In this document: positions 1 through 64,000 of the stretch, one piece after another | How the letters are laid out: every line of letters begins with the position of its first letter | Numbering within the stretch: position 1 is the stretch's first letter | Source of the DNA: an uncultured Gemmatimonadales bacterium | Lineage (GTDB): Bacteria > Gemmatimonadota > Gemmatimonadetes > Gemmatimonadales > GWC2-71-9 | Direction of reading: 5' to 3' | Length of the DNA: 64,000 bases | NCBI GenBank assembly: GCA_963798915.1 | Contig: CAWCVB010000001.1 | Span: forward strand, 32,001 to 96,000 | Notes under the pieces: model-generated | Databases searched by the model: none | Seen by the model: only the letters and a program-made list of their open reading frames with translations | What the model was told of the DNA's origin: nothing | Translations under genes and position numbers: made by a program

Positions 1-10
1 GGCGGAGCGC

Positions 11-732
<722 letters not shown>

Positions 733-733
<1 letters not shown>

Positions 734-2256
734 TGTCCAAGCGTACTGTTGTCATGAGCCTGCTGGCCCTCATCGTCCTCGCGGGCTGCAAGAAGAAGAA
801 GGAACAGGTCGCCTACCAGGCCGTGTCCGTCGAGCGGCGCGACATTGTGGTCTCCGCTCAGGCCGCGGGCACCGTGCAGCCCGACACCGTGGTGGAAGTC
901 AAGTCCAAGGCGTCCGGCGAGATCCTGAATATTCACGTGCAGACCGGGCAGGAAGTGAAGCGCGGCGATCTCATGGTCGAGGTCGATCAGCGCGTACCCC
1001 GGAATAACCTGGCGCAGGCCCAGGCCGAGCTCGAAGTGGCCAAGGCCCAGCTGACCAATGCGGAATCCAAGAAGCGCCGTGCTGACGAGCTCTACGGCTC
1101 GAAATCGATCACGCAGGAAGAGCATGAGCAGGCCTCGCTGGACTACGCCAGCGCCAAGTCTGCCGTGATCCGGGCGCAGGTCTCGGTGGAGACCGCGCGT
1201 GACCAGCTGGACGACACCAAGGTGCTGGCGCCGACCAAGGGCACCATCATTTCCCTGGCTGTCTCACGCGGCGCCGTCATCAGTTCGCCCACCAGTGCGG
1301 TGGGCGAGGGCACGGTCCTGCTGACGATGGCGGACCTTGACCTGGTGCAGGTGAAGACGCTGGTGGATGAGACCGACATCGGGAAGATCCAGCCGGGCCT
1401 CCGCGCTACCGTGACGGTGGACGCGTACCCCAACCGGCCCTTCGAAGGCCAGGTGCTCAAGATCGAGCCCCAGGCCGAGGTGCAGCAGAACGTGACCATG
1501 TTCCCGGTGCTGATCCGGATCCAGAATCAGGAGAAGCTGCTCAAGCCGGGCATGAACAGCGAAGTCGAAATCCACATCGGCCGTCGCGACAGCGTCCTGG
1601 CCATCCCGAACGCGGCGTTGCGGACCCAGCGGGACGTCGCCTCCGCGGCGCAGGTCCTCGGGCTCAATCCGGAGACGGTGCAGAAGCAACTGGCTGAGCA
1701 GCCGGCCACGCCCCAGGGTGATTCTGGCAACGGCCGCACGTCGCTCGGAGCTACTGCACCGGGCGCGGACAGCGCGGCCAAGGGCGGCAACACCATGACC
1801 TTGCCGAATGGCAGGACGGTTGCCCTCCCCGAGGGCGTCACCGAGGCGCAGATCAAGGCCATCATGGAGAAGCGCATGAAGGGCGAGCAGCCCAGTGCCG
1901 CCGAGCGCGCCATCCTGCAGAAGGCCTTCGCCGGGATGCGCGGCGGCAACGGAGCCAATCGGCCGCGCTCAAATGACACCGCCCTGTTCGGCGGCCAGTA
2001 CATCGTTTTTGTCAAACGCGGCACCGACATCAAGCCGGTCCGGATCACCACTGGCCTGACCGACCTCGACTACAGTGAAGTGACCGGTGGGCTTGAGCCC
2101 ACCGACTCGGTGCTGCTGCTGCCGAGCACGAGCCTGATCCAGTCGCAGCAGGAGTTCCAGCAGCGGGTGAACCAGATGACCGGGGGCGGCGCCGTGCCGG
2201 GCATGCGATCCAACACGACCACTGGCGGCGGTGCGCAGGCCGGCGCCAGGAGGTAG
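733..2256 (+). CDS. MacA-like periplasmic adaptor (membrane fusion protein), lipoprotein
   Basis: Lipobox LAGC, VKSKASGEI...VKRGD biotinyl-like motif, coiled hairpin, VDETDIG and LKPGM motifs; lies between ABC ATPase and permease. Confidence 0.92.
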
Positions 2257-2258
2257 GC

Positions 2259-3470
2259 ATGCTGATCAACGAGACTGTCGCTGTCGCGCTCCAGTCCATC
2301 CGGGCCAACAAGCTCCGCGCCTCGCTCACGATGCTCGGCATCGTGATCGGGGTCGGCGCGGTCATCACCATGGTGGCACTGGGCAGCGGCGCGCAGAAGG
2401 CGGTGAACGATCGCATCGCGTCGCTGGGGGCCAATACGTTCTCGGTCTTTTCCGGCCAGCAGTTCCGCGGTGGCGTCGCCCAGAATACCCGCGTCAGCCT
2501 TACGACCGACGATTACCTCGCCGTGCGGCACAATGCCCACGACATCAAGGCGGTGGTGCCCGAGTTGCAGTCCGGCATGCAGGTGCAGTTCGGCAACCAC
2601 AACGTCAACACCGACATCGTCGGCACGACGGCCAACTATCCCAAAGTCAACAACTTTACCATCACGGCGGGCCGGTTCTTCTCCGATGGCGACGACGAAT
2701 CGCGCCAGCGATATGCCGTGCTGGGCGCGGACGTGCCGGACCAGATGGAAGCCAATGGCGCCGCCATGATCGGGCAGACGCTGCTGATCCGGGGTATTCC
2801 GTTCGAGATCGTTGGCATCATGAGCCGCAAGGGCTCGCAGGGCTTCAGTAATCCGGATGAGGACATCTATATCCCACTGGGCACGGCCCAATACCGAGTC
2901 TTCGGCACCGACCGGCTCCGGTCCATGTCCATTCAGGTGGCCGATGGCATTCCCATCGAACGAGGTATGGTCGACCTGGAACGGGTGCTGCGCGCCGAGC
3001 ACAAGATCCGGCCAGGTGAGGAGAACGACTTCCGGATCCGGAACCCGCAGGACATCCTGGCCACGCAGCAGGAGGCCACCCAGGTCTTCACCATGCTGCT
3101 CGCCAGCATCGCCGCGGTCAGCCTGCTGGTGGGTGGCATCGGCATCATGAATATCATGCTGGTCTCGGTAACGGAACGCACCCGGGAGATCGGCGTCCGC
3201 AAGGCGCTTGGCGCCACCCGTGGCAACATCATGCTGCAGTTCCTGATCGAGGCGCTGACGCTCTGCCTGCTGGGCGGCATTCTCGGCATCCTGCTGGGCA
3301 CTGGCGCCGCCATCATGCTGGCCCGGCTGGCGCACTGGAATACGCTGATCTCACCGACTGCCATTATCGTCGCCTTTGGATTCAGCGCCTTCATCGGGCT
3401 GTTCTTTGGACTCTGGCCCGCACGACGGGCGGCCAGCCTGGATCCGATCGTGGCGCTTAGATACGAATAG
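2259..3470 (+). CDS. MacB/FtsX-family ABC permease
   Basis: LTMLGIVIGV, GGIGIMNIMLVSVTERTREIGVRKALGA, C-terminal PARRAASLDPIVALRYE. Confidence 0.95.
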   Translation: MLINETVAVALQSIRANKLRASLTMLGIVIGVGAVITMVALGSGAQKAVNDRIASLGANTFSVFSGQQFRGGVAQNTRVSLTTDDYLAVRHNAHDIKAVVPELQSGMQVQFGNHNVNTDIVGTTANYPKVNNFTITAGRFFSDGDDESRQRYAVLGADVPDQMEANGAAMIGQTLLIRGIPFEIVGIMSRKGSQGFSNPDEDIYIPLGTAQYRVFGTDRLRSMSIQVADGIPIERGMVDLERVLRAEHKIRPGEENDFRIRNPQDILATQQEATQVFTMLLASIAAVSLLVGGIGIMNIMLVSVTERTREIGVRKALGATRGNIMLQFLIEALTLCLLGGILGILLGTGAAIMLARLAHWNTLISPTAIIVAFGFSAFIGLFFGLWPARRAASLDPIVALRYE

Positions 3471-3559
3471 GCGGCGCGAGAGAATCAGATTTCTCGACAA
3501 GTGGTGCGAAGAGCCGCATAGTAGCGTGGCTGATAGATCCCTGCCACAGGAGCAAGGCC

Positions 3560-4747
3560 ATGCTGCCCCCCATCCTTCCGATGGCCGTTGTCCTGTGTTG
3601 CGGTGCCTGTGCCGCTTGTTCCACACCAAGCGATACTTCGTTGGTTTCGGCAAGCCGACCTGCTACGACCCGCGCTGTCGACGAGCCTTCGTCTCGACTC
3701 GACATTCAACAAGAGCGCCAGCTCCTGCGTGGCGCCGCCAAGGCCGTGGCCATATCGCTTCGCTCCCCGCAGAATCGGCGCCGCCTCGCCAACTTGATGG
3801 CAGAATCACAAGATGCCGACTGGAGTGTCGACCTCTTCCAATATCTTGCTGCTGCCGACCTGTTCATTGGCTCCGCTGGAGCGGCGGAACTTTCTTCCAT
3901 GGCCGACTTTGCCCTCACCATGCCAGTCTTGGAGCGCCGTGCCAATTGGGTGTCCCACGATGATCTCGGGGTTGTCGCGATGCTCTTCGATGGCGACTCC
4001 CTGATAGGCTACAACCTTGATGGCAGCCCATTACGAGGTCTGAATTACGACGGTCCGCCCGCAGTGCCAGTAATCGTGATGTCCCGCCGTCAAGCCGGAG
4101 CATATCCTGACGGACCTGGCTTAACTGTCGTTCCGTTCCAGCAATGCCAGCCGGAAAATGGCTGTGATGGAGGAGGCGGCGGCGGCACCGCTGGGGGTGG
4201 AGGCGGCGGCGGTACCGGCGGCGGCGACCCGCTACTCAGGCTCGCAAGCATCGAGATTACTGACGATAACGAAAGCTGGACCGCGGGACATCCTGAGTTC
4301 GAGATTTGGGCAATGGCCGTAGATTCGCTAGGTGAGCCCTTGCTCCGCTGGCGTGACACGGGTTTTCCCGAGTACCTGACCGTTCACGAGGCGGTGGCGG
4401 GGAGCTGCATAAGCGAAGCATGGCCAAGTGGGAGCACAAAATATTGGAATCTTGATGCGATCAACACCTTGACCAACTATGGTTCTACTGGTCCAATCGT
4501 GTTCATCGATACCAACCCACCCGCCTTGGCCCAATTCAGCTGGGCCGTTTGGGTAACTGAAAATGACGATATCTATCCATGCAGCTCCGCCAACGCTCTC
4601 GAAGTTCCTTCGATCGGGGATGTCGGTGGATTTCTCAGTAATGATGATGATCCAGTTGGACTGTTCACGATGGAAAATCCGATCAACGCAATGTCTCGCG
4701 CGAACGTGATGGACGTCCGAAGTATTTCACTCACGTATGCTCCATGA
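3560..4747 (+). CDS. Hypothetical exported (lipo)protein with poly-Gly linker; C-terminal domain reminiscent of DUF3103
   Basis: 395-aa ORF with Cys-containing signal region, GGGGGGTAGGGGGGGTGGG linker and DDNESWTAGHPEFEIW motif; more A/T at third positions than neighbours. Confidence 0.6.
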   Translation: MLPPILPMAVVLCCGACAACSTPSDTSLVSASRPATTRAVDEPSSRLDIQQERQLLRGAAKAVAISLRSPQNRRRLANLMAESQDADWSVDLFQYLAAADLFIGSAGAAELSSMADFALTMPVLERRANWVSHDDLGVVAMLFDGDSLIGYNLDGSPLRGLNYDGPPAVPVIVMSRRQAGAYPDGPGLTVVPFQQCQPENGCDGGGGGGTAGGGGGGGTGGGDPLLRLASIEITDDNESWTAGHPEFEIWAMAVDSLGEPLLRWRDTGFPEYLTVHEAVAGSCISEAWPSGSTKYWNLDAINTLTNYGSTGPIVFIDTNPPALAQFSWAVWVTENDDIYPCSSANALEVPSIGDVGGFLSNDDDPVGLFTMENPINAMSRANVMDVRSISLTYAP

Positions 4748-4765
4748 CATCCATAAAGCATTCAA

Positions 4766-5338
4766 ATGCGGGCTGAGCTCCGCTTTTGGGTATTGCTTCT
4801 GCCGATTGCTTTCGCCAGCCCGGCACTGGCTCAAGGCTTCGCCGGCGCCGACTTTTCGGTCGGCACCGGGAAAGTCCGTAGCCACTGCAGCAATTGTACG
4901 GGCATTCAGCCCAGTCCGTTCGCCGGGCTCTCACTGGCCGTCTCAGCTCGGCTCCGTATTGCTCACCACCTCCAAGTTGCTGCGATAGGCATGTCGAATC
5001 ATGGCGTCAAAGGGCAGGAGGCGAGGACGCTGAACTTTGCCGGTGCCTTCTTTGGGGCGGTGCCACCCGCCCTGGACCACCTATTGCTGTATGGAGGCGT
5101 CGGATATCAGTGGTACAAGCACGACTTCAAATCGATCTCAGCCCGCGAAGAAGCGGATAGCCCGGCGATGCTGGCAGGAGTGGAATATCAGATTCGCCTG
5201 CTCCGCCAGCTCGCAATAAGCCCATACCTGGATGTTGTCTTTGCCTTCCGCTCGCAGGCAACACTGAACGATCGGCCGTCAGTGTCCGTTGCACCCCGTC
5301 TGCTCCATGCAGGACTCCGATTAGGCGTTGCACCGTAG
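4766..5338 (+). CDS. Putative small outer-membrane beta-barrel protein
   Basis: Signal peptide ending ALA-Q, alternating amphipathic strands (YGGVGYQW, AGVEYQI, HAGLRLGV), CSNC loop. Confidence 0.6.
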   Translation: MRAELRFWVLLLPIAFASPALAQGFAGADFSVGTGKVRSHCSNCTGIQPSPFAGLSLAVSARLRIAHHLQVAAIGMSNHGVKGQEARTLNFAGAFFGAVPPALDHLLLYGGVGYQWYKHDFKSISAREEADSPAMLAGVEYQIRLLRQLAISPYLDVVFAFRSQATLNDRPSVSVAPRLLHAGLRLGVAP

Positions 5339-5410
5339 CTGGTAGTCGCTTGGCCGGCAATGGTACTTACGACGTAGGTTCTGCCCCGACGCGATGTTAT
5401 TTTGCCCGCC

Positions 5411-7678
5411 ATGCACGTTTCATATTTAGCACTCGCAATCATCCTGCAGGACACCACGTCGCCTTCGGCTCGCCCGAGGGAGACCGTGACCATTCCGCGT
5501 ATCGAAGCGTCGGCGGTCGTGGATGGCCGGCTGGATGAGCCGGTGTGGCAGCAGGCCGCCGAGCTCTCAAATTTCCATCAGTGGATGCCGGTGGACGGCC
5601 GGCCGGCCGAAGAGCGAACTGTGGTCCGGATGTGGTATGCGCCCGACGCCGTCTGGGTGGGGATCAGGGCCTACGATCGTCAGCCAGGCAGCGTCCATGC
5701 GACGGTGGCCGATCGTGACAACCTCGGCAACGACGACCAGGTCTCGATCTATCTCGACACCTTCGGCGACCGCCGCAGGGCCTACGTCTTTACCGTGAAC
5801 CCGCTGGGCCAGCAGCAGGATGGCGTCCGGAGCGAGGGCGGTAATCAGGCGGCCTCGCTCACCGGAGGCACCGATGACCTGAGCCCTGATTTCCTGTGGC
5901 AATCCAAGGGCATGCGCACCGACTCAGGGTACGTGGTCGAGCTTCGCATCCCCTTCAAGAGCCTTCGCTACCCCACCGCCGACCGCCAGGCCTGGGGCCT
6001 CAATGTGGTGCGCGAGACCCGGCGCACCGGCTACACCGATACCTGGACCAACGTGCGCCGGGCCAGCGCCAGCTTCCTGGCGCAGGGCGGCCTGATGACC
6101 GGCCTGCACGACATGAAGCGGGGCGTCGTCGTCGAGGCCCAACCGTTTGTCACCGCATCGGCCAATGGTGCGCGGACTCCAGCGGGCGACTTCGAGCGTG
6201 GCAAGATGGACGGGTCTGCCGGCATGAACGTCAAGCTCGGCTTCACCGCCATGACGCTCGACGCCACCTGGAACCCGGACTTCAGCCAGGTCGAAGCCGA
6301 CCAGGGCGTGGTGACGGTCAATGAGCGCTTCGCCATTTTTTTCGAGGAGCGCCGTCCCTTCTTCCTCGAGGGTATCGAACTCTTCTCGACGCCCAACCGG
6401 CTGGTCTATACCCGTGAGATTGTCGACCCGATCGCTGGCGCCAAGTTTACCGGCAAGTTCGGTCGCGTGGGCGTCGCCCATCTGACGGCCGTGGACGAAG
6501 CCGGCGACCGGAATGCCCTGTTCAACATCACCCGCATCCGCCGGGACCTGGGCGAGAACTCACTCGCCGGCGTCACCTACACCGACCGGGTGAGCGGCGA
6601 TGACTACAACCGGGTGCTGTCGGGCGACACGCGGATCGTCTTCGGCCGGATGTACTTTGCCCAGGCGCAGCTGGGCCAGGCATGGACCCGCGACAATGCC
6701 GGCAGCCGCACCGGGCAGATCTGGCAGGGACAGCTCGACCGGACCGGCCGGTCCTGGGGATTCAACTACCAGATCAACGGCCTGAGCGACGGTTTCGAGA
6801 CCCGATCCGGGTTCGTGAACCGGGTCGGCATCGTCAAGGGCCACATCATGAACCGGTTCTCGATTTACGGAAAGCCGGGAGCGTTGCTCGAGACTGCCAC
6901 GGTCTTCTTCGGCCCGGACCGCACCTGGGACTATGACACCTTCCTGAGCGACGGTCCCATCGAAGGGTCGGACGATGCCAACTTGAGCTTCCGGCTGCGG
7001 GGCGGCTGGCAGATCAACCCCAGACTCTCGCGCGCTTTCGTCCACTTCCTGCCCGAGGACTATGCCGGCTACCGTCTGGGTGGTGCGACAACCGACCCCT
7101 TCATGCCACGGCCGGAGCTGAACAACGCCTTTACCTCGTCGCTGCAGGTCTCGACGCCGACCTGGCGGTGGGGCGACGTCGAAGCCAACGTCCGGTACGG
7201 TGAAACAGCCATCTTCCCGGAAGCCGCCGAGGGACGGGAGCTGCGCGCCACGACAGGGGTGAGCCTCCGCCCGCAACGCTCGGTGCGGACCACTTTCGAC
7301 CTGACGTGGTCGCGCATCACCCGCGAACGGGACGCGAGCGAGTTCGCCCGAACCATCATTCCGCACGTCAAGCTCGAGTACCAGCCGACTCGCGCATTGT
7401 TCTTCCGCTTCATCGGGGAGTACCAATCGCAACGCCGATCGGCACTGAGGGATGAGGCCACCGGGAGGCCGCTGCTGATTGATGGACTGGCACAGCCGGC
7501 CACGCTCTCCAACACGTTCCGCATGGACTGGCTCGCCTCGTACGAGCCGAGCCCGGGCACGGTGCTCTTCCTTGGCTATGGCTCGACCATGGCCGACGAA
7601 GGCACGCTGAGCTTCCGGAATCTCACCCGGCAGACCGACGGCCTGTTCCTGAAGGCAGCGTATCGGCTACGGCGATAG
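5411..7678 (+). CDS. CBM9-like / DUF5916 outer-membrane protein
   Basis: VDGRLDEPVW, YVVELRIPFKSLRY, NPDFSQVEAD, FFEERRPFFLEG motifs; C-terminal LFLKAAYRLRR beta-signal. Confidence 0.85.
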   Translation: MHVSYLALAIILQDTTSPSARPRETVTIPRIEASAVVDGRLDEPVWQQAAELSNFHQWMPVDGRPAEERTVVRMWYAPDAVWVGIRAYDRQPGSVHATVADRDNLGNDDQVSIYLDTFGDRRRAYVFTVNPLGQQQDGVRSEGGNQAASLTGGTDDLSPDFLWQSKGMRTDSGYVVELRIPFKSLRYPTADRQAWGLNVVRETRRTGYTDTWTNVRRASASFLAQGGLMTGLHDMKRGVVVEAQPFVTASANGARTPAGDFERGKMDGSAGMNVKLGFTAMTLDATWNPDFSQVEADQGVVTVNERFAIFFEERRPFFLEGIELFSTPNRLVYTREIVDPIAGAKFTGKFGRVGVAHLTAVDEAGDRNALFNITRIRRDLGENSLAGVTYTDRVSGDDYNRVLSGDTRIVFGRMYFAQAQLGQAWTRDNAGSRTGQIWQGQLDRTGRSWGFNYQINGLSDGFETRSGFVNRVGIVKGHIMNRFSIYGKPGALLETATVFFGPDRTWDYDTFLSDGPIEGSDDANLSFRLRGGWQINPRLSRAFVHFLPEDYAGYRLGGATTDPFMPRPELNNAFTSSLQVSTPTWRWGDVEANVRYGETAIFPEAAEGRELRATTGVSLRPQRSVRTTFDLTWSRITRERDASEFARTIIPHVKLEYQPTRALFFRFIGEYQSQRRSALRDEATGRPLLIDGLAQPATLSNTFRMDWLASYEPSPGTVLFLGYGSTMADEGTLSFRNLTRQTDGLFLKAAYRLRR

Positions 7679-7788
7679 GGCAGGATGGGCAGGATGGGCA
7701 GGATGGGCAGGATGGGCAGGATGGGCAGGCCGAAGCTCGCCGGGCATCACCCGCCCATCTAGCCCATCCTGCCCATCCCGCCCATCTT
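7678..7788. repeat. Inverted pair of 9-bp tandem arrays: (GGGCAGGAT)x5 plus partial, linker CGAAGCTCGCC, then (GCCCATCYN)x4
   Basis: Read directly; forward array begins on the last base of the upstream TAG. Confidence 0.95.
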
Positions 7789-7794
7789 CCGTCC

Positions 7795-8472
7795 ATGCCC
7801 TTACACCCTGCCGGGACCAAGCGCCACCATGGGCTCGTGCGCCTCACGCACTGGCTCAACGCGGCCCTGCTGGCTGGCATGATCGCGAGCGGATTGCAGA
7901 TCTATCTCGCCTTTCCGCACATCGGGCAGAAGGGCCGGGTGTTCGATGTGCCCAACCCGTTCGACATGCAGCGATTTCCCGAGTGGGCGCGGCTGGGCGG
8001 CTGGCTGGGTGGCGGGCTCAACTGGCACTTTGCGCTGGCCTGGCCGTTCGTCCTTTGCGGACTGGCGTACATCCTGTTCCTGGGAATCAAGGGCGAGTGG
8101 CGCTCGCTCCTTTTCCGCCCCAGGGACACCGGCCCCGCCATTCAGATGCAGCTCTACTACATGCGGCTGCGCAAGGACGAGCCGCCCCAGGGCAAGCACA
8201 ACGCGCTCCAGAAGTTTGCCTATACCGCGATCCTGATCCTCGCCACCATCTCGGTACTCTCGGGATTCGCCATCTACAAGCCGATCCAATTGTCCTGGCT
8301 GGTGTCACTCTTTGGCGGCTACGAACTGGCGCGGTACTGGCATTTCGTCGCGGTCTGGCTGTTCGTCGCATTTACGATCGTCCATGTGCTGGCCGTTTTC
8401 CTCTCAGATCCAGCATCGCTCAGAGGCATGATTACGGGGTGGTACCGTGGGAGGCATGTGTCCAATGAGTGA
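7795..8472 (+). CDS. Cytochrome b/b6-domain membrane protein (YdhU/thiosulfate-reductase cytochrome b type)
   Basis: RLTHWLNA, WHFALAW, KHNALQK, YWHF...VHV heme-ligand histidines in four TM helices. Confidence 0.85.
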   Translation: MPLHPAGTKRHHGLVRLTHWLNAALLAGMIASGLQIYLAFPHIGQKGRVFDVPNPFDMQRFPEWARLGGWLGGGLNWHFALAWPFVLCGLAYILFLGIKGEWRSLLFRPRDTGPAIQMQLYYMRLRKDEPPQGKHNALQKFAYTAILILATISVLSGFAIYKPIQLSWLVSLFGGYELARYWHFVAVWLFVAFTIVHVLAVFLSDPASLRGMITGWYRGRHVSNE

Positions 8473-9266
8473 TGAGGGACGAGGGACGGCGGTAGGAGTC
8501 AACGGTCGACCGTCGAGGTCGACCGTAGACCGTCTGACCGTCGCCACTTTGCGATCGCCGAGATTTTCTGCACCTCGCCTCTATCGCGGGGCCCGCGTCG
8601 CTGCTCGCCGCCTGCGGCTGGGATGGCGGGCCGCTGATTCAGCCGAAGCTCCGCAGTATCTCCCGCATCAATGACTGGGTGGGAGAGCACGTGCTGCAAA
8701 GCAACAGCCGACTGGCCCGCACCTACGCCGCTTCGGAACGAAGCGGCAGGATGCCCGCGTATCACGTCGCGCCCCGCATCCCTGAACTGGAGGAGCCGGC
8801 CCGGTGGTCGCTCCAGGTGGATGGACTGGTGCGGAAGCCGGGCGCGTTCACCATGGACATGCTGCAGGCCATGCCCCCGCTGTCCTACACGGTGAAGCAC
8901 CATTGCGTGGAGGGCTGGACCGCCGTCGCGTCGTGGGCCGGCGTTCCGTTCAGCACGCTGGCAGCGATGGTGGAGCCGATGCCGGACGCCCGCTTTGTGA
9001 AGTTCAGTGCGTTCGAGCTGGACTCGCACGGTACCCGTTACACCAACGGCTGGGACATGAAGAGTGCCATGCATCCCCAGACGATGCTCGCCTATGGCTT
9101 CAACGACCGCCCGCTCACGCCTGATCACGGAGCGCCTTTGCGGCTCTACGCGCCCATCAAGCTGGGCTACAAGCTGACCAAGTACCTCGACCGCATCACG
9201 TTCACCCGCGAGCGCCCGGGCGGCTACTGGGAAGACAAGGGTTACCCCTGGCTGGCGGGACTGTAG
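8465..9266 (+). CDS. Molybdopterin-dependent oxidoreductase (sulfite oxidase/MsrP family), Tat lipoprotein; apparent one-base frameshift near 8552
   Basis: HHCVEGW, HGAPLRL, KLGYKLTKY, GGYWED motifs. The same frame carries DRRDFL...LLAAC from 8553 but has TGA at 8535 and no start; ATG 8465 is one base out of frame. Confidence 0.8.
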
Positions 9267-9364
9267 GCAGGATGGGCAGGATGGGCAGGATGGGCAGGTC
9301 GGAGCCCGCTGGCGCGTCATTGCGAGGAGAGCAATCGGCCCATCTCGCCCATCTTGCCCATCCG
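9266..9364. repeat. 9-bp tandem array (GGCAGGATG)x3 plus partial, truncated GTCATTGCGAG cassette, inverted array
   Basis: Read directly; array starts at the TAG of the oxidoreductase. Confidence 0.9.
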
Positions 9365-9379
9365 AAGCCATATTCAAGT

Positions 9380-10375
9380 ATGATCTCCTCTCTCATAATC
9401 GGCACCGGCATGGCGGTCCCCGACCGAGTCGTCACCAACGACGATCTCTCGGCAATCATGGACACCAGCGACCAGTGGATCCGCGAGCGCACCGGCATCG
9501 CCGAGCGGCGCTGGGTGAGAGAGGGAGAGACCGGCGTAGAGCTGGGCGCGGCGGCCAGCCGGGCAGCGCTGGCCGCCGCCGGCTTCGGCGCTGGTGATCT
9601 CGACGCCATCGTATACGCCACCTGTTCGCCCGATCACTTCGCCCCCGGCAACGGAGTGTTCCTGCAGCAGACGCTGGGCGCCGGCAACATCCCCGCGCTC
9701 GACGTGCGGGCCCAGTGCAGCGGATTCATCTACGCGCTGTCAGTGGCCGATGCCTGGATCAGGAGCGGCATGTACCGCACCGTGCTCGTGGTCGGCCAGG
9801 AGATTCAGAGCACTGGTCTCGATGTTTCGTCCGCCGGTCGCAACACGGCGGTCATCTTTGCTGACGGTGCCGGCGCAGCGGTTCTGACCGCCGCAGACGA
9901 GGCCAATCGCGGTGTTCTTGGCTTTGACCTCCACAGTGACGGCGCCAACGCCGAGAAGCTCTGGGTGGATGCTCCGGGGTCGATGTACCATCCTCGGGTC
10001 AGCACGGCGCAGCTGGAGCAGGGCCGGCACTTTCTCCAGATGGACGGTCGCGACGTGTTCCGGCACGCGGTGGTCCGCATGCCGGAATCGGTGATGAGCC
10101 TGCTGGACCGGCTCGGCCTTTCGCGGTCCGATATTGCGCTGCTGATTCCTCATCAGGCCAACCTCAGGATTTCCGAAGCCGTCCAGAAATCCCTCCACTT
10201 GGACGATTCGCAGGTGTACAACAACATCGACAGATATGGGAACACCACGGCCGCGACTATTCCCATCGCCCTTGACGAATGCGTGCGAGCAGGGCGGATT
10301 TCGCGGGGAGACCTGGTGGTGTTGACGGCCTTCGGATCGGGATTCATGTGGGGGAGTGCGGCGGTGAGGTGGTAG
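9380..10375 (+). CDS. fabH: 3-oxoacyl-ACP synthase III
   Basis: DTSDQWIRERTGI; catalytic Cys (AQCSGF), His (PHQANLRI) and Asn (YGNTTAATIP); FGSG. Confidence 0.93.
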   Translation: MISSLIIGTGMAVPDRVVTNDDLSAIMDTSDQWIRERTGIAERRWVREGETGVELGAAASRAALAAAGFGAGDLDAIVYATCSPDHFAPGNGVFLQQTLGAGNIPALDVRAQCSGFIYALSVADAWIRSGMYRTVLVVGQEIQSTGLDVSSAGRNTAVIFADGAGAAVLTAADEANRGVLGFDLHSDGANAEKLWVDAPGSMYHPRVSTAQLEQGRHFLQMDGRDVFRHAVVRMPESVMSLLDRLGLSRSDIALLIPHQANLRISEAVQKSLHLDDSQVYNNIDRYGNTTAATIPIALDECVRAGRISRGDLVVLTAFGSGFMWGSAAVRW

Positions 10376-10441
10376 GCAGGATGGGCAGGATGGGCAGGAT
10401 GGGCAGGATGGGCAGGATGGGCAGGATGGTCGAAGTTCGCC
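10375..10441 (+). repeat. (GGCAGGATG)x6 tandem array followed by CGAAGTTCGCC linker
   Basis: Six perfect units at 10375-10428, starting on the fabH TAG. Confidence 0.95.
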
Positions 10442-10559
10442 TTGTCGTCACCTCTGCGACCGTGGGGCTGACGGTTTCCATCCGCCCAGCGAGCCGCCGT
10501 GAAACCCACCGGCCTGTCGTTCCGTAGTGCAACACCGTGAGACTCGAACCCCAGATTGG

Positions 10560-10859
10560 ATGGACCCCATGCTAGGCACAATCCTCACTGCCGCCACGAT
10601 TGCCTTCGGCATATTCGGATTCGTCGTGAGCCGGAATTTCGTGCGCAATCGCCTTCGCTTCGTTGATGCGGTGCGCTCGCCCATTGCGCCGATGGCAGCC
10701 GGGATTCTGGCCTTCCTGGTGGCCTGGCCGCTCAGCATCCTGCCCTTCATCGGTATCTCGACCGCGGTCGTGTTCGGCTTTGCCTGCGCCTTTGGCACCG
10801 CCAGCGGCATCAAGGCGCTGCGCCGCGGCGACTATAACGAGCGGCAGATCCGGGCGTAG
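10560..10859 (+). CDS. Small hypothetical membrane protein (2-3 TM)
   Basis: Hydrophobic segments flanking FVRNRLRFVDAV; typical codon usage. Confidence 0.7.
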   Translation: MDPMLGTILTAATIAFGIFGFVVSRNFVRNRLRFVDAVRSPIAPMAAGILAFLVAWPLSILPFIGISTAVVFGFACAFGTASGIKALRRGDYNERQIRA

Positions 10860-10902
10860 GGACGCCAAATTCCGTATGGGGCAGAGCCATGGCTCTGCCC
10901 AT
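10856..10902. repeat. REP-like palindrome GGGCAGAGCCATGGCTCTGCCC, preceded by GTAG
   Basis: Perfect 22-bp palindrome at 10879-10900; its core resembles the 17438-17495 element. Confidence 0.75.
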
Positions 10903-10916
10903 GCTATCTTGGAGCC

Positions 10917-11159
10917 ATGGCAACGATCACATGCACGCGCTGCGGCCAGGAGCGCGACCAGATGGCCTTCCAACCCTTCCAGAACGACCTGGGCAAGCGG
11001 GCCTACCACGAAATCTGCGCCGTCTGCTGGGGCGAATGGCTCAAGCAGCAGCAGGCGCTGATCAATCACTACGGGCTCAACCTGCGGGAGGCGGAGGCGA
11101 AGAAGTTTCTGTTCGGGGAAATGGAGCAGTTTCTGTTCGGGCTGAAGGCTGAAAACTGA
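10917..11159 (+). CDS. yggX: Fe(II)-trafficking/oxidative-damage protein, YggX family, with two CxxC motifs
   Basis: DLGKRAYHEIC..CWGEWLKQQQALINHYGLNL...FLF pattern; 80 aa. Confidence 0.8.
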   Translation: MATITCTRCGQERDQMAFQPFQNDLGKRAYHEICAVCWGEWLKQQQALINHYGLNLREAEAKKFLFGEMEQFLFGLKAEN

Positions 11160-11189
11160 AGGCTGAAGACAGGTCGTCAGTCGTCAGTC
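11140..11189 (+). repeat. Heptamer arrays: (GGCTGAA)x4 degenerate, then (GTCGTCA)x2
   Basis: Read directly; the yggX stop codon lies inside the array. Confidence 0.8.
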
Positions 11190-11228
11190 TTCGGGCAACC
11201 GAAGTCTGATGGCCGATGACCCCATGTT

Positions 11229-12185
11229 TCACCAGCTCCCGCTCACCTTGAACACCAGATCGATCCCTGCGTCGCCCGGCTTGAGATCTTCCGACATGCC
11301 AACCCGCCATTCGTTGCCGCCGTTCGAGTGAATCATCCAGCCGAAGTCGCCGGTCAATTCATGATTGTCGAGTGACTCGAGCGTTGTATCGTGATAGTAC
11401 GGGGTGTGATAGAAGAAGTAGCCGTAGATTGACTGCCCGCCCCACAGGTGGATTCGCACGCCTGTCGTTCCCATCCCGAAAACCACGTGCTGGTATGGGC
11501 TCAGCGCCCCATGCCGCGGAGTAAACCCGGCGCCAGCCGAGATCTCCCAGAACAGCGGTGCAGCCAGGTCGACCCTGAGTGCATGACTCGCACTGACGCT
11601 GGGGACGCCACGACCGAAGCCGCCGTCGCCTGTCGCAGTTGGCAGGGTCAGGCTCACTGCCGTCTGCTGCTCAAGATTGTGCCGCCAGCCCAGGGTGACC
11701 CGGGCGTCGCCCAGCGCAAGCGGGGTGCGCCTGGGGGCATAGTGGGTCCCATCCGGCAGCACCAGGTCGTAGCCGTAGGTGTTCTTCGGTCGCGCCGCCC
11801 GTTCCGGCTGGCTGAAACCGATTTGCCGGTGATACCAGACAAAGAACGCGTCCGCGAATCCGGCGTAGCTTCCCACCACTTCTCCCTGCGTCGACACCCA
11901 GAGGCGCGGGCTGAGGTCCCTGGTCCAGGCGACGGTGCCGCGCATCAGCTCCGCATCCAGGAGATAGCTGGCGCTGCCGCGCTGGTCCCGTTCGATGGCG
12001 TTGCCGTACTCGAAGGAGGCGGACCAGCGATTACGTGAAAGGTCGTACGGCAGGTAGGGCTGATAGGAGAGCCCGCTGCGCGAAGTGGCCGAGGGGTTGA
12101 GTGGCCGGCCGGACGGCGGGGATTGGGCGAGCGCCGGTGCTGCGCCCATGGCGAGCGTCAGGAACAGGATGGCAACGGATTTCAC
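11229..12185 (-). CDS. DUF3187-like exported/outer-membrane protein
   Basis: Signal peptide MKSVAIL...ALA-Q from GTG 12185; LLDAEL, GFADAFFVWYH, LGDARV, LTLPTATG, MSEDL motifs; terminal W. Confidence 0.65.
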   Translation of the reverse strand: MKSVAILFLTLAMGAAPALAQSPPSGRPLNPSATSRSGLSYQPYLPYDLSRNRWSASFEYGNAIERDQRGSASYLLDAELMRGTVAWTRDLSPRLWVSTQGEVVGSYAGFADAFFVWYHRQIGFSQPERAARPKNTYGYDLVLPDGTHYAPRRTPLALGDARVTLGWRHNLEQQTAVSLTLPTATGDGGFGRGVPSVSASHALRVDLAAPLFWEISAGAGFTPRHGALSPYQHVVFGMGTTGVRIHLWGGQSIYGYFFYHTPYYHDTTLESLDNHELTGDFGWMIHSNGGNEWRVGMSEDLKPGDAGIDLVFKVSGSW

Positions 12186-12285
12186 GGGCAGAAAGAAGAT
12201 GGCTAGACGGCTGGACGGCAAGGCGGCTGGTGGAAGTCGCGGGTCGCGGGTGAGGAAGCTAGCCCAACGCGTCAGCGCGCAGCGC

Positions 12286-13062
12286 TTAGCGCAATTGCCC
12301 CACTACTACATGCCTTTTATGTGCGCGAAGGACTTCGAACCGGATGCTGTCCTCGGGTGCGTAGGAGCGCAGGATGCGGATCAGGTTGGATGGGCTGTCG
12401 GGACGGCGACCGTCCACGCTGATCACCACGTCGCCACCGCGCAACCCCAGCGACGACTCGGGTGGCGCACTGATGACCAGCACGCCGTCGCTGCTGCCGA
12501 AATACCGGCCGAGGTCCGGGTTGAGGGGCGCGAGCTCGAGATGCACCAGCGGACTGCCTGGATTGACAAACCGGTAGCCCATCACCCGCTGGGGCCACTC
12601 CTCTGGCATCGGCATCGGTTCACCGCTGCGCAGTTCCCGGAGGGCACGATCCATCGGCATCTCGTTGACCAGCATGGGCACCAGATGCACCGTGCGCCGG
12701 ACGTCCCCGCGCCGGTATTCAATCGAAACCGTGTCATCCGTCCCCAACCGGCTCTGCAGCAACCACAACTGGACAGCCGGCGAGGCCAGCGGCCGGCCGT
12801 CGACACGAGTCACGTAGTCGCCGGTGCGAAGTCCGGCGCGGTCGGCGGGGCTCCCCGGGGTGATCGAGGTAATGGGATACCCCTTCTGCTCATCCGACTC
12901 ACCGCCGGTATAGACATTGATGCCAATCACGGCGCGCTGGATCGGCGCCGGCGATACAGCGATGTAGCCGCCGCGCGGCGATTGGGATCCGCGCACGGGA
13001 GACTGGGCCGCCATCGGCGTGCCCACGATCATCGACAGGAGGAAGGCGGTGCGAACCTGCAT
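12286..13062 (-). CDS. Periplasmic tandem PDZ-domain protein (no protease domain)
   Basis: Signal peptide; ITPGSPADRAGLRTGD and GVLVIS...LGLRGGDVVISVDG PDZ motifs. Confidence 0.85.
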   Translation of the reverse strand: MQVRTAFLLSMIVGTPMAAQSPVRGSQSPRGGYIAVSPAPIQRAVIGINVYTGGESDEQKGYPITSITPGSPADRAGLRTGDYVTRVDGRPLASPAVQLWLLQSRLGTDDTVSIEYRRGDVRRTVHLVPMLVNEMPMDRALRELRSGEPMPMPEEWPQRVMGYRFVNPGSPLVHLELAPLNPDLGRYFGSSDGVLVISAPPESSLGLRGGDVVISVDGRRPDSPSNLIRILRSYAPEDSIRFEVLRAHKRHVVVGQLR

Positions 13063-13065
13063 GAG

Positions 13066-13683
13066 CTAAAATCCTACCGTGCTGGCACGCGTGACGTGCA
13101 CATCCACCAGCGCATCCATCAACCCGACGCGCTGGCGCCAGAGATCGAGCTTGTTCTCGTTCTGCATGGCGGGCTCGGGCGCGAACTCGGCGGCCTGCAG
13201 CCGCTGGTCCACCTGGGCAATCCGGTCCTCGAGGACCTGCGCCACCCCGGCAGTCCGGCCATTGATCACCCGGGCATCCGGATTGTACGCATCCAGCACG
13301 CGCTCGAGTGTGGCGGATTGCGCCTGGGCTTCCTCGATAGCGGCCTGGGTCACGCCACCGTCATCGCTGCCGGCTGGCACGATCATCGGGCGAACCACCG
13401 CGAGCGCGGCAATGGAGGCAGCGAGCGCAAGCCCGACCGCGCCTGCCCGACGCAGCCGGCGGGCCCGCACGTCTGCCCGGCGCCGGGCATCGACGACGGC
13501 CCACATCTCATGTGCCGGCCGAAGCACCGGCAGCGCCCGGAGCCTGGCAACCCGCTGGTGCAGACGTTCCAGCTCGGCGCCGCAATGAGCGCAGGCCGCC
13601 ACATGCGCCCGCAGGTCCGCCTGCCCGGGCTCACTCGCACCGTCGCGAAGCAGCAGGAGCTGCTCCATGGTGAGGTGCGTCAT
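13066..13683 (-). CDS. Zinc-finger (HxxxCxxC) transmembrane anti-sigma factor
   Basis: HVAACAHC motif, single TM helix, ATGA coupling to the ECF sigma gene. Confidence 0.85.
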   Translation of the reverse strand: MTHLTMEQLLLLRDGASEPGQADLRAHVAACAHCGAELERLHQRVARLRALPVLRPAHEMWAVVDARRRADVRARRLRRAGAVGLALAASIAALAVVRPMIVPAGSDDGGVTQAAIEEAQAQSATLERVLDAYNPDARVINGRTAGVAQVLEDRIAQVDQRLQAAEFAPEPAMQNENKLDLWRQRVGLMDALVDVHVTRASTVGF

Positions 13684-14231
13684 GAGGCCGGCACCTCCTC
13701 ACCGAGCCAGCGCCGAAGCCGCGCATGCGCACGCGCAAGCTGCGACTTGGAGAAGCTGGGCGTCCGGCCCATCATGCCGGCGATTTCCTCGTGGGTATAT
13801 CCCTCGACATCGTGCAGCCATACTACCGCACGCGACGTCTCGCCGAGGCTGTCCAGCGCGGCCTCGAGATCCATTCGGAGCACGGTTTCGTCGCGTCGAG
13901 CCGGGGCAGCGTACTCGTGCAGCTCATCGGTGTCGCGATACTTGTTGCGGCGGAGCTTCATCAAGGCCTTGCTGGATGCGATGGTGCGGACCCAGCCCCA
14001 GAGACTGCCATCACCGCGATAGCGGCCGATGCTGCGGCAGACCTCGAAGAACGTCTCCTGCACCACATCTTCGGCGTCCTCGGTGGTCCGGCAGATTCGC
14101 CGGGCCAGGTTGTAGACTGGAACCTCGAAGGCACGGAAGACTGTCTCGAGCGCAGCGGCATCGCCCGCCTGGGCATCTGCCAGGACGGCGTCGGCTGCTG
14201 AAAACGATGTCATCGTAAGGGCTCGGGCCAT
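13680..14231 (-). CDS. ECF RNA polymerase sigma factor
   Basis: Region 2 DAEDVVQETF; region 4 LHDVEGYTHEEIAGMMG...SKSQLARA. Confidence 0.93.
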   Translation of the reverse strand: MARALTMTSFSAADAVLADAQAGDAAALETVFRAFEVPVYNLARRICRTTEDAEDVVQETFFEVCRSIGRYRGDGSLWGWVRTIASSKALMKLRRNKYRDTDELHEYAAPARRDETVLRMDLEAALDSLGETSRAVVWLHDVEGYTHEEIAGMMGRTPSFSKSQLARAHARLRRWLGEEVPAS

Positions 14232-14270
14232 GGTGCAAATATAGATGCGGGACGGGGTGGGATGGTCGCG

Positions 14271-14468
14271 GGGCAGGATGGGCAGGATGGGCAGGATGGG
14301 CAGGCAAAGCTCACCCAGCCGTCACCCCAGCGAAAGCTGGGGTCCATGAGGACCCGAGGCATGCTGCTTCACCAGGGGTAAGCCTTCATGGATTCCAGCG
14401 TGCGCTGGAAGGAAGGACAAACCGAGCCCGCCCATCTACCCCGTCCCGCCCATCCTGCCCATCTTGCC
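14271..14468. repeat. Composite element: 9-bp array, linker, 94-bp palindromic cassette (14321-14414), inverted 9-bp array
   Basis: Cassette GTCACCCCAGCGAAAGCTGGGGTCCATGAG...CATGGATTCCAGCGTGCGCTGGAA matches the copies at 37108 and 49953. Confidence 0.9.
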
Positions 14469-14471
14469 TCC

Positions 14472-15593
14472 ATGCCTACCCCCTCCGAGATCGCCATCTG
14501 GCACCACCATCTGGCCGACGAGGCCGACGCCGCGTTCCTCTACCGCCAGCTGGCCACCATCGAACAGAACCCGAAGCGATCGGAGCTGTTCCTCAAGCTG
14601 GCCGGAGTGGAAGACCGGCATGTGACCATCTGGCGTCAATTGCTGGCGGAAAATGGCCATGAGTCCCCCATTCCGGCACCATCAGCCGGCGCCCGGCTGC
14701 GCGCCTGGATGGCGCGCCGGCTGGGCGGCGGGTTCCTGCTGCCGCTCCTGCTCGCGGAGGAGGGGCGTGAGGTCAAGGGTTACCTCCAGCTGTATCAGGA
14801 GTCGCCCGAAGGGCCGTCGGGCCCCACCGCGCTGCTCCTGGCCAAGGAATCCAAGGAACATGCCGAGACATTGGCCGGAATGGCCGGCAGGAATGCGGAA
14901 CCCTGGCACCGGACCGGGGCGGGTGGCTTCCTCCGGAACGTTGTGTACGGGTTCAACGACGGCCTGACGGCGAATTTCGGCCTCGTGGCCGGCATGCTGG
15001 GCGCGCAGGCGTCACTCGGCTCGGCGGAACATGCCGTGCTGGTGGCAGGACTCGCCGGCATGGTAGCGGACGCGCTTTCGATGGGCAGTTCTGGCTACCT
15101 GGCCGCCAAGAGCGAGCGTGAGGTGTACGAACACGAGATCGCGATGGAGCGGGAGGAGATTCGCTTCATGCCTGACCTCGAACGCGAAGAGTTGAGTCTC
15201 ATCTACCAGGCCAAGGGAATTCCCGAGGAGCAGGCGAGCGCCCTGGCGACTCAGGTGATGGCTGACCCGGAGCGGGCGCTGGAAGAGAAGGTGCGCGAGG
15301 AGCTCCGGATCGGCGATGCCAATTCCACCCCGATGCGCGAGGCGTGGGTGACAGGAGTGGCGACCGCGCTTGGAGCCTTCATACCCGTGGCACCCTTTCT
15401 CTTCGGCACCGGCAAGGCGCCGATCGTTGCCGCATTCATCATCGCCATGCTCTCGCACTTCGGCGTGGGTGCGGCACGCAGCATGTTCACCGGACGCAGC
15501 GTGATCCGGAGCGGCATGGACATGTTCGTCGTGGGACTTGGTGTCGCGGTGGTGGGGTATTTCGTGGGAGAATGGATTGTTGGAGTGTTGTAG
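14472..15593 (+). CDS. VIT1/CCC1 family metal transporter with N-terminal ferritin/rubrerythrin-like domain
   Basis: DEADAA, EDRH and ESKEH helices, followed by LRNVVYGFNDGL, SMGSSGYLA and C-terminal TMs. Confidence 0.88.
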   Translation: MPTPSEIAIWHHHLADEADAAFLYRQLATIEQNPKRSELFLKLAGVEDRHVTIWRQLLAENGHESPIPAPSAGARLRAWMARRLGGGFLLPLLLAEEGREVKGYLQLYQESPEGPSGPTALLLAKESKEHAETLAGMAGRNAEPWHRTGAGGFLRNVVYGFNDGLTANFGLVAGMLGAQASLGSAEHAVLVAGLAGMVADALSMGSSGYLAAKSEREVYEHEIAMEREEIRFMPDLEREELSLIYQAKGIPEEQASALATQVMADPERALEEKVREELRIGDANSTPMREAWVTGVATALGAFIPVAPFLFGTGKAPIVAAFIIAMLSHFGVGAARSMFTGRSVIRSGMDMFVVGLGVAVVGYFVGEWIVGVL

Positions 15594-15831
15594 ACGGCTA
15601 GGCGGCTGGCGAAGGTCGCCACACGTGTCATTGCGAGGGCGCGGAGCGCCCGAAGCAATCGGGTAGTCATGGGGAATGGACGCGTGACGGATAGTCGCAC
15701 GTCGGCGTCAAGGCGTCACCTGCGGCGACACCTCCTGCTCTTAGCCGCGTGAAGACGCCGGGATGCTCGCGCTGGCTCCCTGATTGCTTCGTCGGCAATG
15801 ACGCACCCGCCTATCCTGCCCATCTCGCCCC
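15590..15831. repeat. Composite element: GACGGCTR-type repeats from the stop codon, linker, inverted arms (15627-15660 and 15782-15802), inverted 9-bp array
   Basis: Arms GTCATTGCGAG...GAAGCAATC and GATTGCTTCG...GCAATGAC are reverse complementary; left arm recurs at 63163-63200 and truncated at 9317. Confidence 0.85.
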
Positions 15832-15851
15832 CCTGCTATCTTCCCCCCGCC

Positions 15852-17441
15852 ATGACGACCGAACTCCAGCGCGAAGTCGCGCGCCGCCGCACCTTTGCCA
15901 TCATCAGCCATCCGGATGCGGGCAAGACGACACTCACCGAGAAGCTGCTGCTGTATGGCGGCGCCATTCACCTGGCCGGCGCGGTCAAGGCGCGCCGAGC
16001 CGCGCGACACGCCACCAGCGACTGGATGGCGATGGAGCAGGAGCGCGGCATCTCGGTCACCTCCAGTGTGATGCAGTTCGAGTACGCCGGCTTCCAGGTG
16101 AACCTGCTCGATACGCCCGGCCACGCCGACTTCAGCGAGGACACCTTCCGGACGCTGGTGGCCGCCGACAGCGCGGTGATGCTGCTCGACAACCGGCGTG
16201 GCGTCGAGGAGCGCACCCGGCAGCTGTTTGAGGTCTGCCGACTGCGCCGCACCCCGATCTTCACCTTTGTCAACAAGTGTGACCGGGTCGGTGCGCCGCC
16301 GCTCCAGCTCCTCTCCGATGTTGAGGCCGACCTTGGCATCACCTGCTATCCGGTAACGTGGCCCATCTTTGATGGCGGCCACTTTCTGGGCGTGTACGAG
16401 CGTGCCTCCGGCCTGGTGCGACTGTTCGAGAAGGGCACCGACCATGGCGCCGGCCGTGCGATCGAGAATGTCGCCCCATTGGAGGACCCGATGATCACCG
16501 CCCGGCTTGGCGACGGCGTCATGGCGACGCTCAGGGACGAGCTCGAGCTCCTCGACCTGGCCGGCGATCCCTTTGAGGTTGAGGCCATCAAGGCCGGGAC
16601 CATGACGCCGGTGTTCTTCGGCAGCGCGCTCACCAACTTCGGTGTGCGGCCCTTTCTCGACACCTTCCTGCCCCTTGCGCCGGAGCCGCTGCCCCGCGAA
16701 ACGAGCATTGGTGAAGTCGCACCTGACGACCCGGCCCTCAACGGCTTTGTGTTCAAGATCCAGGCAAACATGGATCCCAAGCACCGGGACCGGGTTGCGT
16801 TCGTGCGACTGGTATCGGGCCACTTCGAAGCGGGGATGCAGGCGCTGCACGTCCGGAGCGGAAAGACGATTCGGCTGGCCTCACCGCAGACATTCCTGGC
16901 CCGGGAGCGAACCGCTGTCGAGGACGCCTGGCCCGGCGATGTGATTGGCCTCCATGATCGCGGCACCTTCCGTGTGGGCGATACCATCACCACTGGCGCG
17001 CCGCTCGAGTTTGCCAACATCCCGCGCTTCTCGCCCGAGCACTTTTCGCGGGTGCGGTTATCGGACCCGCTGCGTCGGAAGCAGCTCGACACCGGCCTCC
17101 GCCAGCTGTCGGAAGAGGGGGCGGCGCAGGTGTTCTATGAAGAGAACATGGCCGGACCAAGCCCGATGGTGGGGGCCGTGGGGCAGCTGCAGTTCGACGT
17201 GCTGCTGCACCGGCTGGAAAACGAGTACGGCGTGCCCGCCAAGCTCGACCGCCTGCCCTTCAGCGTGGCGCGCTGGGTGGAAGGCCCTGCGGACGACATC
17301 CGCCGGGTGGGTGACGGCTACGGCAAGAAGCTGGTCTTTGACAGCCGGGGCGCGCCGCTGATCCTGTTTGAGAATGATTATGTGCTGCGGGGCACGGTGG
17401 AGCGGGAGGAGAAGATTACCTTTCACGCGGTGGCGCCGTGA
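15852..17441 (+). CDS. prfC: Peptide chain release factor 3
   Basis: RRRTFAIISHPDAGKTTLTEKLLL, DWMAMEQERGISVTSS, DTPGH, NKCD, GAVGQLQFDV. Confidence 0.97.
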   Translation: MTTELQREVARRRTFAIISHPDAGKTTLTEKLLLYGGAIHLAGAVKARRAARHATSDWMAMEQERGISVTSSVMQFEYAGFQVNLLDTPGHADFSEDTFRTLVAADSAVMLLDNRRGVEERTRQLFEVCRLRRTPIFTFVNKCDRVGAPPLQLLSDVEADLGITCYPVTWPIFDGGHFLGVYERASGLVRLFEKGTDHGAGRAIENVAPLEDPMITARLGDGVMATLRDELELLDLAGDPFEVEAIKAGTMTPVFFGSALTNFGVRPFLDTFLPLAPEPLPRETSIGEVAPDDPALNGFVFKIQANMDPKHRDRVAFVRLVSGHFEAGMQALHVRSGKTIRLASPQTFLARERTAVEDAWPGDVIGLHDRGTFRVGDTITTGAPLEFANIPRFSPEHFSRVRLSDPLRRKQLDTGLRQLSEEGAAQVFYEENMAGPSPMVGAVGQLQFDVLLHRLENEYGVPAKLDRLPFSVARWVEGPADDIRRVGDGYGKKLVFDSRGAPLILFENDYVLRGTVEREEKITFHAVAP

Positions 17442-17495
17442 TCGTCCAACCGTAGGGGTAAAGCCATGGCTTTGCCCCTACGGTTGGACGATCAC
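17438..17495. terminator. 58-bp near-perfect palindrome with GTAG-REP-like core between convergent prfC and leuS
   Basis: 29-bp arms with one mismatch; contains both TGA stop codons; terminator role is inferred. Confidence 0.7.
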
Positions 17496-19894
17496 ACCAC
17501 GATATTGATCAGCCGATCCTGCACGTAGATCACCTTGCGCGGGGTCGCATCGCCCACGAAACGCTTCGTCGCCTCGTCGGCCAGGGCCGCCGCCAGCACC
17601 TCCGGTTCCCCGCTGCCGCGTACCACCGTGACCCGCGAGCGGGTCCTGCCGCTCACCTGCACCGCCACCTCGACGCTGTCTTCCACCGCAAGCGCGGCAT
17701 CGCCTTCGGGCCAGCGCTCATCGAAGATGCTGGTGCTGTGGCCAAGTCGCTCCCAGCACTCCTCGGCAAAGTGCGGCGCGAAGGGGGCGAGCATGACCAC
17801 CATGTCCTCCACGACACGCCGGTCGGAACAGTGCGCCTCGCGCAGGACATTCAGCAGTTCCATGCAGGCCGCGATGGCCGTGTTGTAGCGCAGGTGCTCC
17901 AGTCCATCATGCGCTCGCAGCAGGGTCTGCTGCCACTTGGCCTCGACGTGGCGCGGAAGAGGGCGGATGACATCGTCCGCCGCCGTCTGGCCAACCAAGG
18001 CCCAGACCTTGTCCAGGAAACGTCGCGGCCCGCTGATGCCTTCGTCCCGGAAATCCCCGCCCTCCTGGAATGGTCCCAGGAACATCAGGTAGGTCCGGAA
18101 GGTGTCGGCGCCCCACTTGGCGATGTACTCGTCCGGGATCACGACATTGCCGCGCGACTTTGACATCTTGGCGCCGTCCTTGACGATCAGGCCATGCGCA
18201 CGAAAGCGGGCAAACGGCTCCTCGAACTCCAAGTAGCCCAATTCGTGCAGCACCATGGCGATGAAGCGGGAATACAGCAGGTGGAGCACGGCATGCTCAT
18301 TCCCGCCGATGTACGTGGACACGGGGCACCAGCGACGGGTGCGCTCAGCATCGAAGGGGCGGTCGTCGAAGTCGGTGCTGGGATAGCGCAGGTGATACCA
18401 GGCGGAATCGAGAAACGTGTCCGACACATCGGTTTCCCGGCGCGCCTTGCCGCCGCACTCGGGACACTCCACGTAGTACCAGGCCTCGTCGCGGGCGAGC
18501 GGCGAGACGCCGCTGTCGTCGGGCCGGAAATCCTCCAGGTGCGGCAGTTCGACTGGCAAGTCTTCCTCCGGCACCGGCACGACGCCGCACGTGTCGCAAT
18601 AGATGATCGGAATAGGCGGTCCCCAGTACCGCTGGCGCGAAATGCACCAGTCATGGAGGCGGTACTGCACCACTCCCTTGCCTGCGCCAGCGGCCTCGAG
18701 CCACGCGATGATGCGATGCACCCCTTCTTCGGCGGGGAGCCCGGAGAACTCGCCACTGTCCTGCAGGATGCCGTGCTCGTTGATGACCGGCACGATGGGC
18801 AGCATGAACTTCTCGGCAAACTCCCGGTCCCGCTCGTCGTGCGCCGGGACGGCCATGATGGCTCCGGTGCCATATTCCATCAACACGTAATCCGCGATCC
18901 AGACCGGGACGGTCCGGCCGGTGGCGGGATTCCTGGCGAATGCCCCGGTGAAGACGCCGGTCTTCTCGCGCTCGCCAATCCGGCGCGAGACGAGATCCTT
19001 CGAGGCCGCGGCCGAGCGGTAAGCGTTCACCGCCTCGCGCTGGGCCGCCGTGGTGATGTCCGGCACCAGCGGATGCTCGGGGGCCAGGACCATGAATGTG
19101 GCGCCGAACAGCGTATCAGGCCTGGTCGTGAAGACCCGGATGCTCTTGCCGTGCTCGACAGGAAACTCGATCTCCGCCCCCTCGGAGCGGCCGAGCCAGT
19201 TGCGCTGCGCCGTCGTGGTGGAGTCGGACCAGTCCATCCGGGACGGGTCATCGAGGTTCGCCAGCAGTGTCCCGGCGTAGTCACTGATCCGGAAGAACCA
19301 TTGTTCCAGGATCCGCTGCTCCACCAGCGTGTCGCAGCGTTCGCAGCGGCCGCCAATGACCTGCTCATTGGCGAGGACCGTCTTGTCCTTTGGGCACCAG
19401 TTGACCGCGGCCGCCTTCTTGTAGGCCTTCCCCGCCTTGTACAGCTGCAGGAAGATCCACTGGGTCCACTTGTAGTAGCCGGGATCGGTGGTGGAGAGTT
19501 CATGCCGCCAGTCGAACATGCCGCCGATCCGCTTCAGCTGCCGGCGGAAGTTCGCAATGTTCCGCGGAATGAGCGTGCCCGGGTGGGTGCCGACCCGCAA
19601 CGCAAAATTTTCGCTGTGGATGCCGAAGGCGTCGAACCCGATGGGTTCAAAGACATCAAAGCCCTGGAGCCGCTTGAACCGCCCGAAGACGTCGGCACCG
19701 GTAAAGGCGAACATGTTCCCGACATGCAGCCCTTCCGCCGAGGGATAGGGAAACATCATCAGGTTGTAATAGGGGCGAGGGGCCCGATCGAGGTCCGGCT
19801 CGTTGGTGTGACGCTCCGCCCAGCGTCGCTGCCACTTGGCTTCGACCTGGTCGGGCTGGTAGGACTGGGGATCGGTCTCGGAGGGCTGGGTCAT
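17492..19894 (-). CDS. leuS: Leucine--tRNA ligase
   Basis: MFPYPSAEGLHVGN (HIGH-like), FTTRPDT, GTGAIMAVPAHD editing motif, DWCISRQRYWG, KMSKS. Confidence 0.97.
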   Translation of the reverse strand: MTQPSETDPQSYQPDQVEAKWQRRWAERHTNEPDLDRAPRPYYNLMMFPYPSAEGLHVGNMFAFTGADVFGRFKRLQGFDVFEPIGFDAFGIHSENFALRVGTHPGTLIPRNIANFRRQLKRIGGMFDWRHELSTTDPGYYKWTQWIFLQLYKAGKAYKKAAAVNWCPKDKTVLANEQVIGGRCERCDTLVEQRILEQWFFRISDYAGTLLANLDDPSRMDWSDSTTTAQRNWLGRSEGAEIEFPVEHGKSIRVFTTRPDTLFGATFMVLAPEHPLVPDITTAAQREAVNAYRSAAASKDLVSRRIGEREKTGVFTGAFARNPATGRTVPVWIADYVLMEYGTGAIMAVPAHDERDREFAEKFMLPIVPVINEHGILQDSGEFSGLPAEEGVHRIIAWLEAAGAGKGVVQYRLHDWCISRQRYWGPPIPIIYCDTCGVVPVPEEDLPVELPHLEDFRPDDSGVSPLARDEAWYYVECPECGGKARRETDVSDTFLDSAWYHLRYPSTDFDDRPFDAERTRRWCPVSTYIGGNEHAVLHLLYSRFIAMVLHELGYLEFEEPFARFRAHGLIVKDGAKMSKSRGNVVIPDEYIAKWGADTFRTYLMFLGPFQEGGDFRDEGISGPRRFLDKVWALVGQTAADDVIRPLPRHVEAKWQQTLLRAHDGLEHLRYNTAIAACMELLNVLREAHCSDRRVVEDMVVMLAPFAPHFAEECWERLGHSTSIFDERWPEGDAALAVEDSVEVAVQVSGRTRSRVTVVRGSGEPEVLAAALADEATKRFVGDATPRKVIYVQDRLINIVV

Positions 19895-20054
19895 CTGATG
19901 ACTGCGGTCCACGGAAAATGTCGTCCAGTGCCGGGTTGAGCGGGAAATGTACCGGAGCGCGTGAGCCCATGCCATGCACGGCTTGCCCTGCTCCGGTCCG
20001 GTCTCATAGCTTCCGGTCACACCCCTCCTTCCATCTGGCGGACTGCGGAGACGC

Positions 20055-21339
20055 ATGACCATCGCATCACGACGCTTCGGGCTCGGCCTGCACGCCGCCG
20101 GCGGCCTCATTGTGCTTCTGCTGACCATCGTGGTGGCCGCGATCCTGTGGCAGGCCACCGGCGCCACGGCCGTCGGCGACGTCCTTCCCTACCTCCTGGC
20201 CTTTGTGGCTGTCGCAGTCATCATGGAGATCGTCCTGACGAGCTGGGCGAACCAGGCCGTGGTCCGGCCGCTCCTCGCGGCGGAACGGATTGCCGCCCGG
20301 GTCGCGCAGGGCGACCTCACGGCGGGCGAACTCCTCGAGGCGGATCCGGTACTGTTGCGGTCGCCGCTGGGCAGAAGCGTGCAGGACATGGTGGGAGCGC
20401 TTCGCACGCTCACGAGCACCATTCATGGCACCTCGGCTGACGCTGCCGCGATGGCCGAGCAGATCGCCGCCTCCACCGAGCAGATGACCGCCTCGACCCA
20501 GGAGGTCGCCAGCACCACGGGCGACCTGACCGAACGCGCCAACCAGCAGGCGCTGATCGTCCGCGGGGCCGCCGATGATGCCGGGAGGATCCTGGGCATC
20601 TCGAAGGAGCTGGCCACGGGTGCGGTGGAAGCGGCCCAGCGCAATGGCGCGCTGGCGCGCGCGGCGCGCGCGCATCGCCAGCGCCTGGAGGCAAGCACCG
20701 CCGAACTCGAGCGACTGGCCCAGGATGCCGAGCACGGGGCCGCTGAGGCGGAGGCGCTGGCGGCGGCATCGGCCGAGATCGAGAAATTCGTCACCCAGAC
20801 CAAGGCCATCGCCAAGCAGACCCACATGCTCGCGCTCAATGCCTCGATCGAGGCGGCTCGCGCCGGGCGAGGAAGGCAAGGGATTCAGCGTCGTTGCCGA
20901 GGAGGTGCGGAAGCTGGCGGCGCAGGCGGCGCAGGCGGCGACATCGACCAGCGAGACGGTGCAGACCGTGCTGGAACGCGTCGCAACGGCGCGGGAGCGC
21001 CTGCTGCGGCTGGGCGAGGGCGGCATGGCTGCCCGCGAAGCAGCGCATGCGGCCGCCGAAGGCTTGCTCACCGTGGCGAACGATGCCGAAGAAAACGACC
21101 AGTGGACCCAGCGGATCTCCAGCTCGGCGGAAACGGTGCGAGGCCTGGTGGAAGGGATCGCCGGGCGGATGCGGGAGGTTTCAGCCGGCACCGAGGACTA
21201 CGCCGCCGCCGCGGAAGAGATTGCGGCAGCGGCCCAGCAGTTGAATGCTTCTACGGAGGAGATTTCGTCGTCCGCCGGCCATCTGGCGGAAGCGGCCGAG
21301 AAGCTCACTGGAGCCGTGGGGGGCTTCCGGCTGACCTGA
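20055..21339 (+). pseudogene. Methyl-accepting chemotaxis protein with one-base frameshift at ~20865-20867 (probably an assembly error)
   Basis: Two TMs plus HAMP. The hairpin motif IAKQTHMLALNASIEAARAG continues as EEGKGFSVVAEEVRKLA in the next frame; removing one G from GGG restores it. Confidence 0.85.
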
Positions 21340-21373
21340 TCATCGGCGCCGGATCCGGCGCGGGGAGTCCACC

Positions 21374-22189
21374 ATGCGTCGTAGCCGACTGCTCATTGCC
21401 GCGATCGTGGCCATTGTCTCATTGGTCACCTACTTCGCCAGCTCGAGCGACAATCCAATTACAGGCGAAACCCAGCACACCGGCAGCATCACCCGGGAAC
21501 AGGAAGTCGCCCTCGGCCTGCAGGCGGCACCGGAGATGGCGCAGGAGTACGGCGGCATCAGCAGCGATGCCGCTGCCACCGCGCAGGTCAACCGGGTCTG
21601 CGCCCGGCTGGTCAGCCGGAGCGATGCGCAGCAGGCCACGGCCTACTACCGATTCGAGTGTCACCTGCTGGCGGACCCGAGCACCATCAACGCGTTTGCC
21701 CTTCCTGGCGGCCAGGTCTTCATCACGTCCGGTCTCTTGTCCAAGCTGACGACCGAAGGCGAGCTTGCCGGCGTACTCGGGCACGAGGTTGGCCACGTCG
21801 TGGCGCGCCATGGCGCGCAGCAGATGGCCAAGGCGCAGCTGACCCAGGGACTGAGCGGTGCGGCCGTGCTGGCGACCTACGATCCGAACGACCCAGCCAG
21901 CCAGCGCAACGCTGCCGTGGTGGCGCTGATCGGGCAGCTGGTCAACATGAAGTTCAGCAGGAGCGACGAACTGCAGGCGGATGAACTGGGCGTAAAACTG
22001 GAGAGTCAGGCGGGTTATGACCCCCGGGCCATGGTGAAGGTCATGGAGATCCTGGAGGCGGAGGCCGGCGCCAGTCGCCAGCCGGAATTCTTCAGCACCC
22101 ATCCCAACCCGGCAAATCGGGTCAGCCACATCGAAGATGCCATCAGGGCGCAGTATCCGAATGGGCTTCCGCCCGGACTTCAGGAATGA
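21374..22189 (+). CDS. M48 family zinc metallopeptidase
   Basis: INAFALPGG, GHEVGH (HExxH), SRSDELQAD, FSTHP; N-terminal anchor. Confidence 0.93.
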   Translation: MRRSRLLIAAIVAIVSLVTYFASSSDNPITGETQHTGSITREQEVALGLQAAPEMAQEYGGISSDAAATAQVNRVCARLVSRSDAQQATAYYRFECHLLADPSTINAFALPGGQVFITSGLLSKLTTEGELAGVLGHEVGHVVARHGAQQMAKAQLTQGLSGAAVLATYDPNDPASQRNAAVVALIGQLVNMKFSRSDELQADELGVKLESQAGYDPRAMVKVMEILEAEAGASRQPEFFSTHPNPANRVSHIEDAIRAQYPNGLPPGLQE

Positions 22190-23159
22190 CCGGGTGGTGC
22201 TCGGCGAGCGCATCGAGTTCCGCCTGCAGGTTCCCCGCGTCCTCCAGGAAGCGATCGAGCGAGACCGTACGCGCCATGCTCGCGCCGACAGGACGAAGCA
22301 CGTCCGAGTAATGCAAGGCATCGTCAAAATCATCAGCGCTGGACCAGTCATTGACGCGCGACAGGATCAGCAGCGACACGGCCGTGACGGCGGCCGTGAG
22401 GATCCGCCGGCGACGGGACAGCATGCTCACCAGGCTCAGATGGGCGCTCAGCGCCACGGTCAGCAGGAGCAGCAGCCCGGCTGACTGTGCCAGACTCCGC
22501 GCCATGGCGGCCGGCCAGATGAACTCCACGTATTGCATGGCTGCCGTCCACAGGGTTCCCAGCGAGAGCGCCAGCGCAGCAATGGCAAGATGGGTGAGGA
22601 ACCTCGCCCGGGCGCCCTGTGCCCGCCCGACCAGGGCCCACGTTCCGGCCCAGAGCGCCAGGAAGAGAAAGATGGCGACAGCGGCGCCGACCGCCGTGGC
22701 CGCGTCATCGGCGCCGTACTGCTTGAGCCAGGCGACGACCGCGGAGAAGGCCAGGGAGCCGCCGATGGTGGTCCAGGCGACGCCGGGCCGGCGAAGCCCG
22801 CTCACCAGCCGGTTCTCATCGGACAGCGGAACGGCTGGGGCCACGGCGTGACCGATATCGACGACCCTGAGGACCGTCTCCCCGAGGCGGGCCGTGCCCC
22901 CTGACGGCAGGCGAAGGCGCGGGCTTCGCTCACCCCGCATGCCGTCGCGCACTCCGTTGACGCTGCCCGTATCCTCTATCACCATGACGCCATCGGCGTC
23001 GAGCAGGAGGCGGGCGTGATGCGCATCCATGTAGCGATCATCCACGATGATGTCATTGTCGTACGCGCGACCGATGGATGCGGGCAACTGCTCCACGCGG
23101 TGCCGGGACCGCAGGTGGAGCCGGCGATCGCGGACCTCGACCAGGATCACTCGGTCCAT
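22143..23159 (-). CDS. FHA domain-containing polytopic membrane protein
   Basis: IGRAYDNDII..D....HHARL...EDTGSVNG FHA pattern followed by about five TM helices. Confidence 0.85.
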   Translation of the reverse strand: MDRVILVEVRDRRLHLRSRHRVEQLPASIGRAYDNDIIVDDRYMDAHHARLLLDADGVMVIEDTGSVNGVRDGMRGERSPRLRLPSGGTARLGETVLRVVDIGHAVAPAVPLSDENRLVSGLRRPGVAWTTIGGSLAFSAVVAWLKQYGADDAATAVGAAVAIFLFLALWAGTWALVGRAQGARARFLTHLAIAALALSLGTLWTAAMQYVEFIWPAAMARSLAQSAGLLLLLTVALSAHLSLVSMLSRRRRILTAAVTAVSLLILSRVNDWSSADDFDDALHYSDVLRPVGASMARTVSLDRFLEDAGNLQAELDALAEHHPVIPEVRAEAHSDTAP

Positions 23160-24451
23160 GCGATGCTCTCCAGGAATCGCCGGGCCACCCGCTCGGCATT
23201 TTCATAGCTCACACCGGCCAGCGTGAGCGTCGTCACCAGGCCCTGGTCTCCCTTCACCAGGGCGGCAGCCCGCACCACCACGTCGTACAGGCCGGCCATC
23301 CGGCGATACCGCCGCGCACAGAAGGCAGTGCGGAGCATGCCCTGCTGGCGTTCGACATTGCGGGTGACGCAGCGATAGCTGGTCACATCGTCCTCGTCGC
23401 CCCACATGGGCGAGTCCCCGCTGGCAAAATGCGCATTGTACAGCGCGTAGAACCGGAAGCGATTGAGCTGTTTCGAGCTGATGACCTGATGGGACAGCTC
23501 GATCAATCCCGACGCCTGATCCTCCGAGAGGTAGATGTAATCATCGGTAGAGCACTGGTGCGACACGGTTTCATAGGGCAGCTCAGGGCTGCGGTCGGCG
23601 TCCGCCCAGCAGCGGAAGAACGAGGCCGGCGCCGTGGGCAGCGTAAAGGGCCCGATCCTGACCGTGGGCACTGGCGTCCGGAACACCCGGTCCAGATACT
23701 CATCCTGGTAGGCGAGCATCTGGCGTCCGGCCTCATCCAGGAAGTTGTCGGCCGGTCGGAAATTCTGCGTCCGGCTTCGCTGCAGGAGGGCACGGGCGTC
23801 TGCCGACGGTACCAGGAAGCTCACCTGATTGCCCTCAGTGGAGACGTTGATGCCAATGACCTCGCCGGCGTCCGAGACCACTGGTCCGCCGCTCATGCCC
23901 GGATTCAGCGATCCGGTGAAATGGATCTTGGGATAGAGCGTGTGACGCAGCAGGCCGTTGTAGGTGCCCTCGACGATGCTGAGTCCGAGATCCTTGGGGT
24001 GCCCAAGGGAGAACAGCCGGTCGCCCTGCTCGGGCGTCACGTCGTGCAGCGTGAACCACGCCGATGGCGCCACGGCGCTGCGGACCAGCGCCAGGTCATG
24101 GACCACGTCGATGGCCAGCAGTGTGACGCCGAGCGTGTCTCCAGCGGCGGTGATGACTCGCGCCCGGTAACGATCGGGACTGCGGACCAGCTGGGACACG
24201 ACGTGATAATTGGTGATTACGTCTCCCAGCGCCGAGACGAAGAAGCCGGAGCCGAGCGACGCCTTGGCGGCCGAGCCGGTCTCGGAGATTTCGATCTTGA
24301 CGACTCGATCGCCGAAGCGGCGGAAGACCGAGGGGCTGCCCCGGCTGGCCGCCTGAGCATGCAGCGGCGCAGCGCGGGCCACGATCACCGGTGACCAGGC
24401 GCCTGCCAGGACTGCAATGGCGGCACGGGCCAGCCGCATGCGCGCAAGCAT
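23147..24451 (-). CDS. Exported trypsin-like (S1) serine protease with Cys-containing C-terminal domain
   Basis: TNYHVV (His), HDLAL (Asp), NPGMSGGP (Ser); signal peptide; no PDZ. Confidence 0.88.
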   Translation of the reverse strand: MLARMRLARAAIAVLAGAWSPVIVARAAPLHAQAASRGSPSVFRRFGDRVVKIEISETGSAAKASLGSGFFVSALGDVITNYHVVSQLVRSPDRYRARVITAAGDTLGVTLLAIDVVHDLALVRSAVAPSAWFTLHDVTPEQGDRLFSLGHPKDLGLSIVEGTYNGLLRHTLYPKIHFTGSLNPGMSGGPVVSDAGEVIGINVSTEGNQVSFLVPSADARALLQRSRTQNFRPADNFLDEAGRQMLAYQDEYLDRVFRTPVPTVRIGPFTLPTAPASFFRCWADADRSPELPYETVSHQCSTDDYIYLSEDQASGLIELSHQVISSKQLNRFRFYALYNAHFASGDSPMWGDEDDVTSYRCVTRNVERQQGMLRTAFCARRYRRMAGLYDVVVRAAALVKGDQGLVTTLTLAGVSYENAERVARRFLESIAWTE

Positions 24452-24557
24452 CAGCCGGCGGCCTCCGGGACGCTACGGGAAGAAGAACCAGGCGAGATGG
24501 AACCGCCAAAGTGTAACGCGGGGACGGCGACACCGCGAGGGCCGCTATCTTTTTTGG

Positions 24558-25403
24558 GTGAGCAAGCCATTGGCCAGAATCAAGATGCTACGTGCGGGCT
24601 TCTCCACGCTGGGCCAGGTGGCACCGGCCCTGGCTGCGGAGTACGCCGAGCGGCTCTTCTGCCGGCCGCCCACGCGGGAAGTGCGCCCCCAGGAAACGGA
24701 GTTCCTGGCGACCGGCGCGCGGTTCGAACTCCGGACTGGCCGGGAGACCATCGCCGCCTGGAAGTGGGGCGGCGAGGGCCCGCTGGCGCTCCTGCTCCAC
24801 GGCTGGGGCAGCCGGGCGTCCCGGTGGTGGCGACTGGTCCCGGGACTTGTCGACGATGGTTTTCGGGTGGTTGCATTTGACCAGCCGGCGCACGGCGAGT
24901 CATCGGGGGAACAGGTCTCGCTGCCGCGCTTTGTCGAGACGCTGGAGGCGATGGTCTCGCGCCTGGGACAAGCGCCGGCCCTGCTCTGCGGCCATTCGCT
25001 GGGAGGCTCCGCGGCGGTGATTGGCATGCATCGAGGCATTATGACCCGGCGCGCCGTGCTGCTGGGCGCGCCCTCTGAGCAACGGGAATATGCCGAGCGA
25101 TTTGCCCGGACGGTCGGCCTCCCGGATGCCGCGCGCGACATCATGATGGACAATCTCTCGCGCCGGCTCGGCTTGACCTGGAGCGATCTCGACCTGCCGC
25201 CCCTGGTGGAAGGGCTCGAGGTCCCGGCGCTGATCGTGCATGATCGAAGCGATGCCGAGGTGGCGTTTGCGCACGGCGAGCGTCTGGCGGCCAGCTGGCC
25301 CGGGGCGGAACTGCTCGCCACCGACGGGCTGGGGCACAGCGGCGCCCTGGAGGACGTCGTCGTGATGCAACGGGTCCGCCAGTTCGCGGCGGAGGCCCGG
25401 TGA
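24558..25403 (+). CDS. Alpha/beta-fold hydrolase
   Basis: LLHGWGS, FDQPAHGES, GHSLG nucleophile elbow, HDRSD, GLGH. Confidence 0.9.
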   Translation: MSKPLARIKMLRAGFSTLGQVAPALAAEYAERLFCRPPTREVRPQETEFLATGARFELRTGRETIAAWKWGGEGPLALLLHGWGSRASRWWRLVPGLVDDGFRVVAFDQPAHGESSGEQVSLPRFVETLEAMVSRLGQAPALLCGHSLGGSAAVIGMHRGIMTRRAVLLGAPSEQREYAERFARTVGLPDAARDIMMDNLSRRLGLTWSDLDLPPLVEGLEVPALIVHDRSDAEVAFAHGERLAASWPGAELLATDGLGHSGALEDVVVMQRVRQFAAEAR

Positions 25404-25666
25404 TTGTCATGGATCGCGAGAACCTGTTGGCACCGGGCTGGTCGCATGTCGTCTCGACGACCGGCGATGTCACCGAGCTGGAGGCGCTCCGCCTTGCCGT
25501 CGGCGCACCCCCAGCGGCCCTGCAGCTCACCAACTCGCGCTGGCCGCATCTCGACCTCAAGCTCGAACCACGCGAACGGGCGTTGCGGCGTCCCGACGTG
25601 ACCGTGGTTGAGTCGACCCGTGAGCTGATCCGTTTCGTGCGCGGCCAGCGCGGGATAGCTTCCTGA
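25400..25666 (+). CDS. Small DUF4031-like protein
   Basis: WSHVVS....ELEAL...LQ....PHLDL pattern; GTGA overlap with the hydrolase, 2 nt before iadA. Confidence 0.6.
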   Translation: MIVMDRENLLAPGWSHVVSTTGDVTELEALRLAVGAPPAALQLTNSRWPHLDLKLEPRERALRRPDVTVVESTRELIRFVRGQRGIAS

Positions 25667-25668
25667 GC

Positions 25669-26835
25669 ATGCTGCACCTGCTGCTGAATGCCGATCTTTA
25701 CGACCCACGATCGCTGGGCCGGCGCCACCTGCTGATCGCTCACGGGCGGGTGGCGTGGATCGGCAGTGCGGTGCCCGACATTCGGGGCGTGCCGGTTGAG
25801 CGCATTGACCTGGAGGGCCGCCGCCTCGTCCCCGGCCTGATCGATGGCCACGTTCATCTCACTGGCGGCGGCGGCGAGGCTGGTCCGGAGACGCGTGTGC
25901 CGGCCATCCCGCTCAGCCGGCTGACCACCGCCGGCATCACGTCGGTCATTGGCCTGCTCGGCACCGACGACGTGGTGCGCGGACCGGCGGAATTGCTGGC
26001 GACGACACTGGCACTGCGCCGGCTGGGATTGTCCGCCTGGTGCCTGACGGGTGGTTACCACTTGCCGCCGCGAACGGTGACCGGCAACGTACGTTCCGAC
26101 CTGGCACTGCTCGAGCCGGTGATCGGCGTGGGCGAGGTGGCCATCAGCGATCACCGCTCGTCGCAGCCGTCGCTCGATGTGCTGCTCGCCACAGCGGCCG
26201 AGGCGCACGTGGGCGGATTATTGGGCGGGAAGGCCGGCATCCTGCACCTGCACATCGGGGATGGCGCCCGCGGCCTGTCGTTGATCCGCGAGGCGCTCGA
26301 GCGCAGCGAGCTTCCGGCGAGCGTCTTCAATCCGACTCACATCAACCGGAGGCGGGCATTGCTGGACGAGGCGCTGGAACTGGCTCGCGCCGGCTCGGTG
26401 GTGGATGCCACCGCGTTTCCGGTGGCGGAGGGCGAGGACGCCTGGAGCGCCGACGCATCGCTGGTGCGCTACCTCGACAGCGGCGCGCCGGCCCGGAACA
26501 TCACCGTGAGCAGCGACGCCGGCGGCTGCCTGCCGGTCTTCGACGCCGACGGACGCGTGGCGAGCATGGATGTGGGCCGTCCCGCGGCGCTCCTGCGATG
26601 CCTCGGCGCCGCCGTTGCAGCTGGGCTGCCGCTCGAGCGGGCGCTCCCGGCCTTCACCTCCAACCCGGCGCGACACTGGCAGCTTGCCCGGAAGGGCCGG
26701 GTGGCGGTCGGGACCGACGCCGACCTGCTCGTCCTCGACTCCGAGGGCGGCGCCGACGCGGTCATGGCGCGCGGCCGCTGGCATGTGCAGGGCGGGAAGG
26801 CTATTGTCGTCGGGCCGCTGGAGGAGCTGGCGTGA
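25669..26835 (+). CDS. iadA: Isoaspartyl dipeptidase (beta-aspartyl peptidase)
   Basis: DGHVHLTGGGGEAG, GLLGTD, AISDHRSSQP, HLHIGDG, PTHINR, SSDAGGCLP. Confidence 0.93.
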   Translation: MLHLLLNADLYDPRSLGRRHLLIAHGRVAWIGSAVPDIRGVPVERIDLEGRRLVPGLIDGHVHLTGGGGEAGPETRVPAIPLSRLTTAGITSVIGLLGTDDVVRGPAELLATTLALRRLGLSAWCLTGGYHLPPRTVTGNVRSDLALLEPVIGVGEVAISDHRSSQPSLDVLLATAAEAHVGGLLGGKAGILHLHIGDGARGLSLIREALERSELPASVFNPTHINRRRALLDEALELARAGSVVDATAFPVAEGEDAWSADASLVRYLDSGAPARNITVSSDAGGCLPVFDADGRVASMDVGRPAALLRCLGAAVAAGLPLERALPAFTSNPARHWQLARKGRVAVGTDADLLVLDSEGGADAVMARGRWHVQGGKAIVVGPLEELA

Positions 26836-27668
26836 CGCCGCCGGTAGCGGCTGCTCGCGCCGGCTACGTGGTGCCGGTGGGAGGTGCGGAGGACAAGGTG
26901 GGCGCCAGCATGATTCTGCGGCGGTTCACCACGCTGGCGGGAGGCGACGAGGCCGTCATCGCGATTCTTCCCACGGCGTCGGAGGTGATCGACACCGGCG
27001 AGCGCTACGCCCGACTGTTCCAGAACTTCGGCGCGCGGAAGACGACGGTCATCCCGATCACGTCGCGATCAGACGCCAACGACCCGGCCGTGATTGCAGC
27101 ACTGGAAGAGTGCAGCGGCATTTTCATTACCGGCGGGAACCAGCTGCGCCTTGGCACCATGGTCGGCGGCACCGACCTGGCCCGGACCATCCGGGCACGC
27201 AATGCCGCCGGGGCCCACGTGGCCGGCACCTCGGCGGGCGCCGCGTTCCTCTGCGAGCACATGATCGCGTTCGGCGAGGAAGGGGCCTCGCCCCTGGCCG
27301 GAAGTGTCACGCTGGCTCCGGGCCTGGGGCTGTCGAACACGGTGATCATCGACCAGCACTTCCGCCAGCGCGACCGGCTGGGGCGCCTGCTGACGGCGCT
27401 GGCCTACAACCCGTTCGCGCTCGGGCTGGGTCTCGACGAGAACACGGCGGCGTTCATCGGTCCCGACCATCGGTTCGAGGTGGTGGGAGGAGGCGCCATT
27501 ACGGTGGTGGACCCGTCGGATCTGGAGTTCAGTTCCATGGCGCGGGTGCGCCGCAACGACCCGGTGTGCCTCATCGGCCTCCGGCTGCACATTCTCGACC
27601 ACGGTTCTACGTTCAACCTCTCGACGCGCAAGGCTTCTCCGCCCCCGGAGATTGCCGAGCGCCCGTGA
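26832..27668 (+). CDS. cphB: Cyanophycinase (intracellular, S51 family)
   Basis: GGAEDK, TGGNQLRL, GTSAGA (Ser), DQHFRQRDRLGRL, GLDENT; GTGA overlap with iadA. Confidence 0.95.
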   Translation: MTPPVAAARAGYVVPVGGAEDKVGASMILRRFTTLAGGDEAVIAILPTASEVIDTGERYARLFQNFGARKTTVIPITSRSDANDPAVIAALEECSGIFITGGNQLRLGTMVGGTDLARTIRARNAAGAHVAGTSAGAAFLCEHMIAFGEEGASPLAGSVTLAPGLGLSNTVIIDQHFRQRDRLGRLLTALAYNPFALGLGLDENTAAFIGPDHRFEVVGGGAITVVDPSDLEFSSMARVRRNDPVCLIGLRLHILDHGSTFNLSTRKASPPPEIAERP

Positions 27669-27683
27669 ATTGATATATGCGGG

Positions 27684-30476
27684 GTGACCATGCGCATCAT
27701 CGATCGCGCCGTCTACGTCGGCCCCAGTCTGTACGCCCATTTTCCCGTCATTCGCCTGGACGTCGATCTCGGTGAACTCGAGGACTGGCCCAGCGCCCGC
27801 CTCGGTCCGGCCTTCATCGATCCGCTGCTCGACGCACTGCCCGGGCTTCACGACCATGGTTGCTCCCATGGCGAGCCAGGTGGCTTCGTGCGCCGCCTGC
27901 GCGAGGGTGACGGCACCTGGATGGGTCACGTACTGGAGCATGTGGCCATCGAGCTCCAGAATGTGGCCGGCCACCAGATCAGCTTCGGCAAGACCCGGTC
28001 GCAGGGACCGCGCGGGCAGTACTGGCTGGTCTATCAGTATCAGCAGCGTGAGGTGGGCCTCGAAGCCGGCGAACTTGGCATGCGGCTGCTCCACAGCCTC
28101 CTTCCGCCAGACCTGCGGCCGGACGGAAGCGTGCCGCCCGGTTTTGAGTTTGCGGAGCAACGTGATGAATTCATCCGGTTTGCCCAGCGCCATGCGCTGG
28201 GACCGAGCACGGCGGCGCTGGTCCACGCCGCTACGGTCCGGGGCATCCCATGGCTCCGCACCGGCACCAACAGCCTCATTCAGCTGGGCCACGGCCGGCA
28301 CCAGCGGCGGGTACAGGCCACCGTCACCAGTCAGACGTCGCACGTGGCCGTGGAGCTGGCCTCCGACAAGGAACTGACCAATCGCATTCTCGGCACACTC
28401 GGCCTGCCGGTGCCGACCCAGGAACTGGTGCGGTCTGCCGACGAGGCGGTGGCGGCCGCGGCGCGCGTTGGCTACCCCGTTGTCACCAAGCCATACAATG
28501 GCAACCACGGCCGCGGCATCTCGATCCACCTGCTGACCGAGTCGCAAGTGCGCGACGCATTCCAGGTTGCTGCAGAGCACAGCAACAGCGTCGTGGTGGA
28601 AGCGTTCGTCGACGGACTCGACCACCGCATGCTGGTGATCAATGGCTCGGTCGTGGCGGTCTCGCAGCGGCGGCCGGGCCATGTCGTGGGTGATGGCCAG
28701 CACACGGTCGCCGAGCTGGTGGAGCGGGAGAACGCCGATCCCCGCCGAGGCATCGGGCACGAGAAGGTCCTGACCCGCCTCGAGTTCGACCGGCAGGCGG
28801 AGTCGCTGCTGGCGCGCATCGGCTACACGGCCAGGACCGTGCCGCCCGAAGGCGAGGTGGTCTACCTGCGCTCCACCGGCAACCTGTCCACCGGAGGGAC
28901 CGCCAAGGACGTCACCGACGTCACGCATCCCGACAACGCGGAGATGGCGGTGCGTGCGGTGCAGGCAATCGGGCTGGACATCGGGGGAGTCGATTTTCTC
29001 ACCAGCGACATTGCCCGTTCCTACAAGGACGTGGGCGGCGCGATTGTCGAAGTGAACGCGGCCCCCGGATTCCGCATGCACATGTCGCCCAGTGAGGGCA
29101 AACCGCGCGACGTGGCCGGGCCCGTGATCGACATGCTGTTCCCGCGCGGCGTACCCAGCAGCATCCCGATCGCGGCCATCACCGGCACCAATGGCAAGAC
29201 CACCACCGCCCGCATGCTGGCGCACATCCTGAAACTGGCCGGCCAGTGCGTGGGCCTCACCACCACCGATGGCGTGTACGTGGATGGACAGCGCACCGTG
29301 GCCGGAGACATGACCGGCCCGGTGTCGGCGCGCATGGTGCTTTCGGATCCATTCGTCGAGGTGGCGGTCCTGGAAGTGGCCCGGGGCGGGCTGTTGCGAG
29401 CCGGACTCGGCGTCCGCCAGGTTGACGTTGGCGCGGTACTCAACGTCCGGGAAGACCATCTCGGCATGCACGGCGTCAACTCGCTCCGGGAGCTGGCCAG
29501 CCTCAAGCGGATCGTGGTCGAGGTGGCAAGGGACACGGCGATCCTCAACGCCGACGACCCGCACTGCCTGCGAATGGCCGACCACGCGCCAGCGCGGCAT
29601 CTCTGCTACGTGACGATGAACCCCGGGCATGACCTGGTTCGGGCGCACATCCAGGCCGGCGGCAGGGGCTGTGTGCTGGAGGCCGGCATGACCGGCCAGA
29701 TGATCACGCTCTACGACCACGGCGCGCACATCCCGCTGCTGGCGGCGCACCTGATTCCGGCCACGCTGGACGGCCGCGCCACCCACAATATCCAGAACGC
29801 CATGTTCGCCGCAGCGATGGCCTTCAGCATGGGACTCAAGCTGGAGAACATTCGTCACGGGCTGCAGACCTTCGATACCACGTTCTTCCAGGCGCCCGGC
29901 CGTGGCAATGTCTTCGACGAGCACCCCTTCAAGGTGATCCTCGACTACGGCCACAACGCGGCGGCCGTGGATGCCATGGTCCAACTGGTGGAGCGCCTTG
30001 GCCCCACTGGACGGCGGATCGTGGTGATCACGGCGCCCGGCGACCGCCGGGACGAAGATATCGCCGCCGTGGGCCGCGCCGTGACCGGCAATTTCGACCA
30101 GTACATCTGCCGCCAGGACGACAACCGGCGTGGGCGCGAGCCCGGCGAGGTGCCGCGCATGCTCCACGACATCCTGGTTGACGCCGGCGTGCCGCCCGAC
30201 CTCGTAACGATCGTCGAGGACGAACAGGAAGCCGTCCGGACCGCGCTGGGCGTCGCGCGGGCCGGCGACCTGCTGCTCATCTTTGGCGACAACGTGGCGC
30301 GATGCTGGGACCAGGTCGTGAACTTCCAGCCGGTCCATGTGGAACGGCGCGCGGTGCGCCGCCCGGTCGAGGGAGACGGCGCAACGGTCGTACTCCAGGA
30401 GCGGGCAACGCCGCGCACGTTCGTGCGCGACGTGCGCGGGGTCCGGCTGGCGCGCGACATCGAACTCGAGGACTGA
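27684..30476 (+). CDS. cphA: Cyanophycin synthetase (CphA1 architecture: N, ATP-grasp and Mur-ligase domains)
   Basis: GPSLY, HGCS...GHVLEHVAIELQ, LGPST, KPYNGNHGRG, NLSTGG, EVNAAPGFRMH, TGTNGKTT, EVARGG, PGRGN, DYGHN, PGDRR. Confidence 0.96.
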   Translation: MTMRIIDRAVYVGPSLYAHFPVIRLDVDLGELEDWPSARLGPAFIDPLLDALPGLHDHGCSHGEPGGFVRRLREGDGTWMGHVLEHVAIELQNVAGHQISFGKTRSQGPRGQYWLVYQYQQREVGLEAGELGMRLLHSLLPPDLRPDGSVPPGFEFAEQRDEFIRFAQRHALGPSTAALVHAATVRGIPWLRTGTNSLIQLGHGRHQRRVQATVTSQTSHVAVELASDKELTNRILGTLGLPVPTQELVRSADEAVAAAARVGYPVVTKPYNGNHGRGISIHLLTESQVRDAFQVAAEHSNSVVVEAFVDGLDHRMLVINGSVVAVSQRRPGHVVGDGQHTVAELVERENADPRRGIGHEKVLTRLEFDRQAESLLARIGYTARTVPPEGEVVYLRSTGNLSTGGTAKDVTDVTHPDNAEMAVRAVQAIGLDIGGVDFLTSDIARSYKDVGGAIVEVNAAPGFRMHMSPSEGKPRDVAGPVIDMLFPRGVPSSIPIAAITGTNGKTTTARMLAHILKLAGQCVGLTTTDGVYVDGQRTVAGDMTGPVSARMVLSDPFVEVAVLEVARGGLLRAGLGVRQVDVGAVLNVREDHLGMHGVNSLRELASLKRIVVEVARDTAILNADDPHCLRMADHAPARHLCYVTMNPGHDLVRAHIQAGGRGCVLEAGMTGQMITLYDHGAHIPLLAAHLIPATLDGRATHNIQNAMFAAAMAFSMGLKLENIRHGLQTFDTTFFQAPGRGNVFDEHPFKVILDYGHNAAAVDAMVQLVERLGPTGRRIVVITAPGDRRDEDIAAVGRAVTGNFDQYICRQDDNRRGREPGEVPRMLHDILVDAGVPPDLVTIVEDEQEAVRTALGVARAGDLLLIFGDNVARCWDQVVNFQPVHVERRAVRRPVEGDGATVVLQERATPRTFVRDVRGVRLARDIELED

Positions 30477-30478
30477 CC

Positions 30479-32188
30479 GTGCTCGAGGCGCGGCGACTTA
30501 CCGGCCCTCACCTGCTCGACGACCGCACCGGGGCGGCGCTCGACGTCCCGATCGGGGAAGAACTCGATGCGCTCATCCCCCTCTGGGAAGCCGAGGCGCG
30601 CCGCCTGCTGGACGGGCTGGGGTGGCACCACGAGTACACCCGGATCCACCGGTTCAGTGGCGGCGCCTGCCTGTTCGCCAGCGCGCCGGTGGACGTGCTG
30701 TATGCCGCGACCGATCTGGTCGAGGAAGCATGGCAGGCGGCTGAGGCGCGATACCGGGGGGAAAGCGCCAGGCCGGACGCAGGCGAACGACTGCGCGAGC
30801 TGGTGCTGAACGAACGCCGTCCACATGTGCGGCTGCTGGCGCGTGCCGCGGAAACCCACGGCGTTTCCTTCCTGCACGACAGCGATGGCGTGTCCCTCGG
30901 CACGGGGAATGGGGCCGTCTTCTATCCCCATGATGCCATCCCTGAATCGGCCGACGTGGACTGGCGGTCGGTGCACGACGTGCCGCTCGTCCTGGTCACG
31001 GGGTCCAACGGCAAGACAACCTCGGTGCGGCTGATCACGGCGATGGCAGAGGCGGCAGGGCTGCTCACCGGAAGCGCCACCACGGATGGCGTGGTGATTG
31101 GCGGGGCCATGGTGGCCGCCGACGACTTCAGCGGGCCAATGGGTGCCCGCCGCGTGCTGCGGCACGCGGCGGTGCAATGCGCGGTGCTGGAGACGGCCCG
31201 CGGAGGAATCCTCCGGCGCGGCCTGGCCGTCCGTCATGCCGATGCTGCGCTCATCACGAACATCGCGGAGGATCACTTCGGCGACTGGGGTGTCAATACC
31301 CTGGAGGAACTGGCTGACGTAAAGCTGGTGATCGCGCGCGTCGTGCGTGAGACTGGCGCCGTCTGCCTGAATGGCGATGATGCTGTGCTGGTGCAACGGG
31401 CCCAGGCCCTGCGCCTGCAGCCGTCCTGGTTCTCGCTGAATCCGGCGTCGCCCCTGCTGCAGGCAGGCACCGACGGCGCCTGGCTGGACGGCTCGGAATT
31501 GCGGCTGCGCCACCAGGGACACACCAGCACCGTCATGGACGTGCGCAACATTCCGCTCACCTTGCTCGGAGCGGCGCGATACAATGTGGCCAACGTGCTG
31601 GGTGCCCTGCTCACCGCTGCGTCGCTCCAGCGCGCGGATGGCCAGCCGCTGATTCCGGTAGGTGCCATGCGCGCAGCGCTCGAGAGCTTCGAGTCGTCGG
31701 TCGAGCGGAATCCGGGACGGGGCAACCTCATCGATGTGGGCGGGGTGTGCGTGCTGGTGGACTACGCCCACAACCCGCATGGCATGGCGGCACTCACCCA
31801 AATGGTCTCCACCCTGCCGGCCAGGCGACGCCTGATCCTGCTGGGCCAGGCGGGCGACCGGACCGACGAAGCGCTTCGGGCGCTGGCGCGTTCCGCCTGG
31901 GCGCTGAATCCCGACCGGATCATCCTGAAGGAGATGGGCAAGTATCGCCGGGGCCGACCGGAGGGACAGGTTCCCGACCTGTTGCAGGCCGAGCTGCAGG
32001 CGCTGGGCATGGCGGAGGATCAGATTGAACGGGTGGAAACGGAAGTTGAGGCGGCTCGCTCAGCACTGGCCTGGGCCGAGGCCGGCGACCTCCTGATCCT
32101 GCTGGTGCACGAGCGGCGGGATCAGGTCACGACGCTGCTCGACACGCTGAGGCAGGCAAGCTGGCGGGTGGGAGCGGCGTTGCCATAG
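30479..32188 (+). CDS. CphA-derived Mur-ligase protein lacking the ATP-grasp domain
   Basis: RRLTGPHL N-terminus; TGSNGKTTS, LETARGGILRRGL, NIAEDHFG, LNGDD, NPGRGN, DYAHNP, AGDR; GTG 2 nt after the cphA stop. Confidence 0.88.
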   Translation: MLEARRLTGPHLLDDRTGAALDVPIGEELDALIPLWEAEARRLLDGLGWHHEYTRIHRFSGGACLFASAPVDVLYAATDLVEEAWQAAEARYRGESARPDAGERLRELVLNERRPHVRLLARAAETHGVSFLHDSDGVSLGTGNGAVFYPHDAIPESADVDWRSVHDVPLVLVTGSNGKTTSVRLITAMAEAAGLLTGSATTDGVVIGGAMVAADDFSGPMGARRVLRHAAVQCAVLETARGGILRRGLAVRHADAALITNIAEDHFGDWGVNTLEELADVKLVIARVVRETGAVCLNGDDAVLVQRAQALRLQPSWFSLNPASPLLQAGTDGAWLDGSELRLRHQGHTSTVMDVRNIPLTLLGAARYNVANVLGALLTAASLQRADGQPLIPVGAMRAALESFESSVERNPGRGNLIDVGGVCVLVDYAHNPHGMAALTQMVSTLPARRRLILLGQAGDRTDEALRALARSAWALNPDRIILKEMGKYRRGRPEGQVPDLLQAELQALGMAEDQIERVETEVEAARSALAWAEAGDLLILLVHERRDQVTTLLDTLRQASWRVGAALP

Positions 32189-32242
32189 GGCAGGACGGGC
32201 AGGACGGGCGGGACGGGCGGGACGGGCGGGACGAAGTTCGCC
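32188..32242 (+). repeat. (GGGCRGGAC)x5 array plus CGAAGTTCGCC linker
   Basis: Read directly; begins at the TAG; followed by a degenerate palindromic cassette to ~32330. Confidence 0.9.
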
Positions 32243-32343
32243 ACGTCCATTGTCAGAAATTGCCATCACGCGAGTGCAGCGAGCGAAGCAACCTTGACCG
32301 CTCCGGGAATCTGGCAAGCAGATTCCTCATGGCGACCCGGTGT

Positions 32344-33741
32344 TCACCGGGGCGAGGGCAGCCGGCGAGTGTCCGTTCGCGCTGCCAGGGGCTTCGCCCT
32401 AGGCTGCACCGTCGTCCCGTCATCCCGTCTTCCCGCCTTCGCGTCTCTCTCCGCCACCAGCACCTCGAACCGCTCCGTCAGTTCCCGCTGCCGCCGTCGC
32501 AGCTCGCGCACTCGCCCAGGATGGCGTCGCAGCACCAGGTAGCGGCGCACGTCGCGCCAGGCGGCGTACCACCGTTCACGAACCCAGAGGCCGGCGACGC
32601 CCAGCGCGGGAGCGCCGAAGAGCATGATGACTGCCCAACCAGCGCCTCCCATGGCGCTGGCGGCAATGACCAGAACCAGCAGCCATGCGCCGTACAGCAC
32701 GATCCCGCCAAAGAGCTTGTAGGTGGAGCGCACGTCGCGTTCGCCGTGAATGCCTTCTGCCACCAGGCCGGTGAGCCGGTATGGCAGCCACCACAACAGG
32801 AAGCCGGTGGCTGCCACCGCAAACACTGGTAGCAGCAGAAGGGGCAGGCGCTCGATGCTCCAGCGCACCGCCGTGTCCGCACGAAGCTCTGATTCCAGGT
32901 CGGCCGGGGCCAGATCGAGACGGGCAAGCGACCGGGCGTGATGGCGCACGGCCCGAGCCAGTGGCACCCACCTGCTTTGCGGGTTGCGCCGGATGTGGCT
33001 CAGCAGCTCCGACGCGATGCGGAGCCGCTCCAGCCGCTCGTGCGGCTCATCCGACCCGCCGCGCTCCGCTCGCCAGACTGCTTCGGCGCACTCGACGACC
33101 GGCGCGTCCTCCCAGCGTTCGACGTTCAGGGTGACACCGCGCAAGGCCGTATCCATGCGCGCCGTCAGCTCACGCACCGCCTCGGCGTCATCGGGCCCGC
33201 GTCGCGCCAGGTCATCCCAGAGAACCGGCGCGCCGATCAGGATCAGTGCTTCGGAGCGGAAGGTTTCCTTTTCCCGCATGTTGAGACCGACGGGCAGAAT
33301 GGGCACCGCCTGGCCAAGCGACCCGGCGGCGAGCAGCGCGATCCGGGCGGCGCCAGTCTTGAGCGGCGCGAGCGCCGGTTCATTGTGGCTCTTCCCCTCC
33401 GGAAACACCGCAATTGCGGCGCCCGATGCGAGCGCCCTGGCCACAGCGCCAAGCGCCTCCGCGTTCTGCGCCAGCCTGGAGGGATCGTCCTGCGGCCGGT
33501 ACACCGGCACGGCACGAACGGCGCGGAGCAGCCAGGCAATGCGGAAGTCCTCGAACAGCGGGGCCTTGGCTAGAAAGCGCACCGGCCGCTCCGCGGCAGC
33601 GAGCACCAGTACGGGATCCATCAACGAATTCGGGTGATTGGCAATCAGCAGCGCCGGCCCCGTATCCGGAAGTGCACCGTCACGCGAGAGGCGGTAGAAC
33701 AGCGACGCCGCAAGGCGGGCCAGCCGGGGCGCGACGTTCAT
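32344..33741 (-). CDS. Phospholipid/glycerol acyltransferase (PlsC family) with C-terminal TM region
   Basis: NHPNSLMD (HxxxxD), FLAKAPLF, VPVYR, VFPEGKS, LKTGAARIAL. Confidence 0.9.
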   Translation of the reverse strand: MNVAPRLARLAASLFYRLSRDGALPDTGPALLIANHPNSLMDPVLVLAAAERPVRFLAKAPLFEDFRIAWLLRAVRAVPVYRPQDDPSRLAQNAEALGAVARALASGAAIAVFPEGKSHNEPALAPLKTGAARIALLAAGSLGQAVPILPVGLNMREKETFRSEALILIGAPVLWDDLARRGPDDAEAVRELTARMDTALRGVTLNVERWEDAPVVECAEAVWRAERGGSDEPHERLERLRIASELLSHIRRNPQSRWVPLARAVRHHARSLARLDLAPADLESELRADTAVRWSIERLPLLLLPVFAVAATGFLLWWLPYRLTGLVAEGIHGERDVRSTYKLFGGIVLYGAWLLVLVIAASAMGGAGWAVIMLFGAPALGVAGLWVRERWYAAWRDVRRYLVLRRHPGRVRELRRRQRELTERFEVLVAERDAKAGRRDDGTTVQPRAKPLAARTDTRRLPSPR

Positions 33742-35399
33742 CCACGCATGAGCCGATCGAGCCGCTCGCGAAGGGGCTTGATAACGCTGTCTGACGCCGG
33801 CTGTTTCACGCGGGCCAGCGCCCGGCGGTCGCTGCCATAAACATCATCACGGAACTGGACCTGGCCGTCACGGGAGAATGCCGTCAGATACAGCAGGTAG
33901 ACCGGCAATCCGTGCTCAAGGTGGACCTGCTTCTGCACCGTGTCCACCAGGGCGGCATGGATGCGCTCTTCATCCCACTCCTTGTCCGGCTGGAGTACGA
34001 ATCGCGCGAATGCTTCGGGTTGCTCCAGACGGACACAGCCGTGACTCGCGGCACGATCCCGGGCCTTGAACAACGACGTGGCCGGCGTGGCGTGCATGTA
34101 GACGGCAAACCGGTTGGGAAAGAGAAACTTGATGTTACCCAGGGCGTTGCGCTCACCCGGCCCCTGCCGGATGAGGTAGTGAAAATCGGCGGTGTCCGCA
34201 TCCCAGTCCACATCGTCGGGATCGAGCGGCGTGTCTGGATGCTCGCGGTCCACGACTTCGTACCCGTGCTCGGCCAGGTACTCCTTGTCGTCCCGCACCA
34301 GCGGAATAATTTCGCGAGTCGCGATACTGTGCGGCACGTTCCAGTCGGGGTGAAAGATCACCTCGCTGATGGTGTCGGCAAACACCGGGGTGGCGTGCTC
34401 GTAGTCCTTGCCCACGACGACACGCATGGAGAGGACTTCCTTGCCCCCATCGAACGCGTGGAGCTGAAACTCGGGAATGTTCACCAGCACATATCGGTCG
34501 CCGAAAGCGTTGGGCACCCAACGAAGGCGATCAAGGTTCAGCTCGATCTGTTCCACCCGGCGGCTGGCCGGAACATTGAGCGCCGCCAGGGTCGCCTTGT
34601 CCACGCCACGCCCCGCCGGCAGGTCGTGGCGCGCGCGGAAGCGGTTTACGGCGTCATTCAGCTTCGCGTCGAACACCGAGTCGCCGCTGGAATCGGATAG
34701 ATCGCCAGTGGCGGCCAGCCGCGCCCGCAACAGCAGGATGCGCCCGCCTTTCTCACCCGGCTTGATGGGGCTGCCTGGAATCGGTTTCCACCCGCCGCTG
34801 TCGGCAATCTCGCGATAGCGGCCGAGCTGCTCGAGCAGCGCACCGTACTGCTCGGAACGGGGACGGAGCTCGCCGATCATGTCGCCGAAGTGCGGCTTGG
34901 ACGCCGCCGCCACCAGGATGCTGTCTGCCGTCCTGCGACGGGTCTTCACCAGGAACCCGTCATTGATGACGGTGGGATCCACCCGGCCGGTAAGCATGTC
35001 CGACCCATATTCCAGGTAAAGGCCAGTCAGCCGGAGCTCAAGCTCCGCCAATTCCCGCGCGGTCGTCTCGCCCGAATCGTAGGTTTCCCGAAGTGCATGG
35101 CTCAATCCCTTCAGGTCATAATCGGCCGCACGTAATCCTTCCTGGTCTGCTGATGCCACGGCATCCACCAGCGCCCGGGCGTCGGCGCCGGGCCGGTCTC
35201 CATCGAGCCAGAGCGGATGCCCATCCCGCGCCTTGTAGATCTCGCGTGCGGCGTCCCAGTGCGCCGCCGGGATGGTGGCAGGCGGTTTCTTGTTCGACAA
35301 CTGATGACCAAGCTCGGCGGTGATATCCTTGGTCGAGACGCCGCCGCACCCGAGGACGGCCAGCGCCAGACTACCAAGCAGCAGATCGCGATTGCGCAT
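33738..35399 (-). CDS. L,D-transpeptidase (YcbB/LdtD-like), lipoprotein
   Basis: Lipobox VLGC, PG-binding region, VNIPEF, VVVGK, PDWNVP, NALGNIKFLFPN, YMHAT...SHGCVRL. Confidence 0.92.
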   Translation of the reverse strand: MRNRDLLLGSLALAVLGCGGVSTKDITAELGHQLSNKKPPATIPAAHWDAAREIYKARDGHPLWLDGDRPGADARALVDAVASADQEGLRAADYDLKGLSHALRETYDSGETTARELAELELRLTGLYLEYGSDMLTGRVDPTVINDGFLVKTRRRTADSILVAAASKPHFGDMIGELRPRSEQYGALLEQLGRYREIADSGGWKPIPGSPIKPGEKGGRILLLRARLAATGDLSDSSGDSVFDAKLNDAVNRFRARHDLPAGRGVDKATLAALNVPASRRVEQIELNLDRLRWVPNAFGDRYVLVNIPEFQLHAFDGGKEVLSMRVVVGKDYEHATPVFADTISEVIFHPDWNVPHSIATREIIPLVRDDKEYLAEHGYEVVDREHPDTPLDPDDVDWDADTADFHYLIRQGPGERNALGNIKFLFPNRFAVYMHATPATSLFKARDRAASHGCVRLEQPEAFARFVLQPDKEWDEERIHAALVDTVQKQVHLEHGLPVYLLYLTAFSRDGQVQFRDDVYGSDRRALARVKQPASDSVIKPLRERLDRLMRG

Positions 35400-35485
35400 G
35401 ATGCCTCTTCTATGTTGGACAGGCATGGCGCCCGAAGCGCCGGTGCCTGCTATTTTCGTCGCATGTCCTGCCCCAATGGTTCTGT

Positions 35486-37060
35486 GTGAACATTCGCGCC
35501 GCCAGGCGAATCCTGCAAATCGGCGGCCTGCTTGTCGTGCTGGCGGTCATCCGCGGACCCCTGTTCGACCTGGACCGGTTCCTGGTGCCCAAGGAGCTGG
35601 TGCTGCACCTGGCAGCATTCGGGGCCCTCGTGATCACCCTGCGCCTGGTCCGGGGACTCTCATTCGGCGTGGTGGACTGCCTCCTCATCGCCTTTGCGCT
35701 GGTGAGTTCAGTCTCGGCTCTGGCGGCACCGAACGGCTGGCTGGCATTCCGTGCGGTCGGCCTCACGTGGGCGGGACTGGCCTGCTTCTGGAGTGGACGC
35801 GCCGTGGCCGAGGCAGGGATCGGTCGCCCACTGATAGCGGCGCTGGCCACCGCCACGGTGGTCGGCTCGGCAATCGCGCTGCTTCAGGCGTACGACCTGG
35901 CCGTGCCCCTGCTGGCATCGTCACGCATGCCTGGCGGCAGCTTCGGCAATCGCAATTTCATGGCGCACATCGCTGCGATCGGGCTGCCGCTGATTCTCTA
36001 CCTCACACTCACCAGCCGGAGCCGGGTGGGCGCATCAGCCGGTGCCCTGGGTGCTGCGATTTCGGCGGCGGCCCTGCTGTTGTCTCGTACCCGGGCGGCC
36101 TGGGTCGCGGTCGCCGTGGGTCTAGCGTTTCTTGCCGTGGAAGGAGTCTGGGTCAAGGGGCTCTGGCGTGAGCGCGCGACGCGGGGCCGGCTGGCCATCC
36201 TGCTGGCCGCCGCCAGCGCGGGTGTGGTCGTCGCGCTGCTGCTCCCCAATGGGCTGCAATGGAAGTCCGACACACCGTACTTCGACTCGCTGGTGGGAGT
36301 CGCCAACTTCCGGGACGGCAGTGGCCGCGGGCGACTGGTGCAGTGGAAGAACACGCTTCGGATGGCACGGGATCACGCCGCTATCGGGGTGGGTCCCGGA
36401 AACTGGCAGGTCTATTACCCGCTCTACACGACGCCCGGCGATCCGGCCTTTGATCGGGGCGATCCGATTCCGACCAACCCTTGGCCGTCCAGTGACTGGA
36501 TGGCCCTCCTGGCCGAGCGTGGTCTGGTGGCAAGTGCCTTGCTGGTGGCGGCACTGGGCGGACTCATTGTGGTGGGCTGGAAGCGTTCGCGCCAGCACGG
36601 CGCCGGGCCGGAAGGACTGGCGGGCCTCGCCATGGTATCGGTCCTGATCGTGACAGTAGTGACCGCCGGCTTCGATGCGGTGCTGCTGCTTGCTGCGCCG
36701 ACCTTTATCATGTGGACGGCCGTCGGGGCGCTTCGGCCCACGCCGCGCCGGCTGGTTACGCTGCCCGAAGGCGCGGCGCGCGGCCTCATGTGGGGTGCGG
36801 GCGCCATCGGCCTGCTCTTCGCCGCCCGAAGCGCCCTGACTGCACTTGCCATCCTGGTGGCAGGAACAGGTTCAAGCCGCACCGCGCTGGTCTGGGCCAG
36901 CCGCCTCGATCCGGGCGACTATCGCCTGCACATGCTGCTGGCGCGAAAGCCCGGCCGAGAAGGTGCATGCGCCGCGGTTCGGGAGCATGCGACGGATGCA
37001 CATGATCTTTTTCCGTATCATGACGCGCCGAGTCGGGCGCTCAGGGTGTGTGGGCGATGA
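35486..37060 (+). CDS. O-antigen ligase (Wzy_C) family membrane protein
   Basis: Many TMs; GSFGNRNF, SRTRAAW, GRLVQW, IGVGPGNW, LAERGL. Confidence 0.85.
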   Translation: MNIRAARRILQIGGLLVVLAVIRGPLFDLDRFLVPKELVLHLAAFGALVITLRLVRGLSFGVVDCLLIAFALVSSVSALAAPNGWLAFRAVGLTWAGLACFWSGRAVAEAGIGRPLIAALATATVVGSAIALLQAYDLAVPLLASSRMPGGSFGNRNFMAHIAAIGLPLILYLTLTSRSRVGASAGALGAAISAAALLLSRTRAAWVAVAVGLAFLAVEGVWVKGLWRERATRGRLAILLAAASAGVVVALLLPNGLQWKSDTPYFDSLVGVANFRDGSGRGRLVQWKNTLRMARDHAAIGVGPGNWQVYYPLYTTPGDPAFDRGDPIPTNPWPSSDWMALLAERGLVASALLVAALGGLIVVGWKRSRQHGAGPEGLAGLAMVSVLIVTVVTAGFDAVLLLAAPTFIMWTAVGALRPTPRRLVTLPEGAARGLMWGAGAIGLLFAARSALTALAILVAGTGSSRTALVWASRLDPGDYRLHMLLARKPGREGACAAVREHATDAHDLFPYHDAPSRALRVCGR

Positions 37061-37268
37061 CGGGATGGGCGAGATGGGCAGGATAGGCGGGCGAAACTCG
37101 CCATCTCGTCAGCCCGGCGAACGCTGGGGTCCATGAGGGCCTCACGTATGGCACTTCACCACGGGTGAGCCCTCATGGATTCCCGCTTGGGCGGGAATGA
37201 CAACCCGACGACACCTGGCCATCTCGCCCATCCCGCCCATCTCGCCCATCTCGCCCATCCCGCCCATC
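37061..37268. repeat. Composite element: degenerate 9-bp array, linker, 94-bp cassette (37108-37201), inverted array (GCCCATCYC)x5
   Basis: Fills the gap between two convergent stop codons. Confidence 0.9.
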
Positions 37269-38109
37269 ATGTCTCGACTGGCAGGTTGGTCCTCGCGCCC
37301 CACTCGCTCCACGACCCGTCATACACCGCGGTTCGATCATTGCCGAGCAGGTGCAGCGCGTGCACCAGCGCGCAGGCGGTGACGCCGGAGCCGCAGGTGG
37401 AAGCGACCGGTTGAGACGGATCGAGGCCGGCGGCGACAAAGAGCTCCCGCAACTCGGGCAGCGACTTCATGGTGCCATCGGGATTGAGCAATGAGGTATA
37501 CGGCACGTTGCGCGCGCCGGGTATGTGCCCCGAGCGGAGGCCCGGCCGCGGTTCAGGACTGGTGCCGCCGAACCGACCGGCGGAGCGCGCATCCACCACC
37601 TGTTCGCGCGGGCGAGAGATGTTGGTGAGCATGTCGGCGGCCGAGCGCACCTGCGACTGATCGAGCGACGCCGAGAAGGCGCCGCCCCGCTCCTGGGGCT
37701 CGCCCGATTCAACGGGACGGCCTTCGCGCTTCCATTGCTGGAAGCCGCCATCCAGCACGGCCACATCCTCATGCCCGAACACCCGGAACATCCACCAGAC
37801 CCTGGGCGCACTCAGGTTGACGCCGGATCGATCGTAAACAACGATCGTGTCGTCATCACGAAGCCCCAGCATCGCCATTTCGGCGGCAAAGCGCGCTGAC
37901 ACGGGCAGCATGTGGGGGTAGGGCGAACGCCCCTCGGCGTGTGCTTCCAAGTCGAAGAAGTGGGCGCCCGGAATGTGCTCCGCGAGGTACTCCGCGTGGC
38001 CATCCCTGCCCGCCGACGGCAGGTACCAGGAGCAGTCGAGCGGTACGACGCCCGGCTCCTGCAGCCGCGCCGCCAGCCATTCGGTCGTTACCAGCGCCGG
38101 CACTGCCAT
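37267..38109 (-). CDS. sseA: 3-mercaptopyruvate sulfurtransferase (tandem rhodanese)
   Basis: HIPGAHFFD, RVWWMF, GHIPGA, active loop CGSGVTAC, YDGSWSEW. Confidence 0.93.
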   Translation of the reverse strand: MAVPALVTTEWLAARLQEPGVVPLDCSWYLPSAGRDGHAEYLAEHIPGAHFFDLEAHAEGRSPYPHMLPVSARFAAEMAMLGLRDDDTIVVYDRSGVNLSAPRVWWMFRVFGHEDVAVLDGGFQQWKREGRPVESGEPQERGGAFSASLDQSQVRSAADMLTNISRPREQVVDARSAGRFGGTSPEPRPGLRSGHIPGARNVPYTSLLNPDGTMKSLPELRELFVAAGLDPSQPVASTCGSGVTACALVHALHLLGNDRTAVYDGSWSEWGARTNLPVET

Positions 38110-38111
38110 GT

Positions 38112-39200
38112 TCAGCCCTTCTGCTTCTCGAAATCCTTCATGAATGCGACCAGTGCTTCCACGCCGGCCCGCGGCATCGCGTTATAGATGCTCGCGCGCA
38201 TGCCCCCCACGGACCGGTGGCCCTTGAGCCCACTCAGCTTGCGCTTTCCCGCGGCCTCCAGGAAGGCGGCATCCAGTTCGGCGCTGGGACTGCGGAAGCA
38301 GATGTTCATCAGCGAGCGGCTGCCAGGCTCGGCCGTCCCCCGATAGAAGTCGCTTGCATCCAGCAGGTCATAGAGCAGCGCGGCCTTGGCTGCATTGTGT
38401 TCCGACATGGCCTGCAGCCCGCCGCCGTCCTTGATCCACTTGAACACCTCACCCATCACGTAGATCCCGAAGGTCGGCGGCGTATTGTAGAGTGATCGAG
38501 CCTTGGCGGCTGTTCGATATTGCAGTACCGCCGGGAGCGACGGGTTACCGCGCTCGACGAGGTCCTTCCGGATGATGACGAGAACCACGCCGGACGGCCC
38601 CAGGTTCTTCTGCGCTCCGGCGTAAATCAGGCCATAGCGGCCCACGTCTATGGGCCGGCTGAAGATGTCGCTCGACGCATCGCAGATGAGCGGAGCGTCG
38701 GCCGGCGGCACCGGCTCGCTGCGCCACTGGGTGCCGAAGATGGTGTTGTTGGACGTGAAATGGACGTAGGCGGGGTGGTCGGAATATCTGATGGCGTCGC
38801 CGGCGGGAATGTAGGTATGCTCACGATCGGCGCTGGAGGCGGCTTCGTGCACTTGGCCCACACGCCGGGCCTCGGCGATCGCCTTCTCCGACCAGACGCC
38901 GGTGACCAGGTAATCCGCCGACCGGTCGTCCGGCAGCAGGTTCATCGGCACCATCGCGAACTGCAGCGACGCGCCCCCCTGCAGGAACAGCACGTCGTAG
39001 TCGTCGGAGATGCCCGCCAGTTCCCGGCAATTGGCTTCGGCCTGGGAGATGATGGCGTCAAAGACCTTGCCACGGTGGCTGTGCTCCATGATGCCAATGC
39101 CGCTCTCGCGCACGTTCCAGATGTCGCGCTGGGCGCTCTTGAGCACGCTCTCCGGCAGCACCGCCGGTCCCGCGCTGAAATTGAAGCTCCGGTCATTCAT
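38112..39200 (-). CDS. serC: Phosphoserine aminotransferase
   Basis: [52 protein letters not shown]. Confidence 0.96.
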
Positions 39201-39215
39201 TTCGATGATCCCTGG

Positions 39216-40433
39216 TCAGGCGCCGTCTTCCAGGCGCGAGAGGTCGACCTTGATGACGTCGGCATTCCCGGAGGCGATCGCGTCGAGCGCCGCCTCGTCG
39301 GGCGCAGCATCGAGGTGGATGCGGGCGAGCGTGGCCTGGGCACCGTGGTAGATGATGTTCTCGACCTCTTCCACGTTGATCGCCCGCCTGGCCAGCACGT
39401 CAAAGACATGGGCCAGCACGCCAGGCCGGTTGCGGTGGCGCACCGACAGCACGTGCGTGGCACTGCTCCTTGCCTGGCGGTTGACGCAGTTGGCTACGGC
39501 GCCATGCTCGATGAAGCCCTGGACGATGCGAATGACTTCATGCGCGATGGCCACCTGCGCCTGCTCGGTCGATGCGCCCACGTGATGGGTCACGTAGATG
39601 CCCGGCTCCGTCACCAGCGCGTTCTCGACGGTGCCGCTGCCACCAGCCGGCTCCTGCTGGAAGACGTCCAGGCCGGCACGGATGCCGCGTGTCCGGACCG
39701 CATTGAGCAGCGCCGCTTCGTCGACAACCGACCCGCGCGAGGTATTGATGAAATAGGAACCGCGATGCATCGCGGCGAAGAACTCCGCGTCGATCAGCGC
39801 CCTGGTGTCCGCCGTCCCGGCGACGTTGACGCTGACCGCGTCACTGAGACGGGCGACGTCGATAGGAGACTCGCAATAGGTCACGCCGAGTTCGTCGGCC
39901 AGCTCCTGGGTGAGGTTGCGCGACCAGGCGGCCACCCGCATGCCGAACGCCTGCGCGCGCCGGGCCACCTCGCGGCCGATCTGGCCCAGGCCGACGATGC
40001 CGAGCGTGCGGCCGTGGAGCCCGCGGGCCTTCGCGTACTCACCCTTCTTCCACTGGCCCGCGCGAATGTCGGCAACCTGGTCCGGGATGCGCCGGTCGCA
40101 CGCGAGCAGCAGGCCCAGGACCAGTTCGGCGACCGCAATCGAGTTGCGGCCCGGACAGTTGGCGACGAAGACGCCGTGCGCGGATGCCGCCGCCACGTCG
40201 ATGGTATCGATCCCGGCTCCCGCCCGGATGATGAGCCCCAGACTCTTGCCAGACTGGATGGTGGCCGAGGAAACCTTGGTCCCTCGCACGATCAGCACGG
40301 CAGGATCCGTTTCGGCCACGGCCCGGGGCAGGTTCTCCGCGCTGAGATCCGGCTGATGGACAATCGAGCAGCCCAATTCCTTGAGCCCGTCCAGTCCAAC
40401 CCGTTCGAATTTGTCGGCGATGAGGAGTTTCAT
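39216..40433 (-). CDS. serA: D-3-phosphoglycerate dehydrogenase with C-terminal ACT domain
   Basis: RAGAGIDTID, GLGQIG, INTSRG, LDVF..EP, HVGASTEQAQ, HRNRPGVL; adjacent to serC. Confidence 0.9.
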   Translation of the reverse strand: MKLLIADKFERVGLDGLKELGCSIVHQPDLSAENLPRAVAETDPAVLIVRGTKVSSATIQSGKSLGLIIRAGAGIDTIDVAAASAHGVFVANCPGRNSIAVAELVLGLLLACDRRIPDQVADIRAGQWKKGEYAKARGLHGRTLGIVGLGQIGREVARRAQAFGMRVAAWSRNLTQELADELGVTYCESPIDVARLSDAVSVNVAGTADTRALIDAEFFAAMHRGSYFINTSRGSVVDEAALLNAVRTRGIRAGLDVFQQEPAGGSGTVENALVTEPGIYVTHHVGASTEQAQVAIAHEVIRIVQGFIEHGAVANCVNRQARSSATHVLSVRHRNRPGVLAHVFDVLARRAINVEEVENIIYHGAQATLARIHLDAAPDEAALDAIASGNADVIKVDLSRLEDGA

Positions 40434-40439
40434 GAAGTG

Positions 40440-40543
40440 GGGCTAGGGGCTAGAGGCTGAAGGCGAACGGCTGCAAGAAGATAACGTCATCCAGACCGGC
40501 TTTCAGCACTCAACCCTTCAGCCTTCAGCCTTCAGCCTTCAGC
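40440..40543. repeat. Inverted pair of GGCTRAA/GGCTAGG-type heptamer arrays; the right arm reads (CCTTCAG)x4
   Basis: Read directly; the right array contains the DUF1015 stop codon. Confidence 0.8.
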
Positions 40544-41765
40544 TCAGCGTATGCACAAACAGGCCGCTGCGCAGCTTGGGCTCGAACCACGTGCTCTTGG
40601 GAGGCATCACGGCGCCGGCATCCGAAACCGCCATGAGCTGGTCCATGGTGGTGGGATGGAGCACGAAGGCAGCCGCCGCCTTGCCTGAGCGTACCCGCCG
40701 CTCCAGTTCGTCGGTGCCCCGCGAACCGCCCACGAAGTCCACCCTCGGGTCCGAGCGCGGATCGCCGATGGCCAGCAGCGGACCGAGGACGCGCTCGTGA
40801 AGGAGGCTGACATCGAGCGAGGCGATCGGATCGCTCCGGTCAATGGAGTCCGCCGGCAAGCGAAGCAGGTACCAGCGGTCACCGACGAAGATGCCGAGCG
40901 ATCCCGCATGGGGCGCGGGCGCCGCATCGAGCGGCTTGAGGTCGCCGAGCTGCTGCAGGCGTTCTACGAATTCGGCCGGACTCAGCCCGTTGAGGTCCCC
41001 GACCACCCGGTTATACGGCAGAATTTCCAGCTGGTCTGCCGGGAAGAGCGCCGCCAGGAACCAGTTGTACTCCTCGGCGCCATGGTGTGCTGCATTGGCG
41101 GTCCGCCGTTCCCTGCCCGCGCGCCATGCACTCGCCGAACGATGATGGCCGTCGGCAACGTACGCGACCGGAATGGTGCCCACGAGTGCCACCCAGGGAT
41201 GGGTGTCCTCGATGCGCCAGACGGTGTGCCGCACCCCGTCGTCCGCGGTAAAGTCGTACAGCGGATCCTGCCGTGTCACGCGGTCGGCGAGCCGGGCAAA
41301 TTCGGGGTCTGGCGGGATGGCCAGAAAGACCGGCTCGGCGTTGGCGTTCAGGGTAAGGACATGCCGCGTGCGATCGTCCTCCTTGTCGCGCCGGGTCTTT
41401 TCATGCTTGCGGATGACATCATGCTCGTAGTCATCCACGTGCACACAACCGACCAGCCCGGTCTGCGGCCGTCCGTTGCGAACCAGCCGATAGAGGTAGA
41501 AGGCAGGCTCGGGGTCACGCACCAGCGTGCCCTCCGCCTCGAAACGGTCCAGCGCGGCACGCGCGCCATCATACACCCGGTCATCATGCGGATCGGTGTC
41601 GGCGGGCAGGTCGATATCGGAGCGCCCAACGTGGAGAAAACTGCGCGGCTTGCCTTCGGCGAGCCGGGCCGCCTCGTCGCGGTCCACCACGTCATACGGC
41701 ACCGACGCGACTTCGGCGACATAGAGCGGGTCGGGCCGGAGCGCCCGGAAGGGATTCAGTCGCAT
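40539..41765 (-). CDS. DUF1015 family protein
   Basis: PFRALRP, VPYDVV, HEKT, YVADGHHR, MPPKSTWFEPKLRSGL. Confidence 0.9.
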   Translation of the reverse strand: MRLNPFRALRPDPLYVAEVASVPYDVVDRDEAARLAEGKPRSFLHVGRSDIDLPADTDPHDDRVYDGARAALDRFEAEGTLVRDPEPAFYLYRLVRNGRPQTGLVGCVHVDDYEHDVIRKHEKTRRDKEDDRTRHVLTLNANAEPVFLAIPPDPEFARLADRVTRQDPLYDFTADDGVRHTVWRIEDTHPWVALVGTIPVAYVADGHHRSASAWRAGRERRTANAAHHGAEEYNWFLAALFPADQLEILPYNRVVGDLNGLSPAEFVERLQQLGDLKPLDAAPAPHAGSLGIFVGDRWYLLRLPADSIDRSDPIASLDVSLLHERVLGPLLAIGDPRSDPRVDFVGGSRGTDELERRVRSGKAAAAFVLHPTTMDQLMAVSDAGAVMPPKSTWFEPKLRSGLFVHTLS

Positions 41766-41781
41766 AGGCAGGGAGAAGATA

Positions 41782-41838
41782 GACCGCTGGACGGCTGGAC
41801 GGCTAGCGGCTCGGCGGCTCGGCGGCTCGGCGGCTCGG
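41782..41838 (+). repeat. Octamer array GACGGCTG / (GGCGGCTC)n
   Basis: Read directly; related short arrays at 12205-12228 and 15593-15610. Confidence 0.8.
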
Positions 41839-41856
41839 GAAAGGGTTCAGGGCATT

Positions 41857-41913
41857 CTCACGCGGCTGAGAGCCGCTGCTCGGCAAATGTCGCCTGCGGC
41901 GACAATGCCTGAG
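41857..41913 (-). repeat. 57-bp two-hairpin element, copy A
   Basis: Reverse complement matches 57852-57908 at 52/57 positions (manual alignment). Confidence 0.85.
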
Positions 41914-41931
41914 GCAGATCTCACAGCAGGT

Positions 41932-42102
41932 GTCATCCAGAGGCCGCACCGCGGCCGAAGGATCTACTGGTCCGGGTCCCGACGCCGGTGAGAAGGTCCT
42001 TCGCTTCGCTCAGGATGACAGATCGCGCGGACCGACGACCGACGAGACGACGAGACCACTGCGCCTGCCCGCCCTGCCCGTCCTGCCCGTCCTGCCCGCC
42101 CT
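41932..42102. repeat. GTCATCC...GAAGGATC / GGTCCTTCGCTTCGCTCAGGATGAC palindromic cassette (41932-42019) followed by inverted 9-bp array
   Basis: Inverted arms read directly; (CCTGCCCGY)n at 42064-42102. Confidence 0.8.
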
Positions 42103-42142
42103 GTGTTATCCTATCTCAACACCTCAGCAACGGCCCCGTCCC

Positions 42143-43444
42143 GTGTATCTGATCCGGCTCGCCTCAGGCGAGGAACGCACATTTGCCACGATCGAAGAGC
42201 TCGCCGCTGCGGTCCAGAGCGGCGAGGTCGAGCGTGATGCGGCGATATTTCATCGCCGCACCAAGCAATGGCTCCCCTTGGAACATCATCCGTACTTCAC
42301 GTTTGCCACTGGTGAGTACAAGGCGCCCAGCGCACCCGATCGGCCGGAAACCAGATCGCCGCCGGGCGACGAGGCACCAGCGCCGGCCTCGCTGCTGGAT
42401 GAAGAAGAGCGGCTGACCTCGACACCCTCCAATGTCGCACCGCTGCGCCCGGGGCCCCCCGCCGCGCCACGCGCCGCACCGCCGCCCGTGAACGAGCCCA
42501 TCGCTCCGACCCCTCTCCGGATGGGGCGGACGGAGCCGCGCCCGCCGGAGCCGGCCCGGCGCCCCGAATCCAGGCCCCGCATCGAGACGGCCCCGCAACG
42601 AAGCGAGGCGCCGGCCGGGACCAGGCCGGCCCGGCGCCGCACCGGACTGGTCATTGCCATCATCATTATCCTGGGCTCAGCCATCGGGATATTGCTCGGC
42701 CTCAAATTGCGGAACAGCGCGGGCGGGAGGATCGCTGCCGAGGGGCCGTCGTTCCGGCCGGCGCCACCGCCGTCGTCAATTCTGGGCGACAGTGCTGGAG
42801 CGGCCGCCGCGGACAGTCTGACAAGGGGCCGAGCCAGGCCGGGCGCAACCCGGCGGATCGATCCCACCGCGCCAGTCAACTCCGACCAGCTGATGGATCG
42901 CCGGGAGCAGACGTTCCTGAATGCCCAGGCCCAGCTTGGGCGCGACCTGGCCGCGGTGGACTTCAACGGGATCTTCGGCGTGAGGGCACTCAGCTCGCCG
43001 GATGGTGCACGCGCGGCAAGGCGGGTGGTGGCTTCGGCACTCAACGTGGTGGGCCAGTTCCACCGGCGCGAAGTAATGGCGGACCGGGCCTACGAGGACA
43101 CGGCGGCCTATCAGACCACCCGCGCCGGCTGGACCAGGGACCAGATCACCGCATGGGACCATCGGCCCACCCTGAAAGAGCCGTACCAGTCCGCCGACCT
43201 GGCCGAGTCGCTGCTGGCGGACGCCGACAGCCTGCTCAGCATTCTCGGGTCTGGCACACAATGGACTGTGGAGGGTGACAGTCTGCGTTTCGTGGAGAAC
43301 GACCGTGCAGCGGCGTATCGCGCCCAGCGCCAAAGAATTACGCAACGCGCGGGGCCGCCGGTGGTGGATACCGCCGCGCGGCCGGCGCTTGCCTACGTGC
43401 GCGGCGCGGTGAACCCTGCATTACTGCCACCGGCCACAGAATAG
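42143..43444 (+). CDS. Bitopic membrane protein: GYF_2-like N-domain, Pro-rich linker, TM, helical C-domain (paralog 1)
   Basis: EELAAAVQSGEV...IFH....WLPL pattern; TM GLVIAIIIILGSAIGILLGL; similar to 52177-53625 at both ends. Confidence 0.75.
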   Translation: MYLIRLASGEERTFATIEELAAAVQSGEVERDAAIFHRRTKQWLPLEHHPYFTFATGEYKAPSAPDRPETRSPPGDEAPAPASLLDEEERLTSTPSNVAPLRPGPPAAPRAAPPPVNEPIAPTPLRMGRTEPRPPEPARRPESRPRIETAPQRSEAPAGTRPARRRTGLVIAIIIILGSAIGILLGLKLRNSAGGRIAAEGPSFRPAPPPSSILGDSAGAAAADSLTRGRARPGATRRIDPTAPVNSDQLMDRREQTFLNAQAQLGRDLAAVDFNGIFGVRALSSPDGARAARRVVASALNVVGQFHRREVMADRAYEDTAAYQTTRAGWTRDQITAWDHRPTLKEPYQSADLAESLLADADSLLSILGSGTQWTVEGDSLRFVENDRAAAYRAQRQRITQRAGPPVVDTAARPALAYVRGAVNPALLPPATE

Positions 43445-43447
43445 AAT

Positions 43448-44830
43448 TCAGGGCGCGGGCGCGTGGTCAATCAACACGCGCGCCATCTCCCGGTTCAGTC
43501 GATGGCGCACCCGCAATACCAGCAGTGTCGCGACGACACCAAGCCCTGCCACCAGACCCCACCAGAGTCCCTGTGGGCCCATTCGCATGGGAAACGCCAG
43601 CCAGAGACTGATCGGCAGGCCTACGAGCCAGAATCCGACCAGACCGATGATCATCGGATACCGCGTGTCTGCCACCCCCCGCAGGACACCGGCCGAGACC
43701 GCCTGCAGCCCGTCGAAGACCTGAAAGACGCCGGCGATCGGAATCAGGGTGGCGGCAAGCGTGACGACCGCCGCATCCCGGGAATAGAGCTGGGCGAACA
43801 GCGTTGGCAGGCTGACGAACGTGAGTGCCGTGCAGCTCATGAAGCCGACACCAAGCAGGAGTGATGCGCGCGCCGCCGCGCGCACCTGCTCCGGCCGGCC
43901 CTGGCCGACGGCGCGGCCGACCAGCACCGTGGCAGCGGCCGAGATACCGAGCGGGACCATGAACGTGAGCGACGCGAGGTTCAGTGCCACTTGATGCGCG
44001 GCCACCGCATCGGTGCCCAGACGCCCCATGAGCAGCCCGACTCCGCCGAACACACCGAACTCCAGCGCCATATGGATACCAATGGGCGCGCCGATCGCGA
44101 CCATGCGACGCAATGGCGCCGTGCGGAAAACCTCCGGGTGCAGTTCGCGGAGGTGGCCGTGGAGCTCGGGCCAGGCAGCCACCAGCAGCCCGAGCACTAT
44201 CACCCAGCGGGACGTGGTCGTGGCCCAGGCGGCGCCATTGGCACCCAGCGGCGGCATGCCCAGGTGTCCATAGACCAGACTCCAGTCGAGGAGCGCGTTG
44301 AGCAGGTTGGCCAGGAGCGTGAGCCAGACGATGGGTGCGAGCCGGCCCATGGCCTGGAGCGTCTGACGGAAAACCAGGAAGGCAAAGAACGGGAACACAC
44401 CCGGGATGATCCGCAGGGTATAGGCGTGGGCAATGACGACTGCGTCCGCGGGCTGGCCCAGCAGGGTCAGCGCCGGCCCGGCAAAGAAAAACGGGATGGA
44501 GACTGGCACCGTCAGTACGAGGGAAATCAGCAGCCCACGCTGCACCGCACGCGCAATTGCCTGCTCATCGCCAGCGCCCACTGCCTGCGAGACCACCGGA
44601 TCCAGCGCCATCACGATGCCAGTTCCGAAGATGGCAAAGGCAAAGAAGTACACATTGCCGAGCGCCACTCCCGCCAGCGCAGCGGCCGAGACCCGGCCCA
44701 CCATGATGGAGTCCACCACACCCATGAGCATGAGCCCGACCTGGACCACGACCACCGGAAGGGCCAGGCGCAGCAGCTCGCGGAATTCGGACCCGGCTGA
44801 CAGGCGTGGGTGGATTGGTTGGCGTAGCAT
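43448..44830 (-). CDS. MATE family efflux transporter (NorM-like)
   Basis: LLRLALPV, VDSIMVG, LGANGAAWAT, AAHQVA, FQVFDGLQ, GVLRG..DT. Confidence 0.93.
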   Translation of the reverse strand: MLRQPIHPRLSAGSEFRELLRLALPVVVVQVGLMLMGVVDSIMVGRVSAAALAGVALGNVYFFAFAIFGTGIVMALDPVVSQAVGAGDEQAIARAVQRGLLISLVLTVPVSIPFFFAGPALTLLGQPADAVVIAHAYTLRIIPGVFPFFAFLVFRQTLQAMGRLAPIVWLTLLANLLNALLDWSLVYGHLGMPPLGANGAAWATTTSRWVIVLGLLVAAWPELHGHLRELHPEVFRTAPLRRMVAIGAPIGIHMALEFGVFGGVGLLMGRLGTDAVAAHQVALNLASLTFMVPLGISAAATVLVGRAVGQGRPEQVRAAARASLLLGVGFMSCTALTFVSLPTLFAQLYSRDAAVVTLAATLIPIAGVFQVFDGLQAVSAGVLRGVADTRYPMIIGLVGFWLVGLPISLWLAFPMRMGPQGLWWGLVAGLGVVATLLVLRVRHRLNREMARVLIDHAPAP

Positions 44831-44940
44831 GGCGGCGGAATCTAGCGAGTGCAGAAGTCTGCAACAGCGCGCCGGCGGCTGGCACGGAATTTGGAAATGG
44901 AAGGTGCAACCCCCGGAATCGCGCCGTTTTCTCCTGTTTC

Positions 44941-46092
44941 ATGGCGGTGAAACGCGACGCCGACGGAGTTTCTGCAAGCGACCTCCAGCGCCAAAGGATC
45001 CGACCCGTGACCGCAGCCCTCGAGCCTGATGTCATTCCAGCGGAGCCCGCCCTGCCTGAAGTACCTGTCGTTCGCGGCCGCACCTGGAAGCCGGCTCGCC
45101 AGATTGCGGTGGACCTGGGAACGGCCAATACGCTGGTGCTGGTTCGGGGCGAGGGCGTGGTGCTCGATGAGCCTTCGGTGGCCGCGATGGACCAGGCCAC
45201 CGGCCGGATTCTCGGTGTCGGACACGAAGCCAAGCGGATGCTGGGTCGTACACCTGATGGCATCCGGGCGGTGCGCCCGATGCAGGACGGGGTGATCGCC
45301 GACTTCAGCGTTGCCGAGCAGATGCTGCGGCTCTTCCTGAAGAAAGTGCTCGATCGCCACATCCTCCGGGTCAAGCCGACCGTGCTGGTCTGTGTTCCCT
45401 CCAGCATCACTGAAGTCGAGCGGCGCGCCGTGCGCGATTCGGCGGAAGGCGCCGGCGCCAAGCGCATGTTCATGATCTCGGAGCCGATGGCCGCCGCGAT
45501 CGGTGCCGGGCTCCCGGTGGATGCCCCGACCGGATGCATGATCGTGGACATCGGCGGCGGCACCACCGACATCGCCGTGATCGCGCTCAACGGCATCGTC
45601 TGCGATGCCAGCGTCCGCACCGCCGGCGACGAGCTGGATCAGTCGATCGTGCAGTACATGCGCAAGACCTACAACGTGCTGATTGGCGAGCCCACCGCGG
45701 AATGCATCAAGATGCGCATTGGCAGCGCCATGCCGCTGGAAGACGAACTGTCGATGGGGGTCAAGGGGCGCGACCTGGTCTCGGGACTGCCCCGCACGGT
45801 AGTGGTTGATTCCGCCGGCATTCGCGATGCCCTGCAGGAGTCCCTCCAGAAGATCATCAACGGTATCCGTCAGGCGCTGGAAGTAACCCCTCCTGAACTC
45901 GCCAGCGATATTCTCGATCGCGGCATCACGCTCACTGGGGGTGGCGCCTACATCCGCCGCATGGCGGAACTCATCACCTTCGAAACCGGCCTGCCGGTCC
46001 ACATGGACTCCAACCCGCTGACCTGCGTGGTGCGCGGGACCGGGCTGGTCCTGGATGACCTGGCCCGCTGGCGGAGCGTGCTGACGGTGTAG
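44941..46092 (+). CDS. mreB: MreB-family actin-like protein with N-terminal extension (alternative start GTG 45007)
   Basis: VDLGTANT, EPSV, RPMQDGVIADF, EVERRAV, EPMAAAIGAGLP, VDIGGGTTD, KGRDLVSGLP, PPELASDI, LTGGGA. Confidence 0.93.
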   Translation: MAVKRDADGVSASDLQRQRIRPVTAALEPDVIPAEPALPEVPVVRGRTWKPARQIAVDLGTANTLVLVRGEGVVLDEPSVAAMDQATGRILGVGHEAKRMLGRTPDGIRAVRPMQDGVIADFSVAEQMLRLFLKKVLDRHILRVKPTVLVCVPSSITEVERRAVRDSAEGAGAKRMFMISEPMAAAIGAGLPVDAPTGCMIVDIGGGTTDIAVIALNGIVCDASVRTAGDELDQSIVQYMRKTYNVLIGEPTAECIKMRIGSAMPLEDELSMGVKGRDLVSGLPRTVVVDSAGIRDALQESLQKIINGIRQALEVTPPELASDILDRGITLTGGGAYIRRMAELITFETGLPVHMDSNPLTCVVRGTGLVLDDLARWRSVLTV

Positions 46093-46210
46093 ACAGGACG
46101 GGCGGGACGGGCTGGATGGGCTGGATGGGCTGGATGGGCGGGATGGGCCGGCCGGCAGGGCGCGGACGCGCCTGGCAGCCCGGCCCGGCGCCGACCCGTC
46201 CTGCCGACCC
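46092..46210. repeat. Degenerate 9-bp array (GGGCKGGAY)n from the mreB stop, with short inverted copy
   Basis: Read directly: GTAGACAGGACGGGCGGGACGGGCTGGATGGGCTGGATGGG... Confidence 0.85.
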
Positions 46211-46242
46211 CCGCCTCCCAACCCTCCCGTCTAGATTCAGAC

Positions 46243-47697
46243 ATGTCGTACCTCTCCGAGGATCAGCGCGGCCCCGGCTGGTGGCCGATTCCCCGACTGG
46301 CAGACGTCGCGCACGACGCCCGCACCAGGGAAGTCGTGGCGATCTGGCTGGTGGCTGGCCTGGTGGCCGTGCTCACGGCCGTGCTGGAGGCCCGGCTCAA
46401 CTGGAGTGGTATCCCGGTCCACCTGGGCTTCGTGACGGTGCCCCTCTCGATCTATCCTCCGCTCGCCATCACGCTCCTGCTGACTCTCTGGGTTGGTCCG
46501 GCCTGGGGTGCGATTCCCGCCTGGCTCGCTACGACGGTGAGCGGGTTGATGGCTGGGGTGACGCTCCCAGCCGCCATGCTTTTCGGCCTGGCGACACCGA
46601 TCGAGCTCGTCATCGTATGGGGAGCCATGGTGGTCCTGAATGCGCACCCCGACCTCGAAGACAGCGCCGATGTCGGGAAATTCCTGCTCGCCGGCGTCAT
46701 CGCCGCCACGGCGTCATCACTGGCGGGGCTGATCTGGATCACGACTCGCCAGCTGGACATGATGGAGGCCCAGCGGGTCTGGCGCGGATGGATTGTGGGC
46801 GACGTGCTTCAGCTCGTCGCGCTGGTGCCGGTGCTGCATTACATCGGCCACCCGGTCCGGAGCTGGGTTGACCGGATGGCGGCGAATCCGCCGCGCCACG
46901 CCTTTCGCTTCTCGCGTGCCGTCATGCTGGTTGCCGGCGTCGTCACGGTGCTCGCCGTGCTGGTCTTTGTCGGCGTGCGCCTCAGTGTCCATGCACTGGA
47001 CCTGGCGCCGGGGACCCTCACCGCCGGCGGACAGGCGCTGGTACCCCGCCTCCAGGAACTGGGCCTCTTCGTCGGGCTGCTTTTCGCCGTCACGGCCCTG
47101 ACGACCACCAGTTTTGCCTTCGCGCTGGCCCGCATCGGCGAGCGCGAACGGGGCGCCGCCCAGCGGGACCCGCTCACCGGCTGCTTCAACCGGCGGGCCT
47201 TTGCCACCTTGTTCGAGCGCGAAGTGGAGCGCAGCAAGCGGCTGGGACGCGGCCTTTCGCTCATCTATTTCGATATCGATCACTTCAAGCGCATCAACGA
47301 CACCCATGGCCACGACGTCGGCGACGCGATGCTGCGGCACCTGGTGAGCGTCACCCAGGCCGAAAGCCGGGAGCACGATATCCTCTTTCGGTGGGGTGGT
47401 GAGGAGTTCGTGCTGCTCTTGCCCCATACACCGCCCGACGAGGCGCTCGCCCTTGCCGAACGGCTGCGGCAGCGCGTCGCGCTCTCGCCGCTGCAGCGCG
47501 CCTCAGGAGCGGCCATTGCCGCCACCATCAGTCTCGGCACCGCCGGCAGCGCAGCGCTGCCGGTCACCGCGTCAACCATGATTGCCGTGGCGGATGCGGC
47601 GTGCTACCTGGCCAAGCGCGCCGGACGGAACCGGGTGGAGGATGGCACCAGGCTCACGGCAGAGACCGCGGAGCTGCCGGTGCTGGAGCATGCATGA
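46243..47697 (+). CDS. Membrane-bound diguanylate cyclase (MASE1-like TMs plus GGDEF domain)
   Basis: DPLTGCFNRR, DIDHFKRINDTHGHDVGD, I-site REHD, RWGGEEF, AKRAGRNR. Confidence 0.93.
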   Translation: MSYLSEDQRGPGWWPIPRLADVAHDARTREVVAIWLVAGLVAVLTAVLEARLNWSGIPVHLGFVTVPLSIYPPLAITLLLTLWVGPAWGAIPAWLATTVSGLMAGVTLPAAMLFGLATPIELVIVWGAMVVLNAHPDLEDSADVGKFLLAGVIAATASSLAGLIWITTRQLDMMEAQRVWRGWIVGDVLQLVALVPVLHYIGHPVRSWVDRMAANPPRHAFRFSRAVMLVAGVVTVLAVLVFVGVRLSVHALDLAPGTLTAGGQALVPRLQELGLFVGLLFAVTALTTTSFAFALARIGERERGAAQRDPLTGCFNRRAFATLFEREVERSKRLGRGLSLIYFDIDHFKRINDTHGHDVGDAMLRHLVSVTQAESREHDILFRWGGEEFVLLLPHTPPDEALALAERLRQRVALSPLQRASGAAIAATISLGTAGSAALPVTASTMIAVADAACYLAKRAGRNRVEDGTRLTAETAELPVLEHA

Positions 47698-49862
47698 AGA
47701 TCGGGGAGGTCACCCGCCGGTGCCGTAGCGCCGCCGAAAGGGCGGGCGCCTGGATACGGGCCGCCGGCCGGCGCGCGGCGGCCACGCCGCAGGGCCAGTG
47801 GGTGCGGGCCCACTGGCTGGCATCGACTCTCATCGTGGTGCTGTTTGGCACCACCGTCACCGCCGGCTACGCCTTCTCCTGCGGCTTCCGTGGCTGCCCG
47901 TCCACCGAGAGCATCCAGGCCTTCCAACCGCGCGAGGGAAGCAAGGTCCTGGGCCGATCAGGGCAGCTGATCGGACGGCTGGAGTACGTGCGCCGGGTGA
48001 ACCTGCCACTCGACAGCGTTCCGCTTCGGCTGCGGCAGGCCTTCATCGCGGTCGAGGACCGCCGCTTCTACCAGCACCATGGCGTGGACTGGCGCAGCGT
48101 CTTCCGCGCCGCGTTCCGCAACGCACGCGCCCTCGGCGTCTCCGAGGGATTCAGCACCATCACCATGCAGGTCGTGCGTAACGCCTTCCTTCCGGACATC
48201 GCCCAGGAACGGACCCTCCGGCGCAAGCTCATCGAGGTGGTGCTGGCGCGCCGGCTCGAGCACAGTCTCTCGAAGGACCAGATCCTCCAGCTCTACCTGA
48301 ACATCATTTACCTCGGCGGCGGGGTGTACGGGGTCGAAGCGGCGAGCCGGGACTTCTTCGGAAAGCATGCGAGTGAACTGTCGCTACCCGAGATGGCCAT
48401 GTTGGCCGCCCTGCCCAAGGGGCCAAGCGCATATGACCCGCGCCGGCACCCGGAGCGCGCGCGCTCTCGGCGAAACCTGGTGCTGGCGCTGATGGCGCAG
48501 GAGGGATTCATACCGGAGTCCACCGCCACGGCGGCGGAGCATGCGAAGCTCATCGTGAAAAAGCAGGGCTGGTATCCGGACGTGGCCCAGATCGACGCGA
48601 TCGATCCGGTGCGTGTCATGGTGGATTCGGTGCTTGGGGACGACGTCGACCGGTATGGTGACATCATCGTCCACACGACGCTCGATCCCCGGGCGCAGCG
48701 GGCCGCCGAGCGAGCGGTGCGCCGGCACGCCGCAGCCATTGAGCGGCAGGCTGAATCAGGCGGTCGGAAGCGGCAGGAGGCCGTCGAGGGCGCCATGGTG
48801 GCGCTGGACCCCGAGACCGGCGGCATTCTGGCCCTGGTCAACGGCAACCACTATGAGCGTGGCGGCTTCATGCGCGCCTACGCGGCGCACCGCCAACCGG
48901 GCTCGGCCTTCAAGCCATTCGTCTACGGGGCCGCGCTGGCGGAAGGCTACACGCCCGCCACGGTGCTGGATGATTCCCCGGTGGAACTCGAGCTGGCCTC
49001 GGGCGAGACCTGGGAGCCCGATAACTATGGCGGTGAGTATTCGGGCCAGCTCACCATGCGCCGCGCCCTCATGCTGTCGGCCAACGCAGCTGCGGTGCGC
49101 ATGGCTGACCTGGCGGGCCGCCCCAACGTCATCACCTTTGCGCATCACCTGGGCATCAGCAGCCCCCTGCCGGACGTTCCTTCCCTGCCGCTTGGCTCGG
49201 CCGAAGTCACTCCCCTGGAGCTGGTACGAGGGTACGCGCCGTTTGCCAATGGCGGATATCGGGTCACGCCGCGACTGGTCACCAGCATCACCCAGCGCAA
49301 TGGCGAGATCATCTGGCAGGAGGATTCCACCATGCGCGCGCGGGTCCAGGTGATGGATCCGCGCGAGGCATTTCAGCTGACCTCGATGCTCCGCTCCGTG
49401 GTCGATCACGGGACGGCATTCGAGATCCGCCGGGAAGGGGTGCGCGGGCCCATCGCGGGCAAGACGGGGACGACCAATGATGGCAAGGATGTCTGGTTCG
49501 TGGGCCTCACACCAACTGTGGTGGCCGGTTTCTGGTTCGGCTATGACGTGCCGCAGTCACTTGGCTACGGCGCTACGGGCGGCCACATGGCGGCGCCCGC
49601 CTTCGCCGATTTCTATCGCGAGGGCTGGGCTGGGAGGGATACCACTGACTGGTCCAGGCCACCGGGCATGGTGAGCCGGGTCATCGATTCGTACAACGGC
49701 GAACTGGCCAACGAATACTGTCCGGTCACCCACCAGGAATGGTTCAAGGCGGGCACGGAGCCAACGACGGTCTGCCAGGAGCACAGTGGCTCGTTCTGGG
49801 ACGCGCTGGGCGAGATCGGCGGCGCCATCGGGAAGGCGTTCAAGAAGGCGTTGGGGTTCTGA
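47694..49862 (+). CDS. Class A penicillin-binding protein (PBP1A family)
   Basis: Transglycosylase motifs EDRRFYQHHG, STITMQ, RKLIE, YLN; transpeptidase motifs SAFK, SAN, KTGT; ATGA overlap with the cyclase. Confidence 0.95.
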   Translation: MKIGEVTRRCRSAAERAGAWIRAAGRRAAATPQGQWVRAHWLASTLIVVLFGTTVTAGYAFSCGFRGCPSTESIQAFQPREGSKVLGRSGQLIGRLEYVRRVNLPLDSVPLRLRQAFIAVEDRRFYQHHGVDWRSVFRAAFRNARALGVSEGFSTITMQVVRNAFLPDIAQERTLRRKLIEVVLARRLEHSLSKDQILQLYLNIIYLGGGVYGVEAASRDFFGKHASELSLPEMAMLAALPKGPSAYDPRRHPERARSRRNLVLALMAQEGFIPESTATAAEHAKLIVKKQGWYPDVAQIDAIDPVRVMVDSVLGDDVDRYGDIIVHTTLDPRAQRAAERAVRRHAAAIERQAESGGRKRQEAVEGAMVALDPETGGILALVNGNHYERGGFMRAYAAHRQPGSAFKPFVYGAALAEGYTPATVLDDSPVELELASGETWEPDNYGGEYSGQLTMRRALMLSANAAAVRMADLAGRPNVITFAHHLGISSPLPDVPSLPLGSAEVTPLELVRGYAPFANGGYRVTPRLVTSITQRNGEIIWQEDSTMRARVQVMDPREAFQLTSMLRSVVDHGTAFEIRREGVRGPIAGKTGTTNDGKDVWFVGLTPTVVAGFWFGYDVPQSLGYGATGGHMAAPAFADFYREGWAGRDTTDWSRPPGMVSRVIDSYNGELANEYCPVTHQEWFKAGTEPTTVCQEHSGSFWDALGEIGGAIGKAFKKALGF

Positions 49863-49873
49863 GGGGCGGAGAG

Positions 49874-50086
49874 CGGTCGACGGTCGACGGTCGACGGTCA
49901 ACGGTCAACGGTCAACGGTCAACGGTCAACGGTCGACAAGGCTCGCCCCATCGTCACCCCGGTGCAAACCGGGGTCCATGAGAGACTCGGGCACGGCAAC
50001 GACGCACAGATGAGCCCTCATCGATTCCCGCGTGCGCGGGAATGACGGTCCGACAAGAACCTGCCCGCCCGTCCTGCCCGTCCTGT
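49874..50086. repeat. Composite element: (CGGTCRA)x9 at 49874-49936, linker, 94-bp cassette (49953-50046), inverted 9-bp array
   Basis: Read directly; lies between convergent PBP1A and efp. Confidence 0.92.
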
Positions 50087-50644
50087 CTACTTCGCCCGCT
50101 CCAGATACTGCCCTGAACGCGGGTCCACCTTGACCCGGGCGCCTTCCTCGAGGAATTCGGGTACCGTGACGGTCACCCCGTTGCTCAGCTTGGCGGGCTT
50201 GCCGCTGGACGACTTGGTTGCGCCCCGCATGGCGGGAGCCGTTTCCATGATTTCCAGCTCGATTACCGCCGGCAGGCTGATGCCGATGGGCTTCCCCTCC
50301 AGCCACTCGGCCTGGAACACCATCTCGGGCTCCATCCAGGCAGCGGCCTCACCCACAATGTCGTTGTCGAGCGTGTACTGGTCGTAGGTGGAGGCATCCA
50401 TGACGTGCACGCCGTTCGCATCCCGGTAGAGCACCTGGAGTTCCTTGGTGTCGAGCCGGGCCGTCTCCACGTTTTCAGTGGACGAGAACCGTGTGTCGAA
50501 GGTGTTGCCGGACACCAGATTACGCAGACGGACCTGGACGAACGCGCGCAGGTTGCCGGGCGTACGATGCTGAAAATCCATCACACGGCAAGGCGCGCCG
50601 TCCACGATGACGACGTGGCCCTTGCGAATTTCAGATGCCTTCAT
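50087..50644 (-). CDS. efp: Translation elongation factor P
   Basis: KASEIRKG, HRTPGNLRAFVQ loop, MDASTYDQ, KPAKLSNG..VTVPEF, VDPRSGQYLERA. Confidence 0.93.
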   Translation of the reverse strand: MKASEIRKGHVVIVDGAPCRVMDFQHRTPGNLRAFVQVRLRNLVSGNTFDTRFSSTENVETARLDTKELQVLYRDANGVHVMDASTYDQYTLDNDIVGEAAAWMEPEMVFQAEWLEGKPIGISLPAVIELEIMETAPAMRGATKSSSGKPAKLSNGVTVTVPEFLEEGARVKVDPRSGQYLERAK

Positions 50645-50689
50645 GTGGGCGGAGCTCCGATGCGAGAACGTGAGACGGGGCGGAAGATA

Positions 50690-50723
50690 AGACGGGAAGA
50701 CGGGAAGACGGGAAGGCGGGAAG
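50690..50723 (+). repeat. Octamer array (AGACGGGA)n
   Basis: Read directly; related array at 60219-60246. Confidence 0.75.
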
Positions 50724-50787
50724 CCCGCTGTCGATATAACTTCCCTTCCTCCTGTCCTCCCGTCATCCCGACTTTCGCGGAGCGAAC

Positions 50788-51039
50788 ATGTCCGACCCGT
50801 CCATGCGTACCGAAGAACACAAGGTCTCTGGCGAAGGCCTGGTCGCCAAGGTCAAGGAACTGATCCGGGAAGGAAACGTGCGCCGGGTGCGGGTCAAGAA
50901 CGACGAGGGGCGGACGCTGCTCGAGTTTCCGCTTACCATCGGCGTGGTGGGTGTGGCGCTGATGCCGGTCTGGGTGGCCCTCGGCGCCATCGCGGCGCTC
51001 GCCGCGGACTACACGGTGGAGATCGAACGCCGGTCGTAG
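50788..51039 (+). CDS. DUF4342 family small protein
   Basis: LVAKVKELIREGNVRRVRVK...LLEFPLTIG...LGAIAAL. Confidence 0.85.
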   Translation: MSDPSMRTEEHKVSGEGLVAKVKELIREGNVRRVRVKNDEGRTLLEFPLTIGVVGVALMPVWVALGAIAALAADYTVEIERRS

Positions 51040-51066
51040 GGGCGCACGACTGTACGCCCCTACGAC
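51033..51066. repeat. GTAG-type REP-like hairpin between convergent genes
   Basis: GTCGTAGGGGCG...CGCCCCTACGAC 12-bp arms; includes the TAG stop. Confidence 0.8.
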
Positions 51067-51072
51067 GGCCGC

Positions 51073-51822
51073 TCACCTCACCTTTCGCAACAGCCTCAGA
51101 ATCTCGGTATACAGCCAGATCAGCGTCACGACCAGCGCAAATGCTGCGTACCACTCGATGATTTCGGGCGCGTGGCCCACGTTGTTCTCGATAAAATCGA
51201 AGTCCAGCAGCAGGTTGAATGCGGCCAGCGCGGTCACGAACACGCTGAACCCGATCCCGATGACGCCGCCCTCGGTGAGCATCGGGATGCTCACGCCGAA
51301 CAGCGCGCCGGCAAAGGCAAGAATGTAGAACAGGAAGATGGCCAGCGTGCAGGACACCACGATGGTCTTGAGCCGCTCGGTGACCTTGATGGCGCCAGTG
51401 CGGTAGGCAATGAACATCACGGCCAGGGTCGCCACCGTGAGCACGGCCGCTGTCATTGGCAGCCCGTGATACCTGGGATTCTGCGAGATCAGCAGCGTGA
51501 GCATGCCGAGCACCAGTCCCTGGACGCCCGCGTAGATGGGCGCCGTTGCCCGCGCCATTTCGGGGTGCCGGGCGGTGTAGAGGAGCAGTCCCACGCCCAC
51601 GACAAACCCCACAATGAACAGGCCGTACATCGCTTCCTGGCTCAGGCCGATGCCCGGCATGCCCTGCCAGACGTACAGCATCCCAGCCGACATGATTGCC
51701 AGCAGAATGAATGTCTTGCGCATCGTGCCGCCTACTGTCATGACGGCGCCGTCTTCGGCGGCAACGACGTTGCTGAAGTCGGCCCGGCGAAGGGCAGGAT
51801 TCCGGGTGGCGCGAGCGGCCAT
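51073..51822 (-). CDS. Bax inhibitor-1/YccA-like membrane protein
   Basis: NPAL, MTVGGT..KT, APIYA..QG, AYRTGAIKVT, LAAFNLLLDFDFIE, LVVTLIWLYTEILRLL. Confidence 0.88.
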   Translation of the reverse strand: MAARATRNPALRRADFSNVVAAEDGAVMTVGGTMRKTFILLAIMSAGMLYVWQGMPGIGLSQEAMYGLFIVGFVVGVGLLLYTARHPEMARATAPIYAGVQGLVLGMLTLLISQNPRYHGLPMTAAVLTVATLAVMFIAYRTGAIKVTERLKTIVVSCTLAIFLFYILAFAGALFGVSIPMLTEGGVIGIGFSVFVTALAAFNLLLDFDFIENNVGHAPEIIEWYAAFALVVTLIWLYTEILRLLRKVR

Positions 51823-51916
51823 GCAAAAGCTCCGGTCTATGCGTTGGAACGGGGACGAACTGGTCGTCCTGACGGGCGTGAGAACGAGGTAACATCGTGC
51901 ACCCTGTGCCTTTCGT

Positions 51917-51945
51917 CCAGACTGCATCACGTTGCACGACGTTCC
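51917..51945 (-). promoter_or_regulatory. Possible ECF-type promoter for the YccA-like gene
   Basis: Minus strand GGAACGT-N16-GTCTGG resembles sigmaE-type GAACTT-N16/17-TCTGA; weak match. Confidence 0.25.
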
Positions 51946-52176
51946 AGCGCGCACGATGTCTTGAAGATCGCGAGAGCTGGCCGACAGCAGGGCCTCGCAG
52001 TGGGCTTGCCATGATCCCTCGACACATGCTGCAAGACCCGATTTTACAAGGACTTATGCAGGTACATGATGACCGGCGCCGACCCACGGCGGACAGGCAC
52101 GAAAATCGCCCGTCAGCGGGTGAATCCACCCCTCAGGCGGTTCGTCAGAGCCATCACGCAGCAACCGGGTCTTGCC

Positions 52177-53625
52177 ATGTACCGTATCGAGCTTCGCGCC
52201 GGCGAGGAAGCCAGCTACAACACCTTCGATGAGTTCGCCAGCGCGGTCAGAAGTGGCGTGATCGGTGCCAACGCCAAAGTCTGGCACGGTGCGTCCTCCA
52301 AGTGGCTGCCGGTCACGGTCCATCCCCATTACAAGCGGGCCCATGCGGCGCCCGCTCCGACTGCTCCGGCCCCGACTCCGGTGACAACGCCAGCCGTGGA
52401 AACACCCAGGCCGGCAGCCAGCGCACCTCACGCCCGATTCGCGCCGCCAGCGCCCGTTGCAACTGCACCCTCGGGTGACCTCGAATTCCTGGAAGTGCCC
52501 GATCTGCTTCCGCGCGCACCCCGTGCGGTGGCCGGTTCGCTCTTTGGTCCTCAGCCCGCCACGCCGCGTCACATCGAGGCACTGGTGGCAGCCGCTGACC
52601 TGGTGCCCGCACCGGAGCTGGCAGCACAGCAAGAGGACGAGATCCTCATCGACATCAGCCGGCCCCGGCTGCTCCGACTCAATTGGAACTTCAATTGGCG
52701 CATCAACTGGCGCATCAACTGGCGCGTGGCCGGCATGGCAGCGGGCATTCTGGCCGTAGCCGGGATCAGCGCCATTGTGCTCACCCGCACACCCAAGCCC
52801 GACACCGTGGAGGCATCGGACTCCACGTCGATGGCCTCGACTTCGCTCGCCGCCACGCCGAGCAGCAGTTTTGAAGTGTCGGCACCGGCGGTGGTGCCGA
52901 ACGTGGGCAGTGGTGCCAGCACAGCAGCGGATGAACCCACTGCATACATGGACATGCCGGTCATTCCCGAGGGGCCGGCCACGACCGCAACGGACACCAC
53001 CAGAGTGCTGCCTGCCGCGCCGCGACTGGGTGCACTGAAAGCCGGTCCGGTGACCGCGACCGGTTCATCGCCTGCTGCACTGGGCGCGCGGTACAGCGCA
53101 GCCCACGATGCAGCCGAAGCCGCCCTCGAGAACCGGCTGCGCGGAAGCGGCATCGCCGCACTGTTCAGCGACGCCCGCCTGGCCTCGGGCAGCGTCAGCG
53201 ACAGCCGCCTTGCCGTCTCCGGCATCGCCAATTACATCCGCACCTTCCGGATGCAGGATGCCGCCATCGAGAGCGCCTACCGGGACAGCGCGGCGCAGCT
53301 GGATGCCAAATGGAATGATGCCGACGCTGCCGCGTGGGCGGCGCTCATGACCCGCGGCGAAAGCAGCCAGGCCGCCCGGGCAACCGACCAGCTGCTCTCC
53401 GATGTGTCGTCGCTGCTCGGCGTGCTGGAGGAACAGGCCGGTGCCTACGCGCTCGCGGGCGGGAAGGTCACCTTCCGCGATGCCGGCGCAACGCTCCGCT
53501 ACAGCAACCTGCGTCGCCGGGTGGCCGACCGGCTGGCGGCGGGAGACTCGGCATCGCCGGTCGCCGCAGCGCTGCGCAGGGTAATCGGATCCGGGCTTCC
53601 GCCAGTCGAGACCTTCTCGGAGTAG
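52177..53625 (+). CDS. Bitopic membrane protein: GYF_2-like N-domain, Pro/Ala-rich linker, TM, helical C-domain (paralog 2)
   Basis: DEFASAVRSGVI...VWH....WLPV pattern; TM VAGMAAGILAVAGISAIVL; similar to 42143-43444. Confidence 0.75.
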   Translation: MYRIELRAGEEASYNTFDEFASAVRSGVIGANAKVWHGASSKWLPVTVHPHYKRAHAAPAPTAPAPTPVTTPAVETPRPAASAPHARFAPPAPVATAPSGDLEFLEVPDLLPRAPRAVAGSLFGPQPATPRHIEALVAAADLVPAPELAAQQEDEILIDISRPRLLRLNWNFNWRINWRINWRVAGMAAGILAVAGISAIVLTRTPKPDTVEASDSTSMASTSLAATPSSSFEVSAPAVVPNVGSGASTAADEPTAYMDMPVIPEGPATTATDTTRVLPAAPRLGALKAGPVTATGSSPAALGARYSAAHDAAEAALENRLRGSGIAALFSDARLASGSVSDSRLAVSGIANYIRTFRMQDAAIESAYRDSAAQLDAKWNDADAAAWAALMTRGESSQAARATDQLLSDVSSLLGVLEEQAGAYALAGGKVTFRDAGATLRYSNLRRRVADRLAAGDSASPVAAALRRVIGSGLPPVETFSE

Positions 53626-53637
53626 CCGAACGGACTC

Positions 53638-53762
53638 TTGCGCAAACGCGTCATCCTTCCTACGGTATAACTACCTAACTCTTTCATTGTCAACGACTTG
53701 TGTTGACAACTCGGTGGAAAACCAGCCCCCGCCCGTGGAAAAGGCGGGGAGCTGGTGGATAA
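53638..53762 (+). promoter_or_regulatory. Sigma70-like promoter, IHF-like site and four co-oriented DnaA-box-like 9-mers
   Basis: TTGCGC-N17-TACGGT (53638-53666); TGTCAACGACTTG (53688-53700); boxes at 53701, 53713, 53734 and 53754 with 2, 2, 2 and 1 mismatches to TGTGGATAA. Confidence 0.45.
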
Positions 53763-53816
53763 CCGGGCTTTCTTCGTCACTGCGCGGGGACGATGCCGGG
53801 ACGCAGAACCGAACCG

Positions 53817-54659
53817 ATGCGCGACCACCTGGCGCTGGCCGCTCCACCGCCCTCCTGGATCGAACCGATGCAGGCGGTGGCTGGCGATCCGCCAGCCAGT
53901 TCAGGTGCCTGGCTCTGGGAGCCGCGCGTGAAGGGACTGCGATGCCTGGCGTTCGTCCTCGACGGGCAGGCGCAACTCCGATCAGCCAGCGGCACGCTGC
54001 TCAACTCCATGCTGCCCGCCCTGTCAGTGCTTCTTCCGGCCTTGGTGCGGGGGAATGCGGTCCTCGACGGCGTCTTCGCGAGGGGAGTGCTTCACCTGTT
54101 CGACTGCCTGCATTACGAGGGAGTGTCGCTTGAGCCACTCCCCCTGACGGACCGGAGAGCAGTGCTGCGGGATGCGGTCTGGTTTGACGATGCCGTGCGC
54201 TGCGTTCCCGTCTGCCGCTCTCCGGGCGGCGCAAGCGCACAAGGACACCAGAGCGCGGGCCTGGTCGCCAAGCGCGCCGACAGCAGGTACCTGAGCGGCC
54301 CATCGCGCGACTGGCTCGATGTCGCAAACGCGCAAGCCAGCACCTTCCTCATCGGCGGCTACGTCCATCAGTCATCGAGCGATGTCCCAGAAGCACTGCT
54401 GATCGGTGTGAACCAGGGCGGCCGGTTGACGTATGCGGGCCGCGTGGCCCGCGCGTGCGAACCGGGAGCATTCGATCAAGTCGGTGGCCTGCTGCGGAGA
54501 CTCCGGCGGAGAACCACGCCATTTGACAGTGCGGTGCCGCAGGGTGAGAACATCCAGTGGACCGCGCCCGCGCTGGTCGCGCAGATCGGCTTTGCCGACT
54601 GGACCCGCGGTGGCCTTCTGCGGCAGCCGCGATTTATTGGGCTGAAGGCTGAAGGTTGA
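53817..54659 (+). CDS. LigD-type ATP-dependent DNA ligase homolog with degenerate catalytic motifs
   Basis: WIEPM, W..EP...G.R, VLDG, LFDCL, PLTDRR..L, LVAKRADSRY..G.SRDWL, OB domain YAGRV...WT.GGLLRQPRF. Confidence 0.8.
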   Translation: MRDHLALAAPPPSWIEPMQAVAGDPPASSGAWLWEPRVKGLRCLAFVLDGQAQLRSASGTLLNSMLPALSVLLPALVRGNAVLDGVFARGVLHLFDCLHYEGVSLEPLPLTDRRAVLRDAVWFDDAVRCVPVCRSPGGASAQGHQSAGLVAKRADSRYLSGPSRDWLDVANAQASTFLIGGYVHQSSSDVPEALLIGVNQGGRLTYAGRVARACEPGAFDQVGGLLRRLRRRTTPFDSAVPQGENIQWTAPALVAQIGFADWTRGGLLRQPRFIGLKAEG

Positions 54660-54674
54660 GGGCTGCAGGCTGAG
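54641..54674 (+). repeat. (GGCTGAA)-type degenerate heptamer array containing the ligase-homolog stop codon
   Basis: Read directly. Confidence 0.75.
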
Positions 54675-54679
54675 TGCCG

Positions 54680-54720
54680 GAAAAGGGAGGAAGAACGGGC
54701 GCCTGGAGCGCCCGTTCCCG
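54680..54720 (-). terminator. Probable intrinsic terminator hairpin
   Basis: GAACGGGCGC-loop-GCGCCCGTTC stem followed on the minus strand by TTCCTCCCTTTT; lies between convergent genes. Confidence 0.55.
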
Positions 54721-54900
54721 CGAGATATGTAGAAAAGATGGGATGTATTGAGGGACTATCATGACAAGCAGCAAATCGAGCTGGCATCCGGCCGCCTGAC
54801 GGGGGGTCAGTGGCATTCTCGGATCTCTCGCGCGTCACGCCCGCTCACCGCCTGCCAAGGTCCAAGATATCCTGCGCCTGACCAGCATCTGTGCGATGGA

Positions 54901-55983
54901 TCACACTCTCCGAAGTATCGCGCTCATCACATCCAGCAGCTGGTCCAGATGCGCCAGGGTGAGGTCCCCCATGTGGCCGATCCGGACATGCCCTTGCCTC
55001 AGCGGAGGCAGGCCCGCTGCGATCCGGAAGCCCTCATTCGCCACCGAGGCGATAAACCACTCGGCATCCAGGCGGTCATCCAGGCGGAGCACGGATACGG
55101 TGGGAGACCGGCAGCCGTCCGGCGCCAGCAGCGTGACCCGCTCCTCGCCAGCGCTCCATTCCGCCACCCGGTCCGCCATCTCCTGGTGCCGTGCAAAGCG
55201 CGGCTCCAGCCCGCCCTCCTTCTCAATGCGCCGCAACTGTTCGGCCAGGGCATAGAGCTGCGGCAACGCCGGCGTCTGAGTCGGGAAGTGCTCGCGGGTG
55301 GCCCGCTCGAGCCGTTCGAAATCGCCATACCAGCCGCGATACGAGAAGTGGCGCGCTCGTGCCATGAGGCGGGGCGACGCGACGCCCAAGGCAAGTCCCG
55401 GCGGGAGGCCCAGAGCCTTCTGGCTGGCGGTGAAGACAAAATCGAGATGATGCAGGTCTGACGAGAGCGGAACGGCACCGACGGACGAAACGGCATCGAC
55501 CAGTGTCACGACATCGGCACGGGCACGGACAACCGCCGAGAGCTCGGCGAGCGGCGCGAGGACCCCGGTGGAGGTCTCCGAGTGCACGATGGAGACGGCA
55601 TCGATCGGTGGGCCCTGCAGGAAACGCTCGAGATGTTCCGGTGTGAGCGTGCCGCCGGGCGGGACGATGGCGCGCACCACATGACGACCGCAGGACTCAG
55701 CGACCCGCGCGAAACGCTCACCAAAGAAGCCGCCGACCACGGCGAGCATCCGCTCGCGCACACCATTCCGCACCGCCGCTTCCATGAAGCCGGTGCCGGA
55801 GCAGGTCCCGATCAGGACCGGCCTGACCGAGCCGAAGAGACGCCGCAGCGGCGCCTCCATTTCCTCCAGCAGTGCGCCCATGCCAGGCCAGCCGATGGTA
55901 GGGCCAAGCATGGCGTGGCGAAGGTCGGGGTGCACATCGACTGGGCCGGGCAGGAAGCTGCGGCCGAACGGCATGGAACTCAT
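54901..55983 (-). CDS. Class V PLP aminotransferase (alanine-glyoxylate/serine-pyruvate type)
   Basis: FLPGPV, SGTGFMEA, VHSETSTG, VDAVSS, ASQKALGLPPG, RIGHMG; ATGA overlap with pncA. Confidence 0.9.
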   Translation of the reverse strand: MSSMPFGRSFLPGPVDVHPDLRHAMLGPTIGWPGMGALLEEMEAPLRRLFGSVRPVLIGTCSGTGFMEAAVRNGVRERMLAVVGGFFGERFARVAESCGRHVVRAIVPPGGTLTPEHLERFLQGPPIDAVSIVHSETSTGVLAPLAELSAVVRARADVVTLVDAVSSVGAVPLSSDLHHLDFVFTASQKALGLPPGLALGVASPRLMARARHFSYRGWYGDFERLERATREHFPTQTPALPQLYALAEQLRRIEKEGGLEPRFARHQEMADRVAEWSAGEERVTLLAPDGCRSPTVSVLRLDDRLDAEWFIASVANEGFRIAAGLPPLRQGHVRIGHMGDLTLAHLDQLLDVMSAILRRV

Positions 55984-56627
55984 TCGATGATCGAACCCGC
56001 CAGCACGTCCTCGACCCTGATCATCCGCACGCCGCGTTCCTTCCATTCCTCGAGCAGGGGAGCCACCGCGTCGGGGTCAATGGCCCTGGCGGCGTCCGTC
56101 ACGAACCAGATGCTGGCCTCCGGCTGGTGCTGCAGGAGTCCCTCGATGGCGTAACGGTCACACACATCGAGGGCCACGCCGTAGAGCACGATCTGGACCG
56201 GCTGCAGCGTGTCCAGCAGGACTCCGATGTTCGCATTGGTGAATACGTCGAACCAGTGCTTGAGCAGGAGAAAGTCGCCATCGTGCGCCGCCACCCGGGC
56301 GGCGAAACTCGCCGGCTCTTCCGGCTCCGGCGGGATGATGAGCGGGTTACGAAGCGTCGTCTCCGGGATCTTGGCCTGCCCGGGCGTGCCGTGCATGCAG
56401 TGCAGCGGAAAGGTGGTCCGAAAATCGGGCTCGGCACTCAGCTCCCGATGGCCGGGCTCGTGATCGTCGGCGCTGGCAACGATGGGAATCCGGGCCTGAT
56501 GGGCATGATCGGTGAGCTGCTTGAGCTGCGGGATGATGCTCTCGCTGTCCGGCACATAGAGGCTGCCGTCCTGCCGCATGAAATCGTACTGGGTATCGAC
56601 GTCCCAGAAAAGGAGCTCAGTAGACAT
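55980..56627 (-). CDS. pncA: Nicotinamidase (isochorismatase family)
   Basis: DVDTQYDF...GSLYV, DDH, FPLHC..GT.G, K..FDVF, YGVALDVC; adjacent to pncB. Confidence 0.85.
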   Translation of the reverse strand: MSTELLFWDVDTQYDFMRQDGSLYVPDSESIIPQLKQLTDHAHQARIPIVASADDHEPGHRELSAEPDFRTTFPLHCMHGTPGQAKIPETTLRNPLIIPPEPEEPASFAARVAAHDGDFLLLKHWFDVFTNANIGVLLDTLQPVQIVLYGVALDVCDRYAIEGLLQHQPEASIWFVTDAARAIDPDAVAPLLEEWKERGVRMIRVEDVLAGSIIE

Positions 56628-56636
56628 GAATGGAAG

Positions 56637-57704
56637 TTACAGCACTCGCTCCAGCCTCGGGTTGGGGAGGTACTCCCGTCCCACCTTGGCACAGGGTTCG
56701 CCGTTGACGAGCACGACGTCAGCGGTAAAGTCGAATCTCCCCTGAAAGAGCGAAGAACCGACGCCGTAGGCATCCACCGGCACCCGGGCCGATTCGAACT
56801 GCTGGATCTTCTCGACTGTAAAGCCGCCCGACACGACGATCCGCACGCCGCTGAAGCCGGCGGTATTCAGCGCGGCCCGCACGTTGTGTACCAGCTGCGG
56901 CGTCACGCCGGTGGGCTTGAAATGCCCCATCTGTGGCAGCACCGAGCGGTCCACCAGCATTTCGCTGGTGTCGAGCCGGACGCCGTAGAGTCGCTCGCCC
57001 AGCTCGCGGGCCACCGCCAGCGAGGTCGCCACGCAATCATTGTCGAAGTCCACCAGCGTGATCAATCGCACGTCGGGGTCGCTGTAGTCGGCAAACTTGC
57101 GGGTGGCTCGCACGGTGTCACCACCGTAGGCGGCGATGAGCGCGTGAGGCACGGTGCCGATGCCGCTGCTGCCCCACCACGACGCCTGGGCATCGGTGGA
57201 AACGCCGATGGCGCCGGCAATGTGGGCCGCATAACCATCGCCGGTCTGCACCAGCCAGTGGTCGTGGCGCGCCGGGAAGAACATCACTTCCTTGGGCGCA
57301 GCGGCCTCGACCACGCGGCGAGTGTTGCTGCCGACCCGGGTGCGCCGCGCCAGCACGCCCAGATACAGGGTCTCCAGGTGAGCAAAGGCGTCGTAGGGTC
57401 CTTCGATGAGGAGGATCGTCTCCCAGGGCACGATCTCGTCGCCATCGTAGAGCGCGTGCACGGTGAGCGCATCCCAGTCGGTGGAACAGAGCTTCAGGAT
57501 GGCAATGGCTTCGTCGATGCCGCCGAGAAAGGCGTGCTGCTTGCCGAACACCTGCATGGTGACGTGGGGGTGATACGTGTCCGCCAGCAAGATCTCGCGC
57601 GCCCGCACGAAGTATTTGTCCGAGTAGTACCCGTCCCGCATCTTGTCCACGGGCAGGTTGAAGATCTCGGGATCGAGCCGAGGACGACGTGGCATGTGGG
57701 CCAT
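56637..57704 (-). CDS. pncB: Nicotinate phosphoribosyltransferase (short type)
   Basis: YSDKYF, LET..LG.L, FPARH, GTVPHALI, LVDFDND, GVRLDT, VSGGF, YGVGS, KVGR. Confidence 0.8.
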   Translation of the reverse strand: MAHMPRRPRLDPEIFNLPVDKMRDGYYSDKYFVRAREILLADTYHPHVTMQVFGKQHAFLGGIDEAIAILKLCSTDWDALTVHALYDGDEIVPWETILLIEGPYDAFAHLETLYLGVLARRTRVGSNTRRVVEAAAPKEVMFFPARHDHWLVQTGDGYAAHIAGAIGVSTDAQASWWGSSGIGTVPHALIAAYGGDTVRATRKFADYSDPDVRLITLVDFDNDCVATSLAVARELGERLYGVRLDTSEMLVDRSVLPQMGHFKPTGVTPQLVHNVRAALNTAGFSGVRIVVSGGFTVEKIQQFESARVPVDAYGVGSSLFQGRFDFTADVVLVNGEPCAKVGREYLPNPRLERVL

Positions 57705-57770
57705 GGGTCGCGAGTCATGGGTCGTGAGCTGGAGTGCTCCAATCTAAGGGGAGGCGAACAGACGGACAGT

Positions 57771-57798
57771 GGTCGACGGTCGACGGTCGACGGTCGAC
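57771..57798 (+). repeat. (GGTCGAC)x4 heptamer array
   Basis: Read directly. Confidence 0.9.
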
Positions 57799-57851
57799 GA
57801 TTCAATGCAGGGACACGGCATGCTGCCCCCTCCCTTTTGTCATCCCGAACA

Positions 57852-57908
57852 CTCAGGCAGTGTCGCCGCAGGCGACATGAGCCGAGCAGGGGCTCTCAGC
57901 CCCGTGAG
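57852..57908 (+). repeat. 57-bp two-hairpin element, copy B
   Basis: 52/57 identical to the reverse complement of 41857-41913. Confidence 0.85.
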
Positions 57909-58000
57909 GCCGCCGAGCTCACCAACCAATTGACTTCCTTCCGGAACCCGAATAAATCCCCCATCCTTCCTGTCCCGTCCATTGCGGAGGCTCGACGCCA

Positions 58001-59047
58001 GTGACCGACCGACTTTCACGCCGGACCTTCATCGGGACCGCTGGCGCCGTGGCCGCGGCGGCCGCGGTGCCTGGTGCCGCGCTCGCGGCCATGCCCTCCC
58101 CGGCGATCATCCGCCCGGGCGCGAGCCGGTTTGCCGCCGTCTCCTCCGGCAATGGACTGCGCGCCGTCCAGAAAGCGTTTGACCTCTCCTCGCAGGGCGC
58201 CGACACGCTGGACGCGGCCGTCGAGGGCGTCAAGATCCAGGAGCTCGACCCCCGCGACCAGTCGGTCGGCTACGGCGGCTTTCCCAACGAGGACGGCGTG
58301 GTGCAGCTCGATGCCTCGTGCATGCACGGCCCCACACGGCGGGCCGGAGCGGTGGGCGCCATCGAGGGCATCAAGACGCCAAGTGAGGTGGCACGTCTGG
58401 TCCTCAAGTACACCAATCACATCATGCTGGTGGGCGAAGGCGCCAAGCGGTTTGCCCTGTCGTACGGCTTCAAGGAAGAGGAGCTGCTCACGCCCGAGAC
58501 GCGGGAGGCCTGGCTCAACTGGCGCGCCAATCGCGGCGGCAAGGATGACTGGCTGGACGTGCCCGATGCCGAGAAGATGGTGCACCGCCCCACCGGCACC
58601 ATCAATCTCGATATCGTCGACACCAAGGGGGACCTTTCCTCGATCACGACCACCAGTGGAACGGCCTTCAAGATTCCGGGCCGGGTCGGCGACTCTCCGC
58701 TGATCGGTGCCGGGCAGTACTGCGACAATGCGATCGGTGCGGCGGGTTCGACTGGCCGGGGCGAATCCAACATCATGGCATGCGGCGCATTCCTCACGGT
58801 GGAGGAGATGCGGCGCGGCGCCAAGCCGACCGACGCCTGCATGGCGACCCTGAAGCGGGTGCTGGCCCTCACGCCACCCCGCCTGCTCACGTCCGACGGG
58901 CGCCCCGATTTCGGCCTCACCTTCTACGCCGTCAACAAGCGGGGCGATTTCGGGGCAGCGTCATTTTATCCCGTGCGCTACGCCGCACACGATGGCCGGG
59001 AAGGCGCGCTCCGCGATGCCGCCACCATGTACGAGGGCGGTCCGTGA
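58001..59047 (+). CDS. Tat-exported Ntn-hydrolase, asparaginase-2 family (glycosylasparaginase/isoaspartyl peptidase)
   Basis: SRRTFIG Tat motif, SVGYGGFP, QLDASCM, GTI (nucleophile Thr), TTTSG, GRVGDSPLIGAG, STGRGE. Confidence 0.9.
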   Translation: MTDRLSRRTFIGTAGAVAAAAAVPGAALAAMPSPAIIRPGASRFAAVSSGNGLRAVQKAFDLSSQGADTLDAAVEGVKIQELDPRDQSVGYGGFPNEDGVVQLDASCMHGPTRRAGAVGAIEGIKTPSEVARLVLKYTNHIMLVGEGAKRFALSYGFKEEELLTPETREAWLNWRANRGGKDDWLDVPDAEKMVHRPTGTINLDIVDTKGDLSSITTTSGTAFKIPGRVGDSPLIGAGQYCDNAIGAAGSTGRGESNIMACGAFLTVEEMRRGAKPTDACMATLKRVLALTPPRLLTSDGRPDFGLTFYAVNKRGDFGAASFYPVRYAAHDGREGALRDAATMYEGGP

Positions 59048-60219
59048 CGCGAACCGCCCGGCTCGGCGCGCTGCTGATAGTGCTGTGCGCCGCTCACAGG
59101 GTGGATGCGCAGGATTCGGTGGTCCCGCTCCCCGTCCCGGCCGACACCATGGCAGTGCAGCAGTCGCCCTGGCTGCTGAGCTATTTCCCCTATGTCGCCG
59201 GCGGGGCCGGTGGCGGCCCCGTGCTGATCGGACGGATCCGCTATTTCCAGCCGGCCACATGGCAGAACCGGGTAACCTATCGCGAGGCCGTGGCAGTCGA
59301 GGCCGGCATCGGCCTGCACGGCTCGCACCTCGCCCGGGTGGTCGCGAACGCCCCGCTGCTTGCGCCTGGCTGGCGCGCCACCGCCCGGCTGAGCGCGGTC
59401 CGAAACACCCGGGCCAGGTTCTACGGGCTGGGCAACGACACCGAGCGAAGCGACGCTCGGCTGGCCGCCGATGAATTTGCCTACCAGAACCACCACACCA
59501 GCTACGCCGGCGAGGCGGAACTTTCCCGGCGCATCACGGGTCCGTTCTGGGCCGCAGCCGGCGGTGGCGTTGCCCACGACCGCTTCTATTCCCTGTCGGA
59601 CGGCTCGGAATTCGCCACCGCGTTTGGCAGCCAGCTCACCAGCACCGACGTGCACGGCAAGCTCGAGCTGGTGCTCGATACCCGTGACACCGAATGGGAC
59701 CCGATGCGCGGCGTGGTCGCCGAGGCGGGCGTGGAACAGGGTTCGGGTGGCGATGGATACACCCGGCTGTTCGGGGCCGTGCGCGGCTACTACGACATCT
59801 TGCCTGGCACCGTGTTCGCCGCGCGAGTGGCCGCCTCCGACCTGCACGGTTCCCCGCCGCTTGCCGCGCTCCTCCAGCTCCCCACCTGGGAATCCCCTCT
59901 TGGCGTGTACGGCGGCAGCCACACCAACCGTGGCCTGGATCGGCACCGGCTGATCGGCACCGGCGTGCTCATGGGAAGCGCTGAAGTGCGCCAGCATCTG
60001 ACGACGATCAAGAACGCGGTGGGCATCGGTCTGGTTGGCTTTGTGGATGCCGGGCGAGTTTTCGAGGGCGAGCGTCTGCGGCTCACGACCGACGACCTTG
60101 CCGTGTCAGGGGGCGGCGGTGTGGTGCTTCGGATCCTGCGCGCCAACATGGTGGTCTTCAACCTGGCCGCTGGCCCGGACGGGGCCCGGTTCAGCGCCTC
60201 CGGGGGCTGGGCGTTTTAG
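59044..60219 (+). CDS. Omp85 (BamA/TamA) family beta-barrel without POTRA domains
   Basis: Signal peptide, LDTRD...P.RG, GG...NRG loop-6-like motif, SAEVR, FVDAGRV, terminal F; GTGA overlap. Confidence 0.8.
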   Translation: MTRTARLGALLIVLCAAHRVDAQDSVVPLPVPADTMAVQQSPWLLSYFPYVAGGAGGGPVLIGRIRYFQPATWQNRVTYREAVAVEAGIGLHGSHLARVVANAPLLAPGWRATARLSAVRNTRARFYGLGNDTERSDARLAADEFAYQNHHTSYAGEAELSRRITGPFWAAAGGGVAHDRFYSLSDGSEFATAFGSQLTSTDVHGKLELVLDTRDTEWDPMRGVVAEAGVEQGSGGDGYTRLFGAVRGYYDILPGTVFAARVAASDLHGSPPLAALLQLPTWESPLGVYGGSHTNRGLDRHRLIGTGVLMGSAEVRQHLTTIKNAVGIGLVGFVDAGRVFEGERLRLTTDDLAVSGGGGVVLRILRANMVVFNLAAGPDGARFSASGGWAF

Positions 60220-60304
60220 AAGGCGGGAAGTCGGGAAGGCGGGAAGCCATTCTCTTCACCTTGCGTTCACGATTTCTTCCCCATGGCCGGGCCATTTTGT
60301 CACC

Positions 60305-60832
60305 ATGGCAAGCTGTGTGACAGACCTCGCCTTTCCGGCGCTCTGGGCATCGGCCATGGAGTTTGACCGCTTCGTGGACGAGGCATCCACCCGGCAGGAC
60401 CTCTGGCGGGCGGTGTATCGGCTGGCGCGGATCCCGGATTGGGCGCTGGATGAAGCCCGGGAACGGGCCGGCCTGCACCTGCTGGTGCTGGCAGAAGACT
60501 GGTGCGGTGACGCGTTCAACAGCATCCCGGTGCTTGCCCGCCTGGCCGACCTGTCCGGTCACATCGACCTGCGGCTTCTCCGCCGCGACGAGCACCCTGA
60601 CCTGATGGACCGCTACCTGACCGACGGAACCCGGTCGATTCCGATTGTCATCGTGCTGGATGAGGAATTTCGAGAGCTGGGACACTGGGGACCGAGGCCG
60701 TCCGAACTGCAGTGCTGGGCGCTGGAGCATGCCTCGATGCCGAAGGACGAAAGTTACCCGCTGATTCGTCGGTGGTATGCGCGGGACAAGGGTGAGACGA
60801 TGTTGCGGGAGGTGTTGGGGGTTAGGGGTTAG
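60305..60832 (+). CDS. Thioredoxin-fold protein (single-Cys WCGD type); start uncertain (60305, 60317 or 60356)
   Basis: LAEDWCGDA, LRRDEHPDLMD.YLT.GTRSIP, WGPRP. Confidence 0.85.
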   Translation: MASCVTDLAFPALWASAMEFDRFVDEASTRQDLWRAVYRLARIPDWALDEARERAGLHLLVLAEDWCGDAFNSIPVLARLADLSGHIDLRLLRRDEHPDLMDRYLTDGTRSIPIVIVLDEEFRELGHWGPRPSELQCWALEHASMPKDESYPLIRRWYARDKGETMLREVLGVRG

Positions 60833-60926
60833 GGATTGGGGAATAGGGCAGAGGGATTAGGGATAGGGGTTGGGCGGCGCGTCAACCCTGGCCCCTAACC
60901 CCCCAATTCCTAACCCCTATACCCTA
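60817..60926. repeat. Inverted G-rich/C-rich heptamer-like arrays, (TAGGGGT/TAGGGAT)n ... (CCCCTAA)n
   Basis: Read directly; both convergent stop codons lie within the arrays. Confidence 0.85.
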
Positions 60927-62066
60927 CACCCGCTCTTCAATCACGATCCCCCGCTTGGCCAGCGCTTCCACGTAACCCTTGAACGGCATTGCTTCATCGG
61001 GCGTATGCACGCCTTTGAGCGTGACGCGGCCGTCGGCCTGCATCTGGCCGGTGACGGACAGCGAGTAGCCGGTGGTGCGCTCCATGGCGCTGATGCCGTG
61101 CTCCTCATCGTAATAGTCCAGCAGCTGGAAGACCGTGCTGGCCGGTTCCCCATTCTTGATCCCCGAAACACTTACCCGCAGCGCCACCAGGTCGCGCCCT
61201 TCCGGCTTGAACAGCTTGGGACGGACCGCGGCGATGAAGACATCGCGCGGGACAATCCTGGTGCCCTTGACGTCAATCGGCTCGTTGCTGATGAGACCCA
61301 ATTCGCGAATGGGCCGCATCACATCGACGTGCCCGGGATAGCGGAGTGTCTTGTATTCCATGACGTCCACCTTGCCTTCATAGGCAAACGGCATGGTGCT
61401 GATGCCACCGCCGGTGTGGAACGCCTCCAGTTGGCCGACCGGCTGGGGAAATTCGACCGTCTCCAGTTCACTGAGCGCATCCACCTGCACCGGCTTGCCG
61501 CCCCGGAGTACCCATGACGGCGTGGTGTAGTAGTCCAGCGCGCCCTCGAGCGAATACACGATCTGATAATTGAGCGGTGGCTCGGGATGCTGCGGCAGGC
61601 CTCCGACAAAGATCTTGACCTTCTCCGCGCGGTCCAGCCGCCGAATCCCCTCGGCGGCGAGGATGTTGACCATGCCCGGCGCAAGGCCGCAGTCGGGAAT
61701 GACCGAGAGGCCCTTGGCTGACGCCGCGCCATCGAGCTTCTTCTGCTCCATGACAATTTCGGTGTTGCCGCCGAGATCCGAAAAATGGCAGCCGGCCTCG
61801 ACCGCGAGCCGAGCCATGGTGGCGTTGAAGTAGTATGGCAGCGCGCTCATCACCGAGTCGTGCCCCTGCATGAGCGCCAGCGCCGCACGCTCATCATTGG
61901 CGTCCAGCTTCACGGTCATGAGTCGCCGGTCGCGGGTCCCGAGCCAGGAAGGAAGCTTGTCCGGCATGATGTCCGCGATGGTCACCGACTCGACTGCCTG
62001 GTTGTGCAGCAGATCGAACGCGCAGGCGGAGCCCTGAAGCCCACCACCCAATACCAGCATCTTCAT
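60924..62066 (-). CDS. Saccharopine dehydrogenase / lysine 6-dehydrogenase family oxidoreductase
   Basis: VLGGGLQG Rossmann motif, SALPY, DLGG, DCGLAPG, VGGLP, YKTLRYPGH, AMERTTG. Confidence 0.9.
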   Translation of the reverse strand: MKMLVLGGGLQGSACAFDLLHNQAVESVTIADIMPDKLPSWLGTRDRRLMTVKLDANDERAALALMQGHDSVMSALPYYFNATMARLAVEAGCHFSDLGGNTEIVMEQKKLDGAASAKGLSVIPDCGLAPGMVNILAAEGIRRLDRAEKVKIFVGGLPQHPEPPLNYQIVYSLEGALDYYTTPSWVLRGGKPVQVDALSELETVEFPQPVGQLEAFHTGGGISTMPFAYEGKVDVMEYKTLRYPGHVDVMRPIRELGLISNEPIDVKGTRIVPRDVFIAAVRPKLFKPEGRDLVALRVSVSGIKNGEPASTVFQLLDYYDEEHGISAMERTTGYSLSVTGQMQADGRVTLKGVHTPDEAMPFKGYVEALAKRGIVIEERV

Positions 62067-62306
62067 CAATGGCCTCGGAATTCCGGTTTCTGAAGCAGCG
62101 TCAGCGGCGCGAAAGCCCCGCAAGATAGCGGCCCCCCGGGCCGGCGTTCAACCCGAGGAGATAGCATCGTAAATTGTGGCATGGAGCGCGCTTCAGGGCC
62201 CCGGCGGATGCGGTCGGCGGCAGCCGCGGGAGACGATGCCGAGCGAACAATCAAGCGGAACTGCGATGCGCGCCCGGCGCAGGGCGGAATAGCGTAGTTG
62301 CAGGTG

Positions 62307-63086
62307 CTACTCAACCGTGCCCGGGAAATAGGTGACTGAGATGGGACTCGCTGCGTCACCCTCAAGCCGCAGCACCCGCGCCGCCCCGCCGCCCAGGGGC
62401 CTGATCTCGAGCTTGTCATTACGGATCAAGGCCAGCGAGTCGCTGCCCCAGCGCGCTGGCGCCGACGCGCCCGGCGCGAGCGGCGCCCGCCGCCCATCGC
62501 GGGTCTCCACACAGAAGCGACTCCCTGCGGTGTCGCACGAAGTGATGCTGGCAAACACGGGCGATCCCAGCAGGACGCGGAGCGCCGAGTCGGCGCGGGC
62601 CCGCTCCCCCGGCGGCACCCGCTCTGCCACCGCTGATGCCGGCGGCGCCGGCCAGTGCCAGAGTCCCGTCGCGGTCTCGGCGTAGATCGTCCGGCCGTCG
62701 CTCGACCAGGCGACCTGCCGCAGTGTTTCGTCCACCGAATCGGGAAGCGCCAGCTCACGCTCGCCGCCACCCAACAGGTTGATGACCCAGATGCTTGCGC
62801 GTCCCGACTGGCCTGCTGCCGGCCCGCGGATAAAGGCCAGCATGCCGCCTTCCGGCGAGAGCGCCGGCGCCGATTCGCGGACCGGGGTCCAGGTCAACCG
62901 CACCACTTCATTGCCGGCGCCTACCACCGCGTAGAGGTCGCCCCCGCCGGCTCCGTCAGCCGCGACCACGGCGTACGGGTCCTTGCCCACCTGCGCCTTG
63001 CCGCGCAGCGGCGGGAGGGAGCAGGCGGTCAGCAGGGTCGCGGCGGTGAGGAGAAGAGCACGGAGTGGTTGACGGTCGACGGTCAA
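62307..63086 (-). CDS. Lipoprotein with PD40/TolB-like beta-propeller repeats; start uncertain (TTG 63086 proposed)
   Basis: Lipobox LTAC, ESAPALSPEGGMLAF, VAWSSDGRTI. Confidence 0.7.
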   Translation of the reverse strand: MTVDRQPLRALLLTAATLLTACSLPPLRGKAQVGKDPYAVVAADGAGGGDLYAVVGAGNEVVRLTWTPVRESAPALSPEGGMLAFIRGPAAGQSGRASIWVINLLGGGERELALPDSVDETLRQVAWSSDGRTIYAETATGLWHWPAPPASAVAERVPPGERARADSALRVLLGSPVFASITSCDTAGSRFCVETRDGRRAPLAPGASAPARWGSDSLALIRNDKLEIRPLGGGAARVLRLEGDAASPISVTYFPGTVE

Positions 63087-63335
63087 CGGTCGACGGCGGA
63101 GGACCGGTGGAGGGCGACCCGCGGGCCGCCCGTACGAGGCCGAGCGAAGCTTGCCACACGGTGTCATTGCGAGCACGCCCTTCGGGCGTGCGAAGCAATC
63201 TTGCGGCCCGACCGCGATCTTCGGGCCGATGTCGGCTCGCACCACCGCTGCCATCCTAGACTCATCTGGACTCCGTCGGGACATTCTTTTGGGGCGGCAA
63301 GCTTTGGTCGACCGTTGACCGTCGACCGTCGACCG
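63067..63335. repeat. Composite element: (GACGGTC)n array, linker, GTCATTGCGAG...GAAGCAATC arm (63163-63200), inverted (GACCGTC)n array (63307-63335)
   Basis: Read directly. Confidence 0.85.
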
Positions 63336-63341
63336 ATCCCA

Positions 63342-64000
63342 TCAATGCCCCAGGTGCTCCCGATAGAAGTTCAGGATACGGGTCCAGGCACGATCCACCT
63401 CGGGGCCATCGGAACCGATCCGGCCCGGCTTGAGGAATCCGTGGCCGGTGCCGGGATACACCTCGGTGACGTAGCGCTTGCCCGAGTTGCGCATGAACGC
63501 TTCAACCCTCGGCAGGTCCTGATTGATGCGCCCGTCCTTCTCACCGTACACGCCGAGCACCGGCGCCTTGATGCGGACGAGGCCGGCGCTGTCGGGCGCC
63601 GGGCCGTAGCAGACCACCACGGCCTGGAGCTTCGGGTTGTTGGTGGCATAGCGGAAACTCTGGCCACCACCCCAGCAGAAGCCGATCGTGGCTACGTCGC
63701 CGGGACGCACCGCCGGCTGGTCATTGAGCCATGCGTAGGCGGCATCGAGATCAGCCGTGATGCTGTCCGGATTGAGCTGGGCGATGAGCTTGCGGCCCGA
63801 GTCGGGATCGGTGGGGCTCATGCCGAAGCGTCGCGAGAGCAGGTCGGGCACGATGGCGACATAGCCATTGCCGGCAAGCTTGTCGGCCACCGTCGGCTCC
63901 CAGTCGGTGAGGCCGAAGATTTCATGAATGACGATGATGGCCGGGGCACGGTCGGAGCGCTCGGGATAGGCCACGTAGGCGCGGACCGAATCGGCGCCGC
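63342..64000 (-). CDS. Dienelactone hydrolase family protein (5' end beyond the window)
   Basis: IHEIFG, VPDL, GFCWGG nucleophile, YGEKD, GHGF. Confidence 0.92.
   Translation of the reverse strand, partial: GADSVRAYVAYPERSDRAPAIIVIHEIFGLTDWEPTVADKLAGNGYVAIVPDLLSRRFGMSPTDPDSGRKLIAQLNPDSITADLDAAYAWLNDQPAVRPGDVATIGFCWGGGQSFRYATNNPKLQAVVVCYGPAPDSAGLVRIKAPVLGVYGEKDGRINQDLPRVEAFMRNSGKRYVTEVYPGTGHGFLKPGRIGSDGPEVDRAWTRILNFYREHLGH

Follow-up and report, generated by a model that had tools for sequence, protein, structure and literature searches.

Cyanophycin synthesis is described, in the parts of the literature examined, as the work of two synthetases, CphA1 and CphA2. CphA1 unites an N-terminal (N) domain, an ATP-grasp (G) domain and a Mur-type (M) domain, and for TeCphA1 the structural passages of PMC9427784 assign ATP/Mg binding to K499, T500, T522 and E558 and report that K499A impairs activity. 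CphA2 keeps an active G domain while its M domain is truncated and inactive, according to the passages on its architecture in PMC10273328. A paralog with N and M domains only was found nowhere in the limited collection of literature searched, in agreement with a preliminary description of the DNA studied here, whose author knew of no characterised enzyme of this kind. Term look-ups in parts of PMC10206079, PMC10687191, PMC4742617 and PMC11915815 gave no mention of one, and the Mur-domain enzyme families listed by the last of these, a 2025 paper, include no such member in the part considered. Here, we describe a gene for a paralog of this architecture, called X below, which is apparently unstudied.

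Gene X lies in a window of 64,000 nucleotides (the whole stretch of DNA that was analysed) from an uncultured Gemmatimonadales bacterium (GenBank assembly GCA_963798915.1, contig CAWCVB010000001.1, positions 32,001 to 96,000), where it is the last gene of an operon of the order iadA-cphB-cphA-X (Table 1). The products of iadA and cphB match the Pfam families Amidohydro_1/3 and Peptidase_S51, respectively, and the GTG start of cphB and the stop of iadA overlap as GTGA in the sequence. The neighbouring CphA, recorded in the database with the ATG at 27690 as its start (928 aa), matches Cyanophycin_syn, Mur_ligase_M, Mur_ligase_C, and six families of ATP-grasp type that reach their cut-offs, while two others fall short. 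The cphA stop codon occupies 30474-30476, and X begins 2 nt later within an in-frame ORF (30302-32188), in which the GTG at 30479 gives a protein with the N-terminus MLEARRLTGPHL and a start site that matches that of the homologs. A promoter and terminator scan of 25300-32500 returned no promoter-like and one terminator-like element, the latter inside cphA, a count under the mean of shuffled sequences.

Table 1. Features of the iadA-cphB-cphA-X operon and domains of X, in window positions
Feature	Positions	Strand	Evidence or remark
iadA, beta-aspartyl (isoaspartyl) dipeptidase	25669..26835	+	First operon gene; NCBIfam TIGR01975 389.4 bits vs cut-off 331.25
cphB, cyanophycinase, 278 aa	26832..27668	+	NCBIfam TIGR02069 260 bits vs cut-off 126.6
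cphA, complete cyanophycin synthetase 1 (N, ATP-grasp G, Mur-type M)	27684..30476	+	TIGR02068 1109.8 bits vs cut-off 850
GAGGA, Shine-Dalgarno-like	30468..30472	+	Inside cphA end, 6 nt before X GTG start; putative function
X, 569-aa CphA paralog without ATP-grasp domain, whole gene including stop	30479..32188	+	
X residues 1-107, N-domain-like, without Cx(n)HxxEH	30479..30799	+	Alignment to CphA1 7wae_A from model residue 1; hhalign
X residues 108-167, G-domain start remnant and short linker	30800..30979	+	hhalign, X 108-146 = CphA 166-205
X residues 168-406, Mcore	30980..31696	+	Pfam Mur_ligase_M 173-379
X residues 407-569, Mlid (Mur_ligase_C)	31697..32185	+	Pfam Mur_ligase_C 413-541

An architecture of N domain, short remnant of the G-domain start, and full M domain is supported for X. 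BLASTP pairs X 168-542 with CphA 494-867 (the M domains, 37% identity) and hhalign pairs X 2-146 with CphA 6-205, so that 288 aa of CphA (206-493) are replaced by 21 aa of X (147-167), a net loss of ~267 aa. The preliminary description had seen a 569-aa CphA paralog without ATP-grasp domain directly behind a complete cphA, with an internal loss of ~265 aa; ORF, Pfam, and BLASTP results confirmed this, and its pairing of RAAETHGVSF with HAATVRGIPW was reproduced by hhalign. Mur_ligase_M (68.5 bits) and Mur_ligase_C (54.9 bits) score over their Pfam gathering cut-offs (24 and 28.4), while no ATP-grasp family matches X at E<=0.01. The Mur motifs listed in that description (GSNGKTT, ETARGG, EDH, NGDD, PGR, DYAHN, and GDR) are all present in the translation, with the P-loop GSNGKTT (K179, T180), T202, E238, D265/H266, K282, and NGDD in Mcore, and PGR, DYAHNP, GDR, and a KEMxxYxRGR segment in Mlid. 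As it had also noted, the C...HxxEH site of the neighbouring CphA (C60...H82xxE85H86) has no counterpart in X, whose translation is free of HxxEH throughout residues 1-167. Family-conserved elements of the N-terminal region are RRLTGPN, W36, GW48-49, and SAPxDxLYAAT, and the remnant, which corresponds to about the first ~40 G-domain residues, keeps the pattern ERxP...GVxF...SxGxGxG.

Pfam detects no Cyanophycin_syn (PF18921) in the N-terminal 167 aa of X or of five homologs, even at E<=10, so that the case for N-domain homology comes from the fold model and from an hhalign match of moderate score (59.9% probability, E 8.8e-5). The AF2 model of X (pLDDT 91, pTM 0.90) has its best structural match in CphA1 7wae_A (Z 37.7, rmsd 3.0, 544 aligned residues; Foldseek TMq 0.83), with model residues 1-558 set against chain residues 3-877 over the N and M domains, and the N domain is packed on Mcore in this predicted model; MurC/D/E chains reach Z 23-26. 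The domain scan and structure prediction against CphA1 that had been suggested earlier returned an N+M superposition and no ATP-grasp family.

The presumed active site of X is well kept. By alignment, K179, T180, T202, and E238 correspond to the TeCphA1 residues K499, T500, T522, and E558, and these four, together with D265, H266, and K282, are invariant in 26 X sequences; among 68 sequences of 33-53% identity, K179, T/S180, and E238 are each present in 67, K282 in 66, and H266 in 65. We put at roughly one in two (about 0.5) the probability that X works by itself as an active ATP-dependent amide ligase that descends from the M half of a cyanophycin synthetase, is co-expressed with iadA, cphB, and cphA, and acts in trans on cyanophycin carboxylates. 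For this putative ligase, the N-like domain and Mcore would retain their relative arrangement in CphA1, which suggests a polymer-holding groove, and X would bind the chain produced by the neighbouring CphA1, phosphorylate a free chain carboxylate with ATP (likeliest the beta-carboxylate of an Asp without side chain), and join an amino acid to it. As X has no ATP-grasp domain, it could not extend the backbone and would depend on a chain or oligomer from another source, on which it would act in trans. Speaking against such a ligase, the M domain of the neighbouring CphA is itself intact, with P-loop, E564, D591/H592, K608, and GDR invariant across 18 CphAs.

Residues around the presumed amino-acid pocket differ between X and CphA1, as read through alignment to MurE and prior knowledge of MurE rather than from a substrate-bound structure. 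R789 (95%), F804 (95%), and Y532 (93%), all conserved in CphA1, are not conserved in X, and CphA1 D812 (at least 90%) aligns to a non-conserved X position. Conversely, R247 is found in 49/49 X sequences where CphA1 carries A/E/S, and R287 in 43/49 where CphA1 carries E (41/55); further conserved arginines are R224 (49/49) and R228 (47/49), and N411, G456/Q457, and W532 are likewise conserved specifically in X. Since CphA1-conserved residues are replaced, the added amino acid or the exact carboxylate used by X may differ from Arg on the terminal Asp, although we treat an altered pocket as a lead only and the differences could instead reflect lost G-domain contacts. The preliminary description had floated three roles, all of them speculative: a ligase for another side-chain amino acid, a beta-Asp dipeptide ligase, or a partner subunit of CphA. 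That X might be a globally more basic enzyme was rejected, as its M domain is more positive in just 14 of 23 pairs (mean difference +1.6), and net charge across the X and CphA domains of these pairs shows no clear shift, the differences lying at single positions only. It is conceivable, but on balance doubtful, that X adds something other than Arg or uses free carboxylates away from the side chain of the C-terminal Asp, be it on an unmodified Asp within the chain or at the alpha position of an attached Arg, such that bacteria with cphA and X would make a chemically distinct cyanophycin variant, as would those with a second, independent G-less clade in Actinomycetota and Chloroflexota. If true, the variant made by the cphA-X bacteria has so far gone unnoticed.

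The same chemistry as that of the M domain could also serve small molecules, with X coupling Arg, or some other amino acid, onto free Asp or short oligomers at the beta-carboxylate and so supplying beta-Asp-Arg units or primers for CphA. The arginines R224, R228, and R247 could bind the additional free carboxylate of such a small substrate. However, this role is unlikely: the neighbouring CphA carries the CxnHxxEH motif, described as primer-generating in the relevant passages of PMC9262961, which makes primer supply by X seem unnecessary; the IadA of the operon would hydrolyse such dipeptides; and the modelled X keeps an N-like domain and a CphA1-like Mcore packing, the region that holds the polymer in CphA1.

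Alternatively, the main role of X might be structural or regulatory, as a partner of CphA in a mixed oligomer, its own catalysis being secondary or absent. The 2-nt gap points to tight coupling of the two genes, the cphAs adjacent to X form essentially one clade in the tree (24 of the 26 adjacent rows and one other), X has kept a conserved remnant of the Gcore start, and in TeCphA1, Mcore touches the Gcore of other protomers, as stated in the passages on its assembly (PMC9427784). A complex predicted from X and the neighbouring CphA's G domain (residues 160-492) scored 0.01 against a mark of 0.32, a value that, without control runs, weighs on neither side. We consider a mainly supporting role quite improbable, as a pseudoenzyme is not expected to keep K179, T180, E238, H266, and K282 in 65-67 of 68 sequences.

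Sources label X "UDP-N-acetylmuramyl tripeptide synthase" or "Mur ligase family protein", and Pfam names only Mur_ligase_M and Mur_ligase_C, so X might be taken for a Mur-type ligase of the cell wall, folate, or poly-gamma-glutamate pathway that merely adjoins cphA. This is very improbable on several grounds. The NCBIfam scores of X lie far under the cut-offs for murE (79.2 vs 257.3), murC (46.7 vs 335), murD (42 vs 212), and murF (44.8 vs 288.6), likewise for folC, and a separate Mur-ligase locus exists in the genome, with two adjacent ORFs labelled MurE and MurF by similarity only. TIGR02068 gives X 338.5 bits, over model positions 477-857 only, and does not reach its equivalog cut-off of 850. 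A profile of 26 X sequences searched against the PDB found CphA1 7txv/7lg5 at E 4.8e-99 and bacterial MurE at ~1e-19 to 1e-20, and both this search and the M-domain tree place X inside the radiation of CphA M domains.

Gene neighbourhoods argue in the same direction. Among 201 genomes of the same class, X is present in 24 and cphA in 30; all 24 genomes with X have cphA, and X occurs in none of the 171 genomes that lack cphA. In loci from relatives, X stands directly behind cphA in 14/16 (one more locus ends at a contig edge), and all ten named loci with full-length X have cphA and a cyanophycinase nearby. Linkage of X to cphA is not absolute: two unrelated genes separate them in one locus (L008), they are convergent in two others (L004, L006), and in two genomes (G063, G142) the matches lie on separate contigs, the X contig stretch of G142 ending 157 bases past X without cphA. 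In one relative, G050, other genes take the place of cphA and X is broken into three pieces with TAG. No further conserved partner gene was seen near L008 or L037, where the neighbours are an unrelated OMP beta-barrel, DUF4349, SDR, Dyp peroxidase, and PCuAC. As 6/30 same-class genomes with cphA lack X, cyanophycin synthesis does not generally require it. Cultured carriers of X are Luteimonas lutimaris JCM 16916 and Plesiocystis pacifica SIR-1, and Kribbella carries the sister clade described below.

X is an old family. The reading frame of X is intact, the family spans several phyla at constant length, and its M domains form one deep-branching clade (SH-aLRT 96) with three actinobacterial G-less proteins as sister (98). 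A profile of its N domain matches 848 cluster representatives at E<=1e-3, of which 240 reach E<=1e-30, with none longer than 800 aa among the best 150 of the 848. The preliminary description had considered that homologs might prove to be full-length CphA with dN/dS near 1, or that X might group with MurC-F; instead, 118 of the 120 best matches are 557-609 aa long, the three closest pairs have dN/dS values of 0.09-0.13, compared with 0.066-0.073 for their adjacent cphA genes, and X groups with CphA M domains. The idea that X arose as a recent internal deletion in a duplicated cphA and is decaying is refuted; for it speak the somewhat faster evolution of X than of cphA (tree, dN/dS) and the broken copy in G050, against which stand the homolog lengths, the N-domain profile count, the tree, the dN/dS, and the retained catalytic residues.

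X is a conserved fourth gene in many cyanophycin clusters (24/30 same-class genomes with cphA). Its conservation, intact predicted ligase site, and strict dependence on the presence of cphA suggest an unrecognised step in polymer making or modification, which might be finishing, repair, capping, or chemical diversification of this nitrogen-storage polymer. X might also prove useful for producing modified cyanophycins, a group of industrial interest.

Compared with described systems, X is closest to CphA1 (TIGR02068; PDB 7WAE, 7LG5, 7LGQ, 7TXV), with which it shares membership in one gene cluster, the N fold, the Mcore packing, and an entire M domain including the residues for ATP/Mg. It differs in lacking the CxnHxxEH site and the G domain responsible for poly-Asp backbone extension, in having lost R789, D812, F804, and Y532, and in having R247, R287, N411, G456/Q457, and W532 of its own. 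CphA2 is, like X, a reduced CphA paralog, and the passages on its function describe it as acting beside CphA1 on one polymer (PMC10273328). The reduction in X is the opposite one, as the preliminary description had proposed and as the CphA2 architecture given above supports: X lacks the G domain and retains a full M domain with catalytic residues. With MurE, MurC-F, and FolC, X shares the central and C-terminal fold and the P-loop, Mg, DH, and Lys motifs, whereas its N-terminal domain is CphA-like and that of the Mur ligases binds UDP. The DNPR motif of MurE has a role in amino-acid selection, and the X segment aligned to it differs. Finally, the G-less CphA paralogs of Actinomycetota and Chloroflexota (e.g., Kribbella, L037/L043), which form the sister clade, share the N+M architecture of X (model vs 7wae_A: Z 50.2, 519 residues over N+M), but their N-terminus is nearer CphA1 (ELRVLDGPNLYF), they lack the G-start remnant, and their gene usually converges on cphA instead of following it; cphA falls within the available stretch in 7/9 of these loci, at 4-5 kb in the Kribbella L037/L043, and not in L040 and L041.

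X, the 569-aa CphA paralog that has N and M domains and no ATP-grasp (G) domain, closes a head-to-tail run of four genes (iadA, cphB, cphA, and X) on the forward strand of the GC-rich (60–70%) window, and ends the operon because the genes downstream of it are convergent. GAGGA lies 6 nt upstream of its GTG start, whose position relatives share. Among named proteins, those closest to the adjacent CphA (71–75% identity) belong to Gemmatimonadales MAGs, so the genome (3.3 Mb, 17 contigs, 84.8% complete) is probably a Gemmatimonadota MAG.

Genes of the cyanophycin operon and flanking features (window positions; scores in bits against model cut-offs)
Feature	Position	Strand	Remarks
ORF, 438 aa	23078–24394	+	flanks operon; no Pfam or NCBIfam match
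alpha/beta hydrolase	24417–25403		between 438-aa ORF and iadA
iadA	25669–26835	+	TIGR01975 389 vs 331
cphB	26832–27668	+	TIGR02069 260 vs 126.6; GTG start overlaps iadA stop
cphA	27684–30476	+	TIGR02068 1110 vs 850
X	30479–32188	+	GTG start two bases after cphA stop
ORF, 190 aa	32260–32832	+	flanks operon; no Pfam or NCBIfam match

Pfam scanning found only Mur_ligase_M (173–379) and Mur_ligase_C (413–541) in X; in the neighboring CphA it found both Mur domains together with Cyanophycin_syn and six ATP-grasp-type families that reach their cut-offs, in agreement with the preliminary description, which had the Mur domain kept and ATP-grasp absent. By BLASTP, X 168–542 is 37% identical to CphA 494–867. 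The X N domain has no Pfam match even at E 10; profile-profile comparison of 47 X N-termini with CphA sequences longer than 840 aa pairs X 2–146 with CphA 6–205 (probability 59.9%, E 8.8e-5), reproducing an N-terminal pairing made earlier by eye, and the two alignments together leave 21 X residues to stand in for CphA 206–493. All motifs previously listed for X were found in its translation, and the CxnHxxEH site of the neighboring CphA (C60, H82, E85, and H86), which passages of PMC9262961 describe as a primer-generating peptidase site, has no counterpart in the X sequence, as had also been claimed.

An AlphaFold2 model built from 26 family members (pLDDT 91, pTM 0.90) has CphA1 structures as its best matches (Foldseek E 1.8e-37, TMq 0.83 to the CphA1 chain 7wae_A), with VIA-align placing model residues 1–558 on chain residues 3–877 (Z 37.7, rmsd 3.0, 544 aligned residues) and returning Z 23–26 for MurC/D/E and FolC. 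From this match, the N-terminal part of X is predicted to have the CphA1 N-domain fold and to sit on Mcore in the CphA1 manner, the G domain being cut out.

Among named genomes, full-length X was found at ten loci (Acidobacteriota/Thermoanaerobaculia, Steroidobacteraceae, Luteimonas, Rubrivivax, other Gammaproteobacteria, Planctomycetaceae, and Plesiocystis), every one with cphA and cyanophycinase nearby; cphA ends just before X in seven, is convergent with it in two (L004 and L006), and is separated from it by two unrelated genes in a Planctomycetaceae MAG (L008). The latter (L008:5001–6995) encode an outer-membrane beta-barrel and a DUF4349 protein. The earlier question of whether an N+M-only protein consistently follows cphA is addressed by 14 of 16 loci from relatives, where X stands directly behind cphA (in G009 the contig stops ~300 bases past the X start, and in G053 the cphA belongs to another clade and X is missing), and by a 201-genome sample of the class, scored for X with the N-domain profile and for cphA with the CphA G domain at E ≤ 1e-40. 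X was detected in 24 of these genomes and cphA in 30, including 24/24 with X; X was absent from all 171 without cphA, and in the six that have cphA alone the G domain is divergent (45–51% identity vs 67–75%). In 21 of the 24 genomes with X, it follows cphA on the same strand of one contig; the two matches fall on different contigs in G063 and G142, and a second, opposite-strand cphA stands between the first and X in G083. The order at this last locus (L099) is cphB, cphA, second cphA (G domain 52% identical), X, i.e., two full synthetases and a G-less paralog in one locus. Separately, the X-less genome G053 carries, adjoining its cphA (42% identical to the window's), a gene (L096:1830–2978, −) for a 382-aa protein with only the Cyanophycin_syn N domain (PF18921, E 2.2e-37, residues 56–166), a further kind of CphA fragment gene. 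In G050 the cyanophycin cluster has decayed (L098:6395–12083): iadA is intact, cphB survives only as fragments, cphA has given way to a PAS histidine kinase (8214–9833, +) and a methyltransferase, and X is broken by frame shifts into three pieces and contains a TAG, a single case consistent with X depending on cphA.

The preliminary description had considered that homologs might prove to be full-length CphAs and X a one-off deletion decaying with dN/dS near 1, neither of which is what we found. Of 8000 candidates in a word-indexed search with X, 5627 were hits, CphA1s among them, and 118 of the best 120 are 557–609 aa long (the two shorter ones are 429 and 477 aa); in their sources they are named "Mur ligase family protein", "UDP-N-acetylmuramyl tripeptide synthase", or "cyanophycin synthetase". 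When 1.84 billion representatives were searched with a profile of just the first 165 residues (built on 15 sequences), 848 matched at E ≤ 1e-3, of which 629 remained at a limit of 1e-10 and 240 at 1e-30; of the best 150, 64 are 540–630 aa, 83 shorter (probably fragments of short contigs), three 631–800 aa, and none above 800 aa, and no X-type N domain heads a full-length CphA among them. Three cluster representatives, P0242 (757 aa) and P0203 and P0246 (645–662 aa), join this N domain to longer proteins with the P-loop at positions 232–357, and may have insertions within the N domain or behind it. In the ESM Atlas, 29 of 30 neighbors carry Mur_ligase_M+C at ~570 aa, in "Mur ligase family protein" clusters. 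dN/dS (NG86) is 0.09–0.13 in the three closest X pairs (0.066–0.073 for the adjacent cphA) and 0.15–0.36 in more distant pairs, with dS near 1. Across X and 67 full-length representatives (33–53% identical to it), K179, T/S180, and E238 are each kept in 67 of 68, R246 and R247 in 68, H266 in 65, and K282 in 66; MurD/E carry a carbamylated Lys 16 residues past their DH motif.

Grouping with the peptidoglycan ligases MurC-F, also raised earlier, is contradicted by a tree of 110 M domains (IQ-TREE quick search, LG+G4), in which X is closest to CphA M domains. The root was an ORF of the genome's separate Mur-ligase locus, labelled MurE by similarity; L011_X (start not found), L004_C (fragmentary), and a MurF-labelled ORF (no BLAST match to the reference) were left out. 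X is monophyletic in it (49 rows, SH-aLRT 96), with three short actinobacterial proteins as its sister (support 98), and full-length CphA1s all fall outside this group. The cphAs adjoining X come close to forming a clade of their own, which takes in 24 of the 26 adjacent rows and one further row, and branches are longer in X than in the neighboring cphA. Sister-clade proteins begin ELRVLDGPNLYF, and their N domain runs directly into the P-loop; their model (8 sequences, pLDDT 82.9) aligns with 7wae_A over 519 residues (Z 50.2, chain 1–877). Their gene lies near cphA in L035, L037, L043, L048, L069, L073, and L079, and no cphA was seen within reach in L040 and L041.

X combines the full ATP/Mg apparatus of Mur-type ligases and a predicted CphA1-like N/Mcore arrangement with no backbone-extending domain, and in the class sample and at the ten named loci it occurs only together with cphA. 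We infer that it acts in M-type ligation on cyanophycin: X would bind the chain in a CphA1-type groove and carry out the ligation in trans. It is not a replacement for CphA M activity, since the M domain of the adjacent CphA is intact. MurE selects its amino acid through DNPR; the aligned CphA1 segment is [D/E]xxxRGR, whose acid, D812, is conserved to 90% or more, and that of X is KE[ML]xx[YLM]xRGR, one residue longer and without a conserved acid. CphA1 R789 (GDRRD, 95%), F804 (95%), Y532 (93%), and H514 (91%) are unconserved in X, which has its own R247 (49/49; A/E/S in CphA1), N411, G456/Q457, W532, and H544. The position of SuCphA1 E607, a polymer contact according to passages of PMC9262961, is E in 41/55 CphA1 and R in 43/49 X. 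These systematic differences are a lead, suggesting that X may differ from CphA1 in the amino acid or the acceptor that it uses; they could also be a trace of lost G-domain contacts.

X is confirmed as real and conserved: it is an uncharacterised variant of an enzyme kind already known, a Mur ligase superfamily member closest to CphA M domains. By the criteria examined, it belongs neither to CphA1 (no G domain; TIGR02068 338 vs cut-off 850) nor to CphA2, and reaches the cut-off of no NCBIfam model. No description of an N+M-only CphA paralog was found in the literature searched; a RefSeq-wide cyanophycin gene survey (PMC10206079) contains neither "truncated" nor "M domain", has "Mur" in its reference list alone, and in passages on CphA1 makes no mention of a G-less paralog.

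Tandem full-length cphA pairs occur at 12 loci (L021, L045, L046, L052, L054, L055, L060, L061 (Nitrosomonas europaea), L064, L066, L068, and L078), and the M domain of the first copy is weakly conserved in 11 of them (25–31% identity to the window's; 39% in L064). We take these to be the betaproteobacterial cphA/cphA' pairs of older literature; cphA–X is a different arrangement.
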